DNA from: TPA_inf: Saccharomyces
Lineage: Eukaryota
Direction: 5' to 3'
Assembly: GCA_000146045.2 (NCBI GenBank)
Contig: BK006946.2
Span: forward strand, 512,001-576,000
Length of the DNA stretch: 64,000 bases
The notes beneath the pieces were generated by a model that saw only the letters and a list, made by a program, of their open reading frames with translations, did no database searches and was not told the DNA's origin. A program made the translations under genes and the position numbers. Below, piece by piece: positions 1-64,000 of the stretch (positions are counted from its first letter, which is position 1; each line of letters starts with the position of its first letter).

Positions 1-1592
1 ATGTCATGTTTTTGAATATGAACCTGGAGCTCGCATATAACTCTTTCCAGTGGCACCTTTAGATTTATTTTAACTCTGAAATGTAGGTTTTTTTTTTTTT
101 AGACAAGTCACGATAAGTAGTTGTTGTTAGCGACTTTATTCACAGCATTTTTTTATGTAGCATTTGTAGAAATAGGGGAATTATATCGGAGTACTCAAGA
201 AACTAACGGGCTTCTGAGTAAAGGGGCTTCCCGATGTAATGGCATCCAAGGTACTTATCTAACTGATTTTTGATTGGAAGAAACATTTAGAATGCAACCT
301 CAATTGTGGGCAATTACGACCAATGACAGCCAAATCCAGTAAGGTTTCAAAGGGATAATTTACTGAGAAAACAGATTTACTATTCTGGAGGCAGGAGTGA
401 TATATTCTTATTCTTCCTATCCATGGGAATAACGATGCACTTTTTTATGGGTAAGGTGTGCTCCCAGTTTTTCTTACCAAGAAGTGTGCAATTGGTACGG
501 TAATATCGTATTTGTTTGCACTGATGTACCCACGCTTTAGCCATTTAAGTTATTACGAATCTACTCTGTCTATTTTTTTTTTACCAACTCCCTACCCAGA
601 GGGAAAATGCGTATGCAATCTAAAATACTTTATTTCCCATTCCGTGCCTTAGGCAAACACAAATGGATTTTGGCTGCATACCGAGGGGTCTAGGTGGTGA
701 TGAGGTCGCTACAACCCAGGATGGTTATCTCGTTTCTTCGAATTTCCGCAGCAAAGAGGACCCTTATTGCAGGGATGGAACCTTTTCTGCACAAAGCAAA
801 ATCCTCAGGATGTTTCTCTCCTCTGTCTTTCTTTGCCGAGCTCCATCGTGCTAGCGCATCGGACAGGAAGCAGTGAAATACAAGAAAAGTATACAAGCAG
901 TATTCCTGCTCAAGAACCCAGTTTTCAGTTATAGTTTCCACTCCTTTCAATAGATGGGAAACTATATATCCATTAACTAAAATGGCCAGTCAGACTATCT
1001 CTTCTCCTCACTAGTGCCTAATCTCTGGTGTCGCCACTCCTGCTGCTGCTAATTATAAGGGCAAAGTCAGACCATCACTTACATTGAGGTGAATATTAAA
1101 ACCAGTGAAGGTTCTGTTTTTCTCGGGAGTATTTCCGGCAGTAACACCGTTACTTATACCAAAGAGAATTTTTCTGTTGGTATGATTACTGACCCTGTCT
1201 GCTCGAAGCACGGTATCATCATTTACCGTTGTTTCTTTCGTCCTAGATATCGGTGTCTCAGAAACTCCAATTGAAGATGTACAGGTGATTAATTACGTCT
1301 TTTTATCAATCTATTTACCTATATATTTCAATTTTGATTTTTATTTGGCGAGTGACATGTGAAAACTTTGCCTATGAACCTGAATAGCGCATTCATATTT
1401 TAAGAACATGGTAGGGTATAGCAGATGTTCTTTAATTTTCTTTGACTGCGTTTACCCGGCGTTTTTTGCTTGACTGAAAATCAAATGAAGAAAAATAGAG
1501 ATGGTCTTTTCTTTTTGTCATATCCAAGAACACGTCCATCTAATTGATTAGTGCCAAAAATCGCAGGGATATAACTTCGAAAATTTCTCAAA

Positions 1593-1961
1593 ATGGCCAA
1601 TTTTTTTGTTAGACTGTGGGAAAGTGTATTTGAACCAGGGACCTCCCCCCAGCTGATCATCGCCACACACGTATCTTTTGTTGCACTACTACTGACCCTC
1701 ATCTGGCTCATCTATGCCACAAACGGGAATATCCACTTCTATGCTCTTTTCTGTATATCACTTTTACTATGGATTACCGTTATCTGGTTTATAAACGAAT
1801 TATCACACGTCAAATTGAAGGATAATGATGAGCTGGATAAAGATGCCAATAAAAAGGACGACAGTGCCATCAAGGAAGACAGCGAAGACAAGCAAGAAAG
1901 CGGGAAATCCACTAGTACTGCCAGACGGACTCAAGCACAATCTAGGTCAAGAAAAGCATAG
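1593..1961 (+). CDS. PKR1: V-ATPase assembly factor Pkr1, 122 aa, small ER membrane protein
   Basis: Complete 122-aa ORF starting at ATG 1593. Hydrophobic N-terminal half, K/D/E/S-rich tail. Length and position immediately upstream of the 943-aa EPO1 ORF match YMR123W. Confidence 0.75.
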   Translation: MANFFVRLWESVFEPGTSPQLIIATHVSFVALLLTLIWLIYATNGNIHFYALFCISLLLWITVIWFINELSHVKLKDNDELDKDANKKDDSAIKEDSEDKQESGKSTSTARRTQAQSRSRKA

Positions 1962-2455
1962 ACAGATACATAATTGACTACATAATTATCTCTGTTATTA
2001 GTATATCACAGAGCTTCCGGGTAAATGTCCGCAATTGTAAATTTTTTTGTCCGCTTCAGGGTCTCCCCTGATATTTTTTTTTTTTCAAAAATTCCTTTTT
2101 TTTAAATCAAATTTTGGGCTCAATTATGGACAAATGAAGCACATGCAAAGAGTTAACGCGTGCGACTGAATAGAACAACTCTTTCAGCATCGCAAACCCT
2201 TCAAATTGTGAATAAATAGGCATTTCAAGTAACTGTGTCAGCAGCACATTGCATAGGAATTCTGATTTTTTGTTTTAGTGACTGCCCTCCTAATTTTTTT
2301 TTTTTTAGTTTACGGCTATAGCTAAATTTGGAGCTTTCTTTCATTAATTTTCACCGAGCTATTAATAACCCTACAAAAAGAGCAGAGAGGTACAGCCTGA
2401 TCCGATAAAGCAGTGGGATAAAAAGTACTCAAAGACTATTTATAAAAAGTTCAAA

Positions 2456-5287
2456 ATGGATGCAGGTTTATCGACCATGGCAACAAGAAACGGTCAGTCT
2501 TCTGCTAGAGTTAAATTGAGAAATAACCTCTTGAATAATGATATAGGAAATATTGACATTAGGGATGAAACACCTATTTCAAGGAACGGGAATGACAGCA
2601 ATATTAACATCCAGCCTTCTTCCGTGCCGCAGCAGCAGCAGCAGCAGCAGCAATACTACCGTAATGGCATGAATGAGGCTCCAATACAAGCGCCACTTCA
2701 ACAACGTCAAATTCCCATGCAGAATTATTCACAACAGCAACGCCAGCAACAACAGTATAATTTTGAGTATTCCAATCCACATATGAATGAGATTCCCCTC
2801 ATGCAGCATAACTTCACCAAACCATCACTAAGCAATAATCGCGATAATGTTAATGGTAAGAAAGCTTCCTCATTTACCCAGAGCTCATTTTCCAATTTTT
2901 TCAAACATAAGCATCAATTTGGGAAGTCAAAGAAAAACACTAAGGGGACAGGAGGTGGTGGAGATGGTGATGATGACGATGAGGTTATCTTGGATGATTC
3001 TGCAAACTCCGACCTAACATTCAATGACATTCAGACCTTCGGTCACAAGGGCGGTGACAAATATGGATATGGTGGTGATTCCACTCCTATCATTCCAACA
3101 TTGGTGACTAAAGACCGCGGCAATATGAGTAATACTGAGTATAGGAAGTACATTACTAATCAAAGGAAAACCGCAATGAATGCCATGGCTAAACAAACTA
3201 AAAATGGTACATTAGCCTCGTTGCCTCCGAGAGCAATGTCTTTGCAAAGTTTCCCGAATGGTAATCCTTTAATGCAAGCACCCACTCCTCATCCTAGATT
3301 TCAACCGAATAAAATGGTGAGCGCTAATTATTCGAGATCAAATTCGTTGATGAGTGGACCTCCCGGACAATTTCGACAGCCGCAGCAACAAAGAATGCTA
3401 CCGATGAACAACTACAACAATCACCCAGGTCAATTCCAGAATACCCCACCAGTAATGCCCTCTGGACAACAGCCACCTCAGCAACCACGTACTCTGTCAT
3501 TAACTAATGGCCCAAGATATTCACCCCAAAATCCTCGGCCATTCGCAGGTCATCAGCAGATATCACAAAGACAACAACAACAACAACAACAACTTCAACT
3601 TCATCCAATGTCTGAAGGCTATCGGACAATGTCTCTACAAAGTCAGAACGTTCCCCAAGGGTTTAATCCATGGTCACCAAATGACAACGATCGTAAAGCT
3701 GTGTCCATGAAACAGCCAATCAGTCAATCGTCAATTTCCTCAAAGAATAATTCAGCTTATTCAATACCGAACGTACAAAACAACTCCCTGACTACATTCT
3801 CTCCGTCATCTCCTACTGATGCTACAGCAATGCCTAACTCTACAAAACAAGGATCTTCACCACTAAAAAAACAAGTGAACATTGATCAACCTATTGAAAA
3901 CAAGGGAAAACTGAATGTTTTGCAATTATCCACTCCTCAACAAAACGAGTTAAAGGAAAAAGAAAGGAAGCTAGCTGAAATGGAAAAATCTTTACGTGAG
4001 AGAGAAGCACTAGTAGAAGAAAAAGAAAAGGAAAGAGCTGAGAAAAATACTGAAGCAAATGAAGAGGAGGAAATTTCACATGAATCAGACGATTTAAATT
4101 TAAGACCTGCGAGTGCGCTAGAGACTGGTTTAAAAGATCTTAAATTGGAAAGTGAAAGTGCAGTCGCCAATAGAGCGTCCTTGTCGACTTTCTCATCCAC
4201 ATTTAGTGATTCTCCCTCCAAGCAAAGAATCATCAATACCAGAACAGGTATGTATAAGCTAGAAAACTCTACTGATATCAATGAATACGTGACCGCACAA
4301 GAATTCCCCTCTCCCGGAAAGTATAACTCAAATTCGGATAATGGCGAAATGAATACAACGAACGAGGTCGATTTTGATTTCAATACTAGTAAAAGGGCTT
4401 CTTTGTTACAATCCATACCGGAAAGAGATCCCAAAAGAAATGTCTCAGATGCTACCATTAAGCGACGTGAATCCGATGGCAATGGCAGGAGACTAAGTAA
4501 TGTCAACATATCCATGAACCAGGAAAACATCAACAATGATACTTTTCTATATAAAAAAAATAATCGCGATGGTCATTTATCAGCAGTTTCTCATATGTCC
4601 AGCTCTTCCCGTAGATCGTTCATCTCCAATACGCTGCCGTTGAATATTGATTCCGCCTCAGAATCTGATAATTTTGTACCGCATATGGATGGTTCACCCT
4701 CCAAAACAAAATCAGCCCCAGTTAGCTACGATAAGGATGGCATGAATGCTTCAGAAGAAGACTTCAGTTTTGATAATACTTTAGCCAAACCGTATGAACC
4801 GTTATATGCTAGGAGAGGAGACATAACTTCCGCCGGATCAACTAGTGGAGAAGATAGCTCTCAGCCAAAGATGATAACAATATCTGGTGAGCAATTGAAT
4901 TTGATAACAGAAAACAAAGAATTAATGAATGAGTTGACACTGGTGTCTACAGAATTAGCAGAATCGATAAAAAGGGAAACTGAATTAGAAGAAAGAATAC
5001 GGCTGTATGAAACCAATAATTCAGCACCATCTTTTGACGATTCTTCGAGTGTGTCTTTTTCTGACTTTGAAAAGGAACTGAGAAAAAAATCCAGTAAAAT
5101 TGTGCAATTGATCCAGCAATTAAATGACGAGAGATTAAAGAGATTCATTGCGGAGGAGCAGTTATTACTCCAAGAAAATGGCACCAAACCAAGTTCTATG
5201 GAACTAGTAGGAAGAATTGAAAACTTGAATAAACTTATTGATGAGAGAGATTCAGAAATTGAAATGCTTAAAGGACGTTTACAGTAG
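2456..5287 (+). CDS. EPO1: 943-aa Q/N/S-rich low-complexity protein with C-terminal coiled-coil; ER-polarisome contact protein Epo1
   Basis: Single 943-aa ORF with polyQ tracts ((CAG)n at ~2630-2656, (CAA)n at ~3571-3594), an acidic/coiled-coil segment (LKEKERKLAEMEKSLREREALVEEKEKERAEK) and C-terminal heptad repeats. Length matches YMR124W. Confidence 0.75.
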   Translation: MDAGLSTMATRNGQSSARVKLRNNLLNNDIGNIDIRDETPISRNGNDSNINIQPSSVPQQQQQQQQYYRNGMNEAPIQAPLQQRQIPMQNYSQQQRQQQQYNFEYSNPHMNEIPLMQHNFTKPSLSNNRDNVNGKKASSFTQSSFSNFFKHKHQFGKSKKNTKGTGGGGDGDDDDEVILDDSANSDLTFNDIQTFGHKGGDKYGYGGDSTPIIPTLVTKDRGNMSNTEYRKYITNQRKTAMNAMAKQTKNGTLASLPPRAMSLQSFPNGNPLMQAPTPHPRFQPNKMVSANYSRSNSLMSGPPGQFRQPQQQRMLPMNNYNNHPGQFQNTPPVMPSGQQPPQQPRTLSLTNGPRYSPQNPRPFAGHQQISQRQQQQQQQLQLHPMSEGYRTMSLQSQNVPQGFNPWSPNDNDRKAVSMKQPISQSSISSKNNSAYSIPNVQNNSLTTFSPSSPTDATAMPNSTKQGSSPLKKQVNIDQPIENKGKLNVLQLSTPQQNELKEKERKLAEMEKSLREREALVEEKEKERAEKNTEANEEEEISHESDDLNLRPASALETGLKDLKLESESAVANRASLSTFSSTFSDSPSKQRIINTRTGMYKLENSTDINEYVTAQEFPSPGKYNSNSDNGEMNTTNEVDFDFNTSKRASLLQSIPERDPKRNVSDATIKRRESDGNGRRLSNVNISMNQENINNDTFLYKKNNRDGHLSAVSHMSSSSRRSFISNTLPLNIDSASESDNFVPHMDGSPSKTKSAPVSYDKDGMNASEEDFSFDNTLAKPYEPLYARRGDITSAGSTSGEDSSQPKMITISGEQLNLITENKELMNELTLVSTELAESIKRETELEERIRLYETNNSAPSFDDSSSVSFSDFEKELRKKSSKIVQLIQQLNDERLKRFIAEEQLLLQENGTKPSSMELVGRIENLNKLIDERDSEIEMLKGRLQ

Positions 5288-5538
5288 ATGAATGATGTAT
5301 TTTATTGTATATATCGCTTAGTGCACCAAAATCATACTACGTAAGTATAAAATCACTTTACACGTAGAAGATGCTTTTTCAGATTGTTCTTGAAAAAGTT
5401 GAAAAAAATATAATTCACACTCAGCAACAGGTGAAAGTGTATAATGGGTAAAAAAGGAAGGACAGAAGGTATATTGCTAATCAAAACGACTTTGGTATAC
5501 GCGTTTGGGGCTACAATTGCATTTTAAATATATTTAAG

Positions 5539-8446
5539 ATGTTTAATAGAAAAAGAAGAGGAGGTATGTTTTAAAACCAATGTTTTCCAGAAGTTTCGTT
5601 CTAGAGTGTGTATATCAAGACCAATTAGGATGGTATTTCCATTTTTTGTCAGTTAGTACGGTGTGACAGAAAAGTGTACTTTTGTGGCACAGAGAAGTGG
5701 AGAAACGGTACACGTAGAATACATAACGGCAAGTAACCTCTCTTATTTTACTCTCCATCTTTACTTTGTTTTACATTCCTAGGATTATTAGGTTAGCTTG
5801 GTTTTACAAAAACTCAATTATTCAGTTTCATTCAAATTACTAACATACCCAACTTTGACTACCTTGCATATGATTTTACCGTTAGACTTCGATGAAGATG
5901 AAAATTACCGTGATTTTAGGCCTCGCATGCCTAAAAGACAGAGAATCCCACCTGTTGTACAACTGTGTAAAGAAATGATGCCCGATATTCGCACTATTGG
6001 TGAATCTGTTAAAGCTTTTGAAGATGATATCAAATTCTTGAGTGAAGCTATAATGAATGAGTATGGCCATGAGGACTACTTTAATAATGCTTTACTGAGC
6101 ACTTTAAACGCTGTTGTTGTGGAGCAACCACAGAAGCAAGCTGCTATCGCTCTCTTAACCATGGTTGTTAATTCGAAAAATAATGTTGCCGGAAAGAGTA
6201 TTATCAATTACTTCTTCGAAGAATTACAAAAATGGTGCAAGCAAACATATAATGATGAATTCAAGAGTACGTCAAATGAAACTGGGCCATGGAACAAGAT
6301 CAAGTTAATCCTGAGATTTTTATCCATTCTATCGCCCATGTTTTTAGTTGATGAACTAATCAATATCTACAAGAGCTTATTTGAATTGAGTATCGAATTA
6401 AACAATCTGGATCCAGGTAACAGAGTTCCTTTATCTGAAGCAATTTACACCAATACATTATTAAATATCCCGTATTTGTTCTTTTTTAATAGGAATAATG
6501 ACGGTTTGAGGACAAAAGTGGAGGAGTTACTTGCATACGTTGAACAAAACTATCTAGTTAAAACAACGGATATAAACCTATTAAGAGAATACAATGGTGA
6601 ACCTCCATATGAAATGGTAGAACTTGTCCGAGTCGTATTACCAAACGTCAAGAAGGCGCTAATCAATAACTTGGAACAGCTGAATGAATTATTTCCTGAT
6701 TGGAATCATTTATTAACTCCCCAAACCGGTGATGAAGGGTTCAATGACGCTTTAACCCTTCCATCAGTAGATGATCTAAAGTCTTTCGTGCGCTTGAATA
6801 AAAACTTTGGTTCAGTTGATAGCATGTGGAAGACACCAAGGTATGCTTTTCATGTTTACTTGCCAAACTCCGCTGGTAATTTCGAAACAGTTGTACCAAT
6901 CAGCACTTATGCTGGTCAATTATTCAACGATATCATTATTGATCTGGTGGAAAGTTTAGAATTCAATAGAAAGGAAGTAGCTAGACAAGTGATAACTTTG
7001 GATCTTTTTTTCAAAGCAGGTATATTTACAGAACCTGGTGAATCTATTGCCCAATTAATTGCCACTTATGAAGAGAACCCATTGGCTCCTACATTTAAGA
7101 TAGAAGATTTGGCTATTGAAACCATTTTGGGACTTATTTTTAAATTACCTAGTGTTTCCCAGCCTTTTGCATACTTTTACACTTTATTGGTGGATATTTG
7201 TCAAAATTCTCCAAAAGCAATTGCTCCTGTCTTTGGTAGAGCCTTTAGGTTTTTTTATAGTCATTTGGATTCATTAGATTTTGAACTAAAATTAAGATAT
7301 TTGGACTGGTTTTCAATTCAAATGAGCAACTTTAATTTTTCTTGGAAGTGGAATGAATGGGAAGACGATTCGATCAAATTTGGCAAGTATTTTTATAATC
7401 CAAAGGTAAATTTTGCTAAAAATTTGATTCAAAAAGAACTACGATTGACCTCTAACTTTTCAGAAGTAGAGGACAGCCTACCACAAGAATTCACGAAATA
7501 TTTGGATACTTCTTACATTCCAAGAGATCAACTGATTAACTACTATCAATCATTATTCACCGGTTATACGGTAGAAGAAGATTCCGTTAGAAAAAATGAT
7601 CTATATTTTAGACAAGAAGGTGTACCTATGGAAAACACAGTCCGTAAAATTTTAGATTATACCCACAAAGCAAACAATTCTAGGGAAGTTACTGAATTAG
7701 AAAGTATTCTAGGTGAGTTAAAGAATGAGTATGGTTCCATAATTTCCGACTTTAACAGATTTGTTATCATATTGTTAGTCCAGGCCGTTACAGACTCTGG
7801 TAGTAGATCTTTATCACATGCTAATAAATATATTAATGATTTAAAAGAAGATCTCAAAACCATATTTGCGAAGATTGAATTGGATATCGAGACAAAAGAG
7901 TATATCATAATTGAAGCCGTCCTAACATTTTGGAACGCCAACCCTCAGACAGGTTTCTTAGTAGCAGATGCATTCAAATATGCAGGTTTACTTACTTCCA
8001 GAACCATTTTTACATTTATATTTAACGAAACTGGTTTGAAGAATAATGGTTTGATTGAAGCTACAGCAATTGAAGCGGTCTTTAGAAATTTATCTCAACA
8101 AATCTCGGAAGAGAACGAAAGTGGAAATAATTTTGAGTTCGTTTTCGAAAGATTATGTACCATCGCCAACAGTACTATAGACTTACTAGATGTCAATGCT
8201 GATGAAGATATTGAGATACCTAAAGTCAACGGGGAAATGGACATCGACGATATTGAAGATGATAAACTGGATTTGAAATGGAAATATTTTACAGTGATTG
8301 GGTTTATTAAAAGTATATTAAGAAGGTATTCCCACGAATATCGTGAGTTAGCAGACAAATTCATTGCCAACATTGATAACGCTATTCCACACGAATCCAC
8401 TAGGAGAACAATTTCGAATTGGATTCAAGAAACAAAGGAAGTTTAA
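5539..8446 (+). CDS. STO1: Nuclear cap-binding complex large subunit (CBP80), spliced: exon1 5539..5563 (25 nt), intron 5564..5885, exon2 5886..8446; 861 aa
   Basis: ATG TTT AAT AGA AAA AGA AGA GGA G followed by GTATGT at 5564. TACTAAC at 5838-5844 and 3' AG at 5884-5885. Exon 2 then reads DFDEDENYRDF... in the frame of the 882-aa track ORF. 25 + 2561 nt = 862 codons. MIF4G-type helical repeat protein matching CBP80. Confidence 0.9.
5564..5885 (+). other. STO1 spliceosomal intron (322 nt)
   Basis: 5' GTATGT, branchpoint TACTAAC at 5838-5844, 3' TTAG|AC at 5885/5886. Confidence 0.85.
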
Positions 8447-8760
8447 AAAGATTCGGAGGATGGACTACATTCGTTATCACTCCGCTTTTTAATTTTTAAT
8501 CAATGTTACATACCTAGCGTAATTTTCCTATATATAAAATATCAGCTTTATATAAATATATTATTGAAACTGTACCTATAATAATAAATTTAAAATTAAG
8601 TAAATACAAATGCTTCAAAATTTGTTAGTATTGTTTTCTTCAATCATCTTTACTTAATTGTCATCGCAATAATTAAATTAATATTTTATTGTTGTTGCGT
8701 ATATAATACAACCTGAATGGTATGCTACACTATGTTACACTATGCTATTGATCAGAGTTT

Positions 8761-9789
8761 CTAATGACGAATTACACTTCTATAACTATCCGCTTTGGAA
8801 AGTTTGAGACGAAGGGCGTTACAATCAGAATCCGTATCCAAAGGATGTTCTTCAGAATTAGTCAGATCTACACCTGATGAAACATGCCTTGCGACAGTAC
8901 TTATGCTACTTTCTCTAACCAAATGTGTAGGCGGTTCGGGAAAGTAATGCATATCATCCTGCGCGTATTCGTTTTCATCAAATGGGTTTATTGAATATTT
9001 TGATTCAGTTCTTCCAATGTTATTTGAACTGCCATTTAATCTAAAATTATGTAAATTTGCAAATGAAGTGTCTCTTGTTAATGACACTTCACCGAAATAG
9101 AGACAAAACTTAACAAACTTTATGAACTGGTCTCTAGTAACGTCCTTCCCTGAAAATCTAATTGTTTCATATAAATCGATAAACTCCTTCGCCTTTTCTA
9201 ACTGAATTTTATTGGCGTTGTGATTAACAAATTGTGAGTTCACCACGTCGGCAAACGTATCTTCTAGATTCATTCTAACATCTAAATTGTTCAGAAACAA
9301 TCCATGGTATTTCAGTCTATCTGTTAAACTTTTTATACAATCAGCATAGTTTAGGTATTCTGGAAATAACTTTTCATCTAATGGGTAGTCACATCTCCTC
9401 GGGGGCTCAAGTCCGTCGTGAATAACAGGGTCTTTAGGTTTTTTGAGAAGAATTGTTAATTCTTTAGATCTTTCCATGTTCTGCAGTACTGCTTCCCTAC
9501 TAGAACGATGCGGGAGATCAGCAGGTGTGATCGGAATATATCTTCTTGGTATATCTTTTAAACAACTCTTATGAAATAGCATTCTTCCAATAATAATAAA
9601 GATACAAAAAACGCCAAAGACAACTAAAGCGCCTACAACAATGAACGTATTAAAGGCATTGTTTTCTGATTTAGAAGCTTGTGCAATGGAATCTATGGGT
9701 AAAACAACTGAAAACCCAATCAAAAGTATCAAAGAAACGAAAAGGGAAGCTTTGTATAACCACGACTTGAGTTTTGCGAATCCGGACAT
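8761..9789 (-). CDS. DLT1: 342-aa membrane protein (defect at low temperature protein Dlt1)
   Basis: 342-aa ORF on the minus strand with an N-terminal TM segment ([20 protein letters not shown]...[18 protein letters not shown]). Length and position between STO1 and SAS2 match YMR126C. Confidence 0.7.
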
Positions 9790-10328
9790 CTACTGCTAAG
9801 TATGGACACTCGTGTCTATAGATAGTATCAGGCCAAAGTTGTATAGCGGTATCTTTTTTTGAATAAATTTCAATGTGTTTTCCTCTGTTTAACCTCCCAC
9901 TTTCTTTGATGCTCAAGAGCAATAACTTTATCGCAAAATAACAAAACTTTAATATGTGTTGTAATTTTGGCTAAACCCAGTTCAACATCACCACAAAAGA
10001 AGGTTTCCTTTATGCCCTTACCCTTTCTGCCTTCTTATTCTAGAATTTGTTTTGATGCTGTATTTGTTTGGTCCTTGTTCGTCATCGAAAAACCGGCCCA
10101 AAAACGGCTAATAAAAACGTGAACCTGTTTTAAGTCTTTTGCTATAAAAGATATTTATACTCTAAAAAAAGGGAAACTTTTGCAGCAAAACAAATTTTAT
10201 GCATTAGTTCTCTGTTCTTAACTTGGTCAGACAAAATTCGTCCGTTTGTAGTTGTCTGTACAGGAATTCATCGAGCGATATTCTATCCTGAAATACATAT
10301 GCCATTAAGTTACATCCTGAATAGATTC

Positions 10329-11345
10329 CTAGTCATCTATCAGCAAATATTCATCTTTTAATTTGAACCAATTCCGTTTTGTTCCATGTAGTTTCAACCA
10401 GCTATTCAATGACTGCAAGTAAATTTGGTTATTCTCCCCAATACAGTTCAAGTGCTTCAAGGTCAAAATAACATCATTGACTCTCATTCCAGTCACGATG
10501 GAAAGATCCTCCAGGGTCACTTTATCATAATGGGCGAGGTCACCTTCAATAAGGTGCCAACAGAGTATCTGTGACCAATATTTCAAGTACCCGATTAGTC
10601 CAAAAGGTGATAACGGTACTTCTGGCCCTGATATTACACCTTCTAATTGGGATAGTTTGTATGAAAACTCGATAAGTAAAAGGCCTAATCCACGTCGTTG
10701 ATATGGGGGAAATATCAAGATGCACGCTAGATTATTTTGCTGATATGACACTAAATCTTTCGAAAAGAATCCCATCGGCTTTGTTGATCCAGTTTCATAA
10801 ACTATGTAAAATTCATAATGATCTACTTTGAAATACATGGATTTATTGTCCAGATATAGCTTAGTGAAAAGACAAAGACATTGGCAAAAGAGTTGATACT
10901 TGGATCCTTTTACTCTTCTTATTGTATATTCAGGACTCTTGTATTTTATTTTGCCTGGAACACGATATTGAAATGGACAACTTGCAACATGTCCTACAAA
11001 CCGCGTCTGATCATCCGTGTATTTGAAGCAGTATTCACAAACGAAAAGAGTGTCTAGCCAGTATTGGCTGTTAGAAACAGAGGAAAGCTGACCCTTGGTC
11101 TCGGAGCACCCTAGCCTTTTTGTTTCAGGATCGAAATAAACGGCGCTCCCATACCAAGTAGAGAATTTTTTATTCAGTCCAAACTGAATCTGTCTTATGT
11201 TCCTTTCGTTCAGTATTCCATATAGCATCTCTTTTTGAGTTTTTTTAATTTTTGCTGAGGGCTTATTCTTGCCTTTTCCACCATTCTTCTTTCCTTTTAG
11301 CTTCTGGGTAGTCGCTGTGAGTGATTGACTTAAAGATCTTGCCAT
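10329..11345 (-). CDS. SAS2: MYST-family histone acetyltransferase (SAS complex catalytic subunit), 338 aa
   Basis: C2HC zinc finger CEYCFKYTDDQTRFVGHVASC and acetyl-CoA-binding motif QRRGLGLLLIEFSYKLS. The track ORF (345 aa) begins with a non-ATG start; the first ATG (MARSLSQ...) at complement 11343-11345 gives 338 aa. Confidence 0.85.
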   Translation of the reverse strand: MARSLSQSLTATTQKLKGKKNGGKGKNKPSAKIKKTQKEMLYGILNERNIRQIQFGLNKKFSTWYGSAVYFDPETKRLGCSETKGQLSSVSNSQYWLDTLFVCEYCFKYTDDQTRFVGHVASCPFQYRVPGKIKYKSPEYTIRRVKGSKYQLFCQCLCLFTKLYLDNKSMYFKVDHYEFYIVYETGSTKPMGFFSKDLVSYQQNNLACILIFPPYQRRGLGLLLIEFSYKLSQLEGVISGPEVPLSPFGLIGYLKYWSQILCWHLIEGDLAHYDKVTLEDLSIVTGMRVNDVILTLKHLNCIGENNQIYLQSLNSWLKLHGTKRNWFKLKDEYLLIDD

Positions 11346-11549
11346 TTTTTTTGCGAGTGAAAACAAAAAGCAACTAGAAAATAGGAGCCTCCAATATCAA
11401 AAAATCAAACTTCAATTTAACAGATTCTTAGAGCGCTACATACTCTATCCAGTTCGATATGGACAAGACTTAATGATTTCATCATCTCTTCTGATTAACG
11501 ATTCTGTTATTCTTCATATTTACGCGCCTAACATATCATGATGATTGGG

Positions 11550-11580
11550 TGTTCCGAAAATTTTCATTGGCGATGAGCTG
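11550..11580. promoter_or_regulatory. RRPE (GAAAATTTTC, ~11556-11565) plus PAC (GCGATGAG, 11570-11577) ribosome-biogenesis promoter elements upstream of ECM16
   Basis: Exact PAC octamer 5 bp downstream of an RRPE-like A/T motif, ~120 bp upstream of the ECM16 ATG. This is the canonical Ribi-regulon arrangement. Confidence 0.6.
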
Positions 11581-11695
11581 AGTATTGAAAGCTCATTATA
11601 GTATTAGTATATTATTGTTAATAGCAAGTGCTATATGCTATAAAAATGCAATTACAACCCAATACTAATAATAGAGTGTCTTAAGAAATATAAGT

Positions 11696-14600
11696 ATGGG
11701 TACTTACAGAAAAAGGTTTAATGAAAAAGCCAGATCCGGCCATATGGCCAAATTAAAAGAACTGAAAAGAATTAGGAATAAGCAGTTCACTAGACAGGAT
11801 GAAAACGATGAAAGAGTAGAAAACCCAGATTCAGCTCCCGCTGAGAGTTCTACTACGGAGCCAAATGCCAATGCGGAAATTCTTGAACCTCTCACTGAAG
11901 AAGAAAAGAAAATGAAGAAAAGAAAACTACAGGAGTTATTTACCCCAAAGGAATCGAAAGTTTCGAGATTGAAGAAGAAAAGACTGGATAAATTTATTGA
12001 ACATCAATTAAAAAGAGAGGAAAGAAAGACAATTATTGGTAAACTTCAAGATTATAAGATAGATACAAGTTTGTTGACAAGCTCTAAAAGGTTAGGAGAG
12101 GGCAGGCAGACTAAAAAGGAAGAATTCAAAGAAGCACTGAGTTTAGAACGTCAAGGAAGAGGAAATGAACAAACAAATGAAATATTATACGAAGAATATG
12201 AACCAAAAGTTTGGGATGAGTATGGTGAAGGAGGGAGCTCTGAGGATGATGACGGCGAAGATGATTTCGAGGCTTCATTTGGTAGTATGCCGAAACCAAC
12301 GGACAATGAGGAGAAGAAATCATCAGGTTTTATTGATCATAGACCAGCAAAATTTGGTGGATCTGGTCTTAGCTTTGGGTTTAGCAATATAAAAGTCATA
12401 AACAAAGAAAGCAAAACTCCGAAGAAGAAATATAATTGGAGACAACGAGTAGAAATGGAAGAATTGAAGAAGCATGGGAAAGAAGATGAAATGGATTTCG
12501 ACACGACATCTGAAGATGATGACGAAGAGGAGGATCAGGAAGAAGAAGACAAAATGCATCCTAGTGAAAACCCACTCGAAGAAGTTGAAAGCGCAGATAG
12601 TGAAACTGGCTCAGAAAAATTTGACCAAAATGATGTTGCTAACGAATTCAAGGATTGGGCCAATCAAGAAATAAAAAAATTGGAAGGTAGAGATCAAGAG
12701 CTAGTTACTCCCACTTTGAACATCGATTATAAACCGATAATTAGAAAGGAAGATTTAGATGATGGTCTCCAAGAAGCTTATGTTCCAATAAACGAGAATT
12801 CCACCCGTAAAGCCTTCTATGTTGAAGTTAGCAGATCAGATGAAATTCAGAAAGCAAGAATTCAACTACCAGTATTTGGTGAAGAACACAAAATTATGGA
12901 GGCTATTCACCATAATGATGTAGTGATTATTTGTGGTGAAACGGGGTCAGGTAAGACTACACAAGTCCCACAATTTTTATATGAGGCTGGGTTTGGTGCC
13001 GAAGATTCTCCAGATTACCCAGGAATGGTGGGTATCACTCAACCAAGAAGAGTGGCCGCTGTGTCCATGGCTGAACGTGTAGCTAATGAATTGGGGGACC
13101 ATGGTCATAAAGTAGGATACCAAATTAGGTTTGACTCTACCGCAAAGGAGGACACAAAGGTCAAGTTTATGACAGATGGTGTCTTGCTACGAGAAATGAT
13201 GCACGATTTCAAGTTGACTAAATATTCCTCCATTATCATAGATGAAGCACATGAAAGAAACATTAACACTGATATTTTGATCGGTATGCTTAGCCGTTGT
13301 GTTCGGTTAAGAGCTAAACTACATAAGGAGAACCCGATCGAGCACAAGAAGCTAAAACTCATCATCATGTCAGCTACATTAAGGGTATCAGATTTCAGCG
13401 AAAACAAAACATTGTTCCCCATAGCGCCCCCTGTCTTACAGGTTGATGCAAGGCAGTTTCCAGTCTCTATTCACTTTAATCGTAGAACTGCATTCAACTA
13501 TACAGACGAGGCTTTCAGAAAGACTTGCAAAATTCACCAGAAACTTCCTCCTGGCGCTATATTGGTGTTTTTAACCGGTCAGCAGGAAATTACACACATG
13601 GTAAAAAGGCTAAGAAAGGAATTTCCTTTTAAGAAAAACTCCAAGTACAACAAAGATTTAGAAACACCCGTTTCTAAAATGGGTATCAATTCAAAAACAA
13701 CAGATTTGGAGGCTGAGGATATAGACTTCAGTGTACAAGTTATCGATCAAGATAAGTTCAAGAGCGCGATAAGATACGAAGAAGATGAAGGTAACAGTGG
13801 AAACGGTGAAGATGAGGAAGACGAAGAGGAAGAAGGGTTTGAAGAAGTCCTAACTGAAGGGCAAACAGCTAACGATCCTTTATATGTCCTTCCACTGTAT
13901 TCTCTATTACCAACCAAGGAACAAATGAGAGTCTTTCAAAAACCTCCTCAAGGTTCTAGGCTTTGTATTGTTGCAACAAATGTTGCAGAAACATCGTTAA
14001 CTATACCTGGAGTTAGATATGTTGTTGATTCCGGGAGGTCTAAAGAGCGTAAATATAATGAATCAAATGGCGTACAGAGTTTTGAAGTGGGCTGGGTAAG
14101 TAAAGCTAGTGCCAATCAAAGAAGCGGTAGAGCAGGTCGTACTGGACCAGGCCATTGTTACCGTTTATATTCGTCTGCTGTTTTTGAACATGATTTCGAA
14201 CAGTTCTCTAAACCTGAAATCTTAAGAATGCCAGTGGAGAGCATCGTGTTACAAATGAAGAGCATGGCCATTCATAATATCATTAATTTTCCATTTCCAA
14301 CTCCTCCAGATAGAGTTGCCCTTTCCAAGGCAATACAATTACTGCAATATTTAGGTGCTCTTGATAATAAGGAGATGATTACTGAAGATGGTAAAAAAAT
14401 GAGCCTGTTCCCACTTTCACCCAGATTTTCCAAAATGTTACTTGTTTCTGACGAAAAAGCCTGCCTTCCTTATATTGTAGCAATTGTTAGTGCCCTTTCG
14501 GTGGGAGATCCTTTTATCAATGAATTTGAGTTGGGAATAAACGAAATTTCTAGAAAACCAAATCCAGATGAAAATCTAGATGATAAGATTAGAGAGCACG

Positions 14601-15499
14601 ATGAATCAACACCAGGTATGGATCCTGAACTGAAAAAGGAATTGCGCAGTAAATTCTATAAAAGCAGGAGTCAGTTTAGTAAATTAGACAAATTTAGTGA
14701 CGTATTCCGTTTATTAAGTGTTGTAAGTGCAATGGACTACGTTCCAAAGGAACAAAAAGAAATATTCATGAAGAAAAATTTTTTAAGAGGCAAACTAATG
14801 GAAGAAATAGTAAAATTGAGGAAGCAGTTAATGTATATCATCAAGTCCAACACTTCAAAAGAAAATATTGCCGTAGTAATTAGGAATGAAGACTTGAAAA
14901 GTGATATTCCAAGCGTCATACAAATAAAACTTTTAAAACAAATGATTTGCGCTGGTTTTGTCGACCATGTTGCCGTAAGAGCAGATGTTTTATTTCCAGA
15001 TGATGCTAAGATAACCAACAGAACTTCCATAATCAACATTCCTTATATTCCTGTTTTGGCCACGAGAACACCAAATATCGAGGACTGCTTTGTCTATATC
15101 CATCCGACTTCAATTTTAAATAATTTGGGGGAAATGCCACCCAAATACATGCTCTATTATTCCTTGCACCTTGGTGGAAATAATAAAACAAGGATGAATA
15201 CTTTATGTGACATCGCAAGCACCCCCTTAGCGAACATAGCAAGAAAGGGACTTCTTTTGACATACAGTAAACCTCTGACTGGTCAAGGCTTGAAGACCGT
15301 TAATTTATCACCTACGGAACGGTATTGTTATGTGGTTCCTAGATTTGGATCCACAGTTGACAACGATCTCAAGATTGGTTGGGATTTAAATCCTATAGCA
15401 GTGCATCAGAAGAAGCAAAAAGGCCAGTGGACAGTCATTAAGTTTATCACCAGAAAGGGCTTCCAGACCATCACAGGTGAAGAGAAAGAAAAAAAATAA
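11696..15499 (+). CDS. ECM16: DEAH-box RNA helicase Dhr1/Ecm16 of the SSU processome, 1267 aa
   Basis: Walker A GETGSGKTTQ, DEAH box (IIIDEAHERN), SAT (MSATL), helicase C motifs (QRSGRAGRTGPGHCYRLYS), acidic N-terminus. Length 1267 aa equals YMR128W. Confidence 0.9.
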   Translation: MGTYRKRFNEKARSGHMAKLKELKRIRNKQFTRQDENDERVENPDSAPAESSTTEPNANAEILEPLTEEEKKMKKRKLQELFTPKESKVSRLKKKRLDKFIEHQLKREERKTIIGKLQDYKIDTSLLTSSKRLGEGRQTKKEEFKEALSLERQGRGNEQTNEILYEEYEPKVWDEYGEGGSSEDDDGEDDFEASFGSMPKPTDNEEKKSSGFIDHRPAKFGGSGLSFGFSNIKVINKESKTPKKKYNWRQRVEMEELKKHGKEDEMDFDTTSEDDDEEEDQEEEDKMHPSENPLEEVESADSETGSEKFDQNDVANEFKDWANQEIKKLEGRDQELVTPTLNIDYKPIIRKEDLDDGLQEAYVPINENSTRKAFYVEVSRSDEIQKARIQLPVFGEEHKIMEAIHHNDVVIICGETGSGKTTQVPQFLYEAGFGAEDSPDYPGMVGITQPRRVAAVSMAERVANELGDHGHKVGYQIRFDSTAKEDTKVKFMTDGVLLREMMHDFKLTKYSSIIIDEAHERNINTDILIGMLSRCVRLRAKLHKENPIEHKKLKLIIMSATLRVSDFSENKTLFPIAPPVLQVDARQFPVSIHFNRRTAFNYTDEAFRKTCKIHQKLPPGAILVFLTGQQEITHMVKRLRKEFPFKKNSKYNKDLETPVSKMGINSKTTDLEAEDIDFSVQVIDQDKFKSAIRYEEDEGNSGNGEDEEDEEEEGFEEVLTEGQTANDPLYVLPLYSLLPTKEQMRVFQKPPQGSRLCIVATNVAETSLTIPGVRYVVDSGRSKERKYNESNGVQSFEVGWVSKASANQRSGRAGRTGPGHCYRLYSSAVFEHDFEQFSKPEILRMPVESIVLQMKSMAIHNIINFPFPTPPDRVALSKAIQLLQYLGALDNKEMITEDGKKMSLFPLSPRFSKMLLVSDEKACLPYIVAIVSALSVGDPFINEFELGINEISRKPNPDENLDDKIREHDESTPGMDPELKKELRSKFYKSRSQFSKLDKFSDVFRLLSVVSAMDYVPKEQKEIFMKKNFLRGKLMEEIVKLRKQLMYIIKSNTSKENIAVVIRNEDLKSDIPSVIQIKLLKQMICAGFVDHVAVRADVLFPDDAKITNRTSIINIPYIPVLATRTPNIEDCFVYIHPTSILNNLGEMPPKYMLYYSLHLGGNNKTRMNTLCDIASTPLANIARKGLLLTYSKPLTGQGLKTVNLSPTERYCYVVPRFGSTVDNDLKIGWDLNPIAVHQKKQKGQWTVIKFITRKGFQTITGEEKEKK

Positions 15500-15803
15500 T
15501 GCGCTGGTATTATAGAAATAGAGTTTCATTATATAAGAACATATAGGAAGAATACATTATTCCTATCTAGGGCATCAAATAATTGCAACCACTTAATGTT
15601 AACTTCCTTCATAATTCAAAACATTATGTTCTATAGCACTATGTATTTTATGTCATTATATACGTAGTCAATAACTTTATACGTTTTTTTTATTGAACAA
15701 AAGTAAGAATTGCTTAAGACATAATAAGAGGAAACTCATCGAACCAATTCAAAACGGATTATAGATTTATCATACCAGATACGTTTATCAGGAGGCTTGT
15801 ATA

Positions 15804-18800
15804 ATGGAGCACAGATATAACGTGTTTAATGATACTCCACGAGGGAACCATTGGATGGGCAGTTCTGTGTCAGGATCACCACGTCCATCTTATAGCAGTC
15901 GTCCTAATGTAAACACAACACGACGCTTCCAATATAGTGACGATGAGCCCGCTGAGAAAATCCGACCTTTACGCTCGAGGAGCTTTAAAAGTACTGAAAG
16001 TAACATAAGCGATGAAAAATCAAGGATATCTGAACGTGACAGCAAAGACCGCTACATTAATGGTGATAAAAAGGTAGACATTTATTCACTGCCTCTAATA
16101 TCAACCGATGTTTTAGAAATTTCCAAACAAAGGACATTTGCGGTGATATTGTTTTTAATAATTCAATGTTATAAAATATATGACCTGGTAATACTTAAAT
16201 CGGGGTTACCGCTTTCGGGTTTACTGTTTAAGAACTATCGATTTAATTTCATATCCAAGTATTTCATTATAGATTCCTTCTTCCTGTATGTTTTACCATC
16301 CTTTAACATTCCTAGGTTGACTTTTAAGCCATGGGTTGTTTATCTCCAGATTTTAGCTATGCTACTATTGAACATTTTCATATCAAGCGATCACGAGTTC
16401 GTTTTGATTTCATTAATTATGACCACATGGAGAAAACTTTATACGAAAGAATTAAGTGTAACAGGTTCAGCCATTAACCATCATCGTATTTTTGATTCTT
16501 CCGCTCATTTTAAGGGTGCTCTAACAATCAAGATCCTACCTGAAAACACAGCTATGTTTAATCCTCTTCATGAATCATATTGTTTGCCCATGGATACCAA
16601 TCTTTTTAAAATTAACTCAATTGACGTACCCATCAGAATAAACTCAACTGAAGAGATTGAATATATCGAGTTGGAATATAGAGATCTTTACACAAATTCG
16701 GTAGAGTTACGGTCTTTGAGTAAGAAAGACTTCAAAATCATCGATAACCCCAAATCCTTTTTAAAAAAAGATCAGTCAGTTCTAAAGTCACATTCAAACG
16801 ATTTTGAAGAAGGCAGTACAATTCGTTATTTGGCTGTAACTCTTCAAGATATTGGCTTTTATCAAATCAAAAAAATTGTTGATTCAAAAAAACTGAATTT
16901 AAAGATCCATCAGTCACACTTGGTTGTACCCTACTGTCCAATTGCATCTATTACTGGAACTGGAAGCAATGATAGATGTATTGGCGATTCAGATAATGTT
17001 TCTTTTGAAATTCAAGGTGTGCCCCCAATGAAATTAGCATACTCTAAGATCGTTAATGGTCAAACTTTTTCATATGTAGACTCCAGCTTGCAACCAGAAT
17101 ATTTTGAGTCTCCTTTGCAGTCAAGCAAATCCAAACAAAGTTTTACTCAAGGAGAACTAAACGATTTGAAATGGGGAAGAAACCAACCTGTTAATATTAA
17201 TTTAGACTCTTCCATTACCCAGGACGGCAAATTTGCATATAAAATTGATAAAATAACTGATGGTCTGGGAAATGTCGTGGATTTTACATCTCTCCCTGAA
17301 GAATTAAAAAAGCGCTATGATCTATCTTATAATTTCAATGTTCATGAGGTTCCACGTGCAGCGCTAGAAGAAAGATTTGATCCAAAGTCACCCACAAAAA
17401 GGTCTATTGCCATCGTGTTTGAAGAAATCAAAAACTGGATTTCAGACATTCCATATGTTATTAGCCTATCCTATACTGATGCACAAGACAAGTCGAAAAA
17501 GATAATGAATGTTACTACAGATTCTTTGACCAAAGTGTTGCAAGCGGATCTTCCGGGGTCATATAACTTAGAATATATTGAATCTAAGTTTTGTCCAGGT
17601 GAAATTGTGGGTAAATCAAACGTTCTTGTAACTATGCCAGTTGCACCTACTATGGAAGTTAAATCATTTCCAATATTGGACCAGTGTGTGGGACAGGTTG
17701 GTCTAAACTTTGAACTATCTTTTACTGGGGCTCCACCATACTATTATAACACTAAAATCTATAAGCTTGAAAACGGTGAAAGAAAGTTATATGATGCAAA
17801 GAGATACACCTCTGAAGGTACGAGAAATCGCTTCAGCTATAGTCCACCTAAAGAAGGTAACTATGAAATCGTGTTTGATACTGTTTCTAATAAATTATTC
17901 ACTGAACCAATCAAATTGGAACCTGTAAAAGAATATACTTTCAAGACATCAATGAGGGTGAAACCAAGCGCATCACTAAAATTACACCATGATTTGAAAC
18001 TCTGTTTGGGTGACCACAGCAGTGTCCCAGTAGCACTAAAAGGCCAAGGCCCTTTTACGTTAACATATGATATCATTGAAACTTTTTCTAGCAAGAGGAA
18101 AACTTTTGAAATTAAAGAAATAAAAACCAACGAATATGTCATTAAAACACCAGTCTTTACTACTGGTGGTGATTATATTCTATCTTTGGTTTCTATCAAG
18201 GATTCTACCGGCTGTGTAGTTGGACTCAGCCAACCAGATGCTAAAATACAGGTGAGGAGAGATATTCCATCTGCTGCATTCAATTTTTTTGAACCTATCA
18301 AAGAAGCTAAAATTAAGCACGGTTCTGTCACTGAAATTCCGCTCAAATTAAGTGGAGAGGGGCCATTCACCGTTAAGTTTAAACACATGGATTACGATGG
18401 AAACATTGTGAAAGAATTTGAAAACAAATTTCAGAATAGTTATAAGCCCGCTTTGAAAGTAAGTAAAGAAGGGCTTTACCAATTGGTCGATATTCGTGAC
18501 TCAAGTTGCCAAGGTAATGTGATTTACCGGAACAGTCTGTATAAGGTATCTTTCTTGGAGAAGCCAAAATTTGCAATTCAAGACAATCATCACATTACAA
18601 AAGTAACGGAAAATTTATTCTCTAAAGAAGAAGTCTGTCAAGGGATGGAAGGTACGGTTGATTTGGCTCTATTTGGTTCTCCACCATTCATATTAGAATA
18701 TGATTTGATGGCACCCAACGGTCATATTTCTACAAAAAAAATTCAGGTGGCAACCAAATACGCTTCACTGAAACTGCCTAATCAAATTCCTGGAGAGTAC

Positions 18801-19817
18801 ATAACTACTATTAAGGCCATCTTCGATGGCAATTATGGTGAAAGCGACATACATTTTAGAGAACATCAGTCGGAGCTCATAATCAAACAGACAGTGCACC
18901 CCATTCCAGACGTCGCCTTTGCTGATGGTGGTAAAACCTTGCGTGCATGTGCTGCTAATGTAGATCAAATCTCATTTTTGGAACCAATAAATTTGAAATT
19001 TTTACAAGGCGAAAGCCCATTTTCAATCACCTTTAGCGTTTATCACGAGAGTACCAGTAGGACAGATCAGTATACCATTGACAACATTGACTCAGAGAAC
19101 TTTTCATTTGAAAAGTTATATGAAGGGATGAAGTTAGGTAACCATGCCATTACTATTGATTCTGTTGTTGACGCAAATGGTTGTGTTAACAGCCTCATAT
19201 CTGGACCGCGTAATCAAATTCTTGTGTCAATTACTGATGCACCAAAGATACATATATTAGATCCTTCTACCGAGTATTGTGTTGGGGACTATGTTGCATA
19301 TCAATTAAACGGTGTGGCACCTTTCATGATTAAGTATGAATTCAACGGTATTCCACTAAAATCTAAGGAACGCAGCTCCCAATTTGTTAGATTAGCATCT
19401 GAACCGGGCATTATATCTATCACTTCTTTACAGGATTCATCATCACAATGCATTGTCGACTTTACGAACCCTAAATTAAAGAGTGAATTTGATGACTTAT
19501 CTTTAAACATACATCCTATTCCTTCCGTAACTGTTTCTCAAGGAAATTACGTTACTGAGGATATCCGCGAAGGTGACCAGGCTGAAGTAATCTTTTCGTT
19601 TGAAGGTACCCCACCATTCTCACTAACTTATGTAAGGACAGAAGAGACTGATGGAAAACACGGCAAAAGGAGGTCGCAGGTTGTTGAGACGCATAAAGTC
19701 ACTGATATATATTCTCATGAATACAAGGTAATTACAAGCTTGCAAGGTACCTACGAGGCGATTGAAATTACAGATGCTTATTGTTTTGCCAAAAATGATC
19801 TTTTTTTCAATAACTAA
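15804..19817 (+). CDS. POM152: Nuclear pore membrane glycoprotein Pom152, 1337 aa, with N-terminal TM region and repeated Ig-like lumenal domains
   Basis: 1337-aa ORF with hydrophobic segments near residues 110-200. At least 8 tandem ~100-aa repeats each contain a G-x-(A/P)-P-F motif (QGVPPMK, TGAPPYYY, GQGPFTLTY, GEGPFTVKF, GSPPFILEY, GESPFSITF, NGVAPFMIKY, EGTPPFSLTY). Confidence 0.9.
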   Translation: MEHRYNVFNDTPRGNHWMGSSVSGSPRPSYSSRPNVNTTRRFQYSDDEPAEKIRPLRSRSFKSTESNISDEKSRISERDSKDRYINGDKKVDIYSLPLISTDVLEISKQRTFAVILFLIIQCYKIYDLVILKSGLPLSGLLFKNYRFNFISKYFIIDSFFLYVLPSFNIPRLTFKPWVVYLQILAMLLLNIFISSDHEFVLISLIMTTWRKLYTKELSVTGSAINHHRIFDSSAHFKGALTIKILPENTAMFNPLHESYCLPMDTNLFKINSIDVPIRINSTEEIEYIELEYRDLYTNSVELRSLSKKDFKIIDNPKSFLKKDQSVLKSHSNDFEEGSTIRYLAVTLQDIGFYQIKKIVDSKKLNLKIHQSHLVVPYCPIASITGTGSNDRCIGDSDNVSFEIQGVPPMKLAYSKIVNGQTFSYVDSSLQPEYFESPLQSSKSKQSFTQGELNDLKWGRNQPVNINLDSSITQDGKFAYKIDKITDGLGNVVDFTSLPEELKKRYDLSYNFNVHEVPRAALEERFDPKSPTKRSIAIVFEEIKNWISDIPYVISLSYTDAQDKSKKIMNVTTDSLTKVLQADLPGSYNLEYIESKFCPGEIVGKSNVLVTMPVAPTMEVKSFPILDQCVGQVGLNFELSFTGAPPYYYNTKIYKLENGERKLYDAKRYTSEGTRNRFSYSPPKEGNYEIVFDTVSNKLFTEPIKLEPVKEYTFKTSMRVKPSASLKLHHDLKLCLGDHSSVPVALKGQGPFTLTYDIIETFSSKRKTFEIKEIKTNEYVIKTPVFTTGGDYILSLVSIKDSTGCVVGLSQPDAKIQVRRDIPSAAFNFFEPIKEAKIKHGSVTEIPLKLSGEGPFTVKFKHMDYDGNIVKEFENKFQNSYKPALKVSKEGLYQLVDIRDSSCQGNVIYRNSLYKVSFLEKPKFAIQDNHHITKVTENLFSKEEVCQGMEGTVDLALFGSPPFILEYDLMAPNGHISTKKIQVATKYASLKLPNQIPGEYITTIKAIFDGNYGESDIHFREHQSELIIKQTVHPIPDVAFADGGKTLRACAANVDQISFLEPINLKFLQGESPFSITFSVYHESTSRTDQYTIDNIDSENFSFEKLYEGMKLGNHAITIDSVVDANGCVNSLISGPRNQILVSITDAPKIHILDPSTEYCVGDYVAYQLNGVAPFMIKYEFNGIPLKSKERSSQFVRLASEPGIISITSLQDSSSQCIVDFTNPKLKSEFDDLSLNIHPIPSVTVSQGNYVTEDIREGDQAEVIFSFEGTPPFSLTYVRTEETDGKHGKRRSQVVETHKVTDIYSHEYKVITSLQGTYEAIEITDAYCFAKNDLFFNN

Positions 19818-20118
19818 ATATTACAAGAAAGTCTGATGAAATTTTTCTTTCCCGCAATATTTTTGTACAATTGTAATGTATAATATATCTCTGTACATCA
19901 GTATTAAAATACTTAAGAAAGCGAAAAAGACGCCTGTATTGTTTGTTGTTCTTTTTCTTCAAAATTATCAAGACGCTCGATTCAATTATCTTCGCTCATA
20001 GTAACTCGAAAGAGTGTAGGTGAATGAATAGAAAAAGAGAGCGCTGAGACCTTTGTCCTTTACGGTCTATAGAGGTGTGTTAAAAGCAGACTTTTGAACA
20101 TCCACAGAAATTGGCTCA

Positions 20119-21027
20119 ATGACCTATCCGAAAAGAATACCTATAAATGCGTGGTCTGAAGTTCATAGGGTGGCAAGGCCACTAATTATTACTTTCGACG
20201 CATATAATACACTATACGCCACAAAACTTCCCGTCATGGAACAATACTGCATTGTTGGGCGTAAATATGGTATCAAGGCGAATCCTTCGACTTTAACAAA
20301 CAATTTTCCACACGTTTTTAAAAAACTGAAGGAAGACTATCCCCAATACGGAAAATATTCTGGTATCAAGCCCGAACAATGGTGGTCCATCTTGATTAGG
20401 AACGTCTTCGCACCAAACGAAATTCCCGATGAGATGATAAATGAAATATTAATGCGGTTTGAGGGCTTCGATTCGTATTTTGTTTATCCAGATTTGATCA
20501 AATTTTTAAAGGATTTGAAGTCAAGACATCCTGATGTTATCTTAGGAATAGTAAGCAATACTGATCCAATTTTTTACAAATTATTAAAGAATATCGGATT
20601 ATTTGAGACATTTTCCGGTCACATTTATTTATCATATGAGCTTAATCTCGCCAAACCTGATAGAGCAATATTTCAATATGCGCTTGACGATATTATATCT
20701 AAACAACCTCATTTACTCGAAAAGTACACCAGGGAGGAAATTCTACAGCATTGCTTTCACATCGGAGATGAATTAAAGAACGATCTCGAAGGGGCAGAAG
20801 CTGCCGGTTGGACTGGTATACTGTTAGATAGAAATGATAAATACGGGTTTCTTTCAAACTCGATTAGTAAACCAATGCGGGACGAATACAAGCTGTCAAT
20901 TGATAAAATAGATAATAATTCAATAAACACTTGGGAAGCCAATACTAAGCAAACTGACACGTTACAGTTGAGTGAAAGAAAGTACGTTGTTTCGAATCTT
21001 GAGGTTTTAGAGGAACTCTTTCCCTGA
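20119..21027 (+). CDS. DPI35: HAD-superfamily hydrolase-like protein, 302 aa
   Basis: ITFDAYNTLY (DxYxT HAD motif I) near the N-terminus and GD..ND near the C-terminus. Length and position match YMR130W; the symbol is from memory and not verified. Confidence 0.6.
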   Translation: MTYPKRIPINAWSEVHRVARPLIITFDAYNTLYATKLPVMEQYCIVGRKYGIKANPSTLTNNFPHVFKKLKEDYPQYGKYSGIKPEQWWSILIRNVFAPNEIPDEMINEILMRFEGFDSYFVYPDLIKFLKDLKSRHPDVILGIVSNTDPIFYKLLKNIGLFETFSGHIYLSYELNLAKPDRAIFQYALDDIISKQPHLLEKYTREEILQHCFHIGDELKNDLEGAEAAGWTGILLDRNDKYGFLSNSISKPMRDEYKLSIDKIDNNSINTWEANTKQTDTLQLSERKYVVSNLEVLEELFP

Positions 21028-21162
21028 GCGCCTAACGTTACAGTAACAAATATGTATGATAGATATTATTCATATCCGCCAGTAATATTTACTATATCTT
21101 TGAATGGGTTTGTTTATTAATAATCTACTATGTGTAAATATATGATCCAAGTATTATACAGT

Positions 21163-22698
21163 TTAGACACTGATTGTTTTCCAGACGTTCAAACCGTCAG
21201 TACCGGTACTTACTAAACAACCTGGGATTTGCTTATGCCATTTGACATCTTTAACTTCCTTTTGCCAGTGAACAAACAATAATTGTGGTGGAATTTCTTG
21301 TAGCTCTTTTGTTTCGGCGGCCTGTTGTTTAATTTCCTCATCGTCAGCTTCTACAGACAAATCCCACAAAGTCACAGTATTATCTTCTGAGCCTACCGCA
21401 ACGATAGACTCATCTAATGGGTTGAATGCAATGGAAGTAATGGCTCCCTTATGGAAGTCATATTGAGCAACCGGTTGGACGGCGTCAGCATTACTTGGCG
21501 TAAACTGTCTTAAATCCCATACTCCCCATGTACCGTTATCGTCACCGCTTGCTAGCAAGTAACCAATTTTATCACTCCAACTTATGACATTTACGTCAGT
21601 ATTAGAAGCTTTAACAGAGATAGCAGGTTTATGTTTTTTTGATCTTGTGTCCCAAATCCTTATATATCCATCACATCCTGCGGTTGCAAAAACGGTGGAT
21701 TCAGTGCGAGACCACTGGATATCTTCTATGGATTTATTGTTTGAAACAGTAAATGGTTGTTTATCAGTCACCCATCTCGATGTGTGCCTTTGGGTAAAAT
21801 ATATTTGTCCTGAGCAATCACCTGATAGTAACGCACCAGTCTTGATCAATGGTGACCAATCCAACCCGTAGCCTTCAACATTCCCATGATTTTTTACAGT
21901 GTGAATAGGACGCTTAGCAGACTTCGGAATCTGATAACCTGGTGTGGAAAAAGCTTTGCTTTGTGGAGCTAGATTGTATATATAAACATCACCATTTTCG
22001 CTCATTGTAGCGGTTAACACCTCTTGATTAGAAATGGCAAAAGGAGAAACCTTTAATCTATTGGTTGTATCTCTCAATGGTATATTTTCATTCTCAATGA
22101 CTGGATCCACATCATCTTCATCATCCTCTTCATCATCTTCACCTTCATTATCGTCTTTCAAAAGTGTTTTCGCTAAATTAGAAAGTGCTAGAACCATTAG
22201 TTCATTCTCCTTTTTCCTGGAAGATTGAGTAGCCGTGGTCAACAAAATAGACTGTGGATAGTTTCTACGTTCAGAACCTAGTGTATCTGGAATGACATCT
22301 AATGTCAAGCATGGCCATGGCATATTGACATTATGTAGCATTTCATAAACAGTGGGATCAGCCTCAAGGACTTCATCTGGCCCTAATGGACGAGACATAT
22401 GGGGTAAGTAAAGCTCCTGGATCTTTTCTTTGTTGCCTTCGGATTGGTCCTTTTGTACTAAAGTTTCAGCTTCTTCTTGCTTTTTCCTAAGGTCATCTTC
22501 GTCATTAATCTCATCATCGCCATCAATTTCAATAATTTCACCATCACTATCAAATTCATCACTCAATTGTTCTTCTAGGTCATTCTTGGGAGCATCTTGC
22601 TCTTCAGAGGCGGGAATAGCAGGAACAGAGTGAGATTCTGTTTTAGCAGAGACCACTCTATCTTGTTCCTCGTTGACCTCGATAGACCTTTTCGACAT
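21163..22698 (-). CDS. RRB1: WD40-repeat ribosome assembly chaperone (Rpl3 escort), 511 aa
   Basis: Acidic N-terminal region followed by WD repeats (IWDTRS, TLWDLS, GVWDLRQ). 511 aa equals YMR131C. Confidence 0.85.
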
Positions 22699-22789
22699 TA
22701 TGGTGCTATTTCCGTGTATATGAAAACGGAGAGTAGGTGATATAACTATTTACCTACAAATTCAAACAACTACAATCCCTATAAGAAAT

Positions 22790-22860
22790 GATCATCTCAT
22801 CGCTAAATTCAGTTGGATTTTATTTTCTGTATTTTTCGCTGAAAGGAAAAAAATTTTCAC
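22790..22860. promoter_or_regulatory. PAC (CTCATCGC = reverse complement of GCGATGAG, 22796-22803) and RRPE (AAAAAATTTTC, ~22847-22858) upstream of RRB1
   Basis: Both motifs lie within 160 bp upstream of the RRB1 start codon (complement 22698). Confidence 0.55.
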
Positions 22861-22943
22861 GGCTCGAACGAAAAAAGAAACGTGATCACGATGTAAGTAC
22901 AAATGGTACTCTATTTTGAAGCGTCTACGTTATGTAGATGATA

Positions 22944-23570
22944 TCATACTTCCAGTTGCATATCGTCAGTAACCTCATCTTTAGACTGTTTGTTCTTCTT
23001 CTTTTGGTTTTTTTTCGCTACTTTCCTTAGCTTTTCTTCTTCAATAAGATTTGATCTATTCGACTCAATATAGTTTACAAAAAAATCACCATTTTTGGTC
23101 TTCTTTGCTTCGTTAAGTGTAGCTTCCACATTATTAAATAGTTCTACCCTTGTCTTGGCCAGTCTGTTTAGTATTTTGTTATCTCGTGCTCCGCATTCCA
23201 TTTTTCTACATTGTCTTAGAGACTTAAATGATACTTCACCGGGATTCATATACCTGTTTTTTCTCAAGTTATGCCATGGTGTTATCAAGATGGTGCATTG
23301 TGGCATTTTGTTTCCTTGAATGGATTCTGATTTACATAGCTGCAGACAGTCACATATCACTTCTTGCGGTATGTCATCGATTGTTTTTTCATTTGGGCGT
23401 AACTTTAAATAAACATGACCACTTGAGTACTTATCCGCGTGAAACCAAACATAGTTTAACTCCCTATAGCTCCATTTGATAAGTAGATCGTTTTCAAACT
23501 TATCTTTGCCCATCACAATTTGGTAAGGTGTTGAATACTCAGTTGGTTTTGATTCATAGAAATACACCAT
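22944..23570 (-). CDS. JLP2: DUF814/NFACT-like small protein, 208 aa
   Basis: The track ORF (216 aa) has a non-ATG start; the first ATG (MVYFYESKPTEY...) gives 208 aa, matching YMR132C. Basic K-rich C-terminus. Confidence 0.65.
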   Translation of the reverse strand: MVYFYESKPTEYSTPYQIVMGKDKFENDLLIKWSYRELNYVWFHADKYSSGHVYLKLRPNEKTIDDIPQEVICDCLQLCKSESIQGNKMPQCTILITPWHNLRKNRYMNPGEVSFKSLRQCRKMECGARDNKILNRLAKTRVELFNNVEATLNEAKKTKNGDFFVNYIESNRSNLIEEEKLRKVAKKNQKKKNKQSKDEVTDDMQLEV

Positions 23571-24206
23571 TGTTATTGAAAAGTTGAATTTCAATTGAGC
23601 CTTATAATTCTATTCGCTTACTTTCTAAATTTTAAGTATAAGGCAGTCCTCTGGTCTACAGAGTTGTTTTGTTTTTTTATCCAAGTTCTTTGTTTCAATC
23701 TTATTGTAGTTTTTTTCCATTAAAATATTAAAGCCTAGGATAATCTATATCCTAAACTAAATATAAATTAAGAGTATAAAAGATGAAAGTAAATAGCATC
23801 TAGCATTCAGAAAAAATAAGAAGTCTCTTTTCAAATGATTGATCGAGCACAACGAATGTTTTCAAACCACTGTTAATTTTTTTATAGATGTAATGACTAC
23901 TTATATGTTCTACGATGTGATTTTGTAGGAATAAAATAAAATTCAGTTTACCGTCTGCATATTCATAAACACTTAAATGACTGTTAAAGTATTCAGTATT
24001 TTAAATAATAATAACATAAATTATTAATACATACTTAAATACGAAGCCCATTTTGGTGGGTTCCTGAAAGAATATCAACTTTTTTTTACTAATAGAGAAT
24101 TTCGTTACAAGGTGGGCGGCTAACTTATAAAAAGCAAAGGAGAAGGTTTTAACATATCGTCAAGTTAAGTTTGAAAGAGAGAACTAAAATAAAAAAAAAG
24201 AGAAAA

Positions 24207-25609
24207 ATGTACGAGTACTGCTCAGTTGTAATAAAGAAATACTCCAAGTATACAATTCCCTCCTTCGCTCCAAATGGTTTTCAATCAATGCTTGAGCCTC
24301 CTCAGATAGACAAGTGGCAACACCTTTCCGCTAACTGCACTCTCCAATTTCGGGTTCTTCTAATGGACTCTAGACAAATTCTGATCAATGTGGTTCTCAA
24401 TAATTCAACACTTCTCGAAAATATTCGCCTGCCGCTGGGGGATAATCAAGATTTAATACAATTTTCATGTAAAAGCCCCATAATCTCTTGTAAATATATC
24501 TCCGAAGAATTCGGACCCAGAATGTTAAGGAGGTTTCAGATGAATTTGCCAAATGACGTTGAGTTCAACAGGACTGTAGTTTCTTTAAAGAACCTTAATT
24601 TTGTTTTAAGGACAGCTAGGACATCAATAGCCCAGAGTACAATAACAAGCCAGGTGCAAGGCAATAATAACGGTACAAAGGTCTGTTTCACAGAAGGTCC
24701 AAAAGTTAGTAGCTACACAAATCCGAACACGCAATTTCAAACTCAAAACATGATTATGGATTTCAGTCAACGTTATCAGGAAGAATCTGAAAGAGAGTCA
24801 AATAATCGTTCAAATATAACTTTACCACACGACAGCATTCAAATAGCTCAACAAATATGGCCAAACACGGATTTAAATGTAGTACAATCTTCACAAGACC
24901 TCAACACTCCAATGGCTACGCAAACTGTTTTGGGTCGTCCTGAGTCGCTAATTGTACAGCCATTGGAGGTTTCTCAATCTCCACCAAACACTACCAACTG
25001 CCTTCCTAATGCAGAAAACAAAAAGAAAAAAGTCGACACCACTTCTGATTTTACTTCAAGAAAGGAGATTGCTCTGTGTAAAACTGGTTTATTAGAAACT
25101 ATTCATATACCAAAGGAAAGGGAAAGTCAGATGCAAAGCGTCACTGGTTTAGATGCAACACCAACGATTATATGGAGCCCCGGGAAAGACAACACGGCGA
25201 AGAAAAATACCAGTAATAAGAAAAATATTGATGATAAACTAACAAACCCCCAAAAATCTGGAAATACACATACCCCTGATAGAAATAAAGAAGTGCTACC
25301 TAACGGCACACTTAATGAAACGAGGAAAGAAGCATCGCCAAGCGAAGGATTAACGATAAGAGTTAAAAACGTTAATCGGAATGCGTCAAGAAAAATATCT
25401 AAGCGGCTAATCAAGGAAAAGTTGAAAGACGAAGAATTCATGAAATGGGTATGTATGCATTTGCAAGAAACTGAGCTGTTTCCCCCTCTTATCCACTCAT
25501 TTTCTCTGACTTGACAAAGAAATACTAACTAACAACTTTTGCCACTACAAATATGAATGAAAAGGTTAATAAGGTTGAAACGGTTCTCAATAAAATGTTC
25601 GAAAAGTGA
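24207..25609 (+). CDS. REC114: Meiotic DSB-formation protein Rec114, spliced: exon1 24207..25448, intron 25449..25564, exon2 25565..25609; 428 aa
   Basis: The protein begins MYEYCSVVIKKYSKY. GTATGT at 25449 follows ...EEFMKW. TACTAAC at 25523-25529 and 3' AG at 25563-64. The 45-nt last exon encodes VNKVETVLNKMFEK*. 414 + 14 = 428 aa equals the YMR133W length. Confidence 0.85.
25449..25564 (+). other. REC114 3'-proximal intron (116 nt)
   Basis: GTATGT ... TACTAAC ... AAAAG| consensus signals; the downstream exon restores the frame and gives the expected total length. Confidence 0.8.
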
Positions 25610-25837
25610 ACCCTTTTTTTGCAATTCCTTTTTACACTAGCCACGAAGTAAAATGGAAAAGTAAACCCGAGTTTCGGCAATATCGCTAAGCAAGAAGAGC
25701 AAGCTCGTTTAAGTAAGCCTTTATGAAAAAAAAACAAAATATAAAGCATTATAAAAATTGAATCACATCGCAAATCTGCAATATACTTGGAAGTGTTTAT
25801 AGCAAAGTGTGGTATAGAAAAAGAACCAAAGGCCGGT

Positions 25838-26551
25838 ATGTCGTTAAAGGATAGGTATCTAAATCTCGAATTAAAATTAATAAATAAACTACAGGAGTTG
25901 CCATATGTTCATCAATTTATCCATGATCGAATAAGTGGTAGGATAACTCTCTTTTTGATAGTGGTTGGTACGCTTGCATTTTTTAACGAACTGTATATAA
26001 CGATCGAAATGAGTCTTCTACAAAAGAACACATCAGAAGAACTAGAGCGTGGAAGAATCGATGAAAGTCTGAAGCTTCATCGGATGTTGGTGAGTGATGA
26101 ATATCACGGTAAAGAATACAAAGACGAGAAAAGCGGTATTGTTATTGAAGAGTTCGAAGATCGCGATAAGTTTTTTGCAAAACCTGTGTTTGTATCAGAA
26201 TTGGATGTCGAATGTAATGTTATTGTAGATGGGAAAGAACTTCTGTCCACCCCATTAAAATTTCATGTTGAATTTTCTCCAGAGGATTATGAAAATGAAA
26301 AAAGACCTGAGTTTGGTACTACCTTGCGTGTATTGAGGCTGAGACTTTACCACTACTTTAAAGATTGCGAAATATATCGCGATATAATTAAGAATGAGGG
26401 CGGTGAAGGGGCAAGAAAGTTTACGATTTCCAACGGTGTCAAAATTTACAATCATAAAGATGAACTACTGCCATTGAATATCGATGATGTTCAATTATGT
26501 TTCCTGAAGATTGATACGGGAAACACGATAAAATGCGAATTCATACTATGA
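25838..26551 (+). CDS. ERG29: Ergosterol-biosynthesis-linked membrane protein, 237 aa
   Basis: The first ATG in the track ORF (MSLKDRYLNLELK...) gives 237 aa. One predicted TM segment (ITLFLIVVGTLAFF). Position matches YMR134W. Confidence 0.65.
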   Translation: MSLKDRYLNLELKLINKLQELPYVHQFIHDRISGRITLFLIVVGTLAFFNELYITIEMSLLQKNTSEELERGRIDESLKLHRMLVSDEYHGKEYKDEKSGIVIEEFEDRDKFFAKPVFVSELDVECNVIVDGKELLSTPLKFHVEFSPEDYENEKRPEFGTTLRVLRLRLYHYFKDCEIYRDIIKNEGGEGARKFTISNGVKIYNHKDELLPLNIDDVQLCFLKIDTGNTIKCEFIL

Positions 26552-26607
26552 AAGCTTCCAAAAAAAAAAAAGAAAAATCAATTGCTAAATGCATACATGC
26601 AGGTAGG

Positions 26608-26662
26608 CACACACACACACACACACACACACTCACTCACACATGCACACGCACACACACAT
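26608..26662. repeat. (CA)n / (TG)n dinucleotide microsatellite (~25 units with a few interruptions)
   Basis: ggcacacacacacacacacacacacactcactcacacatgcacacgcacacacacatatata, read directly from the sequence, 3' of ERG29. It creates the artefactual HTHTHT... ORF 26533..26820. Confidence 0.95.
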
Positions 26663-26688
26663 ATATAAATATATACGTACTATGTATG

Positions 26689-28056
26689 TCAGTTTTCGAC
26701 CCTAGGAACCCCTATTTGGTTGTGATGAAGCTGATTTTCGCACCAACACCACAGTTTCATTATCTGCGTCAATCTTGGTTCATAGGGAAATTCGGAAGAG
26801 TAGTAATTATTGAATTCTAAACCTTTTTCCTTTCCATTTGAAGAGGAAAGCAATTCAGAAGTTTGATTCCAGTAATTTTTATTTTCTAAGTTATGAAAAG
26901 TTGTCGCCGCTGAACCTGTGCCAACATTTCCATCCCTTTGATTTAGCCAAACTGAATTAGCAGCAGCCGTGACCTCGTTGCTTGACATCTTTTCGTTGAT
27001 AGGTTGGTCAGACGAAATGTGAGTTATTTTTGTACCATTTGAACCATTGACGAGATTGTTGTTATACACCGTGAAGTTCTGCGTAATTATTTTCTTGTCG
27101 GAATTTAACAAATCTGGAAATTTGGAATTATTATTGCTGATCTCAAATTGAATCCTTGGATGAATAAACTTCAGCAGCTTCTCATTAACCAGATCTGCTA
27201 TCTTAGATCTTAGAGATATCGAGTACAGATTTTGTAACGATTTGGGCAGCTTAATGCTGCCGCTGTCCGCCGAATCTGACAAGGGGAAAAGCAGCAGAGT
27301 CATTGCTAATTCTAACTCTTGCATCTTTTTGACACTTGACGAAGCCTTTATTGCAAGTTTATTTTGAGAATACTGAATTAGATTGAGTATAAAGTCGTTG
27401 GAATCCTTGGTGATGTTCTCCTGTTGATGGTGACTTCTTATCATCTCGATCAAATTCAGTAACAGCAGTTTGAAGTGTAAATCTCCATCTATGTCAAACT
27501 GCTGCTGCTGCTGCTGCTGCTGCCTGTCAGTTCTACCCGTATAACTTCCCGTAGCATTGAAAGTCTCTTCCAGCACCTCCAGCCCGAAGATAGAGTTTAT
27601 CTCCTCCATCGCCTCATTGATACGCCCCAGCTTAATAAGATGTTTGATATGGAAACGCTCCTTGATCTTGTACAAATCATTGAAAACCGCAATGTCTTTG
27701 TTGTTCCGTATAAATCCCAGCTCCTTGGCCATCCTAATGCTCGAGTCTTCATATGCCATAGAAACAAAGTAGTTCAACAGAAGCCGTGGCAGTGTGGGCT
27801 CTATGGGTGTGGTCTGTATGGTAGCAAATCCCTCGTCCTGCGAGCCGCCACTGCTGTTGGGCTGAATTTTCAGCGGATAATGTATTGTCTTATTTGCATA
27901 TAGCTCGCCCATGGCAGAATACTTGGCCACCTGCTCCTTCCATTCTTCCTTCGTGAAGCACTTCTTTCCATACGTAAAGTCTTTCCCACCATTCTTGCCT
28001 TGGCCGCTGCAAGATCCGCTCTTCGTGGTCTCGTTACTAAGAGTAGATATAGTCAT
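26689..28056 (-). CDS. GID8: GID/CTLH E3 ligase complex subunit with LisH-CTLH-CRA domains and a polyQ tract, 455 aa
   Basis: 455-aa ORF; (CTG)9 on the plus strand at ~27499-27525 encodes Q9 (TDRQQQQQQQQFDIDG). LisH/CTLH-like region (EEWKEQVAKYSAMGELYANKTIHYP..., FIRNNKDIAVFNDLYKIKERFHI). Length equals YMR135C. Confidence 0.8.
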   Translation of the reverse strand: MTISTLSNETTKSGSCSGQGKNGGKDFTYGKKCFTKEEWKEQVAKYSAMGELYANKTIHYPLKIQPNSSGGSQDEGFATIQTTPIEPTLPRLLLNYFVSMAYEDSSIRMAKELGFIRNNKDIAVFNDLYKIKERFHIKHLIKLGRINEAMEEINSIFGLEVLEETFNATGSYTGRTDRQQQQQQQQFDIDGDLHFKLLLLNLIEMIRSHHQQENITKDSNDFILNLIQYSQNKLAIKASSSVKKMQELELAMTLLLFPLSDSADSGSIKLPKSLQNLYSISLRSKIADLVNEKLLKFIHPRIQFEISNNNSKFPDLLNSDKKIITQNFTVYNNNLVNGSNGTKITHISSDQPINEKMSSNEVTAAANSVWLNQRDGNVGTGSAATTFHNLENKNYWNQTSELLSSSNGKEKGLEFNNYYSSEFPYEPRLTQIMKLWCWCENQLHHNQIGVPRVEN

Positions 28057-29198
28057 TTCTATTTGTTACCACACACAAATATATCTTCATCCGGCTGATA
28101 TTTGTCTCTACTGCCCCTTTGCTTGCAATTTAATGACCAAATTACACATGTTAGCTTCAAGAAAAATGATGTACCATCAAAATGTCTCCTGCAACGAACC
28201 GGGGCACCGCGCCGGCAGAGTCAGGAAAGCGAGATCGACACTGATAGTGATAAACAGCAACACAATGGAGCGATTACCATTCACTCGGAACGGATCCGGA
28301 CAACAGTCAAATAAACTCCGGGATCCCAAAAAGGGCCGTACACACAAACCCAAGCCGAGCGAAAAACACAAAAAAAATAAAACAGGGAAAAAAGGAGCGC
28401 AAGAGAAAACGCACAGGAGTAGGAGCAGCAGAAAGGGGAACTAATATGGTTTTTCCGTTTGCTTATTTTTATTTTTTTGTTGAGTCATGGGCACGTCACC
28501 GCACAACAGCCGCCGCAGGCCTGTACCGCTACGCGTCTATCACTGCGAAACATCGCTACTTCTGTCGCCGCGTCGACGCTGGTCCAGACCACAAAAGGAT
28601 GCACGATCAGAAGCACTGTACCCTGCAGAGTTGGAGATAGTGTAACCGTGACTTCATTTTTCAAGCGTGGTTTCACATTCTTTTTGCACCGCCCTTATCT
28701 CAGATATAGTTTCGTTCGGTTGCTTTGCTTTCCCCAACTGAAGGTGCTGGATGGCGGTTTTTCCGGCTGCTGCGATTTTCCCTGCGCGGGGCCCGGCGCG
28801 GAATTGTGCAAAAGCTAAAACTCAACGGTTATTTTGAAATATAAGGTTATAAGCAAATTTCCTAAATTTGCTTAATTGTTAATGCAGTTGTTATTGCATT
28901 AAGACATTCGGCTATCGTTTCCTTTCTTCGTGTCGGCAATCTTGTATAAAAGTTATTTTTTGAGTTTCAGTTTCTTGTATATCTTGGTATATATTGAAGG
29001 AGGATTTTTTCTTTCCTGGTCCTTTTACTTCCTTGCGTCCCCTCATATTTCTTCTATTTCCGTTCACGGCGTTTTTTTATTTTCTCCATCTACTTTTAGT
29101 GATTTCCTTTGCTCTAATATTGTTTTCGTTCATAGTGAATTGTTTGTTTTCACTTTAATAAAGGGCTTTTACGACTTGTCTCAAAAAATTTCATCGAG

Positions 29199-30881
29199 AT
29201 GCAAGCCCCCAATATCTACCCCTTCTCTCAAACACAGCCACAAGCACTGCCCGGGTTCACATACGGTCCTCCACAACTTGTTTTTGACCATTCTGCTCCG
29301 AGAGTAGATCCTTTGCATTCTACTGTAACTATAAATTCTCCATTACCCTTGCAGCATTATAATGGACCGAATGCCCATATAAACAGCGCAAACAACAACT
29401 ACGCATACTACTATCATCATCCCAACAATAATGATAACAACAACCATAGTAACAACACTATAAAAAATAACAACATTAATTCTGTTCTTCCCGCCGTTAA
29501 TATTCAAATATCCAACAACTCACATTATAGAAATACACACCAAATTCCTTCTGCTCCTCAGCGGCTGGTCAGCATCATACCGGATCCCCACATGCCGCCC
29601 AATATTTCTCACTTTCAGCTAAATAATATTCACCCTCAAATGCATGCTCCTGTTGCTACTGATATTCATTTCCAACAAGTACCAGTTTACAATAAAACCA
29701 ATAATGGCATTGGTACTGATAACATTAATAACGATAAACCCGTAAACTCGAATCAGAATGAAGTGCTGGACAATATTGATGAACGTTCCTGTCATGAAAT
29801 TAACAGGGTAGTTTCATTTTCTAAACATTTTGAAAACAACGAACTTACCACTACAGCAAATGATCTAAACATTCAATCTACTATGGATGAATTAGCTAAA
29901 CTGAAATCTTTATCAAATTCTACCCATTTCAGGCAGAGTATTGCTACTCAGAATTTCCATTCTTTACAAAATCATATCACAACCATCGAAAACCGTCTGG
30001 CTTCTTTACTTACTGACAGACAACAAGAGCAGCAACAGTTGAAGCAGCAAGAGTCTGAAAAGGAGAGCTCTTCACCGTTTTCCAATAAGATAAAGTTACC
30101 TTCCTTACAGGAATTAACTGACTCCATCTCCACCCAACATCTTCCAACATTCTATGACAATAAAAGGCATGCTTCGGATACCGATTTAAAGAGTAGCACC
30201 TTACATGGTCCATTATATCACCGTCACGCTTTTCTTTCAACCTCTTCTTCCTCACCCTCCCCCACGGCCGGTTCCGCGCCTCTTCAAAAGTTACAGGTTC
30301 CAAGACAAGACGATCCAAACGATAAGAAAATGAATATTTCATCATCTCCCTTCAATTCAATAACCTACATTCCAAACACTACGTTATCTCCAATGGTGCA
30401 AACGCAGTTAAAGAACTTAACCACTTCTAACCTCAACACGAAAAAGAAGAATAACAGAGGCAGACCAAGAGCTATTCAGAGACAACCCACGCTGACCACT
30501 TCCAGCCATTTCATCAATAATTCCAATCCTGGTGCTGCTGCAGTTTCAACGACAACTCCCGCCGCTAATAGCGATGAAAAGAATCCTAATGCAAAAAAAA
30601 TCATCGAGTTTTGTTTCCATTGCGGGGAGACCGAGACTCCAGAATGGAGAAAGGGACCATATGGCACAAGAACTTTGTGTAATGCCTGTGGGTTATTTTA
30701 TAGGAAAGTCACCAAGAAATTTGGCTCAAAAAGCAGTAATTTGTTGTTAAGATATAGAAGATCTATTGATTTAGCCAACGATCGTAGAATTCCTGATTTT
30801 ATCACTATTCCAAACAGGTTTATTCATGATATGGATAATGATCAAACGTTGGACTCTGAGTATAATACGATATTGCAATAA
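29199..30881 (+). CDS. GAT2: GATA-type zinc-finger transcription factor, 560 aa
   Basis: C-terminal GATA finger CFHCGETETPEWRKGPYGTRTLCNACGLFYRK. N/Q/S-rich low-complexity N-terminus. 560 aa equals YMR136W. Confidence 0.9.
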   Translation: MQAPNIYPFSQTQPQALPGFTYGPPQLVFDHSAPRVDPLHSTVTINSPLPLQHYNGPNAHINSANNNYAYYYHHPNNNDNNNHSNNTIKNNNINSVLPAVNIQISNNSHYRNTHQIPSAPQRLVSIIPDPHMPPNISHFQLNNIHPQMHAPVATDIHFQQVPVYNKTNNGIGTDNINNDKPVNSNQNEVLDNIDERSCHEINRVVSFSKHFENNELTTTANDLNIQSTMDELAKLKSLSNSTHFRQSIATQNFHSLQNHITTIENRLASLLTDRQQEQQQLKQQESEKESSSPFSNKIKLPSLQELTDSISTQHLPTFYDNKRHASDTDLKSSTLHGPLYHRHAFLSTSSSSPSPTAGSAPLQKLQVPRQDDPNDKKMNISSSPFNSITYIPNTTLSPMVQTQLKNLTTSNLNTKKKNNRGRPRAIQRQPTLTTSSHFINNSNPGAAAVSTTTPAANSDEKNPNAKKIIEFCFHCGETETPEWRKGPYGTRTLCNACGLFYRKVTKKFGSKSSNLLLRYRRSIDLANDRRIPDFITIPNRFIHDMDNDQTLDSEYNTILQ

Positions 30882-30977
30882 TATAAAATCATACATTCAT
30901 ATAATATCCATTACGTACGTACATCTTACATAACACATTTTTACCCCCTTTTCTTTTTTTTGTTTTCCTTTTTTGTT

Positions 30978-32963
30978 TTATTTAGCCGCCCGCGTTTTCC
31001 TAACGTTTTCCCAACATTGAAACCAATTCGTCATATACCTCACTTTCCATAAATTGTTTAGATTCACAGTGGGAATGACTTCAGAACACTTCAATTTACA
31101 ACCAAATTTCACTAAATCGTTAAAACTACTGTGTTCAGAATATGGTACGTTAAAAACTTGAAATTTGTTGTACTTTTTGTATTGCCTCAATATACTCGAG
31201 ATTTCAAACCCATTCTCATCATCATTATCTCGATCATTCTTCATTAGTTCTAAGCAATATTCTGTATTGCCACTCATTTCATTCTCATCATCATCGTTTT
31301 TCTTTTGATATTTTAAACCAAAATTGTGACTCCACCCGGTAGGTATAAACCCGACAACATCTTCAATGTCTTTCACATAGTCTGTTTCCAATTCTTTTAA
31401 ACTTTTCAAGTAAGCTTCTATGGTTTCTTGACTTTTCAACACTCTTATAGGTACCAAATGTACGGATGATTCATGTAAATTGCTGGTGAGTAAGCTTTCG
31501 TCCCACATGTCATTTTGATTTTCGTTGTTTTGTAAAACTGTTAGCATCATTGAAAATTTAACGGAATTCGGCATAACAAATAATTTTGTTTTCAAAAATT
31601 CACATATCTTGATGGCTAGCTTCTCTTTTCCAATAGTATATGTTCCCACAAGAAATAGGACCCTGTAACGATGAGTTGTCAATGTTTTCTTTCTCTGAAA
31701 GTGAAAAAGGTTCCTTTGTGAATCTCCAAATGTTTTGTTTTTACCATGTTTTATAAGCCGTAATGTAAAATCAGCCACAGTCTCGCACACAGAATGTTGT
31801 GAAGGAAAGTTGTATCCCATAGTCATATATGTTGTATCTAAATAAACTTGGTCAATAGTTTCATTCGCTGTCTCGGCCAACCACTTCTGAATTGTCTCAA
31901 TCATTTTGGCGTTGCTTCGAAAATCCCCCGTGTGAAGAATTTGTCTTATAGGCTTATCATACGAATTTGCCAGAAACTCCTGGAAAAGCATTATTATTGC
32001 ACCGGGACAATGGTTAGCGTCCAACGTAACTACTGAAATGGTATCTGTTATCCAAAAGCGTTTATTCATGGGTAAAATTTGGATTTCATCCATTGGAATT
32101 TTGAATTTTAAATTTACTAATATTGCAGTGATCTTAGAACAGTAAAGTGTTTTCTTGATCGGATTCTCATCAGGATTGTTCCAAGATTTTTTGAGTCCAA
32201 TATAGTGATCAGAATGAAAATGAGAAAGAAAGTACTGAGAGATAGTCTCGCTGGCCTTATAATTGAAACCATCCACAACTATTTCGTGGCCATTATTGAA
32301 CTTAATTATCTTGAAACTTGGTAAAACAAGTTTTACTCTTGTTGGTTTTTTTGACGTAGCTATATCCCTCTTCGTTTTTGCAGGAGATGATGGATTAGAA
32401 ATAAAGCTCCTGATATTCTTTTTAGGTGTTCCCATATTGCTCGGGTCACTGCCTATGCAAGTATCACAGTGTGTCTCTCTTTCGTACAATTCTAAATGAG
32501 AAAGGTTTTCTAGACAAATAGGACATTGAATAACTTCTGTAGAGACTTTAACATTTACTTGCTCCTCCAATTCCGTTACTATTCGATCTTCGGTCCTATT
32601 TTCTATTGCGCTGACTTCGTTATCATGCAAGCTAACTAGTTCTTCCTCGTCTGTGTCTATGGTGATTTCGACCTTTGCAGTGTCTTCAAGGCAAATGCTA
32701 TTGTGATCGTCATCGTTAATAATTACTGGCTCTGTATTCTTATTGGATGTTGAACAACTGAACCTTGAGAATGAATATGAACTGGAACGGACAGGTAAGT
32801 TCGATGAAGTTGGGATGTTGAATTCTGTCAAAGTTCTCTGCCTTTTAGAGGATGTATGTGTGTTCTTATGAAGAGTTTTCCCCTCACTTGTACTGCTAGC
32901 GGTGCTACTTCGTTTCCGCTTTACTTCAGATCTTCTTATTTGCACTATAGATTTCCTTGACAT
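30978..32963 (-). CDS. PSO2: Interstrand cross-link repair nuclease (SNM1/Pso2, metallo-beta-lactamase / beta-CASP), 661 aa
   Basis: HxHxDH motif (SHFHSDHYIGL), beta-CASP C-terminus, N-terminal zinc-finger-like CPICL...HCDTC. The first ATG (MSRKSIVQIRRSE...) gives 661 aa. Confidence 0.85.
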   Translation of the reverse strand: MSRKSIVQIRRSEVKRKRSSTASSTSEGKTLHKNTHTSSKRQRTLTEFNIPTSSNLPVRSSSYSFSRFSCSTSNKNTEPVIINDDDHNSICLEDTAKVEITIDTDEEELVSLHDNEVSAIENRTEDRIVTELEEQVNVKVSTEVIQCPICLENLSHLELYERETHCDTCIGSDPSNMGTPKKNIRSFISNPSSPAKTKRDIATSKKPTRVKLVLPSFKIIKFNNGHEIVVDGFNYKASETISQYFLSHFHSDHYIGLKKSWNNPDENPIKKTLYCSKITAILVNLKFKIPMDEIQILPMNKRFWITDTISVVTLDANHCPGAIIMLFQEFLANSYDKPIRQILHTGDFRSNAKMIETIQKWLAETANETIDQVYLDTTYMTMGYNFPSQHSVCETVADFTLRLIKHGKNKTFGDSQRNLFHFQRKKTLTTHRYRVLFLVGTYTIGKEKLAIKICEFLKTKLFVMPNSVKFSMMLTVLQNNENQNDMWDESLLTSNLHESSVHLVPIRVLKSQETIEAYLKSLKELETDYVKDIEDVVGFIPTGWSHNFGLKYQKKNDDDENEMSGNTEYCLELMKNDRDNDDENGFEISSILRQYKKYNKFQVFNVPYSEHSSFNDLVKFGCKLKCSEVIPTVNLNNLWKVRYMTNWFQCWENVRKTRAAK

Positions 32964-33139
32964 AATCAACCGACCACCCAAATTAGTCACTAGTGCGTAT
33001 GCTGCTTAACATGAGTTTTGACGCAGGTATTTGATTATGTTTATATTGCTATTTTACTAGTACTTTTTCAGTCCGTTTCCATGACAAAATCTAAAAAGCC
33101 ATCGCACTAATTTATAAAGATAATAAGAGGGAAGCTTAA

Positions 33140-33730
<591 letters not shown>

Positions 33731-34124
33731 TCGTCTAAGATGTGAGCACCATATAAAAACTTTAAATAATGTCAGTATTTATAGCGTGATAGTTCATTAC
33801 CCGCCGACTGTGCGCATTCGTGGCTTCTGCTCACTCCGGATAATAATACTACCAAGGGGTTCTGTAAGGCTTGCGGGTTACAAAGCACGGGTCCATTGAA
33901 GATCTTACACAAGAAGGAGTGGTAGGAAGACCAGCAGATTATTTCCAATCGGTCGTTGCCATTGTCTTATTTCCTTTTCTTTCTGGCGCATTGCATTTTA
34001 ACACCTTTTTTTCCAGAATAGCCAACCACCGACGTCTGATTCACACATTACTGGGCAAGATCTTGACATAGCATTACATTACAACACGGCAACACTAATC
34101 ACGCAACGCTAGAACTCGCGCAGG

Positions 34125-35237
34125 ATGAATATTCAAAGCAATAATTCTCCGAATCTCAGTAATAACATAGTGTCAAAACAGGTTTACTACGCCCATCCTC
34201 CACCTACGATAGACCCGAATGATCCGGTGCAGATATCTTTCCCTACCACCGAAGTAGTTGGGCATGGTTCGTTTGGTGTGGTATTTGCCACTGTTATTCA
34301 AGAAACTAATGAAAAAGTTGCTATTAAGAAAGTCCTGCAAGATAAACGATTCAAGAACAGAGAGCTGGAAATAATGAAAATGCTGAGTCACATAAATATA
34401 ATAGATCTGAAGTACTTTTTCTATGAAAGGGACTCCCAAGATGAGATTTATTTAAATTTGATACTAGAATACATGCCACAATCTTTGTACCAGAGGTTAC
34501 GTCATTTCGTCCATCAACGTACGCCGATGTCAAGATTGGAAATAAAGTACTACATGTTTCAATTGTTCAAGTCATTGAATTACCTCCATCATTTCGCGAA
34601 CGTCTGTCATAGAGACATTAAGCCTCAAAATTTATTAGTAGATCCTGAGACCTGGTCCTTAAAACTGTGCGATTTCGGCAGTGCAAAGCAATTGAAACCT
34701 ACTGAACCTAACGTTTCCTATATTTGTTCACGGTACTATAGAGCACCAGAGCTAATCTTCGGCGCAACAAATTATACCAACCAAATCGACATATGGTCCT
34801 CTGGCTGCGTAATGGCGGAACTGCTATTGGGCCAACCAATGTTCCCTGGAGAAAGTGGTATTGATCAACTAGTGGAAATCATTAAAATCTTAGGTACTCC
34901 ATCAAAGCAAGAAATTTGCTCTATGAATCCCAATTATATGGAGCATAAGTTCCCGCAAATTAAACCAATACCATTGTCACGTGTTTTCAAGAAAGAAGAT
35001 GATCAAACTGTGGAATTTCTAGCTGACGTTTTGAAATATGATCCACTAGAAAGATTTAATGCTCTACAATGCCTGTGTAGTCCATATTTTGATGAACTAA
35101 AACTTGATGACGGTAAAATAAATCAAATAACAACTGATTTAAAATTGCTAGAGTTCGATGAAAATGTCGAATTGGGCCATCTATCTCCCGATGAACTATC
35201 ATCTGTAAAAAAAAAGCTATATCCGAAGTCTAAGTAA
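34125..35237 (+). CDS. RIM11: GSK-3 family Ser/Thr protein kinase, 370 aa
   Basis: GHGSFGVV glycine loop, VAIKKV lysine, [10 protein letters not shown] catalytic loop, [14 protein letters not shown] activation segment typical of GSK3. 370 aa equals YMR139W. Confidence 0.9.
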
Positions 35238-35713
35238 TGATAGCACCGGAGGGAGCCCAGGCAAGAATAATGGGAGAAGGAAGGAACATATATACGTATG
35301 TCTTTTTTTAGTACTATTATTACTGTTATTATTATGAGTATTGTTTTTGTATTACCATCATATTCTTATCATTATTAGTAGTAACAGTATTATGTTATCA
35401 TTACTGTTATAATGAATACAAATTATGAAAAAAATAAGGTAAAGCCAAAATAAATTGTAACTTTTTTATGCCATTTCACTTCGAATTATGTATAAAAGCC
35501 GTATTCTTTGCCAGTACGAAACTATTTTAATGACACCTTTACTTTAACCGGGTAACAACTTCCTTAAATGGGTCGACAAGGTTTTTAGAGTATAAAGGGG
35601 CAAGTGAAGGTTCATCATCGAGCTGATGTAGTGGGTGTTTTAGTAAACGAAGAAGCACCTTAGAACCAAATAATCTAGCTAGTATAAACCGAACCCAGAG
35701 TAGCAAACAAACC

Positions 35714-37183
35714 ATGGGTAATGTTCCAGGGAAAATAGACCAGGAAGATAGTTTTAATGATGTCAGGCCAGATTCCTCATATAATACTACATCATCGAAT
35801 TCTGTCATCAAACAATATGATGAAGAAGCCTCTTCAAGGGTGAGAACGAGACGCACGACGTCTTTGGTCAATAATATTTTAAATGGGAATAATGCTCGTA
35901 CAAAAACTGGTTCTCATCTATCCAGCACTAGTAGAAGAAAGACGTCACGGGAAAAAGAGCTTGCTAAAGAGGCACATGCTAAACAATTGGTTGTGAGGTG
36001 TAGCGAAACTGTAGATGGGGGGTTTTTGGCCCCATTTGGCTGTTATTCTTTTGAAAAGTTGGACTATGATGCTACTGTCGTTAAAAATTTAATAATCAAA
36101 AGAAAGTTAGCGCCGTTTTACACTCCTTTGCAGGATTTTGATGAAAGTTGGACTAGAGATGAGTTGATAAAAATTGTTGACGGATTGCCCTTGCATGACA
36201 CGTTCGATGAAAATTTGGAAGAATTCGAAGACGTACCGATAGGCAATTTAAGGAAGTCAACATTTAATGAATTAATAGACAAATCTTTATCCAAGAAGGA
36301 ACAGAGAAGAATGCACGCAAAGATTTTTAGAGCAAGATTGTATAAGAAAAGAATTTTATGGCAAGAAAATGAAAATGAGACGTTTTTGGAGAGGAAATTG
36401 GAAATGAAAAGAATTGGCAGCAAGTCCAGCAATGTTGAAGATAATACCAGTAGCCAGCCAAGGAAAAATTACCATTTACCAAGTGACGATTTGAAGTATA
36501 CTCTTTACAAAAATGGGTCGGAATGCCCTATTTGTTTTTTATACTTTCCAGGGCCTTTCAACTATTCCAAATGTTGTCAACAGCCTATTTGTACCGAGTG
36601 TTTTGTACAGATTAAGAGAGCTGATCCTCACTTCCCTCATGACGAAGTAGACCCAACTGAACCACAAACTAATGACAGTGAAAAGGACCCAAATCTTCTT
36701 ACCTCTGAGCCAGCAAATTGCCCCTACTGTGCAACTGCTAGTTTTAGCATCACTTATCAACCACCCACAAATCGTGAAACTGGTATAGGGGGTATGCCAG
36801 CCGACTCATACGTGTATAAGGACGCCGCCATATCAAGAGCTGATGGCGGTCAGCCAAACATATCAGCCATTACTTCGGATACCATTCGTCCTGATTGGGA
36901 GATTAAATTGAACAAAGAAAGGGCAAGGTTGATGAGGAGATCCGCGAATGCCACCGCTATACATATAAGTAATAGGTTGATCGATCCAAGCCATAGCAGA
37001 AGGAGAAATACAAGTCACAGTATAACCCCTATTCATGATGAAAGTACGTCAGCTTCAAGATCTCCTGAACCGACAATAAACGAACTTGAAGATCAAATGG
37101 TTAGAGAGGCTATTAGGTTAAGCCTTGAAGATCAGGACAACCGAAAAAAATCAAAGAATAGAAACACCTCTTTGAGACCATAG
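35714..37183 (+). CDS. SIP5: Snf1/Reg1-Glc7 interacting protein with RING-like Cys cluster, 489 aa
   Basis: 489-aa ORF starting MGNVPGKIDQ (a candidate N-myristoylation MGN motif). Cys-rich segment CPICFLYFPGPFNYSKCCQQPICTECF. Length equals YMR140W. Confidence 0.75.
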   Translation: MGNVPGKIDQEDSFNDVRPDSSYNTTSSNSVIKQYDEEASSRVRTRRTTSLVNNILNGNNARTKTGSHLSSTSRRKTSREKELAKEAHAKQLVVRCSETVDGGFLAPFGCYSFEKLDYDATVVKNLIIKRKLAPFYTPLQDFDESWTRDELIKIVDGLPLHDTFDENLEEFEDVPIGNLRKSTFNELIDKSLSKKEQRRMHAKIFRARLYKKRILWQENENETFLERKLEMKRIGSKSSNVEDNTSSQPRKNYHLPSDDLKYTLYKNGSECPICFLYFPGPFNYSKCCQQPICTECFVQIKRADPHFPHDEVDPTEPQTNDSEKDPNLLTSEPANCPYCATASFSITYQPPTNRETGIGGMPADSYVYKDAAISRADGGQPNISAITSDTIRPDWEIKLNKERARLMRRSANATAIHISNRLIDPSHSRRRNTSHSITPIHDESTSASRSPEPTINELEDQMVREAIRLSLEDQDNRKKSKNRNTSLRP

Positions 37184-37735
37184 CATCACAGTTTGACATT
37201 TTTTACAATATTAAAAAAATCCTTTTTCAAACGTTCCAGAAGTGCACTATTTTTCTTTTGTTCCATCTATATCTAACGGAGCGTCACCAACCTGACCTTC
37301 CTTTTGGCTTTAAACAAAATGATCCGGAAATATCGTCACATTTATTGTGAAGAGAGAGAAGTTTTACAGTTAATTGTATTGCAAGCTCTTCCCGCTCTAG
37401 AAAGTTTTTGTTTTGTTCGTCCTCAAGAATTGAGAGTTCAAGTATTTCACCTCAAATTTGCATTTGAATTTTAGTAGTAACTAATATAAGATTCCCATCC
37501 CGCATCCGCCACTGAGCAATGTCATTCTCTCTTTTCTCGCCTTTTTATGGATAGAAGCACATAGACGATGGATATCAGAGAAGCGTTCACATAATTAAGC
37601 AGTTAGTTCCAAATATGCGTACAGTCTTTATAGATGAGAGACTGTTAAAAACGACCTTCCGTTCGACCACTCAAACTGTAGTAGGAGTTCTTTTCTCTAT
37701 TTATATGCTTGCAATGTTCGCAGAAAAAGCACCAT

Positions 37736-38044
37736 CTACCTCACCTCCAGCTTAGCCAATTTTTGGTTGGTAAACCGTTCCAGAAATTTTTCAGTTTTGG
37801 GCGATACCATCAATGTGTCATTACAGAATATTCTTGTTGGCATTTTTTCAGGTCTAAAGAAATTTCGATTTGAGGTAATTGCTAGTGCTGAAAGGAAGAA
37901 ACACAGAAATCTGACTGAACAATGACTTTTTGGCGTGTTCGAAGAAATCAAATGCATTATATATAAACGTACGCATAGGTATATATTCAAACTCACATAT
38001 ATAAAATCTTCTTTTCTCTTCTCACTTGTGTCAGTGCGTGACAT
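37736..38044 (-). CDS. Dubious 102-aa ORF in the RPL13B 3' flank
   Basis: Isolated short ORF with no recognisable domain. Its position corresponds to the dubious YMR141C. Probably non-coding. Confidence 0.25.
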   Translation of the reverse strand: MSRTDTSEKRKEDFIYVSLNIYLCVRLYIMHLISSNTPKSHCSVRFLCFFLSALAITSNRNFFRPEKMPTRIFCNDTLMVSPKTEKFLERFTNQKLAKLEVR

Positions 38045-38205
38045 CAGTATGCGCTTTGGATGTTTATCTTATCTGAGCGTCACAATTCAGTGATAACAGA
38101 ATATTTTGTTATGAGTGATGGCTTCCCATTATACAGTGTACATAAAATTATACCAGATATAAAGACATTAAAAAAGATGAAACATATTTATCAGATTCAT
38201 TTAAT

Positions 38206-39207
38206 TTATTTCTTCTTTTCAGCTTCAGCTTCAGCCTTCTCTCTAGCCCTCTTTTCTCTGATACCTCTGAATTTCTTTTCGGATCTGGCTAATCTCAAGG
38301 TTCTGAAAGCAGATTCACCATTGTCTTGAACAGCTCTAGCTTCAACATCGGTAGCTGGTTGAGCAATTGGGAAAGTGGCAGCAGCAGACAAAACTTGTTC
38401 AGCTTCTGGAGCCTTACCGTCTCTTGGGAAAACGATAATCTTGGATTGGTACTCCTTCAATCTTTGAACGTTAGCGTCAAAGATTTCTTGGTTTCTGTTT
38501 TGACGTCTGTGGTCAACAGCAATACCAATGGTTCTGGCGTAAGCAGCAGTCAAACCAGCGGCCTTAACTTCAGCCAAGGTGAAACCTCTACCAGCTCTAA
38601 CCTTTCTGTTGTACTTAACAGTTGGAGCTCTGACAACAGGTCTCAACAAATCCAATGGTCTTGGAGCAATCTTGGCGGCTCTGGCAGCTCTAGCATTACG
38701 TCTAGAAACCTTTTTACCAGCTTGGTCAAAGTGAACCTTGACACGTTCTTGCCAGTGCTTTCTGAAGTGGTTCTTCAAAATTGGTAAATTCTTGGAGATA
38801 GCTATAATCATAAAAAAATCAGTTAGTAAATTTGCTTCCTTTGAGTAAACCTTTATTTCTAGTTTCTGATAAACGAATCTCAGGGTAATAATCATTTAAC
38901 CTCATTATTAATGCACAATTTACATTGCCTCGCCATGCTGATTCCTCTAAATATCTCAAGGCATCCTTTTAGTGCAACCCGCCTATTTATAAACTGGTCA
39001 AAGTGCCAATTATCTCAAAGAATGATTCTTTTGATCTTGATTTTTGCAACGTTTCAAAGACAGCGGGATCTAATTATTCCACGGTTCCTACTGTTAATTT
39101 ACAGTGTTATCCAATGCTTGTTTCTACACAGCTAGTTTAGGCATTAGTTCAGTCGTTCCGTGTTCGTTTCAATCATAGCTCTTATTGCTTCAGTTCAACA
39201 TACCCAT
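38206..39207 (-). CDS. RPL13B: 60S ribosomal protein L13 (eL13), spliced: exon1 complement(39204..39207) = ATGG, intron complement(38802..39203), exon2 complement(38206..38801); 199 aa
   Basis: The minus strand reads ...acaATGG|GTATGTTGAACTG at 39207 and downward. Branch TACTAAC is the reverse complement of 38820-38826; 3' TTATAG|CTATCTCCAAG. The spliced product starts [24 protein letters not shown]... 4 + 596 nt = 200 codons. Confidence 0.9.
38802..39203 (-). other. RPL13B intron (402 nt)
   Basis: GTATGT / TACTAAC / TTATAG signals on the minus strand. Confidence 0.85.
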
Positions 39208-39527
39208 TGTTACTTGATTCCTGCTTTACTTTTCCGAAATTATTTCCTATTAATGTTACATTATGTTCTAACTTCAAGTACCTCTAATTACATAGTATGT
39301 AAGAAAGTAACTTCCCAATGGAGGATGGTGAGCACCGGCTCCGAGTAGGTTAGTAATGTGTCCTTGCAATGCCGCGTCAGCCTGAGGAGAGCGTACCAAG
39401 AAGTCGAATGACCCCACTAGAGATTCCTCTAGCGAGGCCAGTGGATGAGATGGAAGCCTACGCAAGGCAAAAGATTACACTCGCGAACGTGCGTCCGGGA
39501 TGATACAGTATTTTTTTAAAAACTATA

Positions 39528-39632
39528 AATGTATGGGTGCGTAATGTACAGATTTTATGGCACTGAAAATCTTTTTCAAGATAATCTCACCGTATTACTT
39601 AAACATCAGTACATATTGGCACCCATACATTA
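39528..39632. promoter_or_regulatory. Two inverted Rap1 binding sites in the divergent RPL13B-RPS16A promoter (site A 39528-39541 minus orientation, site B 39618-39632 plus orientation)
   Basis: aATGTATGGGTGcg (reverse complement CGCACCCATACATT) and gGCACCCATACATTA both match the ribosomal-protein-gene Rap1 consensus ACACCCATACATTT, with 13/14 and 12/14 identities. A T-rich tract (tatttttttaaaaa) sits at 39509-39522. Confidence 0.75.
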
Positions 39633-39927
39633 TAAAATCATCTCGGAAATGGAAAATGCTAAGGCCGTATATAAAAATTGTTGGCGGCCTGGTAAGAAAA
39701 GTAATTGACGCTTGATTTTCCTTGACTCCCGTCCAGTTTAGCACAGCGGACGATTGGCAGTTTGCTGGAATTCCAAGAGTTACCGCTTAGCGCAAACTAT
39801 CGTGAACTCGCTGCAACAACTGAGAGGGCAAGGATATACATAAAAATAGCCTACAAATTCTGAACTCTGTAAAGGAAGCCTCATAAATAAAGGTAGATAG
39901 TAAAGTATACAAGAGAAGAATCCCAAG

Positions 39928-40903
39928 ATGTCAGCTGTCCCAAGTGTTCAAGTATGTTTTCAGTTCTGCAGAATGATGTTTGATAGTATCGATAATGGAG
40001 TGAGATCAAGAGAAAAAAAATGAATATGTCAGCCAACCAAGTTCTGAGTAGGCAGTAAATGAGTACGCATAGTGTATTTATCCAAAGGAAAGAATTGTTA
40101 TTTTTACAAGCCGAATTGAGATCCAATTAGGCAATGTTTTGGGGAGAGTATTTTGACAAGATTGGTTAAACTACTACGGTCAGTTCCGTAACCAGTACGA
40201 TTGTACACATAAGGAAACAACTGTAAAGATAAACAATAAGGGCTTCCAATGCCATTGTAAGATATCATATTCCTAAACAAAAATGTACAGCGAATATAAA
40301 GCCAGCGTCAGTGTCTTCCTGGAAGGTTGCGCAACTAAAGAAGTTGAAATTAAAATGGCAAGCGCTACATTTTCATCCATTTTCACTCATCAGATGTCCA
40401 AGATTTTCGAAAAATAAATATTCTCATTTTTCTCTCAATGAAATAATTGTTACTAACATTGAATTTCCTCGTAACTAATTGCATTACTTCTTTAGACTTT
40501 TGGTAAGAAGAAATCAGCTACTGCTGTTGCCCATGTCAAGGCCGGTAAGGGTTTGATCAAGGTTAATGGTTCTCCAATCACTTTGGTTGAACCAGAAATC
40601 TTAAGATTCAAGGTTTACGAACCATTATTGTTAGTTGGTTTGGACAAATTCTCCAACATCGATATTAGAGTTAGAGTTACTGGTGGTGGTCATGTTTCCC
40701 AAGTTTACGCCATCAGACAAGCTATTGCTAAAGGTTTAGTTGCTTACCATCAAAAATATGTCGATGAACAATCCAAGAACGAATTGAAGAAGGCTTTCAC
40801 TTCTTACGACAGAACCTTGTTGATTGCTGATTCTAGAAGACCAGAACCAAAGAAATTCGGTGGTAAGGGTGCTCGTTCCAGATTCCAAAAATCTTACCGT
40901 TAA
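39928..40903 (+). CDS. RPS16A: 40S ribosomal protein S16 (uS9), spliced: exon1 39928..39951 (MSAVPSVQ), intron ~39952..40495, exon2 ~40496..40903; 143 aa
   Basis: ATG TCA GCT GTC CCA AGT GTT CAA|GTATGT. Branch TACTAAC at ~40450-40456 and 3' TTTAG|ACTTTTGGTAAGAAG, giving [36 protein letters not shown]... as in the track ORF 40553..40903. Exon 2 boundary is +/-1 nt. Confidence 0.9.
39952..40495 (+). other. RPS16A intron (~544 nt)
   Basis: GTATGT 5' splice site, TACTAAC branch, TTTAG 3' splice site. Confidence 0.85.
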
Positions 40904-41361
40904 GAAATTGTGGGGATTATTTTTCGCTCTTTTCATTTTCTTATAATTGTATACCATCAATAAACACAACAGCCTTTAATTTACGTAAAATTATATCATG
41001 GTTTCTATATAAATTACGCTATTACGCAATTAATACGATTGCCTAGCGGTGGAATGCGGGCCGTTATTCATGAGACCCATACATCTCATAGAAAGCTTGA
41101 CACACGTCAAAATTGGCCATAAACGGGTAAATGTCAACAAACTAAATTTCTTGACGCGAAATCGAGTTGTTTATGATGCTAATAATATGTAGACAATAAT
41201 ATCGTGTACTGTGTTTAAATAAAATTTATAGGGAAGAAGGAGTTCAAAACGGTATCCGGGGCTAGTTGTGGTATTTTCAAGTGTGCTAACGCTATTAAAA
41301 GATTGTTTGGACTGCCCGTATTTGCTTTATTTTTAAGGACAAATTTAAAAGTCATACAGCA

Positions 41362-42390
41362 ATGGAAGAAAATAAACTTAGTGGAAATAAACCGATTCAA
41401 CTTGCTACCTGGTCGAACCAGATGGGGTCACCAGAAAACAATGGAAATAATGCAAATAATGGTAGTGATGTACAGAATGTTATTCAGAAAGCTTTAGGCT
41501 TGATTCGACAGTTGAACAATAATGGGCTAATGAGTCCGATGGAAGAAGAGCATTCGCAACCTTCATCTTCACAAGAGACACTTAGTGTCGATAGAGAGAT
41601 TAATGAACAGGGCCGTTTGCGTCTTCTTATGCAAGCAAAAGATGATAATACGCGGAAGGAAGTAGGCACATATTCTAGTCCGATGGATTCTGCGTACGCC
41701 AGGGAAAATATGTTAAACGTTTTGCAATCATTAGTTACGCATCTGAACCAAGCTGTCAGCCAAATACAACAATTAAAATTCAAGAACATGATTCTTACTT
41801 CAAATGAAAATAATATTCAGTCGAGGCATGAAGTGGAAGATAATCTCCAGAAACAGCAATTTGAAAGGATGAAGTGTCAGTTTCTATTGGAACGTCAAAG
41901 TTTGAAGGATCAATTGCGAAAGCGAGAGAATAAAATTGTTAAATATAAGCAGAAAATTATTGAAAAGAACAAGAAATTAAACAATCTAGCAAAAGTACTT
42001 AATCAACATGCAATATCTGATACCTCTCAAATAGATAGTTTCAGTAGCTCGGTAAAGAAAACGCCTTCGTCGACTACAACGCCCCAAGAAATGAAGTCGG
42101 ACATGTTGAACACCTTGGGAATATTGGCCACACATGTCTTGAAAGATGAAATTGACGATGATTCTGGAAATCAAACGATTCTGCAACTGGCTGCAGGGAG
42201 TATAAGCAACGATTGTAACACTACGGAGTTGGAAATTACGTGCAGTCCTGAAATGGGAAGGACTATTACACACAATCGACCAAATACTAAAGATGAGTCA
42301 ATTCAGGATTCACATGGGAATAGGACCCTCCAATTGCCCAAAATGAAAAGTTTCAGTACCATAGACGGAAGCATTAAGGATATTAAGTGA
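41362..42390 (+). CDS. FDO1: 342-aa nuclear coiled-coil protein (Forkhead-one-interacting, donor preference)
   Basis: 342-aa ORF, N/S-rich, with a central coiled-coil (QIQQLKFKNMILTSNENNIQSRHEVEDNLQKQQFERMKCQFLLERQSLKDQLRKRENKIVKYKQKIIEKNKKLNNL). Length equals YMR144W; the symbol is from memory. Confidence 0.6.
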   Translation: MEENKLSGNKPIQLATWSNQMGSPENNGNNANNGSDVQNVIQKALGLIRQLNNNGLMSPMEEEHSQPSSSQETLSVDREINEQGRLRLLMQAKDDNTRKEVGTYSSPMDSAYARENMLNVLQSLVTHLNQAVSQIQQLKFKNMILTSNENNIQSRHEVEDNLQKQQFERMKCQFLLERQSLKDQLRKRENKIVKYKQKIIEKNKKLNNLAKVLNQHAISDTSQIDSFSSSVKKTPSSTTTPQEMKSDMLNTLGILATHVLKDEIDDDSGNQTILQLAAGSISNDCNTTELEITCSPEMGRTITHNRPNTKDESIQDSHGNRTLQLPKMKSFSTIDGSIKDIK

Positions 42391-42792
42391 TCAAAGATAC
42401 TAGATAATGTTTGTTCTTGATGGCAAGAAATACACAATGTCAACACCCGCGCTTTCTCTTCGATTCATTAGTTGATATCATTAACATTATATTATACATA
42501 CTTTATTTCTCTTGGAAATTAAATATTTGATGATGGTTTATCTAAATATTGTCTCACTCATTTTCCCTTTTTTTTAAGATAGAATATCAGTTTGAGGCAA
42601 CAAATGATAAATTATGATTATGTATATAAAACAATTTTAATTTTATTAGCATAAAAAAGGGACAAGGCCTCTGCTAAAATATCGATAAAAAAAGAAATAA
42701 TATGAAAGACAAAACAAACTAACTGGAAAAAATAAAATAAAAAACAAAACTGATCATCATTTAAAAATGTTATTCTCTTGTATCTATTTCTA

Positions 42793-44475
42793 CTAGATAG
42801 ATGAATCTCTACCCAAGAAATAAACTTTAGCCCAATCCATAGCGACAAGAACTCTGTTTCTAAAGGATAGACACATTGCCAAATAAGCAGATTTCCAGAA
42901 TAGGAAGGTGAATGAGCCGGCTAACCTATATTTGGCTTCACCAACGGCAAGATCAGCAATGGCTTTATCTGAACCAATATAAGCCAGAGCACCCTTATGG
43001 TTGTACTTGAAGTCTTCAATTTGCGATTGCGTTTTGACTATTTGGTTCTTTAATCTAGCGACTTCTGAATCGTCTTTAGCATGGGTCATTTTCCAGTTCA
43101 ATTGATCGATTTTATAAGCTTTCTTGAAATACTGAGCCAAGTATTCACCTTCTTGGTGGGCAACTTGAGCGGTAGGGAACAAGCCAGGGTGGAAGGTACA
43201 ATCGCCGATAGCAAAAATAGATCCCTTAGCACCCAAAAGTTGAAGTTTGTTATCTATCAACAAACCACGTCTTGAGTCCTGTTCCTCTAATTTAGTCATT
43301 AGGTTCTTAGACACTTCTCTTGGCGCATTACCTGTAGCCCAAACTAATACACCATACGGTATATTTTCAATGTCACCATCGCCAGTTTTGGCAGTTATAG
43401 TGGTAGCGTCAACTTTCTTAACCATTGTTTTCAATCTTAAATCGATTTTTTCCTCTTTGAATAAATCTTGAGCATAGTCAACGAGATACTTGTCAAACAT
43501 GTTCAAAATGTTTGGCAAAGCCTCCACCAAAGTGACTTTAATTTCTTTACTCAATTCGGGCATCCATTTTCTCAAGTCCTGGTCAACATAATCTCTCAAT
43601 TCAGCGGCAAATTCGACACCGGTGGGACCACCACCAACGACAACAAAGCTCAACAATCTTGCTCTCTCAGGATCTTTTGGAGATAGGGAGGCAGCTTTCT
43701 CAATACTGGACATAATTTTTAATCTGATCTCTTGAGCGTCGGATATTTCCTTCAAGAAAGAAGAATATTCATAAACTCCCGGAGTACCAAAAGTGTTTGG
43801 TTGAGCACCCACACCGACAACCAGATAGTCGTATTTCAAGTCCAAGTCGTAGTCGTTATTCTTAGCGGAAGATTTGACCTTAATTGTTTTGTTTTCAGGA
43901 TCAACGTCGTACGCTTCAGCTTCATAGTAATGGACTTCACCGTGCGATCTTCTAGCAATAGTCCTGACAGGTTCAACAATAGATTTCAATTCGATGGTAC
44001 CAACTGGGGTAGATGGCAATAGCGGAGTAAAAAGAAAATAATTTCTTGGAGAAACAACAACAACATTATACAACGTGGTGTCCAAATTTTTCAAAAGCGA
44101 CACAGAACCCCAACCGGAGCCCAGAATTACCAAAGTCTTCCTCTTTGAACCGTTTGGAAAAGTGTCCGATTGAGGAACTTGGGTAGAAGGGTTAGCTTCT
44201 CGGTAAAGTGAGTATGAAACGTAAGCCGTACCCGCGAGGGCAGAATACAATAAAGCCTTCAAAGTAAATTTCCCAGTTCTCTTGAAAAAGGACTGCTTCG
44301 CAACAACGCCAGTAGTGGGCGCCACTTTTTGCAAAATGACTTTCTTGTCCTCTAGCAAATTTCTTGCTGCATGGAACGATCTATTTTTGGCATATTTCAC
44401 AAGCCCCGACTTGCTCTGTAGGCTAAACCTGGAGGAGTTAGCCCACACTGTTTTCATTAATGATTGTCTAATCAT
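42793..44475 (-). CDS. NDE1: External mitochondrial NADH dehydrogenase (type II NADH:ubiquinone oxidoreductase), 560 aa
   Basis: Two Rossmann dinucleotide-binding motifs ([12 protein letters not shown] and [16 protein letters not shown]) and an N-terminal mitochondrial presequence. 560 aa equals YMR145C. Confidence 0.9.
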
Positions 44476-45480
44476 TATTATTGGTTAATTTTTTATTTGC
44501 TCTAATAAGTCAATATTATGATGCTATATGAAGAATATTAGTGTGAAAATTTTTTTCCTTTTTCTCTCTTTAATTGGTTTACCAGAATATATAATAAAAG
44601 ATAGTAGCTGCGTATAAATTTAGTCTAAATACTAAACATGCAAAAGAAATAATGAAGATAAAAACAATCGACACACTTATAGTTCTAGCCCCAACAGCAC
44701 AAAAGCGGAAAAAATCAAAATCAAGAACAGGCCAATGAGCGTTGTCTTATATAACACAACCTCTTTTATATATACACCCAAGAAGGAGAATGAAAATAGA
44801 AACACCACACGCTTCGAGACAACGGAAAGAAAGCATAAGGAGTGGCCCATGTGTGCCAAAACTCTTCTCATTGCCGAGCCATGTATTACCATCCCGATGG
44901 TGATGGTTGTGAATGCAAATACCGCTGAGGCCAGAGTAATGCCATAGCGAGGACCAGGGCATCTCGAGCATCGTGGAGAAGATCCCTGTCGCTTTCTTTT
45001 TTTACCTCAAAACCAAATGCGATCGACGGGATCGCGGCAACTTTTTATCGGTCGGAATGGTTGAGCTAGGGCGTTTTCGTAAGGGGCGGGGTAGAGTTAG
45101 AATTGTAGTTTTTTTTCCGTAGTGCCGTGCCCCCATTACCGAATCTCGGCATTGGGTACCAGAGGGTTAGTGCGATAGTTCTTTAGCAAGATGTTAAACC
45201 CGCCTATGCCCGGGAACTGCATACAGGGAAGATCTCACCGGAAGATTACCTCGAAGGGGAGGGGTATGTGTTTTTTCCCCTCGTGGTTAAAGTGACTCTC
45301 TATTAACGTAATGAAAAGTCTAAATATTATAATGACTTGCACTTCGTATCAAGATATGCGAGAGATCATAATAAACGAAATAATATCCACAGTTTGGGTT
45401 TCATATTCTTATATATATATACGTGCGTATATGCATATATGTATGTTTACTATACATCAACATCAGCATCAAAATTAACA

Positions 45481-46524
45481 TTAATTAGCTTCTTGCATGT
45501 GCTCTTTAGCTTCGGCGGCCTTCTCCACGTCGTATTTGAAATCAAAGTAAGATTTTTCGAAATGGTGTAGACGTATGAACCCATCTTCACCACCGGAGGC
45601 ATAACTTGTGCCCTGTGGGCTAATGGCAACTGTGTTCAAGGGACCAAAATGGCCTTGTACTCTGCCGATTTCTTCTTCGAAGATCTTGTGGTAGAACCTA
45701 GCTTCAAACTTACCTTCGTTGGCACTGGTGGTGGTGACATCCTTGGCCTCTTGACCACCACCAAGAATAATGAATTCCTTCAATGGGGTGATTACGGCGG
45801 TGTTTAGAGGACAGTCTGTTTCGTATTTCTTAAGAACTTGTAGAGTCGATACATCGACCAAGAACGAGTTAGTATCTCTGGATGATGTAATAAAGTATGT
45901 TAAATCAGGAGAAAATTGCATGTCACTGATGGACTTTTCGTGCAAATCGATGGAATCCACGTATTCGTAGTTGTTGGACACATCGTATTTGCTGATCTTA
46001 CCGTCTTTATGGCCTGCAATGATGTATTTGCCCTTAGTCGACCATCCAGCCACGGTGGCAGCGTCTAAACCTTCATGAGTGATAATTTTATGGATTGGCT
46101 CTTCGGAGACCTTTGTTAATTCGTGAGTGGCGGAATCTCTTTCAATTTCGTATATGTTAATGGAACCTGGATTTTTCATGACGTTGTCCAAGATAGCTAG
46201 AAAGTAGTTACCGCATGGGGAAAATTCAACTCTTTTAACGGGGACAGGCGATTTCCATGTAGCAACACATTGCCCGTTTGACACATCCCATAATTTGATA
46301 CTGTAATCAGCACTTCCTGTAACACAGTACTTGGTGAAACAGTCGACGTCGATAGACCAAATGGTACCGGTGTGACCATCCAAAGTACCTAATCTTTCAC
46401 CGTTCAACGAATACCAAACACTGGCCGAGCTATCTTTCGAACATGAAAATAGTAAATCACCTTCTTTGTTGTACTTCACTTGAGTTAATGGACGTTCATG
46501 ACCTGTTAATTTGATAGCCTTCAT
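45481..46524 (-). CDS. TIF34: Translation initiation factor eIF3 subunit i (WD40), 347 aa
   Basis: Seven WD repeats (SASVWYS, IKLWDVS, etc.). Starts MKAIKLTGHERPLTQVKYNKEGDLLFSCSKD. 347 aa equals YMR146C. Confidence 0.9.
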   Translation of the reverse strand: MKAIKLTGHERPLTQVKYNKEGDLLFSCSKDSSASVWYSLNGERLGTLDGHTGTIWSIDVDCFTKYCVTGSADYSIKLWDVSNGQCVATWKSPVPVKRVEFSPCGNYFLAILDNVMKNPGSINIYEIERDSATHELTKVSEEPIHKIITHEGLDAATVAGWSTKGKYIIAGHKDGKISKYDVSNNYEYVDSIDLHEKSISDMQFSPDLTYFITSSRDTNSFLVDVSTLQVLKKYETDCPLNTAVITPLKEFIILGGGQEAKDVTTTSANEGKFEARFYHKIFEEEIGRVQGHFGPLNTVAISPQGTSYASGGEDGFIRLHHFEKSYFDFKYDVEKAAEAKEHMQEAN

Positions 46525-46639
46525 ATTCCTTGTCTGTGCTATTTCTTTTTGTCTTCTCTCCTGGCCAGTTATCTAACGACCTTAAGATATACCTCGCCTC
46601 TTGTTCATCAGTAACTCTTCTGCAAATTTTTCTGTTCAG

Positions 46640-46700
46640 TTACGACTATTCGAAATTTTTCAGAGGCCGGAAAAAATTTCACAAAAAAAAAAAAATATGC
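46640..46700. promoter_or_regulatory. RRPE-like motifs (GAAATTTTTCA; GAAAAAATTTCAC) and a poly(dA)13 tract upstream of TIF34
   Basis: The motifs lie 120-170 bp upstream of the TIF34 start codon (complement 46524). Poly(dA:dT) tracts of this kind are typical nucleosome-excluding promoter elements. Confidence 0.45.
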
Positions 46701-47198
46701 GAAACTGAAGGTGGCACGCGGGGTAACTGATATATTTCATACGAACAGCGGCTATACAGAAACCCCACTATATTTACAAAGAAATATGCTCTGGAATCTA
46801 CCTACAAGTGCGTGTTAATGAGCTTGAGTCTATAACCATAGTTGTGATGAAAAAGTACTTCTTGCGCGAAAATTCAGAGGATAAGACAACACAACAGAGA
46901 CCCGCTGAATAAGGTTTCTCATCTCAATCAATTACACCGTAGTGTAGGGTTTTATCAGCTCAAGCGAGTTTTTCAACCCTTCCACAATCTTCTCTTTATT
47001 AATAAATATGTTGGAGATATCTCCTGTATGGGTAATATGTATATATGTAAAAAAAAAAAAAGAAAAACAAAAGAACCAAGATCGGGCTACGATGGATAAA
47101 AAAAAAAGAAAATCTGACTACTCACAAAACTGGTATTCATCTGTACTTTCAAGACGATTAAAATAAAAAGTGACATCTGAAAAACATCCAATACTCCG

Positions 47199-47870
47199 AT
47201 GGCAGCCAGGAATCGTAGAAAGAATAACAAGAAAAAGTCCCTTTTGGTAACGAGTGCCGCTCAAGAAAAGAATGCGACGTATGTGCTCGTTGCAGAGGAA
47301 TTACATAAAAAAACAATCGATCTAAACATGGGTACTGAAACACCTTTAACGGAAAACCACGAGAATCCTATACCAGCGAAAGAATTCAAGCACCAGCAAA
47401 AATTAGAGCCAATAGACGAACATGATGATGGCGAAGACGAATTATCGATAAAATTTAAGTCCATGACAAAAAGCTCGGGGCCTATTACTGAGGCTGAAGT
47501 TCAAAAGCTGCTCCTAAGCTATGCCTTCACAAGTGCTGCAATACAGGAGGACGAAAACGAGAAAGAATCGCGTCACTATCCTATTAAACCGCCTTCGCCA
47601 TCAGCTTCTTCTTTGTCCGCCTATTTTCAATCCTTCGTTGAAAAATGCAAACAGGTTTTCTACAACTTCAGTCTGCAAACAGTAGAAAAATTAAATGCTC
47701 TACAAAATAGCTTGTACGAAGTATTTTGGATTATTTTTATTTATTTAAACTACTGGTTCCCCAATGTGGGTGACTATGTGAGGTATGTCTGTCGTAGCTT
47801 CTCGCGCCATAACGAAATTGCCCAATTACTAACACGTATTTTTACTTACAATATCAACCACCTCCACTAA
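47199..47870 (+). CDS. LDO45: 223-aa ORF forming the N-terminal part of the lipid-droplet protein LDO45 (joined by splicing to YMR148W)
   Basis: 223-aa ORF equal to the YMR147W length. An in-ORF consensus 5' splice site AG|GTATGT lies at 47783-47788. Confidence 0.7.
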   Translation: MAARNRRKNNKKKSLLVTSAAQEKNATYVLVAEELHKKTIDLNMGTETPLTENHENPIPAKEFKHQQKLEPIDEHDDGEDELSIKFKSMTKSSGPITEAEVQKLLLSYAFTSAAIQEDENEKESRHYPIKPPSPSASSLSAYFQSFVEKCKQVFYNFSLQTVEKLNALQNSLYEVFWIIFIYLNYWFPNVGDYVRYVCRSFSRHNEIAQLLTRIFTYNINHLH

Positions 47871-48365
47871 TGAACAGGCACAGTATAGAAAAAAAATCAG
47901 ATCTGCATTTAAAAGGCTGTCTTTTCCAATGATCCTCGACCTTAGCGCGGCTAATCAATTCTACTCACTTTTTTGTTCGCTTTTTTTTTTTTGACCCGTT
48001 GAACCAAGCGGGTTAATTATTTTTTAAGGATAAAGGCTACCACAATCATGAGAGAGACACCATGTACTTGCAGGATTCTGATATTTTTTCTATGCTTGTT
48101 TGCTGACATGCAGATTCGGAGCTGGTTTTGATATTTCATAATCACCTATTTTTGAAGCAATACTTTTGGACAACAAGATAGCATTATTATTAGGATTTCC
48201 CTATCAAAGAGTCATTTCCGTGCACTTCGTGAAAAATCCAGTCAGAAAGTTCAGCAAGCAGTCAAGAATATCTACTTTTGTTTCCAAGAAAAGCCTTACC
48301 TGACAGCGTTCAAAGTCTCCTTTGCCATTGGACTTGTTATTCCGTGTTCCCTACTTTTTTTGATA

Positions 48366-48812
48366 ATGGTTTCTACCGCTACATTTTTCTTTTTTGTTTA
48401 CTTAACCCTTTTCGTAGTGATAGGTTTCTTCTCCTCATTATTCATAATACCCTTATTGGGCATTTCCTTTGTGTTTGCCATTGGCGTGGTATCATTTGGC
48501 TTCTGCAGCAACATGAGTTTCAAAATGGCCCAACTCATTTATGTCCGAGCTGACGCCTTCTTGAAAAAAGTCCTCGACAAAATGGCCCTACAAACACAGC
48601 CGGCACAACTACAGGAACCACAGGAGCCACTTTCCACATTAAGGCCAGTATCTAATCCAACTATTCCAAGCCCATTAAGACAAACGGCGCGCCCTTCTAA
48701 ATTCGTCACCGAAGAAGATGTTATTTTCGAACCTGTTAGTGCTCAAAGCGCCATTGCCCGTTCATTAGAGACTACTGCTAATAAAGCGGGTAATAAGTTC
48801 CAGCTCTCTTAA
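48366..48812 (+). CDS. OSW5: 148-aa lipid-droplet/ER membrane protein LDO16 (Osw5)
   Basis: [46 protein letters not shown]: two TM helices. 148 aa from ATG 48366; the track ORF starts at TTG 48360. The reading frame stays open upstream to 48156. Confidence 0.75.
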
Positions 48813-48995
48813 CCTCGGCAATAAAAAAACATTTTTCGCAAGTTTAGCAGGTCAATAATAATAATATCCTTATAAATTACACTCAGTTTTTTATTACATA
48901 TGGGCCTTTAGTATATACATACGCATATATCTTAGCTTTACCGATCTTCTAATATTGCGGCCTATAACGCATAGACCATAAAAGAAACGGAGCAG

Positions 48996-49856
48996 ATGCA
49001 ATTCTTCAAAACACTTGCGGCCTTGGTGTCGTGCATATCGTTCGTCCTCGCTTACGTGGCACAAGATGTTCATGTATCATTCCCCTCCACCGCAGGAAAG
49101 TCTAGGGTAATGATCGGTAAAGTTGAACCCAGAATAGGAATCGATGAAACTGTTCCGACTACAATCACAGTTGAAGACCCTAACGAGGTGATTCAAGTAA
49201 ATTTCGCCATTGAGTCTACCAACAAACCCTTCCAGAACACCTTATTGATAGGCTTACCTAATAAGAACCTAGAAATGGCTTTTGAACCCGAAATTAAGGA
49301 CAATGGCAAGTTGTCCATGTATAAATACAGGATAGATTTAGCCAAGCTGGATGCTGCTTTGTTGCAAGAGGCTTCCAGATCACCGGAACCAATAAAGGCC
49401 ACTTTGATTCTAGCGTCATCTACCGCCAAACCAAAGGAAAACTTGTTCAGGGAAATTCTGCAACTCAACCTGAACTTCGATGTAGATCACTCAGATTCAT
49501 CTTTAGTTGACAAATTCGGCATTAAGCCAGAAATCCATCATATATTTCATGCCGAGCCAAAGAGAGTTGCCAAACCAATTGCTGTGATTTTTGTTTTAAT
49601 TATCTTCATTACCATTTTATCTTTAATAGTCACCTGGTTGAATTCTTGTGCCGCCGCATTCAATAACATCCCGACCGGTGTCACTGCTGTATATTTCCTA
49701 GGATTCATCGCCACGATTGTTGGGTTTGAAGTTATCTTCGCTAGGTACTACTTGGGTACAAGTATTTTTGAAACTCTATTTTCCTCTTTGTACTTGGGCG
49801 CTCCAGGCTTACTGACATCTACCAAGTTCCTGAGATCTTTTGGTCAAACAATCTAG
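48996..49856 (+). CDS. SWP1: Oligosaccharyltransferase delta subunit (ribophorin II homologue), 286 aa
   Basis: N-terminal signal peptide (MQFFKTLAALVSCISFVLA) and three C-terminal TM helices. 286 aa equals YMR149W. Confidence 0.85.
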   Translation: MQFFKTLAALVSCISFVLAYVAQDVHVSFPSTAGKSRVMIGKVEPRIGIDETVPTTITVEDPNEVIQVNFAIESTNKPFQNTLLIGLPNKNLEMAFEPEIKDNGKLSMYKYRIDLAKLDAALLQEASRSPEPIKATLILASSTAKPKENLFREILQLNLNFDVDHSDSSLVDKFGIKPEIHHIFHAEPKRVAKPIAVIFVLIIFITILSLIVTWLNSCAAAFNNIPTGVTAVYFLGFIATIVGFEVIFARYYLGTSIFETLFSSLYLGAPGLLTSTKFLRSFGQTI

Positions 49857-49873
49857 ATTGTTCTGAAGATCAA

Positions 49874-49877
<4 letters not shown>

Positions 49878-49909
<32 letters not shown>
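49878..49909. repeat. (TA)16 dinucleotide microsatellite in the convergent SWP1/IMP1 3' intergenic region
   Basis: aatatatatatatatatatatatatatatatatatg, read directly from the sequence. Confidence 0.95.
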
Positions 49910-49912
<3 letters not shown>

Positions 49913-49955
49913 TATACACTTAACTTACGTACAAAAATATAGATTTCGAAACGAA

Positions 49956-50528
49956 TCAGTTGCTCTTAGCCTGCACATCTAGAAATGTATTATTGATCCA
50001 TTTGAAACCCCAAATATTGCGTATCGAACCGTCCCAGAAGGGCTTGTCAAAATTGTTAGCAGCTACAATCTTGCCCATGATCAGCCCCATGGGTAATGCA
50101 TTGTATGTTCTTGAATCTAATGAATGTGACAAATTATCTCCGGTTACCCAAACATGACCTTCAGGGACTTTAATATAGGTACCAAACCTCTCCTCATCAA
50201 CAAGCACATCGCCGACATAATTAACTATCGTACTGGGATCCACGAGCACGAGATCACCAGGCATACCCGTAACCCTTTTGCAAATCCTATGATTAGGGTC
50301 AGTAGGTTTCAGTGCTACTATGCAGTCACCCATTTTTATGCCTCTACCATTTTGGAAATTTTTCAAGACATGCACATAATCATTGGTCGCTGACAGTGTT
50401 GGCAACATTGATTCTCCCCTCGTCTCAGTAAATTCGTATGCATACATATGTATTATATGCAAGAAGCATAATGACCTAATTGCATAAGAAAAGGTTTTTG
50501 ACCAGATGGGAAGTGTACCAACCGTCAT
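49956..50528 (-). CDS. IMP1: Mitochondrial inner membrane peptidase subunit 1 (type I signal peptidase family), 190 aa
   Basis: Catalytic Ser box GESMLPTL. Lys box and GDN motif (VTGDNLSHSLDSR). 190 aa equals YMR150C. Confidence 0.9.
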   Translation of the reverse strand: MTVGTLPIWSKTFSYAIRSLCFLHIIHMYAYEFTETRGESMLPTLSATNDYVHVLKNFQNGRGIKMGDCIVALKPTDPNHRICKRVTGMPGDLVLVDPSTIVNYVGDVLVDEERFGTYIKVPEGHVWVTGDNLSHSLDSRTYNALPMGLIMGKIVAANNFDKPFWDGSIRNIWGFKWINNTFLDVQAKSN

Positions 50529-50943
50529 CCCTGGTATTGTACACTGTTGGATGATTCACTGTCTTATTGGTCCGTTTTTGTTTGCAATAATATACTGGAG
50601 CATTTTTATTGAAGGAATGTTTTTTCCCCAGAAATACTTAGATTGTCAGAGTGTTATAAATTTGCTGTGCGGTTCAAACCAACAGAAGAGAATATTCAAA
50701 GAAAAGCTCAGAATATATCAAGTCCATATTCAAGAGAAGATAGGTTGCAGTAAATTTAACACCCTACTCTTAATTTATCAACTGGGCTCACGACATAAGA
50801 TCAACAGACAAATAAACGACCTACTGTGTAATTTATGCAGTAAAAATTACATGATTATGCTATTATATGCAGAAATCATTATTTACTCTTCTTTTTCCTG
50901 TGTACTGTCGGCGACGATTTTCTTAAGAGGATTCCTGCTGTAA
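50506..50943 (+). CDS. YIM2: Dubious 145-aa ORF overlapping the IMP1 5' end
   Basis: ORF with no recognisable domain. It overlaps the IMP1 start by 23 nt. Corresponds to the dubious YMR151W. Confidence 0.25.
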   Translation: MGSVPTVIPGIVHCWMIHCLIGPFLFAIIYWSIFIEGMFFPQKYLDCQSVINLLCGSNQQKRIFKEKLRIYQVHIQEKIGCSKFNTLLLIYQLGSRHKINRQINDLLCNLCSKNYMIMLLYAEIIIYSSFSCVLSATIFLRGFLL

Positions 50944-51095
50944 AATCCTTTCAGTGCCCTCTAAAGTTGAGGGGGGCAAAAATACTGTCCTCCTTTTAAT
51001 ACATAAAAAAATGACTGGCCTTTATTTGAATGGAGTAAAACTAAAATATTTCGGCGTTTCTATTATCGAACAACAAAAGGTAATACTTTAAAACT

Positions 51096-52193
51096 ATGTC
51101 AGACGAGATTGTAACCAACAAATCTGTTACTTATGTTAACAATACTACTCCAGTCACAATTACATCATCGGAGCTGGACTTGAGATCATGTTATCAAGAT
51201 GACGAAGTTGTTATAGAAGTCCATGCTGCTGCTTTGAATCCAATTGATTTTATTACTCACCAGCTTTGTAACTCCTACATATTTGGCAAGTATCCAAAGA
51301 CTTATTCTAGAGATTACAGTGGTGTCATCATTAAAGCGGGAAAGGATGTCGACAATCGCTGGAAGGTTGGCGACAAAGTGAATGGTATGTACAGTCATAT
51401 TTATGGTGAACGTGGTACTTTAACACACTACTTGATACTCAACCCTGCCAAAGATGTACCCATCACACATATGGTGGAGGTTCCAAAGGACGAAAATGAC
51501 CCATATGACGACTTTGTATATGCTGCTGCCTGGCCCCTAACATTTGGTACAGCCTTTTCTACATTATACGATTTCAAGAAAGATTGGACTTCTGATTCGA
51601 AAGTTCTGGTTATTGGCGCTTCAACCTCTGTGTCATATGCTTTTGTCCATATTGCAAAAAACTACTTCAACATCGGCACTGTTGTTGGCATTTGTAGCAA
51701 GAATTCCATTGAACGCAATAAGAAATTAGGATATGACTACTTGGTTCCCTATGACGAAGGATCCATCGTTGAGAATGTTAAGAAATTAAAGCAAAGCGTG
51801 TTGGAAAACGACAAATTTGACATGATTTTTGATTCAGTGGGTAACCATGATTTCTTCCCTGTCATTGATCAATTTCTAAAACCTAAGGCGAAAAATTCCT
51901 TTTACGTTACAATTGCAGGAAATAACAAGGCCGATTATAAGAATATCAGTTGGAGAGATTTCGTATCATTGAGTTCTATTTTAAAGGCTATAAACCCATT
52001 CAAAAAATACAACTGGCGCTTTGGACACCCTTATCCCCCCAACAACTTCATTGAAGTTGGCAACGAAATGATCAAGAAGGGCACTTATAAGCCACCTATT
52101 GATTCCGTCTACGAGTTTGATCAATATAAAGAAGCTATTGACAGACTGATGTCCAACAGAGCTAAGGGTAAAGTGGTTGTTAAGATGAAATGA
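51096..52193 (+). CDS. YIM1: Medium-chain dehydrogenase/reductase (quinone oxidoreductase-like) protein, 365 aa
   Basis: MDR-fold features (EVVIEVHAAALNPIDF, VLVIGASTSVSYAFVHIAK Rossmann region). 365 aa equals YMR152W. Confidence 0.8.
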   Translation: MSDEIVTNKSVTYVNNTTPVTITSSELDLRSCYQDDEVVIEVHAAALNPIDFITHQLCNSYIFGKYPKTYSRDYSGVIIKAGKDVDNRWKVGDKVNGMYSHIYGERGTLTHYLILNPAKDVPITHMVEVPKDENDPYDDFVYAAAWPLTFGTAFSTLYDFKKDWTSDSKVLVIGASTSVSYAFVHIAKNYFNIGTVVGICSKNSIERNKKLGYDYLVPYDEGSIVENVKKLKQSVLENDKFDMIFDSVGNHDFFPVIDQFLKPKAKNSFYVTIAGNNKADYKNISWRDFVSLSSILKAINPFKKYNWRFGHPYPPNNFIEVGNEMIKKGTYKPPIDSVYEFDQYKEAIDRLMSNRAKGKVVVKMK

Positions 52194-52434
52194 GGGCAAT
52201 ATTTTCCACATAAACTTGTTAGTATATTTAGTTAAACTCTATAATTATAATTGTTATTAGTTTTTGTATTATTTGATGGGCATTACCCGACCGACTTGTC
52301 ATGAAGTGAAAGAAAAGCTCATCACAATATTTTTAAACAGAATTTAAGATGCATTAGCTGGCAAACTACGTTTCAAATATACAGCTCAGCTAGCCCAAAT
52401 TCTCTCTGCACTCTCAATAACATAGCTTTTTAAA

Positions 52435-53862
52435 ATGGCAGACCTTCAAAAACAAGAGAATAGTAGCAGGTTCACCAATGTTTCTGTTATCGCGCCCGAA
52501 TCACAGGGACAACATGAACAACAAAAACAGCAGGAGCAGCTGGAGCAGCAAAAGCAGCCAACGGGACTGTTAAAAGGTTTAAACGGGTTTCCGAGTGCAC
52601 CACAACCGCTGTTCATGGAAGATCCGCCTTCTACTGTCTCGGGAGAACTGAATGATAATCCAGCGTGGTTCAATAATCCAAGGAAAAGAGCCATTCCAAA
52701 TTCAATAATAAAGAGATCAAATGGCCAATCTTTAAGCCCCGTACGTTCTGATAGTGCAGATGTACCTGCGTTTTCCAATTCCAATGGATTCAACAATGTC
52801 ACTTTTGGCTCTAAAAAAGATCCACGCATCCTTAAAAACGTATCTCCAAATGATAATAACAGTGCCAACAACAATGCTCATAGTTCAGATTTAGGTACGG
52901 TAGTTTTTGATTCTAATGAGGCACCGCCCAAGACCTCCTTGGCAGATTGGCAAAAAGAAGATGGTATATTTTCAAGTAAGACTGACAATATTGAAGATCC
53001 TAATTTGTCTTCCAACATAACCTTTGATGGAAAGCCTACAGCCACACCTTCGCCTTTCCGTCCACTAGAAAAGACCTCCAGAATACTTAATTTCTTCGAC
53101 AAAAACACGAAAACAACGCCGAATACTGCGTCAAGTGAAGCTAGTGCAGGGAGTAAGGAAGGGGCCTCGACGAATTGGGATGATCATGCCATTATTATCT
53201 TTGGATATCCAGAAACGATTGCGAATTCTATTATACTCCATTTTGCTAATTTCGGTGAAATTTTAGAGGATTTTAGAGTGATAAAAGATTTTAAAAAGTT
53301 GAATTCGAAAAACATGTCAAAAAGTCCGTCATTGACTGCTCAAAAATATCCCATATATACAGGAGATGGATGGGTCAAGTTGACTTACAAATCCGAACTT
53401 TCCAAATCTCGTGCTTTACAAGAAAATGGGATTATAATGAATGGAACATTAATTGGCTGTGTTTCGTATAGTCCGGCTGCTCTCAAACAATTAGCTTCCT
53501 TGAAGAAATCGGAGGAAATTATAAACAATAAAACAAGTTCACAAACTAGTTTAAGCTCAAAAGACCTCAGCAATTATAGAAAAACAGAAGGAATTTTTGA
53601 GAAAGCTAAGGCAAAAGCAGTTACTTCAAAAGTGCGCAATGCAGAATTCAAGGTTTCCAAGAATTCTACTTCCTTCAAAAATCCACGCAGGCTTGAAATA
53701 AAGGATGGTCGTTCATTATTTTTGAGAAACAGAGGGAAGATCCACAGTGGTGTCCTGAGCTCGATCGAGTCTGACTTGAAGAAAAGGGAACAAGCGAGCA
53801 AGAGTAAGAAAAGTTGGTTAAATAGATTGAATAATTGGTTATTTGGATGGAATGATTTGTAA
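52435..53862 (+). CDS. NUP53: FG-nucleoporin Nup53 (Nup35 family, RRM-like domain), 475 aa
   Basis: Nup35-type RRM (DHAIIIFGYPETIANSIILHFANFGEIL), S/N-rich FG-poor N-terminal region, C-terminal amphipathic segment. 475 aa equals YMR153W. Confidence 0.85.
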   Translation: MADLQKQENSSRFTNVSVIAPESQGQHEQQKQQEQLEQQKQPTGLLKGLNGFPSAPQPLFMEDPPSTVSGELNDNPAWFNNPRKRAIPNSIIKRSNGQSLSPVRSDSADVPAFSNSNGFNNVTFGSKKDPRILKNVSPNDNNSANNNAHSSDLGTVVFDSNEAPPKTSLADWQKEDGIFSSKTDNIEDPNLSSNITFDGKPTATPSPFRPLEKTSRILNFFDKNTKTTPNTASSEASAGSKEGASTNWDDHAIIIFGYPETIANSIILHFANFGEILEDFRVIKDFKKLNSKNMSKSPSLTAQKYPIYTGDGWVKLTYKSELSKSRALQENGIIMNGTLIGCVSYSPAALKQLASLKKSEEIINNKTSSQTSLSSKDLSNYRKTEGIFEKAKAKAVTSKVRNAEFKVSKNSTSFKNPRRLEIKDGRSLFLRNRGKIHSGVLSSIESDLKKREQASKSKKSWLNRLNNWLFGWNDL

Positions 53863-53996
53863 TGAAAAACCTTACCCCCAAATGTAGTGCTTTGGTGCGA
53901 TTCCAGCATCCTGTGATGTTCACCTACTTCAAGGTTATATAATTTTGTGTGTAGAATTGTAAAAAGGATGGATAGACAGTTCTTGAGATAAAGCAC
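53574..53996 (-). CDS. Dubious 140-aa ORF antisense to the NUP53 3' end
   Basis: It overlaps the NUP53 coding strand and has no domains. Corresponds to the dubious YMR153C-A. Confidence 0.15.
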   Translation of the reverse strand: MLYLKNCLSILFTILHTKLYNLEVGEHHRMLESHQSTTFGGKVFHYKSFHPNNQLFNLFNQLFLLLLACSLFFKSDSIELRTPLWIFPLFLKNNERPSFISSLRGFLKEVEFLETLNSALRTFEVTAFALAFSKIPSVFL

Positions 53997-53998
53997 AG

Positions 53999-56182
53999 TT
54001 ATTTTGGTATCACATCATCGGAGTATTTTTCAATTCTGATTTTTTGACTGGACCCAACAAACAACTCCAATTCATCCAATTGTCCTTCCGTAGGTAAACA
54101 ACTGGAAATAGGTACACTTCTTTCTATCATCAATACAACAATGTTAGTACGAGAGACTTCCAGATCAGGTATAACGATGCCCCCAGATGGACATGTCCTA
54201 TACTCTTGACATTCATAAACACAGAGAGCTGATTCAGGCTCGAAAATATTACATCGCATCCTTAATCGTGCTGATGATTCCACGGGTACTACACGTATAA
54301 AAAGTTTGTTCGTAGAATACTTTTTGGTTGGCAAAGTCATCTGAATTTTAAGTTTGTCTGAAGTTTCCTTCCAATGGAACCTGTTGCGACAATGATATGG
54401 ATAAGTACCGTATATCAAGTTAACACTCCGTAAAGTTATTCCAGATATTAACCTCCATGAAGAGGATAACCGTATCGAGGCAAGTAATTCAAATTCCGTT
54501 GAGGCTGGAGGGCCGTAAGTTGAGCATACAATCATATATTTGACATTAGTTAAGATGGGCACGTCTTGTTTAAGGCCCTGCCCGGGCTGATAGTGGTTAT
54601 CAAACATTATTGGCTTTATCAATTCATAGTCATTAAAGTAATATACTTGGATGTTAATTAAATCATGTGAGCTAGTTGAGATACATGCGGCGTCCATAAG
54701 TACTTGATAATCTTGTTCAGAGTGAACTTCCAACTCAAAAGTCGGATTTTGAAAAAAATTACAAGTATCAAATGAGGCTTTTCCCTCTATTTCATAAGGA
54801 AAAGAGAAAAGGACTTTGGCAAAAAGACTTTTTGTATCTTTCAATCTTTGAAAACATATTTCCTTCACAACTGAGAAAGAGTGAATACTGAAATTGTTGT
54901 TTGTTGTTGAATAACAATACAATAACCTCTCAGTCTCAGCATCTAATCTCAACTTTACCAGCTGAAGTCCAATGTGATTGCCACCGCATTCTACTGGAGG
55001 TTCAATTGGACAAATTATGCATTCGGGAGCCTCATTCAAAAAGGAAACTGACCGATTTTCTTGGCTGCCTTCATCTTGCAAATGGGATTCTAGCAATAAC
55101 CATACCGTCTCTGTCACTTTAGAATTGTTTACCAGGTGAAATAAAGGTTTATCTGCAACGATAGAAAATTTATTGTAGCGTGAAGTATCGTACCGAAAAT
55201 GAAGTACCTGAGAACGTTTGAATAATTTTTCTTGGTTCCAATTAAGATAAAGTTGTTTGAAATTTTTTAAATACTGTTCATAGCTGATTTCAACATTTAG
55301 TGCCGAGTTCCTCGGATCTCGCAATTTTACTAGCCTAGAATCATATGTGATATCAATTATAGAGTAATCATGGTTCTCAACTAGGGGCTTTATCATGTCA
55401 TTGGAACGATTCCCGGTGCCAGCGCCCATCAGACATAAATTAGATTTGTGAAACTTCCATAATTTTTCGAAAGGATAGCTGTTTACTTGTGTTATCTCTG
55501 GTAAGAAGCCACTTAAGCGGTAAGTATCTATACTAATATTTGAGCCATCCGTGGAATATGTTCCTTTAGAAACAAGCAGTAATGCAAGCTCTCCAATTTT
55601 GTCCGAAATATCGTTACTCTTTAAAGAAAGTTGTTTGCCATCCACTGAGGTTGGGATCTGCGAAATATCTACTGTCACTAGCCTTTTGTTGCTTCCGTTA
55701 AAACTTAAATTGACGTGATATTTAGTTGATGATATTTGTTTAATTAGAGGGAGATTCAAGTTCTTAGACCTAAGATTAATTAGAGAAGCAACTAATGAGC
55801 AATCTGGCACATCTCGGCATTGTTCTATTCCGCCTGAATAGTCTTCTTCATTCTGTAACTTGGCTCTCCCTGGATAACGCCTTTGTAGTTCTTCAGTACC
55901 AGGTGCGCAATATTCGGTTTTATTCCAAGAAACCGGTGAGGCTTCTGAGATAGGTATAGGGGGATAAAACCTTGAATTAATAGTTGAAGTAAGCCATAAA
56001 AATCTTAATTGTTTATCTACTTTCGACACATTTTCTTTCAAAACTAAAACGGCCTCAATAAAAGTGGAATCTTCGCTTTTCATTGCCAAGCCAACCAATC
56101 TATTAATTATACTGCTTGAGTCACCTTCTGCATTACAATATATTGACTTTATCGCGGCATTGAACTCATGCCAATCATTCAT
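53999..56182 (-). CDS. RIM13: Calpain-like cysteine protease of the Rim101 pH-response pathway, 727 aa
   Basis: The first ATG (MNDWHEFNAAIKS...) gives 727 aa. A region around ...YSGGIEQCRDVPDCSLVASLINLR... is a candidate for the calpain catalytic core, unverified. Length and position match YMR154C. Confidence 0.75.
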   Translation of the reverse strand: MNDWHEFNAAIKSIYCNAEGDSSSIINRLVGLAMKSEDSTFIEAVLVLKENVSKVDKQLRFLWLTSTINSRFYPPIPISEASPVSWNKTEYCAPGTEELQRRYPGRAKLQNEEDYSGGIEQCRDVPDCSLVASLINLRSKNLNLPLIKQISSTKYHVNLSFNGSNKRLVTVDISQIPTSVDGKQLSLKSNDISDKIGELALLLVSKGTYSTDGSNISIDTYRLSGFLPEITQVNSYPFEKLWKFHKSNLCLMGAGTGNRSNDMIKPLVENHDYSIIDITYDSRLVKLRDPRNSALNVEISYEQYLKNFKQLYLNWNQEKLFKRSQVLHFRYDTSRYNKFSIVADKPLFHLVNNSKVTETVWLLLESHLQDEGSQENRSVSFLNEAPECIICPIEPPVECGGNHIGLQLVKLRLDAETERLLYCYSTTNNNFSIHSFSVVKEICFQRLKDTKSLFAKVLFSFPYEIEGKASFDTCNFFQNPTFELEVHSEQDYQVLMDAACISTSSHDLINIQVYYFNDYELIKPIMFDNHYQPGQGLKQDVPILTNVKYMIVCSTYGPPASTEFELLASIRLSSSWRLISGITLRSVNLIYGTYPYHCRNRFHWKETSDKLKIQMTLPTKKYSTNKLFIRVVPVESSARLRMRCNIFEPESALCVYECQEYRTCPSGGIVIPDLEVSRTNIVVLMIERSVPISSCLPTEGQLDELELFVGSSQKIRIEKYSDDVIPK

Positions 56183-56550
56183 TTTTGATACCACAAGGTT
56201 CTTGTCTTCGACTGAAATGGTCGAGTAACCGTTTAATAAGTTGTCTAGAGTTGATTATTGTGGTCCGTTTATGCCGACTAAAAGAACATTTAACTGTAGT
56301 ATCATAAAATCAAAAAGGGATAAATATCCGCAAGAATACAAGAAAGAAGAAGTATATATGTTTTCTTTAAAATTTCAGAGCATAACTTGAGCCATGAAAA
56401 ACCACTTCTCCTCAAGTTTATGTTGTTCCTCTATTTCCTACAGAAATATATTTACATTTGGTCGATATCGAAGATCTGGAGATAAGGTAAATAAATCCTG
56501 CGCGGTTCAAAGATACTCGATAAACAGCAACCAATGTTTCACAGAGTGCC

Positions 56551-58194
56551 ATGGTAAAGAAACACCAAAATAGTAAAATGGGTAATACAAATCACTTTGG
56601 ACATCTCAAAAGTTTTGTGGGAGGTAACGTGGTTGCCCTTGGTGCTGGAACACCTTATCTTTTCTCATTTTATGCTCCTCAGCTACTGAGCAAGTGCCAC
56701 ATACCTGTTTCTGCCTCAAGTAAGCTATCCTTCTCTTTAACAATAGGAAGCTCACTGATGGGAATTTTAGCAGGAATAGTTGTCGATCGAAGTCCTAAAC
56801 TGTCCTGTCTAATTGGTTCAATGTGTGTTTTCATCGCGTATTTGATTTTGAATTTATGCTATAAGCACGAATGGTCTAGTACTTTTCTCATATCGTTAAG
56901 TTTGGTACTCATTGGATATGGTTCTGTCTCAGGTTTTTACGCTTCTGTGAAATGTGCAAATACAAATTTTCCTCAACACAGGGGTACAGCTGGGGCATTT
57001 CCTGTGTCCCTATACGGTTTATCGGGCATGGTGTTCTCATATCTTTGCTCAAAGCTTTTTGGTGAGAACATCGAGCATGTCTTCATTTTCTTGATGGTTG
57101 CGTGTGGTTGCATGATTTTAGTAGGCTATTTCTCATTAGATATATTCTCTAATGCAGAAGGAGATGATGCTAGCATTAAGGAATGGGAGCTTCAAAAAAG
57201 CAGGGAAACAGACGATAATATAGTACCGTTATATGAGAACAGTAATGACTATATAGGTTCACCTGTGCGTTCATCATCCCCTGCTACCTATGAAACTTAT
57301 GCATTGTCAGACAATTTTCAGGAAACGTCAGAATTTTTTGCACTTGAGGATAGACAGTTATCAAATCGACCATTGTTATCACCTTCTTCCCCACACACAA
57401 AGTATGATTTCGAGGATGAGAATACCAGCAAAAATACAGTGGGCGAGAATAGCGCACAGAAAAGTATGAGATTACATGTATTCCAAAGCTTAAAATCTTC
57501 AACATTTATTGGTTACTACATAGTATTGGGTATACTACAAGGCGTGGGTTTAATGTACATATATTCTGTGGGGTTTATGGTACAAGCCCAGGTTTCTACT
57601 CCACCCTTAAATCAATTACCAATTAATGCAGAAAAAATTCAATCATTACAAGTAACTCTCCTGTCTCTTCTTTCATTTTGCGGCAGATTATCATCTGGGC
57701 CTATATCAGATTTTTTGGTCAAGAAATTCAAAGCTCAAAGACTATGGAATATTGTCATAGCATCGCTTTTGGTATTTCTTGCATCGAATAAAATATCCCA
57801 TGACTTCAGCAGCATTGAAGATCCTTCTTTAAGAGCCTCCAAATCATTCAAGAATATTTCGGTATGCTCAGCGATCTTCGGTTATTCTTTTGGCGTTCTA
57901 TTTGGTACTTTCCCCTCCATAGTAGCAGATAGATTTGGCACAAATGGGTATAGTACGCTGTGGGGTGTTTTAACGACTGGTGGTGTATTTTCAGTGAGTG
58001 TTTTTACCGATATATTAGGTAGAGATTTCAAGGCAAATACAGGAGATGATGATGGGAACTGTAAAAAGGGAGTGCTTTGCTACAGCTATACTTTTATGGT
58101 TACGAAATATTGTGCCGCTTTTAATCTTTTGTTCGTTTTGGGGATAATTGGATATACGTACTATCGAAGAAGAGCAACTGCAAATTCCCTGTAG
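56551..58194 (+). CDS. Multi-pass membrane protein (nodulin-like / MFS-like), 547 aa
   Basis: About 12 hydrophobic helices split by a central hydrophilic loop. 547 aa equals the uncharacterised YMR155W. Confidence 0.7.
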   Translation: MVKKHQNSKMGNTNHFGHLKSFVGGNVVALGAGTPYLFSFYAPQLLSKCHIPVSASSKLSFSLTIGSSLMGILAGIVVDRSPKLSCLIGSMCVFIAYLILNLCYKHEWSSTFLISLSLVLIGYGSVSGFYASVKCANTNFPQHRGTAGAFPVSLYGLSGMVFSYLCSKLFGENIEHVFIFLMVACGCMILVGYFSLDIFSNAEGDDASIKEWELQKSRETDDNIVPLYENSNDYIGSPVRSSSPATYETYALSDNFQETSEFFALEDRQLSNRPLLSPSSPHTKYDFEDENTSKNTVGENSAQKSMRLHVFQSLKSSTFIGYYIVLGILQGVGLMYIYSVGFMVQAQVSTPPLNQLPINAEKIQSLQVTLLSLLSFCGRLSSGPISDFLVKKFKAQRLWNIVIASLLVFLASNKISHDFSSIEDPSLRASKSFKNISVCSAIFGYSFGVLFGTFPSIVADRFGTNGYSTLWGVLTTGGVFSVSVFTDILGRDFKANTGDDDGNCKKGVLCYSYTFMVTKYCAAFNLLFVLGIIGYTYYRRRATANSL

Positions 58195-58299
58195 ACGGTG
58201 TCATCCTGACATTGCTTTCATATTCTTTTTCACCATCACAAATGAACATTTTAAGAAATATTACTATATACTGGTATATATTCAACATTTTACAACGGA

Positions 58300-59016
58300 C
58301 TACCCGTGAAATATTTCCTCAGGGTACTTGAATTCAACGTGCAAGTTTTCAGCAAACTTTATGTCAGAATCACTGAAGTCCTTTTTCCTCCCAGCAGCGT
58401 CACCGCAATAATATATCCAATTCAACTTGATGGGAGAAATTTGTTCTGAAACCCTGTATGCACTTTCCAGGTCCCTTTTAAAAAACTCTACCATTCCTGT
58501 CATTGGTTTTCGAACTTTTTCGAATATGTTAGGATCATTGTTATAACTTTCACCTAAGCTTGCGAATGTGATCTTACTATGATTTGCTGCAAAAGTTTTC
58601 GGCCTTTTAGGTGCTGCATATAGCCATAACCTGTGTGATAACGTTTCTCCTCTCTCATCGTTTTTGATTGCCTTTAAAAATAGCAAAATTTTATTAGTGT
58701 ACTTGGTGCAACTTTTAGAAGTTCTTGGGACGGTGATGACACCACCTTGGTTAGAAAATATGACTATGACGGCCGTGGGATCATTATCAATGATATTACA
58801 CAGGTAATCCAGGGTGGATTTCTTGGAGTTAAAATTAATAAACTGCCAATCACTTGCGCTTCTACTAAAACTTATATTGGGGGACTTTGGTTTGATAATT
58901 GTATGGTCCAGATCAAAGGCATAAACGTTTAGACCATGCTCGTCGTGATCAATGGATTGTGGAAACTTGGGCGTGAACTTAATCAGAAATGGCAGGATTG
59001 TTAATTTGTGGGACAT
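58300..59016 (-). CDS. TPP1: DNA 3'-phosphatase (HAD superfamily), 238 aa
   Basis: HAD motif I FDLDHTII, and downstream AVIVIFSNQGG. 238 aa equals YMR156C. Confidence 0.85.
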   Translation of the reverse strand: MSHKLTILPFLIKFTPKFPQSIDHDEHGLNVYAFDLDHTIIKPKSPNISFSRSASDWQFINFNSKKSTLDYLCNIIDNDPTAVIVIFSNQGGVITVPRTSKSCTKYTNKILLFLKAIKNDERGETLSHRLWLYAAPKRPKTFAANHSKITFASLGESYNNDPNIFEKVRKPMTGMVEFFKRDLESAYRVSEQISPIKLNWIYYCGDAAGRKKDFSDSDIKFAENLHVEFKYPEEIFHG

Positions 59017-59276
59017 GGGCTTTCCTTCGGTTCAGTTTTCTATGTTATCCATCTGATTTTGGGATGATTTTACAGATTAAAATCGATTTAAAGCCATACG
59101 CAAAAGAGGGGAAACGAAAGAAACGCACAGAATTCATTCACATAGATGAAGGGAACAGAAAATGAGAATGTTATATGACAGATAAGCAGCATATTCAGGA
59201 CATATATCCAGATATATATACATATAAGCTATTAACAAGGAGAAGAAACCAAAAAAAAAAAAAAAAGAAAACATCC

Positions 59277-60044
59277 TCAGATGATATCAGCTTTACCTAC
59301 AGTTTCGTAATATTTACAGACGTCAGAGCCACTCAATTTCCTCGGAACAAAGATTTTAGACACTATAGAAACCTCATTTTCAAATCTTGTTGCATCAGCA
59401 ATCGAATGAGGAAAGTTCACAACTACTAGCTTGTCACCGGTCTTGAAGTTCTCTTTGAAATATCTACCCAAAAGCATGACCAACATACCGGTCGGCAAAT
59501 TGTAAGCGTACGTGTCACACCCGTATTTTTTGTAGTATTCATTTAATAAAGCCTCATATCTATCATCCCTCAAGGTTCTGTAGTAATCGATGACCTTGAC
59601 TGGATCGACAAACTGCAGCTCATTTATATCATCGCCTTGTGATTTCTGCAGTACCTTTCTAGTTTCTTCAATGCTGGGTGATAAGGAAAACTTTATATCG
59701 ACCTCACCTTGTGGGAAGATAGCCACACGTCTTTTCAACCCTTTAACCACATTTTCGAATTCTTCTTCTGATAATGTTGTCTTCGGTTTGTTCTTATCTA
59801 AAGACTGTACTGTCTTGACAAATATCACTGTACCGATAATAGCAACAAGGAAAATTTTCTTAAATCCTGGAGCATCTATTTTATCTGATTTGTTAGACCT
59901 TTTAGTTGAGCTATCAGTTGATGAGTATCGTGCTCTCAAGAGCAATGGTGAAAATAAGGGTAATTGCTTTTGAGGCAACCCACCGCACACCTTGAAACAA
60001 TGTCGGCAGCTTGCTAGAACGCTTTTTCTCAGTGGTCGCAACAT
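59277..60044 (-). CDS. AIM36: Mitochondrial protein Aim36/Fmp39, 255 aa
   Basis: N-terminal presequence-like MLRPLRKSVLASCRHCFK... followed by a TM segment (IFLVAIIGTVIFV). 255 aa equals YMR157C. Confidence 0.7.
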   Translation of the reverse strand: MLRPLRKSVLASCRHCFKVCGGLPQKQLPLFSPLLLRARYSSTDSSTKRSNKSDKIDAPGFKKIFLVAIIGTVIFVKTVQSLDKNKPKTTLSEEEFENVVKGLKRRVAIFPQGEVDIKFSLSPSIEETRKVLQKSQGDDINELQFVDPVKVIDYYRTLRDDRYEALLNEYYKKYGCDTYAYNLPTGMLVMLLGRYFKENFKTGDKLVVVNFPHSIADATRFENEVSIVSKIFVPRKLSGSDVCKYYETVGKADII

Positions 60045-60238
60045 GTAGGTAGTCTATTTATCTGGGCTCGTTATGTATTAATCTTCCTATGGGGATTCAT
60101 TCATTTTAGCTTTACCGGCAGTCCTTACAAACCGCTTTTTGAAATTAAATCGACAAACTGAGGAAGAAGAACGGAAAAACAGAAGAAAGCCAAAGGCAAA
60201 GAAGCGACCACATACACCTTTTTTTCGATCTAAACTAA

Positions 60239-60715
<477 letters not shown>

Positions 60716-60882
60716 ATAGAACAATCACATATGACCGTATTTATACGTGTAATTAAAAAATATACGGACCATGTAAATAATAATATTATAAAATGCAGAC
60801 AATGATGATGAGTATAGTACTACAGTAACGTCCTTCATTCATTACCTTTACTAGCAGTGATAAAAAGTTTTGAAAAAAAATG

Positions 60883-60955
60883 TGCTCCAGGGGAGGTTCG
60901 AACTCTCGACCTTCAGATTATGAGACTGACGCTCTTCCTACTGAGCTACTGAAGC
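60883..60955 (-). tRNA. tM(CAU): Elongator tRNA-Met (anticodon CAU), 73 nt, no intron
   Basis: The minus strand reads GCTTCAGTAGCTCAGTAGGAAGAGCGTCAGTCTCATAATCTGAAGGTCGAGAGTTCGAACCTCCCCTGGAGCA. A-box TAGCTCAGTAGG, anticodon loop CT-CAT-AA, B-box GGTTCGAACC, 7-bp acceptor stem GCTTCAG/CTGGAGC. It matches yeast elongator tRNA-Met. Confidence 0.95.
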
Positions 60956-60959
60956 TGTC

Positions 60960-61338
60960 TGTTATGGAGGATTCTAGCATTAAATGCTTTAATACTCAAT
61001 AAAAGCAACAATGGAGAATAATTTATCAGCAACTAAATTTATAGACGAAGATCCTACGCCAAATCTTAGCTCCTTTATATTTAATATTGAAAAACATATG
61101 AATTTTAGGTTGAATCCTCAAAATGGAATTGATATTTCTACATAATAGTACTACGATTATTCTTCACTCTGTTTTATATGTGTCATTATGTTATTACATT
61201 ATCAATCCTTGCATTTCAGCTTCGTCTAACTTCCATGACAGTTTCTCATACCTTATGTCATCATCTAACACCGTACATGATAACATACTGGTAGTGTAAC
61301 TACTAGTTGATAGATGATAGTTCATTTTCATTCCAACA
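60960..61338 (-). mobile_element. Solo delta LTR (Ty1/Ty2 family, diverged) inserted directly beside the 5' end of the tRNA-Met gene
   Basis: The minus strand reads TGTTGGAATGAAAATGAACTATCATCTATCAACTAGTAGTTAC...TATCATGTACGGTGTTAGATGATGACATAAGGTATGAGAAACTGTCATGGAAGTTAGACGAAGCTGAAATGCAAGGATTGATAATGTAATA...AATAATCGTAGTACTATTATGTAGAAATATCAATTCCATTTTGAGGATTC...CCATAACA, i.e. a TG...CA-bounded element with the characteristic delta core. The boundaries are approximate. Confidence 0.8.
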
Positions 61339-61339
61339 A

Positions 61340-61560
61340 TTGTCGTTAGAGATCGCTACATAATCAACCTTTGCACTTCAGCTTCCATTAAATCTGATTA
61401 ATGCTTCTTAATCTTTAAGCCATCTTCTTGCACCATAAATAGCAATGAAACCATTTAGTCTTCTATTTTCCACTTAAAGAACCAGGTTTTTGCATTTCAG
61501 CCATCTTAAATTAGACGACGGTTTAATTTCGGTGTAGTATCATAAAATTTCGGCCATCCT
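61340..61560 (-). mobile_element. Older, degenerate delta LTR fragments
   Basis: The minus strand contains ...AGAAGATGGCTTAAAGATTAAGAAGCATTAATCAGATTTAATGGAAGCTGAAGTGCAAAGGTTGATTATGTAGCGATC, a diverged copy of the delta segment AGAAGATGACGCAAATGATGAGAAATAGTCATCTAAATTAGTGGAAGCTGAAACGCAAGGATTGATAATGTAATAGGATC. A second GGCTGAAATGCAAAAACC fragment lies nearby. Confidence 0.6.
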
Positions 61561-62475
61561 TCGACTCACGTATAATGATGGCCTCAGCGAGAGGATCAGC
61601 AACAAGTTACATCCACAATAATACGCGGAGTTATGAGATATTACAGTACCCTCCCCAAAAATATAAGGTTTACCGCAAGATCGTATCAGGAGAATGAACG
61701 GGTCTCTTAGTTTTTATCCACTATTCTTTCCACTCACGCCAATATACTAACCAATTGAAATGCTCATAACCAGAATGAACAGGCCGCATGCATTCTTTAG
61801 CCAACTTTCGATGAAAATACCCACTATGCAATGGTAAATTTCCGAAACAAAAAATTATACTTCAGTGTTCCCACAAAATAACGATATGTTTCTTTTCATT
61901 TTTCAATGAAAGCATGATTTTTTCCCTTCCAATGCCAAAATGCTAGTCCTATAAATGAAAAAAAAAGCTTTCTGCTATAAGAACAGCAAGGGGCATTTCA
62001 ACTTACACATAATAGAAGGTGAGATAAAGACCATCGTGAATCCTAATAGAAACTGCGGGTTTCTTAGGATCATGGGTCGCGCAAAACCGCCAAGTTTACC
62101 ATCAAAAAGCTACAAAGTTCAATTTACCCAATAGAATTCTAACGCCAAAGATTTGTAGTGATTCATATGAAATTTTCTTTATGCATCCAGTTATTACTAT
62201 TGAGTTTCTCTCAAGATACATTCTCCAAAAAAAAAGCCTGTTCTCGCACAAACGACCTTAAGAAAGGTTTAAAACAGCTGTCACATTACATTATAGTAGA
62301 TAAAAACACGAATGGCATTTTCTTAACTTGCAGGTGTACTCTCTATAGCATGTTTAACATATTTTCACCTCTTTATTGCAAACACTTTGGCGTTTCATAT
62401 TCTGTCCATGTATATGCACCACAATGATTTTATTTTCTTTTGTATGCATTTTGTGACGATTTGACAACTGATGCA

Positions 62476-62928
62476 TCATTTCGTTCCATCTATTTCGCTG
62501 TTCATGGCTTCTGTCTCTTTCTCTGTCTTTTTTAGCCATCTCGCAACTAGCTGGGAATGTTCTTTTTTCAGATCCGAGAGTTTTTGTTGTAAAACATTAT
62601 TTTCAATGGTTCCACTAATCAATTCGTCATTCAACCTTTCCGTATTCTTATTTTTCAACGCAATAACTTCTTTCAATCTTCGTATTTCTTGCTCCTTACT
62701 TTTCAGTTCTTTTTGTAGAATTGCCAGTGTATTCAATAAAGCATCGTCATGGCTGACAATGTTGCCACCAATGGCGCCACTATTATCTTGAAACAACTCA
62801 TTTAAATGGGCCTCCTTGTCGTTTCGATCTGTTAGTCTACGAATTAACAAATCATCCATGCTATCTGTTTGTGGATTGCTTCTTTCCTCCTTTGCTTTCT
62901 TCCTTTCTGTTATAATGAAATTGCCCAT
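62476..62928 (-). CDS. ATG16: Autophagy protein Atg16 (coiled-coil, Atg12-Atg5 complex), 150 aa
   Basis: 150-aa ORF with a C-terminal coiled-coil (LQKELKSKEQEIRRLKEVIALKNKNTERLNDELISGTIENNVLQQKLSDLKKEHSQLVARWLKK). 150 aa equals YMR159C. Confidence 0.8.
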   Translation of the reverse strand: MGNFIITERKKAKEERSNPQTDSMDDLLIRRLTDRNDKEAHLNELFQDNSGAIGGNIVSHDDALLNTLAILQKELKSKEQEIRRLKEVIALKNKNTERLNDELISGTIENNVLQQKLSDLKKEHSQLVARWLKKTEKETEAMNSEIDGTK

Positions 62929-63065
62929 GGAATATGCGCCCTTAATACAGATTCGCGCAGGTTAATAACAAAAATCAACGTTAAATAAAGGTCAACTACA
63001 AACAGAATAAGTAAAAGCGAGCAAGTGTAGTAGCAATTTAGCACAACATATAAAACGCTATTATA

Positions 63066-64000
63066 ATGGATGTTGTGCAGCAGAAACAGGATAAACAGTT
63101 GCAGCATCAAACACAAGAGCAGCAGCAGATACGAGAGGACCAGCAGGAAGTCCCACCCCAACGTCCACGACAACAAAACAGATGGAAACCCTGGTGGAAT
63201 TCCACTGCCGACGATGAGCCAAACACGGGAAGAATTGCAGAATATCCTAATGGACAAGGAAGGAGTAGTCCGACAACGGATTTTCAAGATAGCGTGAACT
63301 CGAATAATGACAATAAAGGGATATGGTCTAAAATCGCTTCTTTTGCAACATCCAGATATAGAAGTGCCCCAATTGTTGTTGATGATAATACCCGCTACTC
63401 TCAACTAAACACTGAACAAATCAACTTCTTGGAAAATGAGGCTAAGGATATAATTTCAAAAAAGTCGAAATCATGGTGTTGGTACGAAGCAATTCCACAT
63501 ATATCAAATTCATCAAACATAATTGATTCCATAGATACCCCAGGAATAATCAGTGTCTCTGGTACAGGATCAGCCAAATGCCCATTGCCATTAAACAAAT
63601 ATCCTGGGGAGGGAGGTAACCCTGGGTATAATGTATTTATTAATGATTCTTTAATCCTACCATCAGATAACCCTTTGAATTTTCTGCACGTCCAACCACT
63701 AAGAACTAAGGTATTGAATACTATCAAAAATTACTATAACTTCCCTAATGAGCAACATCTCTATTTAAGACAAAAAAAAACCGCATTACTGAAGGATAAG
63801 AGAATTATTATAATATCCGTCGTGGGGGATTTACCAGAAAAGTATGAGCAGCGCTCATTAGAATCACAAAGATCGGCTTATTATCTTTCTAGAAAATTGT
63901 CACAAAATCTAGCGCAAGAACAACCTCAAAGAGTCTTGACCCTATCGTTCCAGTGCCCACTGCATAATCAAGATTTAATACCTACATATAAAGAATGTGT
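63066..64000 (+). CDS. 5' part of a large ORF that continues past the window end (YMR160W-like); the N-terminal ~311 codons are in the window
   Basis: From ATG at 63066 the ORF reads MDVVQQKQDKQLQHQTQEQQQIREDQQEVPPQRPRQQNRWKPWWNS... and stays open to position 64000. It is not in the ORF track because it is incomplete. Its position after ATG16 suggests YMR160W. Confidence 0.6.
   Translation, partial: MDVVQQKQDKQLQHQTQEQQQIREDQQEVPPQRPRQQNRWKPWWNSTADDEPNTGRIAEYPNGQGRSSPTTDFQDSVNSNNDNKGIWSKIASFATSRYRSAPIVVDDNTRYSQLNTEQINFLENEAKDIISKKSKSWCWYEAIPHISNSSNIIDSIDTPGIISVSGTGSAKCPLPLNKYPGEGGNPGYNVFINDSLILPSDNPLNFLHVQPLRTKVLNTIKNYYNFPNEQHLYLRQKKTALLKDKRIIIISVVGDLPEKYEQRSLESQRSAYYLSRKLSQNLAQEQPQRVLTLSFQCPLHNQDLIPTYKEC

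Follow-up and report, generated by a model that had tools for sequence, protein, structure and literature searches.

In a group of yeast introns, stems downstream of the branch site reduce the effective distance to the 3’ splice site and conceal cryptic AGs (Meyer et al. 2011; Rangan et al. 2025). In the terminal introns of FES1 and HOP2, splicing removes the stop codon and alters the C-terminus (Schreiber 2015). LDO45 resembles these genes, as its intron overlaps the annotated stop and splicing therefore swaps the C-terminal tail. It differs from them in that the new tail is an entire downstream gene with its own promoter, and as a result two proteins share a C-terminus.

The LDO45/LDO16 pair (YMR147W / YMR148W-OSW5) has been described in S288C (Miura 2006; Schreiber 2015; Eisenberg-Bord 2018; Teixeira 2018; SGD R64-3-1). 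Evidence for the splice dates back to 2006, in the form of cDNA and RNA-seq, and is found further in two JCB papers of 2018, in SGD R64-3-1 and in UniProt P40218. Ldo45 and Ldo16 are seipin partners with roles in lipid-droplet identity and vacuole contact, and Ldo45 is treated in the literature as the yeast LDAF1 homologue. When compared to Promethin/LDAF1 (TMEM159), the N-terminal half of Ldo45 has no counterpart. The Pfam Promethin model (PF16015) matches residues 222-317 weakly, at 28.4 bits against a gathering cut-off of 27, and Osw5 (PF17062) scores 88.4 bits.

Here we analyse this locus within the window, a stretch of 64,000 nt from S. cerevisiae chromosome XIII, where the chromosome position equals the window coordinate plus 512000; all features given below lie on the plus strand. 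The splice between YMR147W and YMR148W that makes Ldo45 is genuine and was already known, and locus, proteins and intron (chrXIII 559783-560157) do not differ from those published. As such, the gene arrangement, already annotated and functionally characterised, holds nothing new in itself. What this follow-up adds is a correction of the junction to 47782|48158 and the flagging of a branch point that seems never to have been mapped. Only the structural reading, consisting of a branch site and a predicted RNA rod, may be new.

Results

Transcripts that start roughly 20-90 nt upstream of 47199 are spliced from AG|GTATGT at 47783 to AAG| at 48157, fusing 194 codons of YMR147W, via a 70-codon extension, to the complete YMR148W as the 412-aa Ldo45, while transcripts initiating within the intron would yield the 148-aa Ldo16. 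Exon 1 (47199-47782; 584 nt, phase 2) begins at the ATG shared by LDO45 and YMR147W at 47199, and comprises codons 1-194 plus two nucleotides of codon 195, which is split by the donor. Eight public cDNA contigs (Logan; L008-L015) match it as far as 47782 at 100% identity, and carry an exact 375-nt deletion, again with 100% identity. This GT-AG intron (47783-48157) corresponds to the junction 559783-560157 known from published RNA-seq and RT-PCR, for which a upf1-delta strain gave 644 reads. It includes the last 29 codons and the stop (TAA, 47868-70) of the old YMR147W ORF, as well as the region that must contain the LDO16 promoter. The preliminary description, made from the letters of the window, had placed the donor at 47783-47788, inside the YMR147W frame and about 30 codons ahead of its stop, which is exact.

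The 3’ splice site is the AAG at 48155-48157 (GAAG|C, with the AG at 48156-57), as given by both the cDNA contigs and the published junctions. It is the first AG past the in-frame TGA (48153-48155) that closes the YMR148W frame upstream, and this stop abuts the acceptor AG. An acceptor at this position sets the intron at 375 nt and the product at 412 aa. While AAG departs from the canonical YAG of S. cerevisiae, it is a less common yet accepted yeast 3’ splice site, and reads CAG in S. arboricola. The exon 2 extension (48158-48365) encodes, together with the two nucleotides from exon 1, the 70 residues specific to Ldo45 (195-264), and is followed by the LDO16/YMR148W/OSW5 CDS (48366-48812; 148 aa plus a stop at 48810-12) that forms the shared C-terminus. 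In an exact-sequence look-up, the spliced 412-aa translation is identical to NP_013867.2, DAA10043.2 and UniRef100_P40218, and the translation of 48366-48812 to NP_013868.1, the 148-aa Ldo16, which is read in the same frame as Ldo45. Published cDNA sequencing likewise gave 412 aa (194 + 70 + 148), a peptide from the Ldo45 extension has been detected, and Ldo16 levels are unchanged in ldo45-delta. The CDS coordinates of SGD R64-3-1 (559199-559780, 560156-560812) are offset by 2 nt from the GT-AG boundaries; AG occurs at each of the two junctions, so the mRNA comes out the same.

The fusion of the first 194 codons of YMR147W to YMR148W as Ldo45, and the start of Ldo16 at the ATG at 48366, had been proposed beforehand and match the literature, and the YMR148W frame is indeed open upstream to 48156. 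The acceptor itself, however, had been overlooked in favour of the AGs at 48180-81 and 48192-93. These are in frame (404 and 400 aa), and each is preceded by a pyrimidine-containing context. As the major site they are already refuted by the published 412-aa protein, the extension peptide, and the fact that 48157, and not 48181 or 48193, is where the intron ends in eight of eight cDNA contigs and in every published junction; the likelihood that either is the acceptor is practically nil. Accordingly, the expected product of about 43-45 kDa becomes one of 412 aa and a calculated 46.7 kDa. Neither the 404- and 400-aa products nor those of the short introns discussed below (212, 210 and 229 aa) have a match in a collection of 15 billion proteins. 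Two 293-aa proteins (P0002, P0003) were considered as read-through variants and rejected; both are S288C-like with the two in-frame TGAs read as W, most probably because of the genetic code applied by the gene caller.

The donor GTATGT by itself is unremarkable in the window, with 34 occurrences against 26 expected, but GTATGT followed by TACTAAC 35-65 nt on occurs once, against an expectation of 0.04. The two canonical intron motifs are present, GUAUGU at 47783-88 and UACUAAC at 47827-47833. Within Saccharomyces, AGGTATGT at the donor and TTACTAACA at the UACUAAC box are both invariant in 9/9 sequences, the latter between poorly conserved flanks, and the acceptor AG|CAATA is conserved in 8/8. 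The same splice maintains the frame in seven Saccharomyces species, the frame of the exon 2 extension is kept and conserved in orthologues, and splicing at this locus has been observed in S. mikatae and S. bayanus. The S. kudriavzevii copy, from the hybrid VIN7, has an exon 1 that is 1 nt shorter with a broken frame, and served for the intron alignment only. Further afield, N. castellii, Z. mrakii and L. fantastica also carry GTATGT, in each case at this phase-2 position.

Taken at face value, these motifs would suit a much shorter intron: GTATGT, TACTAAC and a CAG 45 nt past the branch A look textbook, and the UAG at 47886-88 is invariant. The main splice could then join to the CAG ending at 47877 (95 nt) or the UAG ending at 47888 (106 nt), giving a frameshifted, NMD-sensitive mRNA, with the 375-nt splice being minor. 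This we regard as very improbable. Junctions from the 47783 donor to 559877, 559883 or 559888 are absent among those listed for upf1-delta, the 212-, 210- and 229-aa products lack a protein match, N-terminally tagged YMR147W shows the full fusion band alone, and the AGs in question are predicted to be paired. The preliminary description had likewise judged a TACTAAC intron of about 95 nt unlikely to be productive; of the nearby AGs it listed, the one at 47877 exists, and that at 47885 does not (the actual AGs are at 47876-77, 47882-83 and 47887-88).

So where is the branch point? The intron has only one canonical box, the UACUAAC at 47827-33, which occupies intron positions 45-51 and would have its branch A at 47832. 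Its spacing from the donor is 44-65 nt across Saccharomyces, N. castellii, Z. mrakii and L. fantastica. In Lachancea, a 109-nt zone free of AG runs from UACUAAC to the acceptor (P = 0.002). On the basis of this conservation, the donor-proximal UACUAAC is probably the real branch point, rather than the TGCTGAC that had been favoured when TACTAAC was set aside, a ranking that was probably the wrong way round. The TGCTGAC motif does exist, at 48101-48107 instead of 48102, as does a TACTCAC near 47963 (47962-68). As a branch site TGCTGAC was rejected: the aligned branch base is G in 6/7 other species, S. mikatae having an A there (TGTTGAA), and the AGs 7 and 15 nt downstream lead into in-frame stops. 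Its CUG (48103-05) is instead predicted to pair with the first downstream CAG (47875-77), in helix 3.

The difficulty with the UACUAAC box is its distance to the acceptor, which is 325 nt linearly and thus far outside the 11-60 nt usual in yeast. That norm is reached only by a predicted effective distance of 19-54 nt, or with a degenerate site close to the acceptor. Such a branch-like heptamer, TAATCAC, is located at 48139-48145, at a normal distance of 13 nt from the acceptor, and might be the productive branch, leaving UACUAAC to act otherwise, for example as a decoy or in the early recruitment of BBP/Mud2. We consider this unlikely, though it is the most serious of the alternatives. Several species have a motif of this kind 11-13 nt ahead of the AG, among them S. 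eubayanus with a perfect TACTAAC 11 nt away and S. uvarum with TACTCAC. Furthermore, in the minimum-energy helix of S. cerevisiae the linker from 5’ splice site via stem to branch would be about 77 nt, which falls within the 42-85 nt range that defines zipper stems. However, the heptamer is degenerate in most species (TACTCAC, AACTCAC, TACTTAT): it departs from the consensus at two positions in S. cerevisiae and S. paradoxus and can hardly be made out in S. mikatae and S. arboricola, while the distal box is invariant. Yeast branch-site recognition is strict, which counts against a degenerate heptamer. Moreover, inspection by eye of the Z. mrakii and N. castellii sequences showed nothing similar close to the acceptor, and the AG-free zone of Lachancea begins at the distal box.

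In the literature accessible to us, we found no experimental branch-point or lariat map for this intron. Neither Roy 2023 nor Rangan 2025 mentions the gene in its main text; the latter lists the intron as OSW5, and reports no DMS-guided structure for it. In Talkish 2019 the branch point was only guessed by a heuristic, with a different guess in each species.

If UACUAAC is the branch site, folding of the sequence behind it may bring the acceptor near. The 325 nt from TACTAAC to the acceptor are predicted to fold with z = -5.6 (also -5.1/-6.1), compared to a mean of 0.12 and a minimum of -2.82 for 79 control windows in the same stretch; the structure predicted between branch site and 3’ splice site is unusually stable and, as in downstream-stem introns, pairs the intervening AGs and brings the effective distance into the normal range. 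The predicted long-range rod spans 47856-48127, with consensus helices H1-H8 and two apical hairpins. Its core is an inverted repeat whose 20-nt 5’ arm (47882-47901), holding the invariant UAG at 47886-88, is 90% complementary to the 3’ arm (48077-48096) with which it pairs. The RNAalifold consensus has 61 pairs, with 93% of cells paired against 36-50% in slid controls. Compensatory changes affect 6/61 pairs, and helix 4 holds four covarying pairs. Support from covariation is modest, with a score of 0.210 against 0.188 that was reached by 4/500 shuffles, on a sample of eight closely related sequences from which the structure itself was derived. Basal helices hold 73 G-U cells against 15 A-C cells. 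Folded alone, each Saccharomyces orthologue gives a z between -1.8 and -5.6, and the rod is predicted in all eight species. The unpaired linkers total 50-54 nt in 8/8, with intron lengths of 371-409 nt. In the predicted fold the first CAG and the UAG are paired, giving an effective distance to the acceptor of 19 nt, and in some species one competitor AG is left accessible at a short effective distance. An Rfam search of the intron returned no family match, the sole hit being snR32 on the opposite strand (E = 0.75). Z. mrakii is predicted to form a rod from unrelated sequence, with z = -5.7.

It should be noted that the rod overlaps conserved DNA blocks that are possible LDO16 promoter elements. 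The self-complementarity could thus reflect a constraint on the DNA without any functional RNA structure, the distant acceptor being chosen in some other way. In line with this, deletion of the YMR147W ORF leaves Ldo16 expressed from its own promoter, the apical blocks (TTAGCGCGGCTAAT at 47942-55, a palindrome at 47993-48014 and TTTTTTAAGGATAAAGGCTACCACAAT at 48020-46) are conserved without covariation, and the minus strand folds well too (z = -3.4). Conversely, folding is better for the plus than for the minus strand, the basal helices carry compensatory and G-U changes, linker lengths are constant while the rod interior varies, and the Z. mrakii rod is equally stable despite its unrelated sequence. 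Taken together, we find a purely DNA-level constraint improbable, somewhat more so than branching at the proximal heptamer.

Discussion

The explanation that we consider best, and hold to be fairly probable, is that of an LDO45/LDO16 locus with its branch at UACUAAC 47827-33 and a rod that brings the acceptor near, where the branch point and the rod are what we infer, unlike the junction, which is observed. The branch would form at the invariant box, with the donor a mere 50 nt away and the acceptor at a distance of 325 nt. Some 270 nt of the pre-mRNA (47856-48127) would then zip into a rod, pairing and concealing the nearby CAG, CAG and UAG along with most of the remaining AGs. Between branch point and acceptor this would leave about 23 + 30 unpaired nucleotides, and the AAG at 48157 would be the first AG left free within a normal effective distance. 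Only the LDO45 pre-mRNA would include both rod arms.

A fuller version of this reading sets the branch 50 nt past the donor with 325 nt still to go to the acceptor, roughly fivefold the longest distance usual in yeast, and holds that this is enabled by an evolutionarily maintained rod of about 270 nt that loops out the LDO16 promoter region and masks some 15 AGs. It would further make the donor-proximal architecture ancient, in view of the AG-free zone in Lachancea, the independent rod in Zygotorulaspora and a hairpin in Naumovozyma. Towards this we only lean, slightly less firmly than towards the explanation as a whole. Compared to downstream-stem introns, LDO45 would differ greatly in scale, spanning 325 nt linearly where 11-60 nt is usual and folding about 270 nt into a rod, and the looped-out segment would in addition be the promoter region of the shorter isoform.

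If UACUAAC is the branch site, LDO45 would be the most extreme yeast case of structure-assisted 3’ splice-site choice, and would thereby offer a natural test, at the extreme, of how 3’ splice sites are found by the yeast spliceosome. This would be of interest to splicing specialists and would change no concept. It would also mean that a single segment of DNA serves both as a promoter and, once transcribed, as an RNA splicing scaffold.

Junction and product of the LDO45 intron

The ORFs called around the intron are a TIF34-like ORF on the minus strand (45481-46524), a 223-aa ORF (47199-47870), a 148-aa ORF (ATG at 48366, stop at 48812) and a SWP1-like ORF (48996-49856). These neighbours, and an offset of 512000 that reconciles the window with published chrXIII coordinates, identify the locus as YMR147W/YMR148W (LDO45/LDO16, OSW5) of S. 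cerevisiae. This arrangement is already known and annotated, is included in a listing of verified bicistronic transcripts, and was also detected by nanopore cDNA sequencing. The sole Rfam or ARAGORN match in the window is a tRNA-Met gene (anticodon CAT; 60882-60955, minus strand).

As the preliminary description stated, a GTATGT donor (47783-47788) lies directly after an AG in the YMR147W frame, splitting codon 195 after its second base and ending an exon 1 of 584 nt, and the YMR148W frame is open 5' of its ATG, back to a TGA at 48153-48155. The first in-frame AG past this TGA is at 48156-48157 (GAAG/C, the slash marking the junction), a site that the preliminary description does not name; with it, the intron is 375 nt and the product 412 aa. 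The acceptors proposed earlier, 48180-48181 and 48192-48193, are indeed in frame and would yield 404 and 400 aa, but cDNA contigs and published junctions place the used site at 48157; the outline was right, and the acceptor wrong. In an exact-sequence look-up, the public protein collection held the 412-aa sequence (NP_013867.2 / UniProt P40218) and none of the 404-aa, 400-aa or short-intron products. The split junction sought from 47782 is present in all eight spliced contigs, assemblies of public sequencing runs that carry an unbroken 1239-nt ORF. Its alignment to the window is split in every case into two blocks at 100% identity, the first running to 47782 and the second starting from 48156; the blocks overlap by 2 nt because AG both precedes the donor and closes the intron. 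Applying the GT-AG rule sets the intron at 47783-48157, with the frame kept. The CDS printed in SGD R64-3-1 (559199-559780, 560156-560812) lies 2 nt off these boundaries, implying an intron at 47781-48155 that starts with AG and ends with GA; since AG is repeated at both junctions, the mRNA is identical.

Published data agree on this junction. RNA-seq gave an intron of 375 nt at chrXIII 559783-560157, with 162 reads, and RT-PCR confirmed it (Schreiber et al. 2015); the identical junction had 644 reads in a upf1-delta strain, with the orthologous junction also given for S. mikatae and S. bayanus (Talkish et al. 2019). The product was described as YMR147W residues 1-194, 70 residues from the YMR148W 'promoter' and all 148 YMR148W residues (Eisenberg-Bord et al. 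2018), or as 412 aa, with the last 29 codons lost, 210 bp upstream of YMR148W included, and a mass-spectrometry peptide found from that upstream segment (Teixeira et al. 2018).

Four of the contigs (L008-L011, window 47148-49905) extend unbroken beyond the 3' end of LDO45/16 and reach about 49830-49905 in SWP1, whereas the remaining four end at 48852. Either transcriptional read-through or the merging of overlapping transcripts during assembly could account for the longer contigs. Furthermore, two 293-aa proteins from short public contigs (P0002 and P0003) have tryptophan at the two in-frame TGAs that precede LDO16 (48129-48131 and 48153-48155). Genuine read-through is improbable here, and these proteins most likely stem from a gene caller using a TGA=Trp code.

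Conservation within and outside Saccharomyces

Orthologous loci were compared from S. paradoxus, S. mikatae, S. kudriavzevii (two sources), S. arboricola, S. uvarum, S. eubayanus and one close relative of S. paradoxus. The donor AGGTATGT is invariant in 9/9 Saccharomyces sequences and the acceptor AG/CAATA in 8/8, and the same splice keeps the frame, giving proteins of 408-423 aa. The exception is the S. kudriavzevii-type copy of the S. cerevisiae x S. kudriavzevii hybrid VIN7 (L019 1372-1975), where exon 1 has 604 nt, versus 605 nt in the near-identical L007, and the spliced frame is broken; either this copy is decaying or its assembly contains an error. The 29 codons that end the YMR147W ORF when it is left unspliced show no conservation of length or of sequence, and a match to Pfam Promethin (residues 222-317; 28.4 bits, cut-off 27) begins within the 70-residue extension.

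Outside the genus, several more yeast homologues have an N-terminal ORF ending in RYV (= AG/GTATGT) at aligned residue 194/195. In L. fantastica, an annotated 185-nt intron matches in residue and phase and carries TACTAAC at its position 65, and in Lachancea the 109 nt between box and acceptor are without any AG (about 6.3 expected from composition, P = 0.002), a classic mark of the interval from branch to acceptor. TACTAAC lies at intron position 45 in Z. mrakii and 49 in N. castellii, the latter with GTATGT at the same codon phase. While N. castellii was scored as without this intron (Hooks et al. 2014), an LDO45-type intron is probably present there but unannotated. At this locus (HE576755.1; L020 2501-3970), GTATGT is found at 3037, with in-frame acceptors and an Osw5 ORF downstream; at the first such acceptor, AAAAAG/CAT, exon 2 would start at 3181.

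Branch point and predicted structure

Our literature search found no experimental branch-point map for the LDO45 intron; the published branch sites come from an explicit heuristic and vary between species (Talkish et al. 2019). The earlier candidate TGCTGAC (48101-48107) fares poorly, as the aligned branch-position base is G in six of the seven other species, S. mikatae alone keeping A (TGTTGAA). The TACTAAC dismissed earlier (47827-47833) was probably dismissed wrongly. Within TTACTAACA (intron positions 44-52), this distal box is invariant (9/9) between otherwise poorly conserved flanks. Taken singly, the 34 GTATGT copies in the window are not remarkable (26 expected), while GTATGT followed by TACTAAC 35-65 nt on occurs once (0.04 expected). 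Further plus-strand pairs of donor and branch signals lie at 5564-5885 and 39952-40495, matching the STO1 and RPS16A introns (chrXIII 517563-517885 and 551951-552495; Rangan et al. 2025), and in 25449-25529 (GTATGT 25449, TACTAAC 25523).

Branching at the distal box would put 325 nt and 15 AGs between the branch A and the acceptor, where most yeast introns have a spacing of 11-60 nt. This segment folds better than its shuffles (z = -5.6; repeat runs -5.1 and -6.1), whereas 79 same-length control windows from the 64 kb average 0.12 (sd 1.07, minimum -2.82); its minus strand reaches -3.4, and orthologues folded singly range from -1.8 to -5.6. The predicted fold is a rod, intact in the centroid, with a 20-nt inverted repeat as core (47882-47901 / 48077-48096). 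RNAalifold on eight sequences gives 61 pairs in 10 helices, with standard pairs in 93.4% of cells versus 36-50% with the partners shifted by 1-3 columns, the consensus being derived from the very sequences counted. G-U outnumbers A-C (73 vs 15 cells), and compensatory changes occur in six pairs, of which the core helix holds four. The covariation score (0.210 vs 0.188 in shuffles, reached by 4/500) is modest among such closely related species.

The outermost consensus helix (47856-47859 / 48124-48127) leaves unpaired linkers of 22-24 and 27-30 nt, summing to 50-54 nt in 8/8 species while intron length spans 371-409 nt, and a Meyer-type calculation puts the used AAG (48155-48157) at an effective distance of 19 nt. 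Early AGs are predicted to be mostly paired (P(unpaired) 0.22 for CAG 47877, 0.34 for CAG 47883, 0.00 for UAG 47888), the first CAG with CUG 48103-48105, inside TGCTGAC. In Z. mrakii, with unrelated intron sequence, the 241 nt from branch to first open acceptor give a comparable predicted rod (z = -5.7), and a predicted hairpin covers the first GAGAG in N. castellii. A competitor AG stays accessible in the folds predicted for some of the species. The intron is listed (as OSW5) without a probing-based structure in a supplementary table (Rangan et al. 2025).

The apex of the predicted rod holds three sequence-invariant blocks: TTAGCGCGGCTAAT (47942-47955), which may resemble a URS1/Ume6-type site, the palindrome GACCCGTT..AGCGGGTT (47993-48014) and TTTTTTAAGGATAAAGGCTACCACAAT (48020-48046). 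These blocks probably act as LDO16 promoter elements. Ldo16 production persists after deletion of the YMR147W ORF (Teixeira et al. 2018).

Could the productive branch site instead be the proximal TAATCAC (48139-48145)? It lies 13 nt from the acceptor, its counterparts are TACTCAC, AACTCAC, TACTTAT and, in S. eubayanus, a perfect TACTAAC, and the rod is compatible with a zipper-stem role for such a site; we nevertheless consider it unlikely. We lean towards branching at the distal box, where the rod would shorten the effective branch-to-acceptor distance and so allow acceptor choice despite the linear spacing. Downstream stems that shorten this distance are a known kind of mechanism, which the proposed acceptor choice resembles, although the scale of the proposed structure is unusual here.
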